The translations under genes and the position numbers were made by a program. The notes under the pieces are model-generated. The model was given only the letters and a program-made list of their open reading frames with translations. It had not been told where the DNA came from and did no database searches. A stretch of 63,881 nucleotides of DNA, filler included, from Collodictyon triciliatum (lineage: Eukaryota), in assembly GCA_043381765.1 (NCBI GenBank). It is 21 parts of 21 records of this genome, joined end to end, with 100 filler letters (N's around TTAATTAATTAA, not from the genome) between each part and the next. Parts side by side here need not be neighbours in the genome. Positions count along the whole stretch, not along the records: positions 15,348 to 18,310 come from JBHJMP010008004.1; 20 more parts are not named here. The stretch is one strand, 5' to 3'. Of the stretch, positions 1-63,881 are shown piece by piece (within the stretch, counting starts at the first letter, position 1; every line of letters begins with the position of its first letter).

Positions 1-1741
1 AAAAAAAATAAAAAAAATAATAATAATAATAATAATAAAAAAAATAATAATAATAATAAAAATAATAATAAAAAAAAAAAAAAAAACTGGGACAAGATAA
101 CACGGATATTAAGGCGGCTTTTGGCGGTGGCTTTTCTTTTTGCTTTCCTTTGCTTGGGTTTGACTTTGAGTTTGAGTTTGTGAGAAAGAGTGCGGCAGGA
201 AAAAAAAATCGTAATTCAATTTATACTAGCGCTTTTGTTTTGTAGGAGGGATTGCATGTTTAAAAAAAAAAAAAAGAGAAAAAAACGGATGGAATGAACG
301 AAGGGGAAAATATATAGGTTTGACAAGTGTGAAAGAAGGCTTTTGCAATGGAAGATACCATGGGAAACGTCAAGAACGGAATTGAAGTTACAGGCGACAG
401 CACAAGCAGATGGGAATGACATGCTGATGCCAAGTGGGGCGCGTACTATGCAAACGTCTGCAGGTATTATCTAAAAATAGTTAATGCATGCATATGCATC
501 CTTTTGAATAAACCAAGTGTTTCTCGCCTACAACCCCAAACACTAAAACAGAAAAAAAAATTATGTAAAAACGAACAAAAAAGTGACAAAATGAAAAAAC
601 AACACAGGGGCACAAGGAATGAATTATAAAGATTGGCCCCAGAGATGCGCGTGTGCCCACTGATAGTATGTATCATCGGAATGGAGAACCATTTTCTTTT
701 TTCTTTTTAATTTTTCCAGCTTTATTTTGTATTCTCTTTAAACCATTTGTTTTTTTTTTTTTTAATTCTCGTTTACACTCTTCGTTCTTTTTATTCTTTT
801 TGGTTCCATTTATTAATCGAGAGCAAATACTGTCCTAGAAGATGACACCTTGAATTCATATGTGGTAAGTGTTAAAGTGTCCAAGATAACTAAATACAGC
901 TTTACACGGTGCGTTTCTCTTCATCTCGCTCTAATGATTCGACTGAACGAGAAATCAATGCATCCACGCTGGAAAGCCTCGTCATTACAGCTTCCTGAAC
1001 AGCCTGCTGAAACACGCGCGCATTCATCGCTACTCTGATTGCAAGCGAAGAAAGATGTGGGAATGAGCCGTGTGATATCTCCCACTGCTACCCACGCAGC
1101 CAATCAACCAGTTTGGACGCCCAGCCCGACTGACTCGCCATCACTGATTTCTTTCCAGTGCTAGTCTCTCCATAGTAACGTCTTCTACTCCTCGCGTTTG
1201 CTCTCTATCATGCGCACCTGTCTCGTCCCTTTGTATGGTTTTTTACCTCTAAATTTGAATCTGATCACGAGAAAAAAACAAAAGGTTCTTGTGTGCGTTT
1301 TCTGTTTTTCTTTGGTTGGTGTGTGATGCGGGATTCAGAAATGCCATGGGAATACAAATATCGTCAGAATACACTGAATTTTTCACAGAATACGTTTGGC
1401 AGAGATCGATGTATTCGCTTTGTTTTGTTTGGCTTTCCCTTTTTCTTTTTGTTTTGTTCTATTATTCTCTCCCTTTCTTACCCTTTATTCTTTTAATATT
1501 TTTAATCTTTATTCTTTTAATCCTTTTAATCCTTTTAATCCTTTTAATCCTTTTAATCCTTTGATTTTATTTATTCTTTTTTGTTCTTTTTGTTCTATAC
1601 TACTTTTTCTTTTTTTTTTCTTTGATGGGTTAATTGCCAAGATTTTCTCCACGTCCCCAACCGCTCCCAAGAAGCTGGCTGGATGTATCGATCTGATACC
1701 CTGTTCTTACAACACTTTGAAATATATTGCAGGAAAAAAAC

Positions 1742-2755
1742 ATGGCATCGCATAAGGCGCTAGCACTCACGATCCTTTTTGTTGCTCTTTGTGAGAGCTT
1801 CGTGACGGGCGATAACGCCCAGAAGCTAAGTAACTTAGCGAGAGACAACAAAGCTCATCCACCTCACAAGTCTTCCCAGCCATACTTTCGTTCTTTCCTG
1901 AGCGAGAATTCTTTTTTTCAAACCACCAATCTTGTGTCGAAGAGAGCACCTGAGTTTAACCTTACAGTCGCTGGTATTGTTGACCACCATAAAGGTTAAT
2001 GAAACAGCTATTTACATGATTTTACAGAAAAACTAGTAGACTTTGATAAAAAAAAAAAAAAACAAGCAAACTAACAAACAATAGTACGCCTAAGCATCTT
2101 TTTATTGTCTGTGGATACTAAGGCGAAATAAATTATATATAGAGGCCATTAAATTCTCCATAAGGATCAAACCGAACACTGTCACTTTGCTGACAAACCC
2201 CTCTATATTTGGGCAGATACTCCGAGTGAGTTCCATTTGGTTTTCTAGATACATGTAGTGGAATTAATATCGACTATAATTTTTGTTTTTAAATAGGAAT
2301 TTCATATGACTCTATATTATAAAATCTCTTTCATGACTAATTATTATTTTATATATATATTTTTTTTTTAGCATTATCAGTGTTTTTTTTGCGATTTTTT
2401 TAGTCCATGATGTTTTATGAGAAAAAAAATATTCATCGACGGAAGTTTATCTGCGTCTCACCCGTTTAGATATCGTCTACAGCATCCATCGAATTTCCAA
2501 TACAAGTATCCACTTGGCAGACAGCATGTATTTTTCTAACTTTTCTCTATATTTCGAATTTATTACACCGCCCTTTTCAACACGCTCATCTATTTTATTC
2601 GATAATCCGTTTTGATAGCCCCTGTCGAAGTGTATGTGGCCTACGTGAACCCCTTCTATATCAGGGACAATTACAATGTTCAAGGAATCGACAACATATT
2701 CCAAGAACTAGACGATAAACTGGCCGCTCTCATTCGCGTTGTCATCGCCTCATGA
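1742..2755 (+). CDS. Secreted DUF302-like protein, 4 exons (about 1742-1994, 2142-2225, 2470-2527, 2619-2755)
   Basis: GT-AG splicing gives a signal peptide followed by ...SFFQTTNLVSKRAPEFNLTVAGIVDHHKEAIKFSIRIKPNTVTLLTNPSIFGQILR|ISSTASIEFPIQVSTWQTA|SPVEVYVAYVNPF...ELDDKLAALIRVVIAS*. This fits the DUF302 pattern (IDH, NP, LP.RV.VW, V.V.Y.P). Confidence 0.65.
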
Positions 2756-2967
2756 AGAAATATCACTGACCATCACCCAATTTCATTTCTTCTTGTTTCT
2801 TCTCTTCTTTTTCTCTTCTTTTTCTCTTCTTTTTCTCTTCTTTTTCTCTTCTTTTTCCTTACTCTATCCTTTTCATCATTCTTCGTTATCTTTGGTGTTG
2901 TTTCCCAGTGCAATGGAATAAAATGGAGAAAAAAAAACACTAATCTCAACATAAATATATTGATATA

Positions 2968-3067
2968 NNNNNNNNNNNNNNNNNNNNNNNNNNNNNNNNN
3001 NNNNNNNNNNNTTAATTAATTAANNNNNNNNNNNNNNNNNNNNNNNNNNNNNNNNNNNNNNNNNNNN
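2968..3067. other. Artificial contig linker (N44-TTAATTAATTAA-N44); first of about 19 copies in the window
   Basis: Identical 12-mer with stops in all six frames, embedded in N runs. It recurs at about 6078, 9145, 12211, 15292, 18355 ... 58132, 61189. Most flanks are microsatellites where the assembly broke. Confidence 0.97.
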
Positions 3068-3254
3068 ATAAATAATAGATAAATAATAGATAAATAATAG
3101 ATAAATAATAGATAAATAATAGATAAATAATAGATAAATAATAGATAAATAATAGATAAATAATAGATAAATAATAAAAGTATCAATATAAAATTTGATT
3201 TGATTAATACGGTTTATATTTCGTATACTATTTTGATTATCGAGAGTGAAACCT

Positions 3255-5860
3255 GTGGATATTTGTTTAAGTTCGCTTGCAATGCCACTATGACTGAGTG
3301 CAGGGACTTTGTATCCGCTAGTTGAATGCAACCTAATTGATTTGTTTTCCAATCGTCACAACGTTTTTTTTTAACTACGAGTACTATTATAACCACGAAA
3401 GTTCATTTTATATATGCATTCTAGGAGAAAAATTGGAAATTGTGGTAAAATAACGAATACTTGATTAGTGTCATGCTATGAATAATTTAAACTTATAGAG
3501 GAAAGCTTACACAACAGTTCGTGTAAAGCTTTTCGAATTTCGATATTAAAGTCCTCTAAAACGCCCAACCCAACATCTAACTACAAAATATATTGAACCT
3601 GATAATTTTTTTCCTTCCTCTCGTTTTTCTTCTAAAAATCTACGAAAAAATTAGACCAAAACATAGATTTAGAGTGATTCATTCCATACCTGGTCCTCGC
3701 TTAATTGAATATGATTGCGAAGTTTCTTAACACTGTTAATTGCATTTATGCGCACACTGTCGATTTCATCATTGAACATATCAACAAGGAAATCGAGAGC
3801 CTTCTTTGAAAAATCCTCTGATTGAGACCCCAACTCGCATATAGAGTCTTACATTTTTTTTTAAAAAAGGGAAACCATAGTCAAATGATAGCACTGATGA
3901 CGAAATATATTTTTAAAATCACATGAATTCTCAAAAAAATTAGTCGTGGTACCTATTGCAGCATTTCGCACTTCTAAATATTCATCCTCCAACCCATGAA
4001 TAAAAGCCCCGGCTGCACCACTCTCGAGAATATTAATCTCATCAATGGACCTAACTTCTTTGTCTCCTTGTGCAGACGCAGATCTAATATATTAAAAAAA
4101 TCCAACGATCTATATCACTGTGTAGAATGAATAAAATAAATAAATTGCACATCGTACATTGAGTCATAAGCTGATTATTTAAATAGTTTACGTAGATGTC
4201 ATAGCCCCTGTTTGAATTACTCGTCCGTGACTCAGGACCTCTTTGCTGAATGTCTGCATAAGTTTTGAGATGGAAACTCCATTCATGCTCCCCATCAAAC
4301 TGCATGCCTGGCCACCGAAATAAGTGAATGTTCAATATAACCTTCGCTCAAATATCACAGACATGGAAAACATGAATACATACATCATGGTCTTTCTATG
4401 GAAATTACCTCAGTGCGAATTTCAATGGACCTTGTGCAAAATCAATTTTTTTATTAACAAAAATATTAATAAATGCTAAATGTAATATTTGATTTTATGT
4501 TTCTCTTGTATAGATAACAAAACCAAAAACCAAAAACCAAGAATAAAAATGATAAAAATAAAGTAAAGAGTTACCGGTCATTCACCATATCACATATTTT
4601 CACGAATGCATCATCAATAAGTCGGACCTCTGGCGACGAAGTGTTCATATGTGCTGATGGGCGACTAACAGCATGGTTGGGATAGCTCTTTCCGAGAATC
4701 CTGTTCGCAATTACATTTAATAATTGGTAAATTAATTGTTCATGGTAACAATTTACAAATATAAATCATACAAGAGACTCTTTTGAGAGTTCATGTCAAT
4801 AAGAAAAGATAATGTATTCTGCGTTCATATCAATCAAAGAAAAAAAAACCAAATCAATTTCATCGCTCTTGAGCGTACGCTTTCATGGTCATCAGTAAGT
4901 GATGTTACTGATATCTACACAATAAAAATTTATTCAAGTCATAATAGTAACTTGTATCAACTGAAAGGGTATATCATATATAATTCATTACAACTCTTTT
5001 TTAAATTCTCTATACATATAAATTCGATTGCTATTGCGAGCATTAATAATAAAAAGTGAAAAAAAATATCAACGATGTTTCATACTTTGTAGAGATCAAT
5101 ATGAAGCGGGAAGTGTCTCGCATGAAGATTTAGTAAAGCATCGTATGCACTCTGTTGACATTCAATATTTTAAGAAATAAGCCGACCTGGGGGGCGGGGA
5201 GGTTGATATAATCAAAACTAAAATTATATTGGTGTTTATCGATAGCAAACTTACTGTTCTTACGATGGGATCGTAGTCTTGTATTAATTTTTCTATAAGT
5301 CCGAGGGATTCACCAAGAGAATCGAACGTCTTTTTTTTTTTTTTTTTTAAAAAAAAAAAGTCGAGAAAAAACATATTCAATCCTATAACTTTTTAAAGCT
5401 GCTTTAAATAATCATTTATAGATGTTATACCTGCAAATCAGATATGATTTTCAACGAAACACATCTTAAACTAGGGTCAGGGTGGCGGATAAACTTTTTA
5501 GCTAACGACAGCAATCTATTTACTTCCAATGTCTTGCACTAGAGTGAGTATTTTTTTTTAACGGAGGTATATGTGATGAAGTCGGATAAAATTGCAACAG
5601 ATAGTAAAACTTCTAAGATACAGGAACACAATCCTGATAAAATTTGAGGCATAAACAAAAAACCGAAAAATTAGGTTCACAAAAAAAAAAAAATGCAAGA
5701 ATACAGAGAAATAGAGGTGCATATATAGAAATTTCTATTTTATAGACACTTTATTTTTATCAAAATTCAATACGAAGTATTTACTTGTGAGATCAAGTTG
5801 AGGTATCTCATTAATTTCACAAGTATGCGGTGGTGCGTCTCTACTTCCTTTTCATGTATC
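3255..5860 (-). CDS. INTS4: Integrator complex subunit 4 (HEAT repeats), partial, about 12 exons
   Basis: Spliced exons read RLIDDAFVKICDMVND, ILESGAAGAFIHGLEDEYLEVRNAAI, SICELGSQSEDFSKKALDFLVDMFNDEIDSVRINAI and LQANLNKYPQ, which are characteristic INTS4 motifs. Confidence 0.88.
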
Positions 5861-5927
5861 TGATTGTGCGGTCATTTTAAATACTTATGATGTTTATTCC
5901 TCTGTGTTTTTGGGCGTGTTCTCACCA

Positions 5928-6033
5928 TATAATACAATATAATACAATATAATACAATATAATACAATATAATACAATATAATACAATATAATACAATAT
6001 AATACAATATAATACAATATAATACAATATAAT
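5928..6033. repeat. 10-bp tandem repeat (ATATAATACA)n
   Basis: About 10 perfect copies at a contig end. Confidence 0.9.
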
Positions 6034-6224
6034 NNNNNNNNNNNNNNNNNNNNNNNNNNNNNNNNNNNNNNNNNNNNTTAATTAATTAANNNNNNNNNNN
6101 NNNNNNNNNNNNNNNNNNNNNNNNNNNNNNNNNTCCTTTTTATGAAAGAAAAATAATCTTTGTTTCGTAACTTTTTACATATGAATTATCGCTTCGTCTA
6201 ATTATTTCACTATTGTAAATCAGG

Positions 6225-8539
6225 TCCTCTCAAGAGTCTCCTGTGGTTATCGATAATGGCTCGAGCTTTCTTCGCATCGGGTTCTCCAAAGATGAACTCC
6301 CAGCCGCGGTATTTCCTTCTACGGTGTGCTACAACAATCTGGAGAATGTCAGCGAATTTTATGTTGGATACAATGCACAGCGACAGGTTTGGAAATGCCT
6401 AGATGGAGATGATTACTCTCTTTTTTTAAAGTATTTGTATTTGTATTTGTATTTGTATTTGTATTTGTATTTGTATTTGTATTTGTATTTGTATTTGTAT
6501 TTGTATTTGTATTTGTATTTGTATTTGTAAATTTTGTCGGACAACTCCAAGCCGAGTGACTAATTTTTTAAGAGCCTCAATTTTAAAACTCTTATGTGAA
6601 GAATATTTTTTTAAAAAAAAATTACCTCTTTATATTTATATTATATTCCAATGCATCTATCCTAACATGCATGGGGTATATTCCTTTACATTTCTCTCAG
6701 CAATCTCTTCTCGGACTGTCACCTGTTTATCCCTTTAACACTGGGCACGAAATCAACTGGGATTCTGTCGTCGATCTTTACAATTATGCATTCACAAATG
6801 AGCTGAACATCGAGACTCGAAATCACTCAGTAAGAATAAGGAATCAACTTTACAAGAATTTCGCTTATCTACAACGATGTTGCCTCTGTGATTGAAAGTT
6901 CTTACTTTGTTACGAGAATTTTATTAAGCATGTTATTTATGATTACTGTACCCCTAACTTATTAAATATGCAACAACAAAAAAGTTTCTCTTGACAGAGC
7001 CCGTCGGCTTCAAGGTCGATGGAGATGCTGACAAATTCTTGGAGATTATGATTGAAGTTTTTGAGGCTGACGGTGTATGTGTTGAAGCACCAGGAGCATT
7101 ACCTTTGTTTGCCGTTGGAGAAACAACTGGGATAGTTCTGGATTGGGGAAATAGACTCTCGGTAATAGTCAGAGAACTATACAAATAATTTACTATGAAA
7201 TAAAAAATAAGAGAGTTAATGCAATAAATAATTGCTTAAAATGCAACTGTTTGGATTATTGCCATGGATTCTCTTTTCTTTTCTTTTTTTTTTTTTTGTC
7301 AAATATTCGTCTACAGATACCTATTCATCGTTCTATATATTTGGTGGTAAAATGCTTCATCGTAGGCGATTCGGTTGTGTATTCCTGATTACATCCCTTT
7401 TTCTTCTCATACTGTAGATTACCCCTGTCTATGAAGGAGTTGTCTTAACAGAGGCAGCTCGATCGATTAACTTCGGAGGTCGTCACTTAAACTCGTACCT
7501 CTACCAAATCCTCAACAAAGAGTGTGGTTTTCACGTTGCCGAAAAGAAAATGGATATTGCATCTTCGATTATCAAGGAAAAGTATGACCGCTATTCTTCC
7601 TTAATACACAAATGAATGTTCTGAGTTGTGTTCTTTTTCTACATTCCTTGGAAATAGACAAAAAAAAAATAAATAATGGCTTAATAATACGGGCTTTGTA
7701 AATCTTAATGGCGAGGAAAGGCTTATGGCTAAATCATATTTACTTTACAATGCAATGCCGATAAGCCGGTATTTCCTATCCATCTTCTACATCGTAATAT
7801 TTAACATCTATTTCTTATCATTTATAAAAGGTTCTGCTATGTCGCGAGCGACTACAACAAAGAATGCACAGATACTAAGTCAGGAAGACGTACGCTGCGG
7901 AAAGACTTTGTCCTGGACCGCAGTGGCTCCATTTCACTGGAATCTCAACGCTTCCGCGTCCCTGAAATCATGTTCAACCCATCTGCTGGAGGCTTCGATT
8001 TTGAACCTGTCCAGCAACTCCTCCAAAAAGTCGTACAAGCGTGCCCAATAGACCATCGTCGAGAACTCTGCCAAAACATTGTTCTTTCCGGTGGAAGCAC
8101 ACTCTTTCCAGGTAAACCGCATTATATAATTACGCAACATCGCCCTCGCTCTTCCTCTTCTTCGTTGAGGAGAGGCTGCCTTTCGTCCCGCTTTCAGCTA
8201 CACCGTCGTTTACATCACCCTCTGGAAATGTGTTGATGAACTATGAATACGTTGTTTTCACTTGAAAGAAACTAGGTGAGTATTTGGTCTTCTACTGACA
8301 GAGTCCTGTTCTGTTTTTCTGTTCTGTTATCAGGCTTCAGTGCCCGTCTGAACCGTGAGGTGTCGCAACTCAACCCGGCCACCCCAGCAATGAATATCCG
8401 CAAGGAAGGAGTGTCGAAGTATCTCACATGGATGGGCGGAGCCGTAGTCACACTGGATGATTCATTTGACAAGATTCTTGTGCGAAGAGACGCATACCAT
8501 GAGGATGGCGCACACCGCATATTGAATGGCGATGACTAA
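6225..8539 (+). CDS. Divergent actin-like / actin-related protein, 5' partial, at least 6 exons
   Basis: VVIDNGSSFLRIGFS..P.AVFPS, LLTEP, TTGIVLDWG, ITPVYEG, FGGRHL, IKEK-CYVA, PEIMFNP, NIVLSGGSTLFPG, WMGG; stop at 8539. Confidence 0.9.
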
Positions 8540-9493
8540 GACCGCCAAGTCATCACCTTGCTTTTCCTTACTTCATGAAGAGAGAATCAAGTGTATATAC
8601 CACATGCAATTCTTCAAAAACCTTGTTTTGCTTCCGGCTGGGACGACGAAAGCATCCTCGTTTTTTCTGCAGTTAAATGACTATATTTATGAGAGAGAGG
8701 GAGAGAAAGAAATATCCCTAATAAACTAGCAAATCACTATCACATTCAGCTTTGATGACTTCACTGTCATCCAATTATCGAACGCGATATGTTCGTTTTG
8801 TTACGCGCCAACTCAGAAGCGCAGTATTGAAAAAAAAAAAAAAAGAGTTTGTGTGCGTGCCTTAAAGTCAGCTTGTCAGCTGTTGAAGCGTTTTCTTTAT
8901 CGGTTCGATTACTGCTGACCGTATAAGCCGACGGAAACTAGCGTAGTTGTCGGGTTAATTGTCCGAGTCTACTTTTTTTTTTTTTTATCTTTTTTCTATC
9001 TTTTTTATCTTTTTTTATCTTTTTTTATCTTTTTTTATCTTTTTTTATCTTTTTTTATCTTTTTTTATCTTTTTTTATCTTTTTTTATCTTTTTTTATCT
9101 NNNNNNNNNNNNNNNNNNNNNNNNNNNNNNNNNNNNNNNNNNNNTTAATTAATTAANNNNNNNNNNNNNNNNNNNNNNNNNNNNNNNNNNNNNNNNNNNN
9201 AAAAAAAAAAACAAAAAAAAAAAAAAAAACAAAAAAAACAAAAAAAAAACAAAGAAAACAAAACAAAAAGCAAAAAACAAACAAACAGAACAAACAAAAC
9301 AAACAAACAAACAAACAAACAAAACAAACAAACAAACAAACAAACAAACAAACAAACAAACAAACAAACAAACAAACAAACAAACAAACAAAAAATATGC
9401 AAGAGCCATAACATAAAACAAAAGCAAACGCAACAAAAACAAAAATAAAGTAAAACAAAAACAAAACAACAGGGAGAAAACCAAAAAACAACA

Positions 9494-11569
9494 ATGGCCG
9501 AGGCACCGCACAAACCCCGCAAAATCGACGTGCACACACACATCATCCCCGCCAACCTGCCCGACTTCAACGCCCGCTTCCAGACCACGGGCTTTGTGAC
9601 GCTGGACCGAACGTGCTGCAACTCCGCGTGTGAGGCACACATGATGCAGAACGGCAAACTCTTCCGCGTCATCCAAAGCAACTGCTGGGACGCGTCTGTT
9701 CGCCTGGCCGAGTGTGACGAGCGCGGCGTGGATGTGCAGGTGCTCTCGACAATCCCGGTTCTCTTCAACTACTGGGCGGATCCGCTGGTCTGTCTCGAGA
9801 CCTCCAAGTTCCTCAACGACGACCTCGCAAACACCGTCCGCAGGAATCCGTCTCGATTCGTCGGTTTGTCTGTGCGCAGCCTCCGCTGCATATTCTTTTT
9901 TCTTATTTTTTCCTTTTTACTCTGTTTTGCTTTTATTACATTCTAATTTTTTTTTTACATATATGTATATCAGTTGGTTTCCTCCCAAAAAATGAATAGA
10001 GAGAGAGAAAAAAAAAAGAGAATGTTTACTCCCTGGAGTGAGATGTAGATGTTAAGTAGTAATTGTGGACTGTTTCATTAGGTCTCGGAACTGTTCCGAT
10101 GCAGGACCCAAAACTTGCTGTTGTGGAGCTCCGTCGATGTGTGAGTGAGCTAGGTTTTGCAGGTATTCAAATCGGCACTCGCATCAACGCATGGAATCTC
10201 GACCAACCGGACTTGTTTCCCATTTATGAAGTAACTGAGTCTGTTTTTTTTGGACACCTTTGTCATTCCTGGTTGTTTTTTTGTTTTTTGTTTTGTTTGT
10301 TTGCTTGTTTGTGTGTGCGTATGTATGTATGTATGTATGTATGTATGTATGTATGTATGTATGTATGTATGTATGTATGTATGTATGTATGTATGTATGT
10401 ATGTATGTATGTATGTATGTATGTATTCTGTGATTACATGGCTGATTTTCTTTCTTATATCTATTCATAGGAGGCTGAGCGTCTTGGAGCCTGCATCTTC
10501 GTCCATCCGTGGGATATGGATACGGTATGAGATTTGTAATGTACATGATTTCCAATTAATATTTGTTTCTGTTTTAATTTTTTGTTTTGTTTATTTTTTG
10601 GTATTCCTTTTTTCTCATTAAATGAACCCAAAAAATAATGCAGTCTCGTATGCCAAAATACTGGCTCCCTTGGCTCGTTGGGATGCCTTCAGACACCTGC
10701 CTCGCTATATGCAGCATGATTTTTGGTGGCGTGTTTAATCGCTTCCCTAAGTTACGAGTGTGCTTTGCTCATGGTGGCGGTTCATTTCCGGGGACTGTTG
10801 GTATGTTTTTAAAGCTCGAACTCTCATCGATTCACGAAACGCAAACAAATCATCATATCTTCTGTTTTCGTTGTATTCTTCTCACTATTCTCTTTCTTTT
10901 TCTCTTTCTTTTTCTCTTTCTTTTTCTCTTTCTTTTTCTCTTTCTTTTTCTCTTTCTTTTTCCCTTTCTTTTTCCCTTTCTTTTTCCCTTTCTTTTTCCC
11001 TTTCTTTTTCCCTTTCTTTTTCTCTTTCTTTTTCTCTTTCTTTTTCTCTTTCTTTTTCTCTTTCTTTTTCTCTTTCTTTTTCTGTTTCTTTTTCTGTTTC
11101 TTTTTCTCATCGCTAAATGACAAGTATATGCGCTCCTTTTCAAATAGGCCGCATCCAACACGGCTTTGACGCGCGACCTGATCTCTGTGCGGTGGTAAAT
11201 GCGGTGGAGCCAAGGGCATATCTGGGTCATTTCTGGGTCGACTCTCTTGTGCATGATGCTAAAATGCTGCGATACCTCGTCGAGCTGTTGGGTGCCGACC
11301 ATGTTGTGGTAGGCTCCGACTATCCGTTTCCTCTCGGTGAGGACAATCCTGGCGCCATTGTCGATGAGGCTGCTTTCTCCCAGGAGATTAAAGACAAGAT
11401 TCTGTTGCATAACGCCGCTTCATTTTTGGGTCTGCCAGAGTCATTTTTCAGTCAAACTCATTATTTGCAAAAGGACCCGAATTTTTCCTTGACTTTGGAC
11501 AAGGCCTCAATCGATGAAGCAGAAGATGGGAATATAGAGAAAGTCAACTGTAGTCCAGCTGTCCACTAA
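9494..11569 (+). CDS. ACMSD: 2-amino-3-carboxymuconate-6-semialdehyde decarboxylase (amidohydrolase 2), 5 exons
   Basis: KIDVHTHI, VQVLSTIPVLFNYWA, GLGTVPMQDP, FVHPWD, MPKYWLPWLVGMP, FAHGGGSFP, GRIQHGF, GSDYPFPLGE. Confidence 0.96.
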
Positions 11570-12266
11570 TTACGAAGGCAATATTCATGAATCACAGAAA
11601 TAGGGATAGTCGCTTTGGATGGCAGTCGTGAAGCTTTTTGATGAAATCTCCTGAATTCCATCGTAAAACGCTGCCTATTGTCATTCCTCACCAGATTTCA
11701 TCCTCTTGCATCCTGCTGGACGTGAGTTATGGAATAATAATATCAGTTCACCATTCTCAGATCTCACGAGGACCCACCGAATTCTAAAAGAAAAAAAGCT
11801 ACTGATTCAACTTAGTAACCTAGTATATGAATAAAAAAAAAAATTTTTTTTTTATTCACGACAGACTTTGCTGTTGGCGCCCATGCCAACAATCTTTTTT
11901 CCAACCACCAAGCAAGTATTCCGAGGTAAAAAAGGGAAAGTGACGGCGGACGTACCATCAGAGGAGTATGGAGATGGGGAAAAGATAAAGGAGAGAAAAG
12001 ATGATGAAGAGGAATAGGAAAGGAAGTAAAGACCCTGGGGCTTGATAAGAGGCCCAGGGATTCCTTTCAGGATAGGACTTGTGGTGAAGTCCTTGGGAAA
12101 GGGAAAGTAGCGGGCTTGATTATGTTTAGAGGGGGGTGGAAGAGGATGGGAATACTACTTTGGTGGNNNNNNNNNNNNNNNNNNNNNNNNNNNNNNNNNN
12201 NNNNNNNNNNTTAATTAATTAANNNNNNNNNNNNNNNNNNNNNNNNNNNNNNNNNNNNNNNNNNNN

Positions 12267-12383
<117 letters not shown>

Positions 12384-12394
12384 GAAGCACGCAC

Positions 12395-13100
12395 CCTATT
12401 CCCTGATAAACGCAGCATCGTCAGGGAGTTCATACGCGAGAGAAAAGAAGGCACAAGTTTGAACTTCAAGTTGGAAAAAGCAAGTATAGTTTAAAAAAAA
12501 GGTTGGATGAAGAAAAGAATATATTGATATAAGCCATTAAATCGAATAGGGGAAGGGGAATCTTATGTGTATTGATTCCGTTTGTTTATTGTTTTCTATT
12601 TTTTTTCGAAGTTGAAAAGGATTGGCTATCTTTCAACATGTGTGATAAAAGTACCCTGTTTTCTTCCATGTGCAATTCTTGTAGTCTCTCAAACTTTGTT
12701 ATCCCAGGAGTGAGAGAGAGAAACTATTACAAATCTCCAACGATTAGGACAAATAAAAAGGGAGATACATATAACACAATATATTCAAACTGACAAATGA
12801 AAAAAAAAATGGGATGAGAAAGAAAAATAAAATAAAAAAGGAAAAGAAGAGGAAAAAGGAGACATGAATAGAAAATAAGAATAGGTAAGGGTTAATAAAT
12901 GAAAAAGTCAATCAGAGGCCAGCCGTCATTACCTGATTTGACGTTAACCGCAGAACCCGAAGGCTGTTGAGTTTGATCATTGTCCAGTGCAAGGAGTCCA
13001 GGTTAAAGCCAGTAAGGTCGATGACTGGAAAGGCTGCAGTAGCGCGAGCGATCGCCTGCTTCAAAGACACAGTGTCTGGCTCGTGTCGTTCAGGCTCCAT
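12395..13100 (-). CDS. Leucine-rich repeat protein, 3' partial (exons 12933-13100, 12655-12723, 12395-12463)
   Basis: LxxLxLxxN repeats: LRVLRLTSNQ, LQELHMEENR, LTMLRLSGNR; GT-AG introns. Confidence 0.8.
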
Positions 13101-13164
13101 CGCTCACCGGAAATAAGTGTATCAGTAAGGCAACTTCGTCTCTCGGAGGCGAGATGAAGTAGTG

Positions 13165-13257
<93 letters not shown>

Positions 13258-13830
13258 TTTCCTTTATTCGATTCAAAGAATAAGAATAATAATAAGAATA
13301 AGAACAAGAACAAGAACAAGAACAAGAAGAATAGCAATAGCAATAGCAATATCAATAACAATAACCACGAAAACGAAAACGAAAACGAAAACAAATCCAA
13401 GAGCCACTTGCGCTGAAGGAAGGAAAGGAAAGGAACGAAGGGTTCAGCTGAAGGATCAGAACCCCCTTCAAGACACCGCAACAGCTTCACAAAGCCAAGC
13501 CCAACAAAGCAAGACACGCTCAGCAAAACAAGAGTCTCGACGGCCTCGATTGGGGCTCCGCGCAACGCATATTAAGGAAGGGAGGAAGAGTCGAGAACAC
13601 CTCAGACGAAGCCTTCCAGCGCAATACGCAGACCAAACACTTCGAACGCAAGGTGGGTCGGGTTTGCGTAATTGTCTGAACACCTTCGAGGGGCCAAGGA
13701 GACAGGCTCTCTGTAGGAGGACAGGTCATGCGCGTTGGGGTGGGGCTTCGGACGATGGCTTTGCTCCATCAGACGGGGATAGAGTGGCAAGTCAGGAGGC
13801 ATTTGTGGGCCAGGAGAAGGTTTATTGCAC

Positions 13831-14628
13831 TTAGTTCTGGTTCTTGACCTTCTTCTCGTTGGAGAGCTCGAAGTGCTTGCAGCGCTTCAGAGCCAGTTGC
13901 TGCTTGTACTTGCACTTGGTGCATTCCAGACGGAGCACGATCTTCTTGGTGGTCTTGGCCTGTTTCGGGAATAAAGAGAGGTTAGTCTGGGCTTGTCATT
14001 CGGGTCCTGGCATAACGTGCAGAACGAAGATAGAGGGGTTGCCATGCAGTAGGTTCTTCGAGGAAGTAAGGGGCTGAAAGGTAGGGTCAGACCTTCTTGT
14101 GGAAGATAGGCTTGGTTTGTCCTCCGAAGCCGCTCTGCTTTCGGTCGTAACGTCTCTTACCTGGCAAGAGCACAGGGTTAGGGAGTGGACAGACAGGCAG
14201 ACTTGGTCCTGAGTGCCGCAAAAGAACAGCATAAGGAAGGGGTCTTACCCTGGGCGAAGAGACTGGCCTTGCCGACTTTGTACTGCGACACCTTGTGAGG
14301 GGTGTGCTTGCGGCATTGCTTGGATTTGCAAAAGGTGTTGCGGGTCTTGGGGATTTGGACCTACAGTCGTCGTTTGGGGTCAGAGAAAGTCTTGCTGATC
14401 AGTGCCCAATGGATCGGAGGTTAACTAGGGCTCTTCGTCGGAAAAAGACTAGGGACCCAGGCTAAGTGCCAAGACAGACTCAATGGAACTGTGACACGAG
14501 CCAAGAGCCTTTCCGGGTCAACTACCTGGGTAAGGCTTTCGGTTCTGGTGTTCCGCCAGTTTCATGAATTGTAAGACTTGGGCATGATGCGGATTGCGGT
14601 GAAGTGGATAGGTGTATTCCTTACCATG
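13831..14628 (-). CDS. RPL36A: 60S ribosomal protein eL42 (L36a/L44), 4 exons
   Basis: [105 protein letters not shown]. It is missed by the ORF track because of the introns. Confidence 0.97.
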
Positions 14629-15024
14629 TTGCTAGGTTCTAGAAGGAATGCAGGTTCCTATCGGCGCCACGGACACGATACTCGTAAGAATCGTGTGATT
14701 AACAAAAAATGAGAGGGTTGGTGTTTCAAAACTTACAATAACCGCGCAATTCACTCAACTTCGCTTATGTTTGTTCAATCAGAATTATTCACACCTAATG
14801 TGAATTATATTTATTATATATAGAATATCACATTTTATATAATATTATATGTAATAGTAAATGTAATATATGAATAATTCATTATATATTTTAATTTCCG
14901 TATTTAGAATATTTTTTAAACATTTAAATTTTGAAAGTTTCCTTACAATCAAAAGTTTTGCCCTCTGATTCAGGGTGATCTACAAGCCCAGCACCACGAG
15001 GGTAATTTTTTGGGCAAAACAAAT

Positions 15025-15205
15025 AAAACACCTATAAAACACCTATAAAACACCTATAAAACACCTATAAAACACCTATAAAACACCTATAAAACACATA
15101 TAAAACACATATAAAACACATAAAAAACACATAAAAAACACATAAAAAACACATAAAAAACACATAAAAAACACATAAAAAACACATAAAAAACACATAA
15201 AAAAA
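15025..15205. repeat. 11-bp minisatellite drifting from AAAACACCTAT to AAAAAACACAT
   Basis: About 16 tandem units with a gradual change in unit sequence. Confidence 0.85.
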
Positions 15206-15562
15206 ACAAAAAAAAAAAAAAAAAAAAAAAAAAAAACAAAAAAAAAANNNNNNNNNNNNNNNNNNNNNNNNNNNNNNNNNNNNNNNNNNNNTTAATTAAT
15301 TAANNNNNNNNNNNNNNNNNNNNNNNNNNNNNNNNNNNNNNNNNNNNGAAACCACCGACCCACGGGCAGCAAGATTAGTATGAATATAGTGTTAGGTATT
15401 AGTTGCTCTGATTCATTCATCCGTTTCTTTTTTCCTTTTTCCTTTTTCCTTTATCTTTTTATCTTTTTATCTTTTTATCTTTTTATCTTTTTATCTTTTT
15501 ATCTTTTTATCTTTTTATCTTTTTATCTTTTTTCTTTTATTTTCTTTTCGTTTCTTTTTTCT

Positions 15563-18243
15563 CTTCGGTCTCATTCAGCCTGTAAATGGATAAACTTCAT
15601 TACAAAGGTTGTGACGAACTTGGATTTATCTCTTTCAAGTCACAACACTTTTCATACAACGAAAGTGTACCCATAGAAAGCAACTTATTGCACAGGCAAC
15701 CATCGAATTAAATCTGGATTGACGAAAGCAGGAGCTTTGGTGAATCCAAGAAAGAACCAGAATAATATAACAGTATGATTAGAACATATAATAAGGTTAA
15801 AATAATGAATTATATCATTCTATTCATATTATTAATTTATATTTTATTTTTCATTTGTGCGATATTATCATCATAATTCAAAAATTACAAACCCTTGCGT
15901 TGGCTCAGACATAATCACCCTATAAACCTGCCACCAAACTTGTATTTCAAAAAAGCATACTATCCACACTTCCGGCGGTAATCATGTTGTTTGGGGCCGA
16001 TATGTTAAATTTCAGTCGCGATGGCTATACGGCCGTCCTTTCGAACTCACCGAATCAGCTCTCAGCTTTTTGTCTCAAATTACTCATAAAAAAAGTTGGT
16101 GTGTTTGTTTGCCACAATTCGCACATTCTGAAAGCCTTGGCAGATGCTTAGATTTACCTGAATTGATTTTATGCATTTTTTTATTATTAAATTGGCTGAT
16201 TGATAAAAGTTTTATTAAAATTGAAAACTCGGTAGTTTTCCAAAGAAAAAGTAAAACAAAGACTCTCAGATGAAAAAAAAACATCTTGAGTCTGAGAGTC
16301 TAAAGTGTGTAAAATCAGACTATCGAAATGTGAAAGCATCTCTAAAGTCGATTGTAAAGAATGCGGATGACTATGACAAATTCAACGATACGGTTTTATT
16401 GTGTCATAATTTGGTTACCGATACTTATCTGTTTGCAAGATGTTACTTATCGAAATCACAAAAGTCCCAACAATCGATGAATTTTTTTTTTTCGTACGCT
16501 CTAAAGACACTCGGAAAAGCTTCAAAAGGTAAACCCACAAGATTTAAAACATCCAGATATGAGAGATGACATGATGACTTTTTATCTCAATGATTTTCGA
16601 TTCCTTTTGTCCCAAGAAGAACGCTTTCCATTGATTGGACTGTCCCATGTGTTACCGTACTTTGCGAAGCAAATGTTAATATCTTATAATAACATTAAGG
16701 AGCAATTTGTAAAGAGGCTACTGCGCTTTATAAATCAAACGGTTCCTAAAGATGAGAATATTGCGGAAGCTATTCAAAAGGCAGAGTTACAAAACTTAAA
16801 AAAATCCATCTTCAAGAAAACCACAATACCGGAACAATATAAAGGATGGGCTACAACGCATTCGCATCATATCATTCCCAGCGAGATTGTAAAAGGTATC
16901 GAATATGACGCCAAAGTCAATCCAAATAAGTACACTCCATGTCTGATTTACATGAATCACATTTTTGAGGACATTAGAGCCAAACTGCTTCAACCATCCC
17001 ATAAGAACTGACAATATACCATGTCATATTACTCTAGATACTGCACCTTTGATATATTTATTAGCCAACTGGAAAAACATCATTACTCAAGAATATATCC
17101 GGATGCAAAGAGACACTATGGGATAAGTTCTTTGAAATGAAGAAGAAGGTCTTTCATCAAAGAGACTACAATTTTAAATATATGATACAAACAGACGGCT
17201 TGGCGGTGTCATTATTGTTTGAAAAGAAAGGTATTTCAAATACAAAATTCAAAAATTTAATCAAAACACCCAAGAATATGTTTATATTGATGAACTTTCC
17301 GAAGAGCGATTATCTTTATTAGCGAAAAAAAAAATATATTTGGGGTGGACGCAAGCAAGTTTAATTTGGTTTGCATGGTGTGTGAGACAGGTAAGTAATT
17401 ACGCTGCGCGACACACCAAAGAAGAGATGATAGCAAATCTCTTAAAAATCACAAAATACTCTTGCGCGAGAAAAAAGTAAGTACAATGCTTCAGGAATAT
17501 GCATGGCAACATGTTTACAAAGTGCTATTTCTTTTGGTCACATGACTTTTGAAGAGAATCAGCGGTTTGAGACATCAAGAGCATCTTTAATCGATTTAGA
17601 GACAGACCTGGGTAAACATAATCCATCCACAGTCGATTACGAAAAATTTCGAAAATATGTATCTATATAATCAAAATACCAGATAGAATTATCCAGATTT
17701 TATGAAGAAACTTTTCGAAAGATGAGATGGAGACAATATGTTAATACAAAAAGAACCGAACTATTGTTTATGGACTTAATCGAAAAGACACTTGGCGAGG
17801 ATGTTGTACTGGTGTATGGAGACTGGAGCAGAAAATGTCAGATGAAACATTTTATGCCAACAATCGAATGAGGATTACGAAAAATACTATCCTAAGGTTT
17901 TGAAAAAGGTAGCGTAAATAAATTTAGAACCTCCAAGATGTGCTGCAACTGCGAAAAAGAGCTGGAATATATGAAACTGAAAGGAAACTCAAAAGAAGTG
18001 TATAGATGTCTCATATGTAAAGAATGCAATCGCTCAGAAAGCAAGCAAAGTGTATTCTTGACAAAGGACTGCAACGGCGCTAAGAATATACTCAACAAAG
18101 TTCTTTCAACCTCCAAAATATGCATACACGTTCCTCTAAAAAAAGAGGCGGTTGGGTCTTTCCTGGCAGCCTTCACCACCACACAGCCTTTGTGAAAAAA
18201 AGTGGGGAGACCTTGGATACTAGCGCACTAAGTTTAACCAATC
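15563..18243 (+). mobile_element. Fanzor-carrying element, copy 1 (decayed)
   Basis: Collinear nucleotide similarity to 34343-36551 (+) and 46095-48874 (-) across the upstream ~700 bp and the ORF. The 3' hairpins are shared with copy 3. Confidence 0.88.
16270..18130 (+). pseudogene. Fanzor1 (TnpB-like RuvC nuclease), frameshifted
   Basis: N-term YRNVKASLKSIVK; IQTDGLAVSLLF; RuvC-I GVDASKFNLV; VLVYGDWS..MKHFMPT..GLRK; RuvC-II VNKFRTSKMC (E to K in this copy); Zn ribbon CCNC...CKEC; RuvC-III TKDCNGAKNIL. Several frameshifts and stops. Confidence 0.88.
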
Positions 18244-18411
18244 TTTGGATTGTTATATTCCTAATAGGAGAGCGTATAACAAAAAGAAAAAGAAAAGAAA
18301 TAAAGAAAAANNNNNNNNNNNNNNNNNNNNNNNNNNNNNNNNNNNNNNNNNNNNTTAATTAATTAANNNNNNNNNNNNNNNNNNNNNNNNNNNNNNNNNN
18401 NNNNNNNNNNC

Positions 18412-21373
<2,962 letters not shown>

Positions 21374-21824
21374 NNNNNNNNNNNNNNNNNNNNNNNNNNN
21401 NNNNNNNNNNNNNNNNNTTAATTAATTAANNNNNNNNNNNNNNNNNNNNNNNNNNNNNNNNNNNNNNNNNNNNATGACAAAAGACAAAAGACAAAAGACA
21501 AAAGACAAAAGACAAAAGACAAAAGACAAAAGACAAAAGACAAAAGACAAAAGACAAAAGACAAAAGACAAAAGGCATAAAAGACAACATACACAAATAT
21601 CAAATAGACAAAAAAAAATGACATAAAATGAAAAAATGACAAAGAAGACATGAAAGAAAATGGGCAAAGAAAAAGAAACTTAACAAAGTGTCCGGCATCT
21701 GAGCGGGTGAGGGCAGGAAGGGAAGGCGAAGAGCGAGAAAGAAGCATCGAATTTGGCAAGCGAAGCGGCGCAAAACGATGACAGATATATTAGAGTACTA
21801 TATGAATCCATTCATTCCAAGAAA

Positions 21825-21904
21825 GGCAGTATGGCCGAGTGGTCTAAGGCGCTAGCTTTAGGCGCTAGTACGAAAGTGCGTGGGTTCAAATCCCACTGCT
21901 GTCA
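21825..21904 (+). tRNA. tRNA-Leu (anticodon UAG)
   Basis: GGCAGTA/TGCTGTC acceptor stem, D arm TGGCCGAGTGGTCTAAGGC, anticodon stem CTAGC-TTTAGGC-GCTAG, long variable arm, T arm GTGGGTTCAAATCCCAC, T-run about 15 nt downstream. Confidence 0.95.
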
Positions 21905-21994
21905 ATGCTTCTATATACTTTTTTCTATCACAACTATTGTTGACCCGCAGAAAAGACGGCAGCGCGTTTATCGTTCCCGTGACTGTGCCACAAT

Positions 21995-24290
21995 CTATCC
22001 CTTTTTGGCCTTGCCCAGCGATGGTTCGTAGTTCCGGATAATCCACACAACCATGTAGGACTGTATGCAGAGAAAAGCCAATCCGGCAGCCCAAATCCAG
22101 AGGAACGTGTTGAGCCCTTCGAATTCCAGGTAGTAGGCAGGGAGCAGCCAGAGACCCTGGTTGGGGCGGTTGTTGCGCACGTGATGAATCAGTATGGCGC
22201 AGAGGCAAGGATTAAGTGCGATTGCATGCGCCGATGATTTTAGCACAGGTAGATGCGAAAAGAGGTTGTTATTTTCTTCGTGGGTAAGTGTGATATTTTC
22301 AGTAGAGTCAGAACGCGCCAAAATATCACTTCGTGGTCAATAAGTTCATGAGTTACCTGACCAAGCAGCCACACGACGAACATCCTCGTTCCTTCAAGGC
22401 TGAGAATTTTAGGCGTCCTTGGGCACAAGAATGGAAGCAGAACCAAGAACCAAACGAAATACTGGGAAGTTGAATAACATCATTTTTTTCTTCACTCGAT
22501 ATAATATTATTTATTTTTTATTATTAATACATAATCAATTTCCATTCCCGCACAACATCCGTAATGCTGTTAAAAAGGAGAAGATAAATACCTGGGAGGT
22601 GCAGACTTTATTGAATGCAACAAATAACATGGTTTGACAGAATGCGTGCAGATGGATGTCTGGGGGGAGTGACACTCCGATAACAATCAGGAGAAAAACT
22701 TGTGGTAGGAATGTAATCGCTGCGTGGATGTTTTATTTGATTATTTTGACAAAAAAAATTGAGAAAAAATATGTCTTCCTTTTCAAAAATTTCTTCCTGA
22801 TGAAGCTATAATAAAAGAGGTCTTTGCACCAAAGAATACGATACTCACCAGAGACAGGAATCAGTGGTTCAGAATTCAAGTACAACATGTAAAAATAAGG
22901 AGAAAAGTTGTGTCTCGTGTCTGTGCGTCGAAAGTGGTAAAGAAGAGCCTTGTCCAAGTACTCATACCCGTACCTAAACAGAAAGATTAGGAAATACACC
23001 AAACACAAAGCGAATACTAATGAGAAATGAATTTTATTGGCTTATTTTACATTTTAGAAAAAAGTGCCGATTTACATGAGATACATGGCGCCAGTAAAGA
23101 AAACGAAGCTAAATATTGTGGATGACAGGAGTGTAACTATTCGATCCAGAGACATTTTTATCTGGTCCATTACACCCAGCTTTCTTTTATCACAACCTTT
23201 TCTTATTATAATCGAAACCATCGAGACTGTATATATCACCGGATAGATTTTAAAGTGTATGGCAAAGCCAAGCCTTTGAAATATATTTCGGATTAGTTTA
23301 AAAGGAGGAAATGCCAAAAAAAAGTGATAATTGTATTTAGATGCCAATAACCAATTAAAATAAAAAATCATTTAAACTCACCACAGACCTGAAAGGATTA
23401 AATGATCTGTCTTGTAATAATAAAGAGATATCACAGATAAGAGACAAACAATAACATCGGCATTCCCACGGGTCGAAATTGCGATTGTTATTGGATTAAA
23501 GAACCACAGAGACAAAGAGCCCAGATGCTGCTCATGGGATTGACTTTCAGCCGATATGTGTATCACATAGCCGACTAGGAGGTCGAACAAGACAAACAGC
23601 ACTTTTCCAAAGGCCTCGTGGAAAACAACATTTCCTCTCAATATAATGGCTCTATGTTTATATTTATAGGGTGGCAATTGTGGATAATATTGCAGAGAAA
23701 ATGCATCATAAAATCAAAGAATTAAATAAAAATAATTATATTCTTGTACGGTTCAAAGCGCTTATGAAGAAGCAATACTGTCCATGAATAAAAAGTCAAG
23801 CAACAGATTCTGTAAATCTTATTTTGAGAAAACACTAACAATATTGGTGTGTATCTATACGTGGGCGACATGAATGGGGAATCGCCTTTATCTGCATGTT
23901 CTGCTGCTTGTGTGAAAACTAGGTAATCAACATCTGTGTACCGTACTCGTGCTAGAAAGTGAAGGAAATGAATAAAATAAAACATAACAAAACAAAATAA
24001 AATAAAATAAAATAAAAGAGGAAGGGGTTACATATAAAACAACAAAAGCCATAGCAAACATGAATGAAGCCGTTCAAATGGATATAAAAGAGTTATGATT
24101 ATATCGCAAGTTTTCCAATTTTTTTCTTAAAAAAAAGAAAAGAAAAGAAGAAATGAAAGAGATATTCCTTACATATTTGATCCTGCACAGCACCAAACAA
24201 AAGCAAGATCACTCTCAAGGCTGCCGCTGCTGCGAAAACACTTTTTACAGACCAAAATCTCGGGTGAGCAAACCCTAGGAACTCGTGCAT
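21995..24290 (-). CDS. PIGM: GPI mannosyltransferase I (PIG-M/GPI14), multi-exon
   Basis: [12 protein letters not shown].....G.SP....TYRYTP, FGKVLF..FD, WFFNP....[58 protein letters not shown]. Confidence 0.95.
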
Positions 24291-24350
24291 GATCCTCTCT
24301 TCTTTGTCACACCTCTTCGTACAGACAAAAAGAAATGAATGAATGAATGA

Positions 24351-24430
<80 letters not shown>

Positions 24431-24819
24431 AANNNNNNNNNNNNNNNNNNNNNNNNNNNNNNNNNNNNNNNNNNNNTTAATTAATTAANNNNNNNNNNNN
24501 NNNNNNNNNNNNNNNNNNNNNNNNNNNNNNNNAAAAAAAAAAAAAAAAAAAAAAAAAAAACATTAAAGGTGGTGTATGCCGAACCAATCGACTATTGGTA
24601 CGGTCGACATCGACCATGTGATTAAAAAATATATAAGCTGCACGATAGTTTGATAGCATCTACTATATTCTACTGATAATTTGAGTGAATCACGATGTTG
24701 ATGTTTTTAGAAAAATGAAAGTGCGATTTCACAGTCATCTTCATGCGAAGGAGGCTTTTTTCACCACATCCCAACAAAAAAAAGTCCAATAAAAAAGTGA
24801 TGGAAATAATGCAGTATAC

Positions 24820-25837
24820 CTAACGCGATAATAAAATCTCTTGGTGAAGAAGTGATCAAAGTCCTCAAGCAAGGGTGCATATCCCTATATTTTAAGATAA
24901 AGCAGTTAGATGATTAAAATTCCTATGGGTATAGAGATTTGATATACATATACATCAAGAAGATGCAGTAAAAAGAATTCCGATAGATAGAGGCGTAAAA
25001 AACCACCAGTTTAACAAGAAACTGCGCGTATATGTCATCTGAAATCGCCCAAATGATTTCAGAATCACATGAAATTATTGCTACTTCAACAGGGTGTTAT
25101 TTCGGCATGTAGAAAGAGAAAAAGAGAAAGGTAATATGTACAAAGCTACAGTAGGTAGTAAATAAATAAATAAAGTGGGAAATAGGGGAAGAGAAGGTAG
25201 GGGTGAGTTGAACCTCGGGTGCGCGGTATTCCTGAGGCTTGAACCACTTCCCAAAGAAGTTGCGGATGATCCCAAACACAGTGAGGACGGCGTAGGAAAA
25301 GTATGTCATCATTATGGTGATCCACGGCACAAACGGCTCCTCTGGCTTACGGTACTTTTTTGGCTGCGAAACAGACAAGCCACGCCCACGAGTGTTGGGT
25401 GACTCGTACTTGAACGGATCGAAAAAGGGAGCTGCGACCCTTGTTTCCTTAGATTGCTCAACGTTCGTTTCCTTAGACAGTTCAGTCTTTACTTCTTTGG
25501 GTTTCTCCGCCTTCACTTCTTTGGGCTTCTCCACCTTCACTTCTTTGGGTTTCTCAGCCTTTGCTTCGTTGGGTTTCTCAGTCTTCACTTCTTTGGGTTT
25601 CTCCGCCTTCGCTTCTTTGGGCTTCTCGGCCTTTGTTTCATTTTTCGGGTTTTGCTGAGCAGGAGGCAAGGCTTGTGCTGGATTGGGCACGGCTTTGCGG
25701 CCGCGCGCAGAACCCACAAACCATTCACCGCCATCGTCTTCGCTCGGAAGCGGCTGAGTCTGCAGCAAAGACGGTGCTGGACTCGGTTTGGCTTTGTCTG
25801 CTTTGGCTTTGGCTTTGTGATTCAAGACGCTTGACAT
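24820..25837 (-). CDS. SPTLC2: Serine palmitoyltransferase subunit 2 (LCB2), 5' part, with a repetitive N-terminal extension
   Basis: EEP..PW..MTYFSYAVLTVFGIIRNFF spliced to GYAPLLEDFDHFFTKRFYYRVR, typical of the LCB2 N-terminus; the contig ends in the next intron. Confidence 0.8.
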
Positions 25838-27677
25838 GAGAGGCTGTGTTTGTTGGGAGGAAGAGGAAGAGGAAGAGGAAGTTAGTAGGGGAGAGGAATG
25901 GCGGTCGAGTGTCTCTGTGGTTGTGCGTGACAGATTGCGAGGTCAGAAACGCAGGGGCTCTTTGGTGGAAAAAGAATACGCTTTCCTGACAGTTTTGAGG
26001 TTTGATGAGGAGAATTTGGTGTGTTTGGATGTCAGTGATGCTGCTGCTGCAATTTGGTGATGATGTTTGTGATGGTGAATGGTGGTGGTGGTGGATGATA
26101 AATATATATCATTTTTTGTTTTTGCATATGGGTCTATTTGCGTTGTGTTTGTGCTTGTGTGAGTGAAAGAATGTTGTCAAGTGTGGATGCGTGAATGCCG
26201 GCGCTCTCGTTGGGTTCTGCGCAGTGGCGTGCCAATTGGCTTCCGTGGTTGGAAGGAATGAAGGAAAATAAATAATTTGGTAGGAAGTGATGCCGGGTTT
26301 GTTTGTTCCTTCGCACAAGACTGCGCGTTGTTGGTTGTTCTGCAGGGTTGTGTGGTGTATGTGTAGGATTGCGTCATGTGTGGCTGAATTGGCGACGCAA
26401 AAAAAAATAAAAAAAAAATAATAATTATAATAATCATATGATATCTAGTAGAAAGAGAAATAATACCACAATTTGCAATATACTTATGCGGAAAACTGAA
26501 TGCGTTGGTGTGTATGAATAGAATATTTTCTCCTAGCGGAATAACCGCGCCCAGTGCTCAATTAAACACATATGTATATTGTATTAACGTCATTATGTAA
26601 TTGTATTTAATTTAATATATGCTAAAAATTCACAAATTAGTAATTTTTACTATTAGATAATTATATTCCATATTTAATATTTTAATTGTGGAAAATAATA
26701 CATTCTAAATCAATACACATATTTTGTTCATTCATGCCCCTCAGAGTAATATAATAATTATATAATATATATATTTTATAATATATAATTAATACTTACA
26801 CAATTCATACTTTTTTTATTTAGAAGTCCCTGTTTACTTTATCAATTTCACCGAATCGAAGTAAGAATTCAGGCTTGGACTTCGCCTGCCCGATCATTTT
26901 CCAGATAACACCCTAGTTTTCCTGTTTTTTTTTTTCTCGATTCTTCGCTTCGCTGTTGAGGAATATTCTATCGAGGCAGTCTTTTTTCCGCTTTCTAAAG
27001 GCCTCTCTCTGTCTTTTCTCTTTCTTTTAGTCCTTTTCAATATTATTTATCTTTATTACCCAAGTACAGAAAAACATAATCATATACCATTATCCAGTGC
27101 CATTCAAAAGCCAGCCCGGTACCGCACGCACAAAGTCTTTCTTTCATTCCCATTTACTGCCATTTTTGAGACATATTTCTTCTTCTTTTTTTTTCCCTTC
27201 CAAGGGACTATTATAACCTTGACTTTGAATAACTAGGAAAAACCTTTAATATACACCTTTCATATTAAAAGCTAAATTCGTTTTAAACATTTGTTGATTG
27301 CATACGAAAAAAGAAGAAAAAAAAAGAAGAAAAAAAGGAGAAAAAAAGAAGAAAAAAAGAAGAAAAAAAAGAAGAAAAAAAGAAGAAAAAAAAGAAGAAA
27401 AAAAGAAGAAAAAAAGAAGAAAAAAAGAAGAAAAAAGAAGAAAAAAAGAAGAAAAAAAGAAGAAAAAAAGAAGAAAAAAAGAAGAAAAAAAGANNNNNNN
27501 NNNNNNNNNNNNNNNNNNNNNNNNNNNNNNNNNNNNNTTAATTAATTAANNNNNNNNNNNNNNNNNNNNNNNNNNNNNNNNNNNNNNNNNNNNCTTTTTT
27601 TCTTTTTTTTTTTTCAATTCAACCCTTTATATTTTGATGAATGGCACTGGGTAGCACAAAACGAATATTCCAAACAG

Positions 27678-28683
27678 GCATCTCTCGGACCTCAACAAAG
27701 ACATGAAGCTGAACCGACACGAGTTTGTCATCTCCATGGCCCTCGTCACATTCTGCCGGCAGGGAAACGTTGTTCCACCCTCTCTACCAAGCGACTTCCT
27801 CGCCTCCGCCCAGCACAATGTAAAAATCATGATATCGACAGTAACAAAAACAAAACAATCATACCAACAACAGATCAGTAGATACATAAATAAATAAATG
27901 ATTATTGCAGAGCCCTGCACCCACCAGCCTGTTCGCTCCAGCCCTCTCCACAGCAGTGCCCTTGGCTCAGACGCCTTCGCAGCCTCTCTTTGTCGACCTC
28001 AACAAAAACTACTATCTCTTCGACGACGAGGAAGGCCTTCACCCGCCCCCATCCAACGCTCACGGTTTGTTGGCATGCCTACGATGTGCATTCCACAGAA
28101 TGCGCTGCACCCATCCCATACGCACATCCAACGATGCAGTTTGTGTAGCAAAATATGCACTTCGCTGTACGACAACATCACATCACACCATATATATATA
28201 TGTCTCATTCTAGACTCTCTTGTTTTCCTCATAGGCTCGCAGGCGGCAATTCCGGCTCCACAGGCCCAGGCTTGGGCCACGTTTGGGGCTGCTCAAGACT
28301 TTGCCTCGTTTGATACCGCCCAGTTTGTTTCTGAGTCTTTTGTCCCCTTGCTAGATGAGAAAAAAAAATCAAGAGATACCATCCCGTTCAACTTGACTCA
28401 CTTTGCCTTTCGATTTTGTGTGTGGTTTAGCAATAAACCTGTTGATGTCGATTTGGCCTCGTTTGTGCCGGCTGCACCTCCAAAGGCCATCTCGGGGAAC
28501 AAAGTGGTAAGGAGAAGAGAAAAGTGAATTGGGTAGTCTGATCACTGCGCTATGTTGATTGATGTGCGCATGATATACTAGTTCGCGGACGGCAAGTTTA
28601 CTCTCCCAACAGCAACGTTTGAGCAGCGCGCCAACCTCGATTCCGAGCTGAACGCAAGAATTGCTGCTCGCAAGCACAATTGA
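27678..28683 (+). CDS. EH-domain endocytic protein, 3' part
   Basis: HLSDLNKDMKLNRHEFVISMALV....GNVVPPSLP is an EH-domain C-terminal half, followed by low-complexity exons with WATF/DFASF motifs; stop at 28683. Confidence 0.7.
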
Positions 28684-28986
28684 ATAAATATTCAATAAAA
28701 AGAAGAAAAAAGGGGGATGAATTATTGATAATGAAGGCTGATTCGACAAGTCGGTCTTTCTTTCCGTTTTTCTCTTTCTTTTTCCCTTTTAGGCTTGTGA
28801 TGAAACAAGAAGGCAAAGGAAGATACACGAACTGGGTCACTATATGCTTGGCTTTGATGATCTCTTGTCGTTTTTATCTGTCCTCTCTCATGACTTTCGT
28901 GTTTGAGCAAGGGGAAAGTATGTGAGATTATGTCCAATTCGCACCAAGTCGTGTTGATGCTGGAGATTTGTAAGACGCGAGGGTGG

Positions 28987-29975
<989 letters not shown>

Positions 29976-30654
29976 TTAATAACAAACTTTTGCGGATATC
30001 TGCTTGTTAGCGCTTGTTGAAGGATTAATACCTGGTGAGTTATCGAACGCAGGAGATAGAAAAGAAGAACGAAGCTAAGCTTAATCAAAAGAAAAAAGGA
30101 CAAGATCGGTAGAGAACCGTTATCTTCAGCATTCTTCTGTTGCCAAGAAATGCTGAGTCAGCAGAGAAAGAAAAATATTTTGTTTTATGATAGAAGCTAG
30201 CCGAACAAAAAAAAAACGGAGGTACGTAAGAAAAGGCACAGAGAAACCAGAGAAGAGGAAAAAGCATAGCCGGTCCATGGGAGCTGACTGAGCTTTGAAG
30301 AAAACCCAAGTGGAGGAAAAAAAAACGAGACAAATGCACAAAACGTAGCGATGTGCCAGCGATTCGAGAGGAGACAGGAAGAATTACGTGCAGGAAAAAA
30401 AAAAAGGCAGGACAAAAGAAGAGAAAATGGGCGACTGAAATAAAATAAAATGAAAAAAAAGGGAGGCGCCTAGAGGCGAAGGCGGTTTCCTCGGCTTTGT
30501 TTTCTCTCAATAAACTGTTGAAAAGAAACCAAAAAGAAAAAAAAAAAAAAAAAANNNNNNNNNNNNNNNNNNNNNNNNNNNNNNNNNNNNNNNNNNNNTT
30601 AATTAATTAANNNNNNNNNNNNNNNNNNNNNNNNNNNNNNNNNNNNNNNNNNNN

Positions 30655-32560
30655 TTTTTATTATAAATCCATGTATCATCCAACAAGTTGCCAGAAAAGC
30701 CAACTCCACCGTGCGATATGATTCTCGTTTTATCTAGGCGACAAAAAGAAGGATACTGCCTTCTGATTGGAGGAATTCCACTAGTATTAAGAGACTTCAT
30801 TGTTTCATCTCTGAAGTCTAAAACCATCACATATGAATAAAATTCTGTTCTTTTTATGCCATCTTTCAATTTTCCGCCCCAAATGAGCGCTTGGTCTCCT
30901 ATTTGCAAAGAGCTGACCCCAAGTCTATAGAAGGGTCTTTGATGTGGGCTTAGAGAGCTGTGCGGCAAAACCGCATTCCATTTTTTGGAAGACAGGCTAA
31001 ATACCCATATTCTGTCGTCATTCATTCCAGGCTCTGTTCTTCCACCATATACATAGATGAATCCAGGCAATGTCGACACCAAAGCTGATGTCCTCTCTGG
31101 TGGAAATGTTTGAGATATCAGTCCTTTGGATGCTCCTTTGTAGAGACAACTCCATTATTGTGTGGTAATATTGAATAGCCATAAGTCATTTAGCAGTACT
31201 TCTTGCGTGTAATCTGTCACTCCACCAAATATGATGAATGATTCATTTGTGAATTCTGCAAACCCTGGTTCTGTACGATGTATCGGAGATTTTGATACTG
31301 ATGTATCCGACCATGTTTGGGCCTCCATGTCCCAGACCCACACATCATTGCTGACCAATCCTGTTACTCCAGCTCCTCCAATAATCATCAACGCATGCCC
31401 AACAACCAGATTAACTGACCCATACTTTGGCGGAGGGTATGAGAGAGGTAATTCTGGGCTGTCGAGTCCATAATTCTTTCGAAACAAAACTCGGCTAGTA
31501 TTCAAGTTAAGTATGTTAACATCTTCTAGGGCTTCACCTCGCCTGTTTCCTCCAAAGAAATGAATTTGGTTTTGATATAAACCATAAGCAAAACTCCCTC
31601 TGGCAAACTCGCATATACTATTCTCTTCATCACAAGCCAAGCAATCATCCAAGGTGGGAGATGTTTTGCTTTTCACTCTAAATTCTCTGTCTTCAATGAC
31701 AAGTTCATACAAATCACCATTCTCATTATGGCCATCAGTCCCCCCAAAAATGTAAATCTTGTTATCTGAAAAGAAGACAGAACTGAATGATAACCTGGGT
31801 GCATTCAAACTAGGATTATTGATGTGAATCCATGTGTCTTTCTCGGGATGATAAGATAGGAGATTATTATGAGTCTCGTGTAATTCATTCTGGCCTCCAT
31901 AAATGTAAATGATATCGGCATTTCTAACACACGCTGAACCAATAAGAAGCATATCGTTTGGCACACCAGATTTTCTTTTCCATAGCTTTTTCTTTGGGTC
32001 CATTTGATAAATATAGTCGTCAGGCTGCAGTGTCTTGCCACCAATCAAGATAGCATAGCTTTCCATTCCCATCCAACAAAAATGTGTTCTTTCTTGCGGC
32101 ACATCACCAAACAATTGAATAGAACCCCACATGGGTTTCAGTACACTATTTGAATAGTGAAGTAGTGTCATTGAATAATATTTGTCAAAGTCATCTATTT
32201 CGGCTGACATGCTTCCTCCAACCACGTAAATCCCTTGGGGTGAATCCAACAGGCATGCCCCGCCGTGTATTATGGGAAGAAGGTCAGTGCCTAGCACTGC
32301 CGATTCTGTGGATTTCATCCTATCAATACCAGGCTTTTTTATCTCCCCTGTACCAATACGGTCACCGCATGTTGCTTGGTCTCTGAGAGGCTGGTTCGTA
32401 TTTGCAGGGCATGATATGCAGTCTCCTCGAAAATTAATAAAGTGACCAGCATCGCAGAAACATCAATCATCAGCCTCTAGAAATCTGTTATTTCAGGCTA
32501 ATAATGGAAAAGACTGAAGAAAAATCAAGACAAAGACAAAGAAATGAAGAGATAGAGCCT
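30655..32560 (-). pseudogene. Intronless Kelch-repeat protein with an N-terminal Cys-rich module, broken by in-frame stops
   Basis: One reading frame throughout with repeated hydrophobic-GG...W Kelch blades. Stops at 32493-95 (TGA), 32463-65 (TGA) and 31155-57 (TAA). Signal-peptide-like stretch and CFCDAGHF...CISCPANT upstream. Confidence 0.75.
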
Positions 32561-33984
32561 AAATCAGAATCAGAATATAAGTACTGAAGTCAGCGGGGTG
32601 GATATAAACCTCCGGGCTGGGAGCCGAAGACATGCACAGTATAGAATAACAGTCCAATCAGAAATACTAGTAGAAATCTGCTTGGTGAAGAGAATCCCAC
32701 ATACATCACTTTGATCGCCTTGTAGAAATATGTGCGGCTGGACTTGCTCTTGCTTCCTGAGATTGACCTTAGAAGTTACAGGGCTTACAAGCTTGTGCAT
32801 TTTTTTTTCATGATTGTTCTGATGAAGCTGAATCGATTGTCATGTGATCAGTCTCACGCAACTTGTCGGATTCTAATTCCCTGTCTGCTTCCCATTCATT
32901 TCAGAAAGTGTCGCAGTCTTGCTGTTCAGTCAAAAAAAAAAAACATAAGATGCAACAGAACAAAATCACATAACCTTGACACCACTGAAACACATTGCGA
33001 AACGCGATTTGAGTGATTTCTGGAATTTAAAATATTATATGCCGACAGATGGTATTAAAAAGGTGACGCCTATTCATAACCAATTTTAATCCCCCTCGGT
33101 CCTGCACAAAAGTTGAAAGGAAGAATATAAAAAAAAAAAATAACCAATTATTATCCAGTCATTCAGAACAGCGTATATACATAAAGTAATCATTTGCAAA
33201 GATAGTTACTGTGATTCTCATTGATGTGCACCTAGTGACTGGTTCACGTTTTTATTTTGCAACCACGAGATTTCCACGCTCTCTAAACTCCCTACTGACT
33301 TTTAGCACATGGATGAAGGAACGTCCCAATATCGAGCTGCTGCAATCACGAAGACATGGCGACATCAATACCACAAGGTAACATTCGCTCCTCGGCTTCT
33401 CTTTCTTTCTCTCAAAGAAAAATCGACATGACACAATGCTCTGCCTTTCATTCTACGCCTTTAATCACATTATTTTAGCCTGGATACTATTCATTTTTGA
33501 CTTTGAAGCACACCTAGAAAACACTCTTCTTATCACGGAGCATTTCTACCCTCACTGTCATCTCTTTTCTTATATTTTCCGCAAACACTCTTTGTGTGGT
33601 CACTATTTATTGGTGNNNNNNNNNNNNNNNNNNNNNNNNNNNNNNNNNNNNNNNNNNNNTTAATTAATTAANNNNNNNNNNNNNNNNNNNNNNNNNNNNN
33701 NNNNNNNNNNNNNNNTAATTGTAATGATAATTGTAATGATAATTGTAATGATAATTGTAATGATAATTGTAATGATAATTGTAATGATAATTGTAATGAT
33801 AATTGTAATGATAATAAATATTTATTCGATAAAGAAACTATCATAAGCAAATAGGTATAACTTTATGAACATGTTTCTCCTGAAAACAGGTTTATTATCA
33901 ACAGGAATATGAGAAATCATCGTAGCTCTGTGTTTGGTTGTATTAGGAAGAATAAAAATGTGCGGTATAATAGGAAGGGTGACC

Positions 33985-34201
33985 TGTAGTCGGGTATGCC
34001 TGACTCTGTGCTTATTCCTGCTCCTGTGATAACGACGAGAGACTTTTTCTCCTTCATAAAGGAGTGAAATGCATTTTTCTGTTCGTCCGTTAAAGTGGGT
34101 GCAGGCGGAGCAACACATTTCATCGCTACATGAGAGCATAGGCGGCTATTCGCTTCAAAATATCGGGAAAAAATGAAACAAAAGGGGCTCTTTGTGTCCA
34201 T
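33985..34201 (-). CDS. Sirtuin, class II (SIRT4-like), first exon only
   Basis: LVVITGAGISTESGIPDYR followed by a GT donor. Confidence 0.8.
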
Positions 34202-34342
34202 GTTGTTTCAGTGAAACTACGAATTCTTNNNNNNNNNNNNNNNNNNNNNNNNNNNNNNNNNNNNNNNNNNNNNNNNNNNNNNNNNNNNNNNNNNNNNNNN
34301 NNNNNNNNNNNNNNTCTTTTTCTTTTTCTTTTTTTTCTTTTT

Positions 34343-36551
34343 CTTCGGTTTCATTCAGGCTGTAAATTGATTAACTTCATTACAAAGCTTATGACGAACT
34401 TGGTTTTATCTCTTTCAAGGTACAACCCTTTTAATACAACGAAAGTGTACCCATACACGCAGCAATTTATTGCACAGACAGCCATCGAATTAAATCTGGA
34501 TTGACAAAACCAAAAGCTTTAATGAATCCAAGAAGCCACCTGAATAATATAATAGTATAATATATATAATAAGGTTAAAATACTTAATAATCTCGTTCTA
34601 TTCTTGTAATCAATTTATATTTTATTTTCCATAATGTAATATTAGCATTAAAACTCAAAAATGACAAACAAGCCCTTGCCTTGGCCCAGACAGAACACAC
34701 CCTATAAACCTGCCACCAAGCATGCATTCCAAAAAAGCATACTATCCACACTTGTGGCAGTAATCATGTTGTTTGAGGCCGATATGTTCACTTTCGGTCG
34801 TAATGGCCATACGGCCGTCCTTTCGAACTCGACGAATCGGCTCTCAGCGTTTTGTCACAAATCACTTGTAAATTTTTTTGTGTGCGTTTGTTTGCCAGAA
34901 TGTACACATTTTGAGAGTATCGGCAGATGGTTCATTTTACCTAAATTGATTTTGTGTAGTTTTTTCTTATCTTTTTTTTTTATTAAATCGACTGATTGAA
35001 TAAGGTTTTACTAAAATCGAAAACTTGGTATCTAAAGGAAAAAGTAAAACAAAGACATTCATATGAAGGAAAGGAAATGTCTTGGGTCTGAGAATCTAAA
35101 GTCTGTAAAACCAAACTATTGAAATGTGAAAACGTCTCGAAAGTCGATTGTAAAGAATGTGGATGACTATGACATAACCAGTGATACAGTTTTATTGTGT
35201 CATAATTGGTTACCGACACTTCTCTGTTTGCAAGATGTTACGTATTGAAATCACAACAACTCTCTACCAATCGATGAAATGGCGGGGGGTTTGTACGCTT
35301 TTAAGATAGTCGGAATAGTTTCACAAGATAGACCCGCAAGTTTAAAACAAAAAAAAACATCCAGAAATGAGAGACGACATGATGACTTTTTATCTCAACG
35401 ATTTTCGATATATTTTGTCCCAAGAACGCTTTCTGTTGGCTAGACTGTCTCATGTATTACCGTATTTGGTGAAGCAAGTGTTAACAGCTTATCAATATAA
35501 CATCAAGGAGTACATTTTGTAAAGAGGTTACTGCGCTTATAAATCAAACAGTTCCTAAAGAATAGAATATGACGGAAGCTGTTAAAAAGGCAGAGTTACG
35601 AAATTAAAAAAGACATCTTTATGAAACTCGAAATACCGGAACAATATAAAGAATGGGCTATATCGCATTTGCATCATATCACTCCCAACAATATTGTAAA
35701 TGGTATCGAATATGATATCAAAGTCAATCCAAATAAGTACATTCCATGTCTAATTTATGAATCGCATTTTTAAGGGCATTGAACCAAAATGCTTCAACCA
35801 ATCCTTTTAAGAACTAACAATATAACATCATGTAATATTTCTTTAGATACTGCATGTTAGATAGATTTATTAGTATTAACTGGAAAAACATCAATAATGA
35901 AGAATATATCAGGATGCAAAGAGACAGTATGGGATAAGTTCTTTGAAATGAAGAAGAGGGTCTTTCATCAAATAGACTACAATTTTAAATACACGATGCA
36001 AACAGACGGCTTGGTGGTGTCATTATTATTTGAAAAGAAAGGTATTTCAAATTCAAAATTACAATTCAAAAAAAAAAAACCTCAATATGTTTTTTTAGAT
36101 GAACTTTCCGAAGAGCAGTTATCTTTATCAGCGATAAAAGATAGTTAGAGTAGATGTAGGAAAGTTTAATTTGGTTTACAAGGTGGATGAGACAGGTAAG
36201 AAATTACGTTACACGGCACACCAAACATTACATGATAGCAAATCTCTTAAAAATCACACAATACTCTTGTGTGAGAAAAAAGAAAAAAGTACAATTCTTC
36301 AGGGATATGTATGGTAACAGGTTTACAAAATGCTGTTTCTTTTGGTCACAGGACTTTTGAAGAGAATCAGTGGTTTGAGACATTAAGAGTATCTTTAATC
36401 GATTTAGAGACAGAACTGAATAGACATAATTCATGCACGGTCGATTATGAAAAATTCGAAAGAATGTATCTATGAAATCAAGATACCAGGCAGAATTTTC
36501 CAGATTTTATGAACAAGTAACTTTTCGAAAGATGAGATGGAGATATTATGT
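34343..36551 (+). mobile_element. Fanzor-carrying element, copy 2 (decayed, 3' truncated after RKMRWRY)
   Basis: Collinear with copy 1: MQTDGLVVSLLF, GVDVGKFNLVY, FYEQVTFRKMRWR. It lacks RuvC-II, RuvC-III and the 3' hairpins. Confidence 0.85.
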
Positions 36552-37070
36552 TTTTTTTTTTTTAATTATTCCATTCAATTTTGTGCAAAATGGTGGAGAT
36601 GTTGGCTTTAGTTCGCAAGTCATCGTTTGCATGGACGCTACTTGGTGGCCGGGTGGCGGAGAAGTAGTCGGTAATCAGNNNNNNNNNNNNNNNNNNNNNN
36701 NNNNNNNNNNNNNNNNNNNNNNTTAATTAATTAANNNNNNNNNNNNNNNNNNNNNNNNNNNNNNNNNNNNNNNNNNNNATAATAATAAGAGAAATTAAAT
36801 GAATGAACTTCTTAATCAAATATTCATGTTCAGATTCAGCACGCCTGTCTGATTGACAAACCAGCATGCAGCCGCGCCTTCTTTTACCTCCGCGATGAGC
36901 ACTATGCTGTCGAACATGCCAAGAGCGAGGAAGAAAGAAAGCTTTTCCAAGCTGAAAGCGAAGAGGCGGTATAAAATTGATAAAAAGTCTTGTGTTTTCG
37001 TTTTCGAGCAATGATGTTATGTTTATATAATGACTTAATTTTTTACATGTATTTTAATGTATTATTTTAG

Positions 37071-39640
37071 TGTAAGAGGCAGGAGGAGCTCAAAGGGAAA
37101 GTCAAGGCCAAGTTCGGGCATGTTGTCTACAAAGGAGCAAAGGAGTATTCGGACTTTGTGACCTACCATCTCTCCTACGCCATTGAGCGTGACTTTGGGA
37201 ATCAAACTGTATTTTTTTTTTAATGGTTAAATATTTCAAAATTGATTGGTGATGTATATTTCATTTATATTATGTTCACATATCTATAAACTAGGTGAGA
37301 GACCCTGAAGACCAAGCGCAGCACCAGTTCAAGATGCATCGACTGGCTGGGTTTGGCGGAAGAAAGGAGCTTCTCCAGACAATTGTGGAGCAAGTAAGTT
37401 GAAATGAAGAAGATTGAATTAAAATTGACAATTATATCCTTCTATTTTCTTTTCTCAAGTTTATTCATTTTTATTTTACCAGACTATGAATCGGCTGAAC
37501 GCCGAGAAGTCCAAAATCATCGTTCTTGCTGCAGAGTCTGGGATTGGAAAGTCGTCGCTGATGGCTGCTACGGCGAGAGACCTCGAAGGGCTGAAGCATC
37601 CTGGGCTGAATGTCTTATTCCATTTTGTTGGATGCACCAACCTCAGCAACTACGTGGAAAGGTACGTTCTTTTTATTTCTAATTTTAATAAGAATATGAA
37701 TATTATGATATTATATTTGGTTTATATTCAAATATGTTTTTATTTAGTGTTTCGATTCGCTTCTGGACTTTGGTCACAAACTCTGCCAACTTTGTCAGGG
37801 AAAAGAAGCAACAAGCTGGTATTGCATCTCTATATTTTACTTTTTATATTAAATTGAATTTTATGTAATTTATTTATATTAATTTATTTTATTTTACCGA
37901 CAGAATACGAAAAAGAGGGACTCCAGGGCTTGCTGAAAATGATTCACGAGAAGAACAAGTAATACTTCAATTTTGTCTCCTTTTTATTTTTTATTTTATT
38001 ATTAAATCAAAATTAAAATACTTTGCATCGAATACAAAAATATTGAGGTTGATTTATCTTTTATAGGGACGAGAAGTTTGTATTTCTCATCGATGCCATC
38101 AACCAAATCCACCCGTCGCAAGGAACACCAGCTCCGCATCTGCTGACCTGGTTGCCCAAAAAAACACCACTTAATGTTGCCGTGGTTGTGTCGACCATTC
38201 ACACCCACGAATCTTGCATAGTATTTATATATTTCTTTTAATTTGTGTTTACATGCTGGTTAGAAATTATTTGAGTGGATGTTTACTTAATCTATATCTA
38301 TTATAAGTCTGCCAAGCAAAGTGGACTGGAGCCGATTCCTGTCGCCAAGTTGACCGAGGGCGAAGTTAAGGATGGTGTCGAATCCTTCCTCATTCGTTAT
38401 GACAAGACCCTGAGCGAAAAGCAAGTCGGAATGATTCTGGCTGACCTGAAAGATACTGGTGGGTCATCGTTTTATTAATAAGAAAATATAATTGATAAAA
38501 AAATTTCCAAGGAATGATTTAGTTATTCTTATCTGATATTTTTTATAGGCCATCCGCTCTATCTCCGCATCATTCTGGATGAGGTCAGGGTCTTTGGTGT
38601 CTATGAGAAGCTTGATGATGAACTGAATACACTGCTTGCGACCAACGGTGTCATTGAGCTTTACACTCTCATTATCAAGCGCTGGCAACTGAAGTTTGAC
38701 AGGAAAGGTGAGTATTGATTTTACATATTACTCCAAATTAAAAGCAAATTATAATGGTAGATTATATTGAATTTTTTTTTTTTTTTTTACAGTTTCCTCA
38801 TTTGATGAAAAAGAGACAATTAAGGTCGAATATGTCTCTCTCTCGATGAAGGTTCTCTTTGTCTCCCGCATTGGCCTGAGTGAAGGTGATTTGGACAAGT
38901 ACATGAAAGATTCGATTGGCACAAGATTCGAGCTTGCTGAATGGTTTGTTTGATGATTTTAAAATTATTAATCATCATATCATAATTTTCCCTTTATTTA
39001 TTGAGCTATTATTTCCCTTTATTCGATTCAAAGTATTTATTGATCTATTTAATATATTTTATCCATTCAATTAGGAAATCTTTCTTCTTTACCCTTATCG
39101 AGTCGCTTTTCGTTCGCAATGGAAGGTTGGTGTTATTTCTCAATCCTTTTGTTCGTTAATTGGCGTTCTTTCAGTATAATTATATGTGGATATAAGGCTA
39201 ATTATTGTTTATCGTAGATACATGTACTTCCACCAGCTGTTGTTGGAGACCACCGAAAAGGTCTACTTCTCCGAAAAACAGGAGATAGAAAAAACGCACG
39301 AAAAATACGGAAAATGGCTGTTTGGCCAGTATTCTGAGGCTGCTGACGCGGATGAGGAGCTTGCTGCTGAGATATGCTACCAGCTTCTGAAGGGCAGTTC
39401 GTTTGACTTACTTGTCGAATACATGAAGCAAAAACATGTAATTTATTAATTTATTAATTTTATTTTATTCCATTATATTTTAGTTATAGTGAAACAATTT
39501 TCATCGATTAATTTTAATACTTAAAGGTTATCAGTATCATGCTCGGTGGTCGCTATCGTTACGAGTTCTTTACGTGCTGGAGAGTTATTAATGCTATTGG
39601 GGCGGCAAACTACAAAGATGTTTATGGAGCACTCGCTAAG
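37071..39640 (+). CDS. NACHT/STAND-like P-loop NTPase (TEP1/NPHP3-type), internal fragment, many exons
   Basis: FGGRKELL, Walker A AESGIGKSSL, LFHFVGCT, Walker B FVFLIDAINQI, LTWLP, GHPLYLRIILDEVRVFGVYEKL, GLSE, YFHQLL. Confidence 0.85.
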
Positions 39641-39644
39641 GTAC

Positions 39645-39737
<93 letters not shown>

Positions 39738-41778
39738 NNNNNNNNNNNNNNNNNNNNNNNNNNNNNNNNNNNNNNNNNNNNTTAATTAATTAANNNNNNN
39801 NNNNNNNNNNNNNNNNNNNNNNNNNNNNNNNNNNNNNGTTTGTTTGTTTGTTTGTTTGTTTGTTTGTTTGTTTGTTTGTTTGTTTGTTTGTTTGTTTGTT
39901 TGTTTGTTTGTTTGTTTGTTTGTTTGTTTGTCTGTTCTGTGACTGCACTTGACAAATAGCATGGGATAAACGTTGTTCGGGCGAGAGATGCAGTCGTGAA
40001 CACAAAGAATAGAACGCGCATTTTGAATGAATGGCATGATAAGGCAGCAAGAGGGAGAGAGGGCTAGACAGCAGGATTTCGACGGGGTGTAGCCTTATAA
40101 CCCCGCAAAACCATTGAATCATCCAAGAAAGACGATATGGCCTCTCAATATGTAAGTGGACGGATTGAGCAGTGTGTCGCTCGTGTGGGTTGTGTGGTTC
40201 GTGTGGTGGTTGGGAGCAGAACATTTTCGAAGGCTACAGGTGCAGTATCTTACTGTGACACTCGACGTGTATTCCTGCTGCAAATATGCGGTATATGTCC
40301 GGCATAGTATCGGACATGCTCCATAATTTAGTAAATGCTTTAAATTCCAGATTAAAAAATTTGATGACAATGATACGGAATTAATGTCAACTCTTTTCCT
40401 TTTGTTGTTAGTTTTGCTTCTTCATACTATTAATGTCCATGTTCATTTCTAGCTTTTTTTTTCTTTGCTGTGAGGGTGTTACCTTCCCTTCTGTGCGAGT
40501 GGGTGAACCTTTCATTTTTGCCGCAGTGAGTTTGTAATCTTCCGTGTGCTCGCGTGTGTGAAGCAGACTTCGGCTTTTTCCGGCATAGTGGAGAGCCTTT
40601 GCGATATTCGAGTTCTGTGGGCGCAGGTGCGCTGGTGAGTCCATTTTGCATTGCATTACTCGTGCCAGTGGTTGCGTGTTGCAGATGGCATTTGTTGGTT
40701 GACTCGACTAGTTGGTGACCGACCGGCTGCTGTAAAAAAAGGCATGAAACTCTAAACGGATAACTCTGAGTGCACAGGCTTCGTGTTACCGAGCTTTACA
40801 TACAGCTCTATCTCGACTCTTTATGTACAAAGGCGTTGCCTGAATGGGGAGCAGTTTATTTGTGAGTTTATCAATGGTGGCGTGGCAGTGGTGCCTGGAT
40901 GGTGATGGGAAAAGGGATTCGGGTCAGATTGGTTTTGATGCACAGATTCGAGATGATTTTTTTTTTTTGCAGATAAGATGTAAGTAAAATAAAAGTCATA
41001 GAATAGGCATGATTTTTTTTTAAAAAAAATTTGATGTGCAGTATATATGGGAAAAAAAAAAGAATTGTGAATAACAAAAATTAATTGGATTGATTCTTTT
41101 GTTTGGTGGGTTTATTTCATCGTCCTTGGTCTAATTCTTTAGAACGCATGCAGAAAGTGTCAAGAACAGAAAAAAAGAGCAAGAAATTTGGGGGTGTAGT
41201 TCGCATATGGGACATGCCTGTTGGGTGCGTTGTTTCCCGCAGCAGACACTACTGTCAGAAGCCGCGCTGAAGCCACGGGGCTGCTCCCCACCAAGTCAGG
41301 ATACGGCACCGCGTATAACCGTTGGAAAATACCCCACCAGTTTGCGTAGTGGCTCCCTTTAGTGGTTCAGTTCTCAGCTAGGACGAGTTCCAACTATGAA
41401 GAACTACAAGCCTCAGCCATTACAAAATAAGAAAGACATTCGCTGGGAGGAGCGCCGAAGCCATCCTATGAACTCCATAACGCCACGCTCAACGCCCGCC
41501 TACCCTTCTTAACCCGTCAATGATAGCCTTCATCAATGAATTGAAGATGAGAGGATGTTCTATATGACTAGTTGGCTTCGTCGAGGGATTTTTGAAGCAT
41601 ACTATTTTGGTTCAATAATGTAGATGTTAAACATTATTAATTAATTAATGACTTACATAGGGGTTGTGCCCCGTCCGCAGGTTAAATTTCCTTTTATTGT
41701 AATTTATTCGTCGGTCGTGTCAGCAAGGTTAGAGTGGTTATGATAATCATCAAATCCATCCACAGACACACGGAGCAA

Positions 41779-42735
41779 TCAGCCACCGATTGATGATGGA
41801 GGAATCTCATAAATGCTTGAATATTGGGCTACAGTCTCCTTACTAAAAACAATATCCCTTCCGGTTTTTTGAAAAATCAAAAGAATAACTTTACCAAGCG
41901 AGAACAGCTTGATTCCATCATTTCCACAAGCATCAAGATAATTTTGACGAGGAGGGAAACTGATCAAGGTACAGGGCGATAGATACACATGGATAAAGTT
42001 TTTTTAATCAACGCGATTTCGGTACCACATTCAATCCTGCATTATGGAAGAAAGATTCAACTCATTTCTATTTTCTTCGTTTCTTCTGTTTTTTGTTTCA
42101 TTTACAAAATACTCGACAATTTTCTTTGAAATAATACATATTAATATATCTTACTTACTGATACCTTTTTTTTTTTAAAAAAAAATTTCAACAGTGAAGC
42201 ATGGGTACATCTGCATGAATCATTCTGATAGAAATGTTTTTTTTATTTCCCTTTCAACTTGTTCAAATTGAGATGATATTATAATACCAGAAATTTGAAA
42301 ATTAACATAACGCAAAATTAGCATTTCATCAAAATAAATTACATCGTTTATAATGGATGAATCCATAAGAAAAACCACAAGAATATCTGAGATAAATAAT
42401 CAAAAGAGTCATAATCTTCGTAGACGAATTATCCCGTGTTCCCTGCGTGTCTGAATGCCTTGAACTCTATTGGATTATTTATCTTAAAAAAGAAAATAAG
42501 TATTAAATATACAGTACAGTACGATGCAGATAAGATCATTTCACATGATCTCAATAAGGATAGTAGATACCCATTACATACCTCATGAGTACCGCCTCGC
42601 ACCATGCGATACCGACACGACAGAAGACGGGTTCATTTGGTTTGCCTAATTCCTCACTCCTATGCTCGTATGGTCTACATCCTTTTTTCTACAAAGTGGT
42701 TATCGTGCTGGTCTTTTGAGACATTGTAATACCTA
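41779..42735 (-). pseudogene. Degraded multi-exon gene of unknown family
   Basis: GC-richer exon-like blocks bounded by AG/GT (about 42581-42735, 42410-42483, 41895-42037), but each contains stops or frameshifts. Confidence 0.3.
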
Positions 42736-43247
42736 TTACACACACCATATATAAAATGCAAAAGTAAAAGAGGTCATTTTCTTAGGACTATGNNNNNNNN
42801 NNNNNNNNNNNNNNNNNNNNNNNNNNNNNNNNNNNNTTAATTAATTAANNNNNNNNNNNNNNNNNNNNNNNNNNNNNNNNNNNNNNNNNNNNATACATAC
42901 ATACATACATACATACATACATACATACATACATACATACATACATACATACATACATACATACATACATACATACATACATACATAAATATATCGTGTG
43001 TGGATCGCCTGATTAAAGATTGTCCAAAAGTTACCAACGATGATCCAGAACAAGCGGGTGCGCTATGTTGTCATGTGAATTCCAGAATAGAGACAATTTC
43101 CCTGAATGTTTGCAACGGCTCGCTGCTATCCCCCAGCGCGCCAGTGCGTGCCTTGTCGAGGCAGATGGAATCAAGGCAGGAAAACGGCAGACAAGTCCGC
43201 AACGAAACGACCCGACTTAAAGTCCGTGCGTCTAGGTAGCTTGAAGG

Positions 43248-45750
43248 ATGAACACGAGCCGCGAGCCTCTCTCTTCCCGGCCGAGTTCCTCTGCAGACAG
43301 ACGGTTTATTTCCCACCATTTGTTTCATACACGCTTGTTTCGCCCATTTTTACTTTGCTGGAGCTGACTTTATTTTTTAAAAAAAGGATTCTTTTTGAAA
43401 TAGAATAAAAAAGATTAAAAAAAAGGAGAAAATGAAACTAACTTGTTCAAAAAAAAACTTGTGACAGAGGTTCACCTCTCCCAAACTCTTCTGCTTCCGG
43501 TTGGGTACATCCAGGAAATCCTCTTGTCTATCGACAGCAGAAAAAGCTTCCCAGTAATACAAAAATTACAGTCATTGTCATCACCACCATCACTACCATC
43601 ACCATCATCACCATCATCACTGTCATGTGAAATTAGGTTCACCTAGCCATGAAGCTCGGTCATCAACCGAATTGCAGTCTCGTATTGTCGGTCTTATGGA
43701 ACAATCAGAGAGAGGATCTGATACGCTCAGTAATTTATTCTCGTCACATATATACTATCACTGCTTACTAAATATGAGCTTAGTGATTCTATGAATTTCG
43801 ATTGCATAACTCATAGAGGGATGCTTTAAAATATATAGGGTCATTTATGTTATATTTCTTTCGATTAAAGGAGAAAAAATATTTTCCTCTTATCATTATT
43901 GCAATACTAGTAGTATCAGTAATTGTAATGGTAATGGTAATGGTAATAGTAATAATAATTTATAAAATATTGACAGGCACGTCCCTTGAAAGCCTTTATT
44001 TGGATGATGCGTCAATATCCAGCGGAGATGGTATCGATATTTATCATATAAACTACCCTGCTATAATACCTGCCTATTTCTCGCAGTCACTCATCATAAC
44101 GCTATATGGCGCTTGTATAGTTCCTAAGTTTTTGAAGCGGGCTCTCAGTTCACGACAAAGCCAAACACCTTACTCGAACAGGAACTCCAAATGTACTAAA
44201 CTATATTTAAATTTGACGCATTACTTAGGCTGTAACTTAATATATATGCTGTACAGCTATGGAAAATATTAATACCTGGTGAATTTATTTAGCATCTCCA
44301 GAATCAATTGTTCCTATAGAGGCATCTCATCAGTCGTTATCCAGTCGCCCATCGTCAGACCATTCTAAAAGAGGTATATATGAGTATTCTTACACATAGG
44401 CTCTTCGACGACTGAATGTGATTGACTGTATATTAAGTGTATGTCTGCTTACTGTGTGAAACATGTGCATAAGAAGGCTGTGTAACACGATGCTTAAATA
44501 TGGTCTTATTCGAAAAACAATAATCATGTAATACATTTGAGCGCAATAATCCAATATTTTCTTTCTGAAAAACGGGGGGAAACTACCTAGCTCATGGTCA
44601 GATTAGGTCCCAGAGTACCACATCATTCAAGAGCACTACCGGCCAACAATCACAACAATACCAAATCAGACCTAATAGCCGAGTAAAGACAATTTACAAA
44701 TGCACTTTATTAATAACACCTCCCTTGTAATTACTATTGATTAAAAGGCTATTTTTTTTTTAAAAAAAAGGAATATAAATCAATAGCGTTCCATCATAGG
44801 GCCAATAACTTTTTGGATTACACGTATTTTAAATTGAATACTATTGAATGGGAAAATAATTGTAGGACATTTCCTTTTTAACTGATGAACGGCATTCTAA
44901 CTGTGAAGCCGTGCCTACCAGCTTAATTGAGCCTGATGACTTTATTTACGAAAATGCTGAACCTATTCAAAATTATGATGAAGCTGATATCCTATATGAA
45001 GGTTAATTATATTATTTAAGGAAAAATATGTGGTGTCTCCTTTAATGGTTTTTTTTGAAAAAGAAAAGTAATTTGATAAGGGCTCGATGAACTTTAATTG
45101 CATTATAGCAAAATCTGTATAGCAACTTTGTTTTACAGGGTCCCATATTTCCATGCACTTTATGCATTAATTTTTTTTTATTGATATACTTAAAGTAAGT
45201 ATGTGTAATTTAACACACATATTCATGCTTTAGGAGGCAAAAAAATGGTCCAAGTCTTCCCATCAAGAAAGCCGTCTGGGCGCGGAGAAGTGGTCCACTT
45301 ACAAAAGTGGCTAGATAAGAAGCTACTTAAGATTAACCAATCATTCTCCGGTTATAATTCAGTCAAAAGAAATATCCTCTTGCATGAATATATTAAAAGA
45401 TTCGTATTTTTTTTTTTTTACATAATTTGTCCCTAGGGTGAGATGTATATATTCATCTACATATCTATATTGCGAACAGGAGCTGAATGGGGATTCGAGC
45501 TCGACAAAATATTGGTGATTGGCATTCACGAAATAGGGAGACAGGTTAGTCAGCAAAGAGCGAAATGGATAATTTGAAGAGCATTTTCTTATTTACGTAT
45601 TTATTAACAAATAAAACTGACCGACAGATATCTGTCAACTGTAATGAGAGAGGTGAAATCATGAAGAGAATGTGGGATCTTCAAAGAGAAGTTTTTGGCA
45701 AAGTGAAAGAGCAAAACGAGGAATATACAAAGAAAATAGCCTCACGTGCG
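43248..45750 (+). CDS. Axonemal dynein light chain domain protein (AXDND1-like), 3' partial
   Basis: VFPSRKPSGRGEVVHL and IHEIGRQ|ISVNCNERGEIMKRMW match the AXDND1/p28 motif. The upstream exon structure is uncertain. Confidence 0.65.
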
Positions 45751-45951
45751 TTAAATATCTAGCATTTTCTCTGAGATCCTTTTTGCTTTTCTTGCTGTTC
45801 CTCCCCCCCCCCCGCTTCTTCCTTTTTTTTTTTTCTTTTTCTTTTTTTTTTNNNNNNNNNNNNNNNNNNNNNNNNNNNNNNNNNNNNNNNNNNNNTTAAT
45901 TAATTAANNNNNNNNNNNNNNNNNNNNNNNNNNNNNNNNNNNNNNNNNNNN

Positions 45952-46003
<52 letters not shown>

Positions 46004-46094
46004 GCAGCAGCAAAAAAAAAAAAAAGGAGAAACGACGGAGGGTTTTTGGGAAAACTTTTCATGCCAAGCAAACCCCATCGAACTTGAGGAATGT

Positions 46095-46290
46095 GACCCG
46101 AACAAAGACGCAGAATTTTTGCAGCTTCAAACTTATTCACGCAAAGTTTTATACAAATGGAGGGAGTACACCAACTTTCGATTGGTAAACGTGGTGCGCT
46201 AGTATCCAAGGTCTCATCACTTTTTTCACAGAGGTTGTGCAGTGGTGAAGGCTGCCAGGAAAGACCCAACAGCCTGTTTTTTTAAAGAAA
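46095..46290 (-). ncRNA. Candidate Fanzor omegaRNA scaffold
   Basis: Directly 3' of the ORF, with successive hairpins at 46249-46275, about 46213-46248 and 46170-46186 (GAAA loop). The first two are conserved in copy 1. Confidence 0.55.
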
Positions 46291-48874
46291 GGTGTATGCA
46301 TTATTTTGAAGGATGAAAAGAACTTTCTTGAGTATATTACTAGCGCTGTTAAGTCCCTTGTCAAGAATACACTTTGTTTGCTTTCTGAACGATTGCATTC
46401 TTCTCACATGAGACATTTATACACTTTTTTTGAATTTCCTTTCAGTTTCATGTATTCCAGTTCCTTTTCGCAGTTGCAACACATCTTGGAGGTACTAAAT
46501 TCGTTTACAATAATTGGTTCAAAACGTTTGGATTGTATTTTTTATAACCCTCTTCCGATTGTTGGCATAAAAAGTTCGTCGGACATTTTTTGCTCCAGTC
46601 TCCATACACCAGTACAACATCCCTGCCAAATGTCTTTTCGATTCGGTCCATAAACAACTGTTCACTCCTTTTTGTATCGATATATTGTCTCCATATCATC
46701 TTTCGAAAAGCTACTTGTTCATAAAATCTGGAAAATTCTATCTGGTATCCTGATTTCATAGATACATAATCTCGAAATTTTTCATAATTGACCATGCATG
46801 AATTATGTTTACTCAGTTCTGTCTCTAAATCGTTTAAGGATGCTCTTAATCTCTCAAACTGCTGATTCTCTTCAAAAGTCCTGGGAACAAAAGAAACAGC
46901 ACTTTGTTAATCCGTTGCCATGCATATCCCTGAAGCGTTGTACTTTTCTTTTTTCTCGCATGAGTATTTTGTGATTTTCAAGAGATTTGCTATCATGTCT
47001 TCTTTGGTGTGTCGTGTGACGTAATTTCTTACCTGTCTCATCCGCCATGTAAACCAAATTAAACTTGCCTGTGTCCACTCAAACTATTTTTTTTTTTTTG
47101 TCTCTAATAAAGATAATCGCTCTTCGGAAAGTTCATCTATATAAACATATTCTTGGGTGTTTTGATTAAATTTGGATTTTGAATTTGAAACACCTTTCTT
47201 TTCAAACAATAATGACACCGCCAAGCCGTCTGTTTGTATCATGTATTTAAAATTCTAGTCTCTTTGATGAAAGACCCTCTTCTTCATATCAAAGAATTCA
47301 TCCCATAGTGTCTCTTTGCATCTTGATATATTCTTCAGTAATGATGATTTCCAAGTTGATACTAATATATTTATTAGACATGCAGTATCTAGAGTAATAT
47401 AATATGGTATATTGGTAGTTCTTATAGAGATTGGTGGAAACAGTTTGGCTCCAATGTCCTCAAAAATGCGATTCGTATAAATCAGACATGGTATGCACTT
47501 ATTTGGATTGACTTTGACATCATATTTGATACATTTTACAATATCGCTGGGAATGATACGATTCAAATGCGCTATAGCCCATTCTTTATATTGTTCCGGT
47601 ATTTTGAGTTTCTTGAAGATGGCTTTTTTTAAAGTCTTATAACTCTGGCTTTTTAATAGCTTCCGTAACATTCTCATCTTAAGGTACTGTTTGATTTAAA
47701 AAGCGCAGTAACCTATTTACAAAATGTTCCTTAATGTTATTATGATAAGCTGTTAACATTTGCTTCGCCAAGTACGGTAATATATGAGACAGTCCAACCA
47801 ACGGTAAGCGTTCTCGGGACAAAAGGAATCGAAAATCATTGAGATAAAAAGTCATCATTTCATCTCATTTCTGGTTTTTTTATCTTGCTGGTCAATCTTG
47901 TGAAACTTCTCCGACAGTCTTTAAAGCGTACAAAAACAACTTTTCATCGATTGTTGGGAGTTGTTGTGATTTCAATATGTAACATCTTGCAAACAGATAA
48001 AGCGTCGGTAACCAAGTTATGACACAATAAAACGGTACCGTTGATTTTGTCATAGTCATCTGCATTCTTTACAATCGACTTTAGAGATGTTTTTACATTT
48101 CGATAGGGTGGTTTTACAGACTTTGGATTCTCATACTCAAGATGTTTACTTTTCTTCATCTGAAAGTCTTTGTTTTACTTTTTCTTTTAAAAAAATATAG
48201 AGTTTTCAATTTTAATAAAACTTGAGTCAATCAGTCAATTTGATATTAAATAAATAAATAATCAATTAAGGTATAATTAAGCATCTACCGAGGCTTTCAA
48301 AATGTGCGCATTGTTGCAATCAGACACACAAAGTTTTTTACAAGTGATTTGAGACAAAACGCTGAGAGCCGATTCGGCGTGTTTGAAAGGACGGTGGTAT
48401 AGCCATTTCGACTGAAAGTCAACATATCGGCCCCAAACAACATGATTACCGCCGCAAGTGTGGGTGGTATGCTTTTTCGAAATGCATGTTTAGTGGCAGG
48501 TTTATAGGGTGGGTTCTGTCTGGGCTAAGGCAAGGGATTATTTGTCATTTTTGAATTTTCATGATATTGATAATATTAAATAATGTAAAATAAAATATAA
48601 ATTGATTGTAGGAACAGATAGAGATGATCAAGTATTTTTAATCTTATTATATACTAATTATACTAATATATTATTCAGTATTGTTTCTTGGATTCATCTA
48701 AGCTCCTGCTTTTGTCGATCCATATTTAATTCGATGGTTGTCAGTGCAATAAATTATTATATATGGATACACTTTTGTTGTATAAAAAGTGTTGTGTCTT
48801 GAAAGGGATATAACCACGTTCGTCACAAGCTTTGTAATGACGTTTATCCATTAACAGGCTGAATGAAACCGAAG
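46095..48874 (-). mobile_element. Fanzor-carrying element, copy 3 (decayed, longest 3' end)
   Basis: ORF remnants from 48159 to about 46300: YRNVKTSLKSIVK, GVDTGKFNLVY, VLVYGDWS, IVNEFSTSKMCCNC, CEEC, LTRD. All three RuvC acidic residues are present. The structured 3' region follows; its exact end is uncertain. Confidence 0.88.
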
Positions 48875-49011
48875 AGAAAGGAAAGAGAAAAGAGAAAAGA
48901 GAAAAGAGAANNNNNNNNNNNNNNNNNNNNNNNNNNNNNNNNNNNNNNNNNNNNTTAATTAATTAANNNNNNNNNNNNNNNNNNNNNNNNNNNNNNNNNN
49001 NNNNNNNNNNA

Positions 49012-49163
49012 TCAGCCAATCAACCAAAAAAAAAAAAAACGACCATGGAATATAGATGGTCGTATTTGTGGTACAATTAACCTTCCTGCAGTCCACTCAA
49101 ATGAGTTCTCGAAATCAGTCTTTCCGATTTTCCTTGATCCAAACTGGATATATGCAGACGTAT

Positions 49164-49246
<83 letters not shown>

Positions 49247-51295
49247 AATTCATCCGCTAATACGCCATATTTACATAACTTTGACTCGTATTGTTGACAA
49301 TATACATGTATTTGTCAAATAATATATTATATATTTAATTAAAGGGCGGATAAATGAATTCTTTGTGTATTTACTAAAAAAATAATGCAAATATATGACA
49401 ATTATTTACAGCAAGACAAGACCTTCGTGCTCATACTATGTCTGGTAGACAGTGTGTTATCATTCGCAAGTTTTATTCTGACATATCACCAAATAGAAAA
49501 GACAAAATCGATGCTTAAATTAACGATTATGAAAGTCATATTCGGATGCTTCTCGGTGTTTTTGGCATGTTAGTCTAATTCTTTAGTATCTTGATTGACT
49601 TTTCTTCATTACCATTTTTTGAAGATTTATCAATTTGAATGATAAATATATTATTATTGTTACTATGAATATCATTACTATTATTACTATTGCTACTAAC
49701 TGTAGTAATTGATGCGATTATAATTGTTACACAAAGAACTCTTTAATATACTGCTCGTCACACTCCTGCATCAGCATTTTCATTGATGCATAGTTGATTT
49801 TGTGTAAATACAGTGAGAACAGTTTATCTGGCCTTGGTATACGAAGAGCTGATTATCGACGGAAGTATTATGCAGTTGATGCTTTACGATTTCCCAGTGA
49901 CATTCTACTATACTGCTTACTCGACATTAGTTATTTATTGGTAATATTTTATATTTATATGGTTATTGGTAAGAAATTTACTAAAGTCTTGTGTATATTT
50001 ATATAATTGTATGAATTACCAATAAAATCACAACAGTCCATTATAATTTGGAGTACTCTTGAAATGTCCACAATGTGCTATTTCATTTACTGATTTGGTG
50101 AATTCTGTTTTAGTGGAGCCATTAACACATTTCCCTTTTTTCTTTTTCTTTCAAGGGCCGAGATATCATCAGACTCTACCATGGCACATAACAGTTTTAT
50201 TGAGAGGCTTCGGTGGCCGTTCATTTGTAGTAACATTATTGTTTTTACAAACTTTAGCACTGTGGCCGTCATTGATACTTACGGCTCATCTGAATTGACA
50301 AACGTATAATTAAAATTTTTTTGAAATGAATTACTGATTATAATATACTGCGTAACACGGCATTAAAGTCGGTTATATGATGGGAAAACAGTCTTCGTCA
50401 AAACAATGAATAGTTTGTGGTAATTTGCCTGAATTCTCTTGCAGAATCTCAAGATTTCCTACTACGTTATTCTTTCCACTGTGTCCAGCATATTATGTTT
50501 CTCAATGCTGTTTTTTGGGAGGAAGCTTACTCGAATGCTCTTTCAGTTCCGCTTAAATCAGCTCACAGAGAAGCAAAAGAGCACATCAAAGCGAGTACGA
50601 TTATGTATTCAAATTTTCAGTTTGCCACCGCGGGTATTTCCCACTCTCCTCTTTTTTCTTTTGTGAGTATGTCTAACCTCATCTTAATGTAGATTCATTC
50701 TGTTGTCATCGTATGCGGCTTTGGATTTCTGTTCAATTCAGTATGGCTGCTCGGAAGTCTATATATTGAGGTATTGGATATCAACGTGGCTTGCGCTCGC
50801 ATTCTGATAGGAGAGGTAATCACGCTGAATGTGAATATGAAATGCTTTCATGGCTTATCATACGTGCCTCTTTTTCTCTTTTTCTCTTTTTCTCTTTTTC
50901 TCTTTTTCTCTTTTTCTCTTTTTCTCTTTTTCTCTTTTTCTCTTTCTACCTTTCTACCTTTCTACCTTTCTACCTTTCTACCTTTCTACCTTTCTACCTT
51001 TCTACCTTTCTACCTTTCTACCTTTCCCTCCATTTTATTCCTCAAATTAATTGATTATATTTACCCATCTATGTTACGGATCTATTCTGATTAAGGCAAA
51101 TGAATAGATAAGAAAAAAATGCAAATATATTACTGCACAAATCTGAAGAACTCTAATTGCAACAAATTAAATCTAGTACCTTTTTTTAAAACATAGACGG
51201 CTCCGTGCATGATTGTTATATTCATCATGGGTGTTTTACCCGCCGATTCCCCCTTCACAAAGATTTGGATAGTGCGAGCGATGCAACGAAAGTGA
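49012..51295 (+). CDS. Multi-pass membrane protein of unknown family, multi-exon
   Basis: Exon-like blocks with GT-AG borders encode several hydrophobic helices (FVLILCLVDSVLSFASFIL, VIFGCFSVFLA, ILLYCLLDISYLL, MIVIFIMGVLP). Exact structure uncertain. Confidence 0.45.
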
Positions 51296-52070
51296 GTACC
51301 AATATTCCAGAGCCATGCCTTTAGAGTGCCTCACTTTTCACAAGCGGCAATTGAACTATCACAAAGCGCCACCTTTCTTATCACCACTCAAATCAGACTG
51401 AAAATCTTCACCCCACCGCCACTTACACCTGATTCCAACACGCCGAATGGTCCCGTCGAGAGTATCTGAGATTACTTGGTCATCGCCTCATGATTGCATC
51501 ACACGCGAATCCTCTTTCTTTATGCCAGCACTCAATAAATGAAGGAATCGAAACGAGTTGGTCTCGCGGTTGTTATTATTTTACCTTGCTTGCTCTGATT
51601 TTACTTTTTTACTATACAATTTTTTTTTTTATTTCTTTCCATTATTCCGGTCGTTTTTTCCCTGCGGTTTCTGTAACCAGTGCAAAGCATTTACGCGCCA
51701 CCCCAACTGGGTTCCAAGTGTCGCATAGTTTCGTGGAGGATTGACTGCTCATACATTCCCTTTCGCAACAGCCTCTTTTCTTTTCTTTTCTTTTCTTTTC
51801 TTTTTTCTTTTTTCTTCTTTTTTCTTTTTTCTTTTTTCTTTTTTCTTTTTCTTTTTCTTTTTCTTTTTTCTTTTTCTTTTTCTTTTTCTTTTTCTTTTTT
51901 CTTTTTTCTTTTTTCTTTTTTCTTTTTTCTTTTTTCTTTTTTCTTTTTTCTTTTTCTTTTTTCTTTTTTNNNNNNNNNNNNNNNNNNNNNNNNNNNNNNN
52001 NNNNNNNNNNNNNTTAATTAATTAANNNNNNNNNNNNNNNNNNNNNNNNNNNNNNNNNNNNNNNNNNNNT

Positions 52071-52703
52071 GCACGAGGCTCTCAAGCCTGGCTACATTGA
52101 TTTCTCGTTCGGGTGAATCATTGGAGCGAGAGAATGCACGCACACTCCATAAGGACCACAGCATATGTCCCCTTGTGACTGTCCAGAGTATTCTAGAGTC
52201 GTGGGTCATTTGGTATTGTGGGCCAAACAGGATGTCAGACGCGCTGAGACGGTTGGGAGCATAATCAAGCTCAGAGAGCATCTTGTGGGTAGAATCTGTC
52301 ACTTTTTGAGCAAGAGAGCACTTCACAAATGTGTGTTCGATAGAGTCATCTCTACTATGGCACATGGTGCATTCTGGAGAGGTCGTTGCTGCATGGACTA
52401 CGCGCGCACCTATCCACAGCTCTCTGTTGGAGATATTGAGAATTAAGGCGCGGTGTTTCTTGAGTAGCTGAGATATATGGGCTTGCTTCCAGCTTTGTAA
52501 TTTTGATTATCCGTAGTGATGAAGTTGCGGCAGATATCTTCCAGCTCCTTCAGCCTCTTGAGATTCAGCAAAGTGCCTTTCATGTTGTAGATAAGGGTCG
52601 ACAGCATCACTTGGTTCCACAACCTTACTTTCACCGGCAACCAAGAGATACAAATTGCTCCATACTGATATTTTTGATGAAACATCCGAATGCTGCACAA
52701 CAA
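52071..52703 (-). mobile_element. Degraded non-LTR (L1/Tx1-like) retrotransposon ORF2 C-terminal fragment
   Basis: zf-RVT-like CAMCHSRDDSIEHTFVKC...LWSLWSVR, plus post-RT KVRLWNQVMLSTLIY...LKELEDICRNF; stops and deletions present. Confidence 0.7.
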
Positions 52704-53588
52704 TAAAAGAGCCCTCCGTGCAGCACGTTGTTCGTGGCACGTAGCATTTACAAGATTATTTCATGAAGCTAAAATACACACAAGAGAATTAACCATAGTT
52801 TCAACAGTCCAAAACGTATTTTCCACAAACACAAAGTACGGTTCGCTGGAAGGAAGCCCATCGCTTTGGTGGGCCAAGAACTGATTTGTGGGTTTCCTCC
52901 ATTCTCGGACCTCGGGTACCATTATTGGAGGCTGCTGAGACGAACCGCACGACAACCCGAACATCAGACACGATGAGACAGCACGTCGTATGTCAGCACC
53001 GTCCCAAATATATGCGCACTGGTCCAATATTGGAAAACATCGATTGGACAGAAGAAGAGAAAGGGTGAGTCACATCAGTGTCATCTACCAAGAAACAGCC
53101 GGCACCGAGGAATCAAGGAAAATCAATGGAAGTGGATTCTGATAATTTTCAAAAGAAAGGCACAAAAGGGGAACCGACTGGAATCCATTATGGATAATGA
53201 AGATGAAGCGAAGAGTATAAATCAGCGAGAAGCTTTTTTTTTTCGATGTGTGACCCTCCCAAACCCCTAATTACCCCACTGGTTACAATATTCATATAAT
53301 ACTGTAACATAATCATGAAGGAATGGTATTGATGACTTCATAGCTATTCTAGACCCGTTGGTTGATACATCGAATGCACAATGACAAAAAAAGTTATTGC
53401 CGATGGCGCTATCAGTGCGTACAGCCATGGGATAAAACTCAATTATTAATTGCCACAGTTCTTCCAGCACCATAGAGCCCTGTCTTCATTATCTGAACAA
53501 AAGAAACCTAACTGGCGGAAAAGAAGAAGAAGGTCGACCTGATCCCCTGAACCTCAAACTGCTAGACAGCCACCGCACGAATTAGAAC

Positions 53589-54182
53589 ATGAGCAAAGAC
53601 GCCTGTCTCAAACTAAACATGTCCAATAATAGTGAGCAAGTCAGACGTATTCTATCATCACACCGACAGCAAGTTCAACATCTTATTGGCACCTATCTCC
53701 AGACGAGTTGCCTCAGAGCTGACCAGGACAACTACCCATTGATTGGCAGCGGCAATATCGACGAGTCAACAGACAGTATTTTTGACTTTGTCGATGTCAC
53801 ATCGAGTGTGGAAGATATGATCTACGTAGCTCAGACAACTATGCACATTCCCGACGAAGCTGTTTTCTTGGCCATCGTATACTTACGACGCTATCTCCAT
53901 CGAGTGCATAAGGCCTTGACAACGCGCAACCTACCCTCTCTTTTCCTGACGGCATTACTTTTGGCATCAAAGTTTCTGATCGACACTCCTTACAACAACG
54001 TAACTTACTCATATCTCGGCAAATGCTCTATCCGTGACCTCAACGTCATGGAAGTGGAGTTTCTGCGTTCGATTACCTTTCACCTTGTGGCCTCAGACTC
54101 AACCATTATGCGCATTATGGAACTCTTTGCCGCTGTCATTGCTGCCTCGAGCGAACCGCAAGGGCATCCACACGCAATATGA
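53589..54182 (+). CDS. PHO80/U-type cyclin, intronless
   Basis: LAIVYLRR...LFLTALLLASKFLIDTPYNN..YS.LG....DLNVMEVEFL..I.F.L cyclin box. Confidence 0.88.
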   Translation: MSKDACLKLNMSNNSEQVRRILSSHRQQVQHLIGTYLQTSCLRADQDNYPLIGSGNIDESTDSIFDFVDVTSSVEDMIYVAQTTMHIPDEAVFLAIVYLRRYLHRVHKALTTRNLPSLFLTALLLASKFLIDTPYNNVTYSYLGKCSIRDLNVMEVEFLRSITFHLVASDSTIMRIMELFAAVIAASSEPQGHPHAI

Positions 54183-54876
54183 AGCCAACAGGCTCAGTCT
54201 AACTTGCCCCCCAAAAAAGAACTTCGATGCTCATAAGACCACATGATATCCTCAGTCTAGAGCCAGCAGGTTACTCGAAGCCTTGGTGGATTTTCGTCGG
54301 GCTCCGAGCTGCATAGTCAATCCGAATCTCCTGCTGTCTTTTGCCACCCTCGAATCCCTTACCTCCAACTCCCTTGTGTTTCCTTCAAATCATTCGTAGA
54401 CAGATAAACAGCTTATCTGCATAGTTTTTTCTTGCATTTTGCGAGCTTAATAAATTTGTTTGCACTAAAAGCAAAGACATATATATTCCAAATATATAAG
54501 AAAAATTACGTCACATGCGCTAATTGCTTCGTGCCTATAACCTTTGTTTATAACAATATAAAAATATGAAATTTGCACTCATCTTCTTCCACATTCATAT
54601 ATTAATCAATATTGATTTTGTACTATCATCTTCAGAAAGCCAACAAAGTCATAATGACGCCTGCAATTTACTATCATTTATATAAAATTCTATATTATCC
54701 AGATTTAAATACTTCCTTTTTCTGATTCCAGTTTGAGGAGCTTTGGGTGACTGTTTAAAACACCCTGAAATTCTCGTTCTCCTGTTCATCGGTGGAACAC
54801 TTCTGCACAGAACGACTTGCCAAGGCCTACTTTGCAAGCAGCCCAGGGAAAACCCAAAAGAAAAAAAGAAAAAAAG

Positions 54877-54977
<101 letters not shown>

Positions 54978-55129
54978 AAAAAAGAAAAAAAGAAAAAAAG
55001 AAAAAAAGAAAAAAAGAAAAAAAGAAAAANNNNNNNNNNNNNNNNNNNNNNNNNNNNNNNNNNNNNNNNNNNNTTAATTAATTAANNNNNNNNNNNNNNN
55101 NNNNNNNNNNNNNNNNNNNNNNNNNNNNN

Positions 55130-58087
55130 CTTTGGATACTGTGGGAGACCTGCTTGTTGGATTTTTCTTGGAGTCTTTTGAGAACTCGTTCTTGTTGTCT
55201 GTTCTGAATGTGCGTCTTGGAAAGCATCAGACAGAAGGTATGCAATTTATTGTATTTTTGAAGAATTTAAGTCATGAATATGAGTTTATGTATGGAGATA
55301 TATTCAATAATCTATTAAATCATAGATGCAAAGGCTGCTGATTACCTGAATCTTGGTCGTGTCTACAAGAACCTCCAAAAGTAAAAAAAAACGTTAATGA
55401 TTATATATTAATACATGACATGATGTTTTAATGGTAACTTTTCTAAAATAAAAAAAATATATTACACAGCTGGGTCGAGTCCATGGTCTACTACAAGAAA
55501 TGTCTCAATTCAGTTGAGAAAAATGAAGATGATTCCCTGCGCATTGCTACCATTCATGAAGAGATGGGAATCATCTACCAGCAACAGGACAAGTAAGGCT
55601 CTCTTTCAACTGTAAAATAAATTATGAACGATGTTTCAAAAAAGGAATTATTCTGTTTTGCTTATTAAACAGAATTGATGAAGCTCTTGATGAATACAAA
55701 AAATCACTGGACTTGAGAGTCAAACAACTGGGTGAGAACGACTTGCAAGTGGCCCAATCACATGACCGCTTCGGAGACATCTACGTGAAGCAGTCAAAGT
55801 AATATTTTAATAATTTATATTCGTTTTTATTCTACCTTTTTATTTTTGTAAAAATATATTTATACTGATCAGTTTTTATGATAGGAATGAGCAAGCTCTG
55901 GTTGAATATGAAAAGGCCATGGATATCCGCCAGAAGAGAGTCGGAAACGAGCATCCTCTTGTCGCAACATCGTACCAGAACTATGGCCATGTCTCTCTGG
56001 CTGGGAAAAAGTAGCACATTTATCCATTAAAGACAGTTTTTAATCAATTATAATTTGAGATATTAATATGATTGAATCAAAGGTATGAAGAGTCTATTGA
56101 AAACTACGAAAAGGCGAAATCTATCCTTGAAAAGTCGCTGGGAGCTAAGCATGCATCTGTTGCCTCGACAATCCAGTTTATCGCAAACGTTCATCTTGCC
56201 AGTGGAAAGTTCGGATTTCTAAACTACAGATATTTTCATAAAACAATTATTCCTTTCAATTTTCAAAAAGAATTTGGCATCATATCTTTCATTTGTATCC
56301 TATTTAGGGTTAAAATTGCATCATACAATTCTAATTAATTATATAAATATCAAAACTATTATCTTTTATAGGAAAAGTGAGGCCTTGTCCTCATTAAAGC
56401 AATCGCTGGATATTTTCATGTCTGCCCTGGGTGAAAATCATCCGAATGTCGTGGCCTGCTTTGAAATGATTGGAGACATCAGCCATGATTTGAAAGAGTA
56501 TCCCTTTCTATAGATTTTTTTTATTGAAACAACTATAATGTTTTTACTCACATTATCCTAGCCTCAAGGGTGCTTTGGAGGCGTATACAAAGACGCTGGA
56601 TATTCGTGTGAGAACACTGGGCGAAAAACATGCAGAGTATGCGACTTCCCTTGAGAATGTTGGCCGAACAAACTTTGATCTTGAAAGGTTTATTTTTCTG
56701 TTATATTAAAAAAATCGAATATTTTGATTAATAGTTATAAAAAAACATAGAATAATAACTAATATACCTTCATTTAGATTGGACCAAGTTCTTGAATACT
56801 TCCAGAAGGCAGTTGCTATCAGAAAGGAGACAAGCACAATCATGTCACTGAAAGATGGTTCACAATGTACAAGGATTGCAAAACTTATGGGAGACAAGAA
56901 GGAGCATGAAGCCGCCATTCAGCTTTACAAAACAGCTGCTGTCAGACATGGTGAAAAGTCCTCCTACGAAAATTGGGACTGCTGGGTGGCTTGTGAGAAT
57001 GTACACCAACATTGCAAGGATAACAAGCTACATGAAAGTGGAGTTGCATTCTGGGCTGAGATGAGAGACAAATTTGCTGATAAACTGGGATGGATTCACA
57101 CCAGAACATTAAACTCGTGCGAATACTTGTCCGTCCATTCAAAGGAAATTGGAATCAACAAAGAGTCTGTCAAGTTTACAAGAGTCAAGGAATTCATTTT
57201 TGAAACTCTTGATGATGCAAAGCTGGATGAGGAGTGGAATCGTGAGCAAATCATTGCATCATTATTCAGAATTGTCTACATGTCAAAGACTGATGAGAGC
57301 AAATCAAAGACTGCATCTGATGCAATCACACTTTTGAATTTCATGAATATTTCTTTCGGTGGAATGGATTTATCAAACATCAAAATTCCACATGCAAATC
57401 TCAGTAACTCAATCCTTGATGGTGCAAACTTCACTGGTGCCAACTTGGATGGTGTTGATTTCATGAATTCGATGCTTGGTGATTGTGTTTTTGATAATGC
57501 AAAAATGAATAGTGTGAAATTAGGAATTCTTCATGACAAATTAGAAGGTCATATTCTTTACGTCATGAGTATTTGCAGTATCCAAGGACCGAACGGTGAA
57601 AATTGGTTGGCTTCTGGGAGTTATGATAAGACAATAATTATTTGGGATGTAGCCACAGGAAACCAAATCAAAATATTCGAAGGTCACACAAATGTTGTCA
57701 TTAGTGTTTGCAGTATTAAAGGACCGAATGGTGAAAAGTGGCTGGCTTCTGGAAGTTATGATAAGACAATAATTATTTGGGATGTAGCCACAGGAAACCA
57801 AATCAAAGAATTAGAAGGTCATACAAATGCTGTCACTAGTGTTTGCAGCTTTCAAGGACCGAATGGTGAAAAGTGGCTGGCTTCTGGAAGTTTTGATAAA
57901 ACAATAATTATTTGGGATGTGGCCACAGGAAACCAAATCAAAAAATTGGAAGGTCATACAAGTGCTGTCAATAGTGTTTGCAGCATTCAAGGAACGAATG
58001 GTGAAAAGTGGCTGGCTTCTGGAAGTGGTGATAGAACAATAATTATTTGGGATGTAGCCACAGGAAACCAAATCAAAGAATTAGAAG
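55130..58087 (+). CDS. TPR + pentapeptide + WD40 repeat protein (NLR-like C-terminal region), partial at both ends
   Basis: A run of 42-aa TPR exons (LG..H..VA), then one long exon from 56778 with pentapeptide repeats (ANLSN, ANFTG, ANLDG) and at least four 45-aa WD40 repeats. Confidence 0.88.
57541..58087 (+). repeat. 135-bp near-identical coding tandem repeat (WD40)
   Basis: Units start at 57541, 57676, 57811, 57946 and 58081; the contig breaks inside the array. Confidence 0.93.
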
Positions 58088-58187
58088 NNNNNNNNNNNNN
58101 NNNNNNNNNNNNNNNNNNNNNNNNNNNNNNNTTAATTAATTAANNNNNNNNNNNNNNNNNNNNNNNNNNNNNNNNNNNNNNNNNNNN

Positions 58188-58225
<38 letters not shown>

Positions 58226-58314
58226 TTTTATTTTTTTTTTCTTTTTGTTTTTTTTTTTTTTTTTTTTTTTGAGTTTTTACTCTAAACTAATGTCTCTCGC
58301 CGACACTTTGAAAG

Positions 58315-58417
58315 ACTGAGCGATTTCTTGTTTGTCGCCGCTCGATACGCCGCAAAGCACGAATCAAAATCAGAAGTTGCATACAAGAAAGCCAGTGCCC
58401 CAACCCCCAAAGAATAA
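58315..58417 (+). CDS. MMAB: Cob(I)alamin adenosyltransferase, last exon
   Basis: (R)LSDFLFVAARYAAKHESKSEVAYKK...* after an AG acceptor matches the PduO/MMAB RLSDxLFxxAR motif. Confidence 0.75.
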
Positions 58418-58882
58418 AACCATAATCAAATGGAAGAGATTGAAAAAATAATATTTTAAAAAAAAAAACAAAACAATGATACTACAGTTCATTCCTTGTG
58501 GCACTTGCTGTGTAAGATAATGATTCCACATTTGAAAATAATTCCGTACCTTTCCAAACCACAGCTCCTTTTTTAATGAAGGACACCCAAAAGCGGAAGA
58601 GACAAAAAAAACCAAATCAAATATACCTCAGACAACGCGTTGGGTGCGCTTTTAACGGTTTGGATGTGGAACGTCACTTTCGGGAAGGAGAGTGTTCGGT
58701 GGCTTTTATGCACGGGTTCTCGGGAAGGAAGTATGTCACGCTCTGCTCTGTGGGAAGTTGTGGCGCTTCTGGAAAGAAGGGTTGCATGAAAACCCAGGAA
58801 GTTGTGGCTTAGCTTTATAATTGGTGATGTACTCCGACACGAGCGCGGTAGGCCTTTTTTTTTTCCTCCCGCTAAGACGCAT

Positions 58883-58890
58883 ATAAAAGA
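58883..58890 (+). promoter_or_regulatory. Putative TATA box of the carboxypeptidase gene
   Basis: TATAAAAG about 180 nt upstream of the likely ATG at 59063. Confidence 0.45.
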
Positions 58891-59062
58891 GCAGAGGCCA
58901 AGGAGCCGCGAGACAAGAGAAGTCCTAGCGAGGCAGAATCTTTTTGCAGGAGGGAAGCATCGAACAACAAAAAGCCGCAAAGCCAGAGGAAGAGAGCAAG
59001 CAGAAGCAGCAGCCATCGCAACGAAAGACCGACCGGAGAGAGCAACGGCAGCCCATCCAAGG

Positions 59063-60328
59063 ATGATGAGCAGCATGAGGATTGCGGCGCTTCTGGGGCT
59101 GGTGGTGGTGTCCGCCGCCGTGGTTGCGGGGCTGCCGCTGGACCAGAAGGAGGCGATGGAGCGAGTGCGCTACGACGGCGAGTCTGTCGTCCACGCGGTG
59201 ATCGACACGGTGCCGAAGGCGAGCGTGGTGGAGAATCTGGGGCTGGACGTGTGGCTGCGGTCGGGCGAAGGCGCGTGGGACGTCCGCGTGAGCGCCGAGC
59301 AGCTGGGCCTGCTGCAGAGCCACGGCATCGAGACGCGCACATTCATCCCGGATCTGCAGGCGGTGATTGACGCGACGCAGCCGCGGGAGGCGCCGCTGGT
59401 GGACGCGGACGCCTTCTTCGACGACTACCGGCGCTACGACGACATCATCGCCTTCTACAAGCAGCGGGCGGCGCAGTATGCGGGCCTGGTGGTGAAGCAG
59501 GCGGTGGTGGGCAAGTCGATTGAGGGCCGCGACATCCACGCGTTCCACCTGCGGGGGCGGGCGTCCGGGGCGAGGAAGCTGTTCTGGATGGGCGGGCTGC
59601 ACGCGCGCGAGTGGATCTGCCCGTCCACGGTTGCGTTCCAGTTCGAGCAGCTGCTGTCGCTCTACGGCCGGGACGCGGACGCCACGTTCATCCTGGACAC
59701 GTTCGAGGTGGTCATTGTGCCCGTGGCCAACCCGGACGGGTACGAGTACTCGCACGTGCGCGACCGCCTGTGGCGCAAGAACCGCCGCGTCAACGCAGGG
59801 TCCGCGTGCATCGGCGTGGATCTCAACCGCAACTGGGACGCAAAGTGGGCGCAGGGCGGGTCCTCCAACTCGCCGTGCTCGGACACGTACCACGGCACGT
59901 CTGCCTTCTCGGAGCCCGAGACGCGCCTCATCAGCAACTACTTCCTGGGCCTCGGCAAGGTCGATGCCGCCATCGACTTCCACTCGTACACGCAGCTGAT
60001 TCTGCGCCCGTACGGCTACACGCGCACAGACGCCCCCGACGAGGCCCAGATGAAGGCGTGCGGCGACGGCATGGCAGCCGCCATCCTCCCCGTCCACGGC
60101 AAGGCCTACACCTCCCAGAAGTCGATTGACCTCTACGTCACCACCGGCACCACCGGCGACTGGTTCTACCTCGCCTCCAACTACCACGCTTGGACATACA
60201 CCTTTGAGCTGCGTGACACCGGCCGCTACGGCTTTGTCCTCCCGCCCGACCAGATTGTGCCCCAGGGCGAGGAGATCTGGGCCGCCATGAAGTACTTTGC
60301 AAGGTACGTGGCCAGCAACCACCCTTAG
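59063..60328 (+). CDS. Secreted zinc carboxypeptidase, M14A family, with signal peptide and propeptide; intronless
   Basis: GLHAREW, NPDGY, WRKNRR, GVDLNRNW, FSEPE, DFHSY, YTFELRDTG.YGF.LP..QI. The likely start is MMSSMRIAALL, not the start of the ORF track. Confidence 0.96.
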   Translation: MMSSMRIAALLGLVVVSAAVVAGLPLDQKEAMERVRYDGESVVHAVIDTVPKASVVENLGLDVWLRSGEGAWDVRVSAEQLGLLQSHGIETRTFIPDLQAVIDATQPREAPLVDADAFFDDYRRYDDIIAFYKQRAAQYAGLVVKQAVVGKSIEGRDIHAFHLRGRASGARKLFWMGGLHAREWICPSTVAFQFEQLLSLYGRDADATFILDTFEVVIVPVANPDGYEYSHVRDRLWRKNRRVNAGSACIGVDLNRNWDAKWAQGGSSNSPCSDTYHGTSAFSEPETRLISNYFLGLGKVDAAIDFHSYTQLILRPYGYTRTDAPDEAQMKACGDGMAAAILPVHGKAYTSQKSIDLYVTTGTTGDWFYLASNYHAWTYTFELRDTGRYGFVLPPDQIVPQGEEIWAAMKYFARYVASNHP

Positions 60329-60438
60329 CTCTGCACGTGCCTCCCCTGCCGCCGCGCCCACATGCTTCTTTTCTCCCCCTGCATGTTTTTTCTTTCCTCC
60401 TTTCTTCCTTTCCTCTTCAATCTCTCTTGATATGCATC

Positions 60439-60440
<2 letters not shown>

Positions 60441-60533
<93 letters not shown>
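60441..60533. repeat. (TG)n microsatellite
   Basis: About 45 dinucleotide units. Confidence 0.95.
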
Positions 60534-60535
<2 letters not shown>

Positions 60536-61390
60536 CTGGCTCGTCTCCTGCATCTCCTGCCCTGCCCGAAGCACCCTGTCCCACAATAAACCCCGGCGAG
60601 CAAGCGAATCTGTGCGGATGTCTGTCTAGATGTAGCCTGGCTGCCTCTGCGCCCTCGTCCTGCCTAAATAGACCAAAAAAAGAAAGGGGAAAAACATTCA
60701 GGGTGGCTGCGGTTCATGTAGTTGCCCATGCGTTCTGTTTTCCTGAGGGGTGTTTAGATTTTGCGCGGCCTTTTTTTTTTCCCTTTTCTCTTCTGCACTC
60801 TCTTTGGTTCACCCCGTTTCGACTCCAGAGGGGAAGCGCGAAATGGTGGCGGAGTTGTGCGTCCCAGTATGACTTTCCGGGGCGTCGGTGGCTTTGTTGC
60901 CTTCCTGATCACCAGCCTCCTCTGAAAGTGATGCATGCTTGTGCAGATATCAAGGGAAAAGGACAGGGAGCTCTCGAGATCGACGCAGTCTGCTCTGCTC
61001 TGGAGATCCCCGATCGCCCGTAGTCTGCCTTGTCCAACGTGCACAGTTCAGATCACGGACGCCGCGCGGGATGAAGGAGCTTGTCTTGTCCTACACTGTC
61101 GATCTGCCTGCAAAGCTTGTGTGGGAGAAAACACTCAAACAGGANNNNNNNNNNNNNNNNNNNNNNNNNNNNNNNNNNNNNNNNNNNNTTAATTAATTAA
61201 NNNNNNNNNNNNNNNNNNNNNNNNNNNNNNNNNNNNNNNNNNNNTCTTCAGTGGGTTGTGTCTTTGTATATTTACGGGGCGGCATATTCCAGGCAATATA
61301 ATTATTGTGTTATTATAACGCGTTGTCTTTAATACAGTATTTACATTTGCACCTGCGTTTGGGTTTAAGTATTATATTCTGTGGTAATGT

Positions 61391-61732
61391 ATGCCTATAA
61401 GAATATCGAGCACTAAATCTAAATTTAGGATAAGGTTGGTATTTAGAAAGGTTTATAGGAAGGGCACAGAGTTAATGTTAAATGAAGAATCATTAAATCA
61501 TTGGATGATACATGGAACAAGAAGGCAACGGATGGTATTAGCAAACGCTATAATGCATAGTTCTTGTTTAGTATGTATACCAATGGAAGAAGAGCCCTTA
61601 GAGTTTGGAGAGTTTATTAAGATTATGATACACGGAACAAAAAATCAACGGAAGAAACTAACAGAAGAAACAAAAGTTGATATTATGTTGTACCATGACG
61701 ACGAGTCCTATTCCGATTCATCTAGTCCCTAG
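61391..61732 (+). CDS. Hypothetical 113-aa intronless ORF
   Basis: Open frame with an internal repeat (MIHGTRRQR / MIHGTKNQR); no family recognised. Confidence 0.35.
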   Translation: MPIRISSTKSKFRIRLVFRKVYRKGTELMLNEESLNHWMIHGTRRQRMVLANAIMHSSCLVCIPMEEEPLEFGEFIKIMIHGTKNQRKKLTEETKVDIMLYHDDESYSDSSSP

Positions 61733-62351
61733 AATCTTCTAGAACATTCCATCTATATCTGGAATTAACCATATATAGATGTATAACGGTGTATATAAAC
61801 GGCGAAAAAGCGGGGTTGAGCAGCAACCTGTCGTATTATCACCTATATAATATAGAGGTGATAATACGACATGAATAAAAAAATATTTTGAATATTTTAG
61901 ACAACCACAGGGAGGTCTTTGACTAGATCCGGAATTTATAATATATACCTTATCAGTTCATCAGTATTATTAAATTTACTCAATAATATAATAATTATAT
62001 AATCTATATCATAATGGATATTTATTTAGTGCAAAAAGAAATATTCCACGCTTCTTTCATTTAAAGAAATTAAAATGACCGATGCAGCGACGATGATCAA
62101 ACGTGAATCAGAACAAGCCAAACCAACAAGACCGTAGCGTGGCACACCACAACCCACACATCAAACCCGTTGCACAGACCTTCGGCCCCTTCTCGACGTA
62201 AACTAGTCAAGATCGCCACGAAAATAGTTAATAAAAAAAAAAGGAGGACATTTAACGGAACTAAGAAATAACAATCGTATATATATACTTCTCGCCTCTT
62301 TTCTCCACCTCAATCAGACAATACCTACCCCACAAACTTCTTGATCGTAGA

Positions 62352-63729
62352 ATGTCCAACCGCCGCAGTTTACACGTTCGAAACATCAATCATCGTACAA
62401 GGTCTGTTGAATACTTACTTCCTAGACACACGCATTTAGCAATGAGCCTTCCTTTTGTCTTATGCTTTATAATCACCCCTGGTATTTTTACAAAGATTCT
62501 TCTGAACAAACAAACAAGCAAACAAATCAAGCAAACAAATCAAGCAAACAAATCAAGCAAACAAATCAAGCAAACAAATCAAGCAAACAAATCAAGCAAA
62601 GATGTATCAAGCCTATAGCCACATGTTGTCAACCGCTTTCTTTTCGTACAATACGCAGCGCCGAGGATATTCGCTACCACTTTGAACGATACGGCCGCGT
62701 TCGTGATGTTTATATTCCGCGCGATCATCACACTCGACAACCACGCGGATTCTGTTATGTTGAATATCCACACATACATACATACAAAAAGCAAAGCAAA
62801 GAAAATTAGTCATTTATGCATTTAATTACCTTTCTTAATTTCTTTTCTCCTTTCTTTTATTGATTTCGTTGGTATTTCCCTCACTGTTGTGCCATTCAAT
62901 TCGACCTCAAGACAATATTCCTTGACGAACATTTCTCACATATCGCGACGACGAAGATGCTGAGTATGCCCAACGTAAACTGGACCGCACCACCTTCGAA
63001 GGGCGCGAAATCACTGTAGAGTTTGCCTCTGGCCAAAGAAAAACTCCCCGTGAAATGGCACGCCAGGAACGGTACCAAAAGCAAAGAGAGAAAAAACCAA
63101 CAACAACAAAAAAAAAAAAAAAAAACAAAAAAAACAAAAATATAAAAAAAAAAAAGAAAAAAAAACCAAAAAAAAAAAAAAAAAAAAAAAACGGAAATAT
63201 CATGAAATACGCCCGGATACACTTGGACGTATCTCGACGCATTTATACAAATGCCGTCCCACCAACTCACATCGAAGCATATATCCACACACCAAAAATA
63301 TATTTTTCCTCTGTACAAGTATTTTATCCCCATCGCCGCTAAATTATGACTCCTTGCTGCGCAGTGCGCGTACTCGTTCTCGTTCCAGATCCCGTTCCAG
63401 GTCGCGCGATCGCCACAGAGGCCGCTCCCGTTCCCGTTCTCGCTCCCATTCTCGCTCCCGTTCTCGCTCCCGTTCTCGTTCGCCTATAGCTGAAAAAAGC
63501 CGTGACCACCGCCGCGAACGTTCTCGAAGCAACTCGTCCCGTTCATCCGTGTATGTGTAAATATGTTCCTATGGTCATCCTGGATGGATGTAAAAGCTTC
63601 TTTATTTTCGCCTCTTTTTCCTCTTTCCTTTGATTCCTTCTCCTTTTCCTCCCATTTCCCTCTTCCTTCACTGACCTAATAGTTGTCACTACTGGCCACA
63701 GGGAGAGAGCTCCGGCTTCGGATGAATAG
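62352..63729 (+). CDS. SRSF10: SRSF10/SC35-like SR splicing factor (exons 62352-62401, 62659-62763, 62940-63071, 63365-63550, 63702-63729)
   Basis: RRM: SLHVRN, FERYGRVRDVYIPRDHHTRQPRGFCYVE|Y...DAEYA..KLD....GREITVEFASGQRKTPREM; followed by an RS domain. Confidence 0.88.
62764..62939 (+). other. AT-AC minor (U12-type) intron
   Basis: Starts ATATCC, has branch TTCCTTGAC at 62918-62926 and ends AC. Its removal restores the RRM frame. Confidence 0.9.
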
Positions 63730-63881
63730 TGGCACAAGACTCTGTCTCCATTCTTCAATGAGACAAGGTTGAGCGACGGCTACTCTCAACTCCTTTTTTT
63801 TTTTCCTTTCATTTTTTTATACTCTTCCTCCTTTTTTTTTTTGAGAGGGGCGTTTGCTATGCAATACCCCCCCCCCCCCAA

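Follow-up and report, generated by a model that had tools for sequence, protein, structure and literature searches.

Which nuclease family did the repeated gene in this stretch of Collodictyon triciliatum DNA belong to, does any copy of it still work, and how did it come to lie at several places in the genome? The window (the whole stretch of DNA that we analysed, 63,881 nt) is composed of 21 separate contigs, each about 2955-2981 nt, which are joined by N44-TTAATTAATTAA-N44 spacers. Comparison of these contigs with one another by blastn recovered the three collinear repeat copies described in an earlier note, each on its own contig. The first copy (c1; plus strand, 15526..18245, with the 3' limit at 18243 or 18245) was delimited by blastn to the other two and by a three-way alignment, and is a whole repeat unit made up of a 5' leader, a Fanzor1 pseudogene and a short 3' tail. 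The second (c2; plus strand, 34318..36552) has the same 5' boundary as the others and is truncated on its 3' side at residue 495 of the frame. The third (c3; minus strand, 46180..48909) is again a whole unit. DNA identity is 85.3% between c1 and c3 (2756 nt), 82.1% between c1 and c2 (2261 nt) and 83.1% between c2 and c3 (2271 nt). The limits previously drawn for the two plus-strand copies agree with ours, and those for the minus-strand copy run about 85 nt beyond detectable homology on its 3' side. The figure of three copies per 64 kb reflects the joining of unlinked contigs with spacers and is an artefact, with no physical density behind it. Because the contigs are unlinked and of similar size, finding the repeat on three of 21 says little about its genome-wide copy number. 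The high-copy family, possibly with intact and active members, that had been deduced from this density is unsupported, the copies themselves being old and near-neutrally decayed. The window's other contigs have the look of an intron-bearing eukaryote; a kelch ORF on them scores 0.83 or less in a protein atlas, which is uninformative about the host lineage. Five sequencing runs, with no RNA run among those listed, each share a small fraction of words (0.06-0.10), which we do not count as evidence.

We assigned the broken frame to a family by sequence, profile and fold comparison. A read-through of c1 (P0001; 17446-18192) matches two solved Fanzor1 proteins, those of Parasitella (PpFz1, E 1.7e-9) and Spizellomyces (SpuFz1, E 6.2e-5). 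An intact 648-aa relative found in environmental data (P0002) is 59%, 56% and 61% identical to c1, c2 and c3, respectively, over whole frames, and matches GtFz1, PpFz1 and SpuFz1 over residues 4-575 with E-values of 2.1e-28, 2.7e-24 and 3.7e-23. The check for similarity to TnpB or Fanzor proposed in the earlier note, when run on these two proteins, thus returns solved Fanzor1. The AlphaFold model of P0002 (pLDDT 82.5, pTM 0.81) aligns with SpuFz1 at TM 0.71-0.79 (E ~1e-26). TMq/TMt values are 0.74/0.79 for SpuFz1, 0.63/0.66 for GtFz1 and 0.21/0.28 for ApmFz2, and the TM of the model against Fanzor2 and against ISDra2 TnpB is 0.21 each. The predicted structure therefore has the Fanzor1 fold (WED/REC/RuvC/zinc ribbon) rather than that of Fanzor2 or TnpB, an assignment that applies to P0002 only; the fold evidence is that of this intact relative's model, and most of the sequence evidence likewise comes from P0002. 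Taken together, these comparisons support the proposal that the frame of the copies is that of a Fanzor1/TnpB-like RuvC nuclease, and the family named in the earlier note is borne out at all three levels. An exhaustive HMMER search of cluster representatives returned 1429 at E<=1e-3, 477 at <=1e-10 and 12 at <=1e-30. Other searches were less informative: Pfam gave a sub-threshold Cas12f1-like_TNB match alone on single ORF fragments (E 0.005) and none for P0002 and a viral ORF (in a Pfam copy without PF26935), the 99-aa C-terminal fragment by itself drew noise from the PDB, a phage collection gave no match, and a scan of metagenome contigs with P0002 gave one distant locus at 21% identity.

The predicted active-site layout matches the published Fanzor signature. 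As described in PMC10530073, this signature combines the replacement of the canonical Glu by Gly or Pro with an alternative conserved Glu ~35-45 residues downstream. The description in PMC3627910 gives G500/E536 as the rearranged pair, and that in PMC10432273 gives D383/E541/D606 as the active site of SpuFz1. In P0002 numbering, all 25 full-length relatives have D364, G521, E555 and D604 unchanged and thereby carry the rearranged RuvC-II pair, G521 (YGDWS) and E555 (NEF.TS). The motif order of P0002, D364 ... T558 S559 ... C562/C565 ... C584/C587/C590 ... R603 D604, conforms to the Bao-Jurka definition of Fanzor1, D-X(125,275)-[TS][TS]-X-X-[C4 zinc finger]-X(5,50)-RD, as set out in PMC3627910. 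Frame-corrected c1 and c3 keep this order in a damaged form, with KD for RD in c1 and a TGA codon in c3 at the zinc-ligand Cys587.

After frame correction, all the motifs listed in the earlier note can be found, namely GVD/VD with the RuvC-I Asp, YGDWS, NEF.TS, CCNC...CLICKEC and RD; NEF.TS and RD are read in c3, and c1 has NKF and KD at the matching places. In c1 (plus strand throughout), frameshifts separate the frame of the RuvC-I Asp codon (GVD, 17348..17350), a column invariant in the 25 full-length relatives, from both of its neighbours. The Gly of YGDWS (17818..17820) stands at the canonical RuvC-II Glu position, replaced as in the Fanzors described in PMC10530073 and PMC3627910. An AAA codon for Lys (17920..17922) occupies the family's invariant alternative catalytic Glu, giving NKF for NEF, and is aligned to the SpuFz1 chain at the Glu of its DEY.TS. 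The zinc-ribbon remnant CCNC ... CLICKEC (17941..18027) is the source of the weak Cas12f1-like_TNB match, below cut-off, and the RuvC-III KD (18064..18069; RD in the family) keeps its Asp with Arg changed to Lys. On the minus strand, c3 retains the first Asp (47075-47073), the Gly, the Glu (46502-46500) and the last Asp (46355-46353). The rearranged RuvC-II is accordingly represented by Gly and Glu in c3 and by Gly and Lys in c1.

Each copy carries a broken reading frame of ~640 aa, and an uninterrupted coding sequence was found in none of the three window copies. The c1 pseudogene (16270..18195, plus strand), which aligns to residues 3-642 of P0002, has four in-frame stops and six frameshifts. 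The coding remnant of c2 (35063-36552, plus strand) has four stops and 10 frameshifts and that of c3 (48159-46244, minus strand) six stops and 10 frameshifts, bringing the totals to 10, 14 and 16 lesions for c1, c2 and c3. The 14 stops (7 TAA, 4 TGA and 3 TAG) all lie at different positions across the three copies. Thirteen of them fall in aligned codons, where each is private to one copy and faces a sense codon in the others, and most are one base away from that sense codon. The earlier observation that lesions fall at different positions holds for these stops. Two poly-A runs, near residues 358 and 405, carry a frameshift in every copy, and the last ~150 residues of the frame are covered by two copies only. 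For these two reasons, the majority consensus of the three copies is itself broken, with at least four frame changes and pieces of 93, 278, 94, 157 and 80 aa. A consensus protein, which had been thought rebuildable from the three copies, is thus not obtained as a single ORF by simple majority, and the ~640-aa frame is recoverable solely with a homologue as guide.

The copies are dead and their divergence is near neutral. Values of dN/dS among them are 0.68-0.87, and differences are spread about equally over codon positions 1/2/3 (91/92/85, 89/81/93 and 85/81/70 for the three pairs). Identity among copies is 83.5-84% in the non-coding leader versus 85-88% in the coding part, and in the tree the copies branch as an unresolved trichotomy. 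A dN/dS below 1 leaves room for some selected divergence before the copies died. Being old and near-neutrally decayed, the copies give no sign of recent activity.

Outside the frame, the most extensive shared feature is a conserved non-coding 5' leader of ~725 nt (15545..16269 in c1, plus strand), in the middle of which open frames of 75-115 aa are kept in all three copies. The leader corresponds to no known family, shows no transposase trace, has no Pfam match and gives no tblastx match to the viral loci discussed below. In its stop-poor part (15900-16150), the three-copy consensus fold has 0 of 61 predicted pairs compensatory. The 3' tail of c1 (18196..18245, plus strand), which is 70.6% identical to c3 over 18196-18265, lies where the guide-RNA scaffold lies in SpuFz1. 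Shuffled versions of c1 18040-18265 fold at least as well as the sequence itself (z = +0.83). At the 3' end of either of the two decayed copies available for this search, in which a divergent RNA is possible, a covariance model built from the giant-virus 3' block had no match, and its best match in the window (E 0.094) is on an unrelated contig. Rfam found no guide RNA in the window, and one tRNA alone, on another contig. Simple repeats border the copies: a CT-rich microsatellite (15430..15560) adjoins the 5' side of c1's shared boundary, CT-rich repeats of other unit types stand at the matching place in c2 (from 34315) and c3 (48910-48890), and an AG-rich run follows the end of c1 (18278-18310). 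The only inverted pair at the ends of c1 is formed by this low-complexity CT/AG repeat, is 72% complementary and is absent from c3.

The relatives of the family point toward giant viruses. A viral scan with a 4-row alignment identified relatives encoded at 38 giant-virus loci, and the same scan with P0002 alone identified none. The best viral loci are 44-47% identical to P0002, in the case of L002 over residues 1-648. Viral (Nucleocytoviricota) proteins make up 92-100% of the nearest language-model clusters, which carry DUF8286 and reach a protein atlas score of 0.99. In our tree, which came from a quick search and has SH-aLRT values as its sole support and an arbitrary midpoint root, the window copies group with P0002 at SH-aLRT 100, and a clade of 10 rows (the three copies, P0002, P0004 and five viral loci) has SH-aLRT 95. 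The window clade with P0002 is therefore probably sister to a giant-virus clade (SH-aLRT 95), from which it is separated by a stem of 0.53 changes per site. A DDE_3 transposase gene adjoins the Fanzor gene in 24 of the 38 viral loci, and terminal inverted repeats (TIRs) of ~32 nt ending ...GGTGTAAA flank the unit as a pair in 18 of 38, also in L001. In the viral units, a structured block that spans the 3' end of the ORF is also conserved; among six sequences, compensatory changes occur at 15 of its 33 pairs. In the window, the best tblastn match to the transposase has an E-value of 0.75, with matches at unrelated places and none in the leaders, and the viral TIR has 0 matches at <=3 mismatches of 22.

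We consider it very likely that these stretches are pseudogenised copies of one ~2.7 kb Fanzor1 repeat family that spread to at least three places in the genome and then decayed without selection, of a lineage sister to the transposon-borne Fanzor1 of giant viruses, and that they represent transposase-less 'solo' units. Fanzor1 is the only recognisable gene of the repeat. Judging from the solved and assayed Fanzor1 proteins, the active ~640-aa protein would have bound a guide RNA transcribed from its own 3' end, recognised a short adjacent motif together with a guide-complementary target, and cut DNA by a rearranged Asp/alternative-Glu/Asp RuvC site with the support of a C4 zinc ribbon. Having reached its several places in a eukaryote genome, the family would have decayed to the present 10-16 disabling lesions per copy, c1 having also lost its catalytic Glu. 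As every copy is broken, there is no sign here that the window lineage in particular is active.

Could the family nevertheless be alive, the window holding only the dead copies of a high-copy Fanzor1 family with intact, guide-RNA-competent members elsewhere in the genome? In favour are the presence of the repeat on three of 21 contigs, a dN/dS slightly under 1 and an intact 648-aa relative known from environmental data. Three short ORF fragments, taken from NCBI-sourced contigs of 513-629 nt, also share 60-77% identity with the copies versus 58-66% with P0002, so that the family probably has more members. However, every copy carries 10-16 lesions, with near-neutral divergence from one point, and the extra relatives are fragments of 74-136 aa only; in public protein sets, relatives closer than P0002 are short ORF fragments, none of them intact. 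Sampling of contigs of ~2.96 kb would also enrich for a 2.7-kb repeat bounded by simple repeats, and P0002, at only 56-61% identity, comes from another lineage. We therefore regard a living family as unlikely, with some chance left to it. Far less credible, to the point that we give it hardly any weight, is that the genes are intact and the breaks only apparent, arising from errors in sequencing or assembly, a non-standard genetic code, very small introns or programmed frameshifting. Poly-A or poly-T runs do hold several of the frameshifts, assembly error may account for some of those in homopolymers, and a GTAAGT...CAG string is present at one c1 frameshift. Yet the stops replace K, S, Q, R, T, L, E, Y, G or C of the other copies or P0002 and use all three stop codons, so no single codon reassignment fits. 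DNA divergence between copies also amounts to 15-18%, the catalytic Glu is Lys in c1, a stop has taken the place of a zinc-ligand Cys in c3, and the ORFs of the relatives are uninterrupted. Stop-codon reassignment, an 18-nt mini-intron at GTAAGT and programmed poly-A frameshifting were each considered and rejected, because the copies differ in the type of frameshift and no stop is shared.

The viral affinity allows two further readings. The copies may be debris of endogenised giant-virus DNA instead of a self-multiplied host-resident repeat, as the predominantly viral, DUF8286-bearing clusters and the sister clade of giant-virus MAG genes would suggest; the description in 10.1101/2024.09.03.611062 likewise has Fanzor1 elements common to a giant endogenous virus and its algal host. 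Against this, the window shows no detectable trace of the viral transposase, 32-nt TIR or 3' RNA block, the three copies share a 725-nt leader and a 5' boundary of their own that match none of the viral loci, and the stem to the viral clade is long. Moreover, no viral hallmark gene is present among 10 ORFs tested on other window contigs, which belong to ordinary cellular or retroelement families or have no match. We find this origin improbable. Another unlikely and speculative scenario is that the lineage and P0002 form a host-resident branch of Fanzor1 which, after escape from the Tc1/mariner-Fanzor transposons of giant viruses, shed the transposase, TIRs and viral-type guide-RNA block, and multiplied 'solo' with its own 725-nt leader and a different guide RNA, with intact members persisting in this or a sister genome. 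Our preferred reading remains the decayed repeat family set out above.

The window repeat is a real but ordinary Fanzor1 relic with no working gene. Fanzor1 nucleases are compact eukaryotic RNA-guided genome editors, and new lineages are for that reason of practical interest; the three dead copies add no usable enzyme. They do tie the family to a large, mostly unnamed Fanzor1 subfamily with Pfam DUF8286 (the 1429 cluster representatives above), which in giant viruses travels as complete TIR-bounded units of transposase and Fanzor with covarying 3' RNA. The intact viral units and P0002 are better starting points for assays than a consensus of the window copies. The family is one more case of a Fanzor1 lineage common to a cellular genome and giant viruses, a pattern already described in 10.1101/2024.09.03.611062.

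Among known systems, the solved Fanzor1 proteins (SpuFz1, GtFz1 and PpFz1) share with the window family end-to-end homology of the frame, a size of ~640 aa with a basic N-terminus, the fold of the intact relative P0002 (TM 0.63-0.79) and the layout Asp ... YG(D/N)WS ... (D/N)E(F/Y).TS-CxxC ... CxxC ... RD. They differ in that identity is 18-20% only by structural alignment, that the window copies are broken, and that no inverted repeats or guide-RNA structure are recognised in these copies, whereas SpuFz1, as described in PMC10432273, has a guide-RNA region of ~80 nt that lies after the stop codon and before the 3' inverted repeat. Fanzor2, bacterial TnpB and Cas12f have a RuvC fold and zinc ribbon in common with the family and belong to one superfamily with it (Foldseek probability 1.0), but at TM 0.20-0.23 normalised to the query. 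The Fanzor1/DUF8286 proteins of giant viruses (Nucleocytoviricota MAGs) resemble it more closely, with equal protein length, a sister clade and the nearest atlas clusters. Their IS630/Tc1-mariner-like units are distinguished by a DDE_3 transposase, TIRs and a 3' block undetected in the window copies, whose 725-nt leader is in turn their own. The Fanzor elements of a Chlamydomonas giant endogenous virus, compared here through their description in 10.1101/2024.09.03.611062, are >99% identical within a family and expressed, whereas the window copies are 82-85% identical and dead. Full elements there carry an IS630-Tc1-mariner transposase, and the same description includes degraded variants, others with the 'Fanzor gene plus right end only' and a diverged host-genome fragment of 80% nucleotide identity. 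Like the window family, they belong to the Fanzor1 lineage.

Comparison of all 21 window pieces by blastn revealed a single repeated family with three copies, c1 (15348-18310, +), c2 (34315-36678, +) and c3 (45952-48910, -). Identity is 85.3% between c1 and c3 (2756 nt), 82.1% between c1 and c2 (2261 nt) and 83.1% between c2 and c3 (2271 nt). The three copies have a common start of homology, each directly past a CT-rich microsatellite; in c1 and c3 homology ends about 50 nt beyond the stop codon, and in c2 it is lost at 36552, from where the sequence is unrelated. The three copies described in the earlier note therefore stand, but their placement "in 64 kb" amounts to three of 21 contigs of similar length, with no physical clustering. 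Rather than one chromosome stretch, the 63,881 bases comprise pieces of 2955-2981 nt (the last stops at 2637 nt, and one has an internal 86-N gap), joined by spacers of the form N44-TTAATTAATTAA-N44 that place a stop in all six frames, first at 2968-3067 and then every ~3.06 kb. These unlinked ~2.96-kb contigs were chained artificially, and neighbourhood arguments across spacers are void. A 2.7-kb repeat with simple-repeat flanks, where short-read assembly breaks, would moreover accumulate in this length class, so that the 3/21 fraction would overstate genome-wide density.

Elsewhere in the window are ordinary eukaryote genes, some as exon-sized blocks, for kelch and WD40 proteins, a cyclin, an ABC transporter and an amidohydrolase. 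Also present are a non-LTR retroelement fragment, recognized by a zf-RVT domain ORF (52072-52506, -; E 5e-7), and an 80-nt tRNA gene (21825-21904, +; 59.3 bits), the sole Rfam match in the window. A complete-looking ORF for an M14 zinc carboxypeptidase (58790-60328) lies on the contig at 58188-61144, which has a G+C content of 45-51% versus ~35% elsewhere in the window, as well as a long (CA)n run; the contig may be foreign or represent a region of different composition.

The repeated family is Fanzor1. Pfam searches with single ORF fragments gave only Cas12f1-like_TNB, below cut-off at E 0.005. A c1 read-through of 249 residues, with X at three stops, matched the solved Fanzor1 chains of Parasitella (E 1.7e-9) and Spizellomyces (E 6.2e-5), and an exhaustive HMMER search returned 1429 cluster representatives at E<=1e-3, of which 477 fell at <=1e-10 and 12 at <=1e-30. 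The intact environmental relative P0002 (648 aa, encoded on a 2610-nt contig) is identical end to end at 59% of positions to c1, 56% to c2 and 61% to c3, and its matches to the three Fanzor1 proteins of solved structure score E 2.1e-28, 2.7e-24 and 3.7e-23. Its structure model, built with a 25-row full-length alignment, is confident (pLDDT 82.5, pTM 0.81); the top structural matches are the Fanzor1 proteins SpuFz1 of Spizellomyces punctatus (TM 0.71-0.79, E ~1e-26), PpFz1 of Parasitella parasitica and GtFz1 of Guillardia theta, versus TM of only ~0.2 for Fanzor2, TnpB and Cas12f. Taken with the read-through, these matches bear out the family claim of the earlier note, and the assignment is sound.

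All frames of c1, c2 and c3 are interrupted. Frameshift-aware alignment guided by P0002 recovered one collinear frame, running at 16273-18183 in c1 (P0002 residues 3-642; four stops, six frameshifts), 35063-36552 in c2 (residues 1-495; four stops, 10 frameshifts) and 48159-46244 in c3 (residues 1-640; six stops, 10 frameshifts). As had been claimed, the lesions differ between copies: all 13 stops in aligned codons are private to a single copy, with sense codons in the others (for example AAA -> TAA, CGA -> TGA and TAC -> TAG), and the frameshifts mostly differ, except at two runs of A, close to residues 358 and 405, where all three copies are shifted by different amounts. The intact consensus expected from such differences did not emerge: a plain majority consensus changes frame at least four times, because all copies are shifted at these A-runs and the last ~150 residues are covered by c1 and c3 only. 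The motifs named beforehand are all present once the frame is corrected.

Residues D364, G521, E555 and D604 are invariant in 25/25 full-length relatives. This pattern is the published Fanzor signature, which includes the motif D...[TS][TS]xx-C4-...RD and the "extremely conserved" Fanzor1 residues G500 and E536 (PMC3627910); in RuvC-II of Fanzor, the canonical Glu is reported as replaced by Gly or Pro, with an alternative essential Glu downstream (PMC10530073). The catalytic site of SpuFz1 is given as D383/E541/D606 (PMC10432273), and E541, computed from the tag offset in alignments, is the Glu aligned to NKF of c1. In c1, Lys replaces this Glu and also the Arg of RD. The Asp, Gly, Glu and Asp of the site are retained in c3, in which one zinc-ligand Cys codon is now a stop. 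Four of the 25 aligned relatives (P0050, P0111, P0132 and P0135) lack the zinc-ribbon CxxC pairs and keep Asp/Glu/Asp.

Pairwise dN/dS among the copies is 0.78, 0.68 and 0.87, and their differences are even across codon positions 1, 2 and 3. The non-coding leader (83.5-84% identity) and the coding part (85-88%) are about equally diverged, and identity is constant along the whole repeat unit. In the tree the copies form a three-way split without resolution, with end branches of 0.13-0.22. The simplest reading would be a single old copying burst followed by neutral decay; dN/dS somewhat below 1 leaves room for a small part of the divergence to have arisen under selection before decay. The three are independent copies, long dead, and the suggestion of a dense, possibly active family finds no support in these broken frames on 3/21 unlinked contigs. 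Protein searches found no intact relative nearer than P0002. P0019, P0052 and P0081, three NCBI-sourced ORF fragments of 74-136 aa from contigs 513-629 nt long, share 60-77% identity with the window copies, more than with P0002; judged by this similarity, they are probably further decayed members from this or a related, very fragmented public assembly.

All three copies share a 725-nt leader, for which searches against Pfam, Rfam and the viral loci gave no match and in which no pairs covary among the three. An open frame of 75-115 aa occupies the same region of each otherwise stop-rich leader (15915-16148, +; 34652-34996, +; 48524-48300, -); neither Pfam nor the retrieved loci gave a match to these frames, which may represent a small ORF, a lost exon or mere chance. 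For some Fanzor families, sequence on both flanks of the ORF is reported to be conserved (PMC10530073). The CT-rich microsatellite before each copy has a different unit type each time (15430-15560, 34315-34345, 48890-48910), and the complementary AG-rich type follows c1 at 18278-18310. The only terminal inverted repeat pair in c1 is this low-complexity CT/AG repeat, missing in c3, and the predicted fold of the 3' tail does not improve on that of shuffled sequence. Viewed on the minus strand, this resembles an A/G-rich tail at the shared 3' end with a variably truncated far end (c2), and the copies may be retroposed, though three are few to judge by.

The closest protein-atlas clusters have a viral (Nucleocytoviricota) share of 92-100% and carry DUF8286, a name absent from the papers searched. 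An IMG/VR scan yielded 38 loci, mostly giant-virus MAG contigs, some adjoining a capping enzyme or ribonucleotide reductase gene; the top loci are 44-47% identical to P0002, with L002 matching across residues 1-648. In the tree, the window copies group with P0002 (support 100) as sister (95) to five viral loci and a further relative, P0004, and unnamed metagenome and viral rows interleave throughout. A DDE_3/HTH transposase (~345 aa) adjoins the Fanzor gene in at least 24/38 viral loci, a lower bound because some loci have cut flanks, and a ~32-nt terminal sequence recurs inverted beyond the transposase in 18/38, as well as in L001. A conserved block of ~160 nt extends from the last ~110 nt of the ORF to the right end of the viral unit; its fold shows compensatory change in 15/33 pairs (six sequences), and its place and look are those expected of a guide-RNA scaffold, for which it is a candidate.

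The viral Fanzor gene is thus part of a complete transposon. In L002 (2637-5952) the ~3.3-kb unit comprises 32-nt terminal inverted repeats, the transposase (minus strand), a 634-aa Fanzor1 and the ~160-nt block ending at the right repeat, and complete units of this type also occur in L003, L004, L005, L006, L023 and others. None of these viral parts is detectable in the window: searches gave no trace of a transposase and no viral terminal inverted repeat at <=3/22 mismatches, and neither 3' end of the window copies matches the covariance model of the 3' RNA block. A unit of the viral kind, Fanzor1 with an IS630-Tc1-mariner transposase, is described in a 2024 preprint, together with variants of an algal giant endogenous virus that consist of "Fanzor plus right end only" and, in the host genome, a diverged fragment (10.1101/2024.09.03.611062). 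The link to giant-virus Tc1/mariner-Fanzor1 units is the most informative context for the window copies, and patterns of this kind have been described before.
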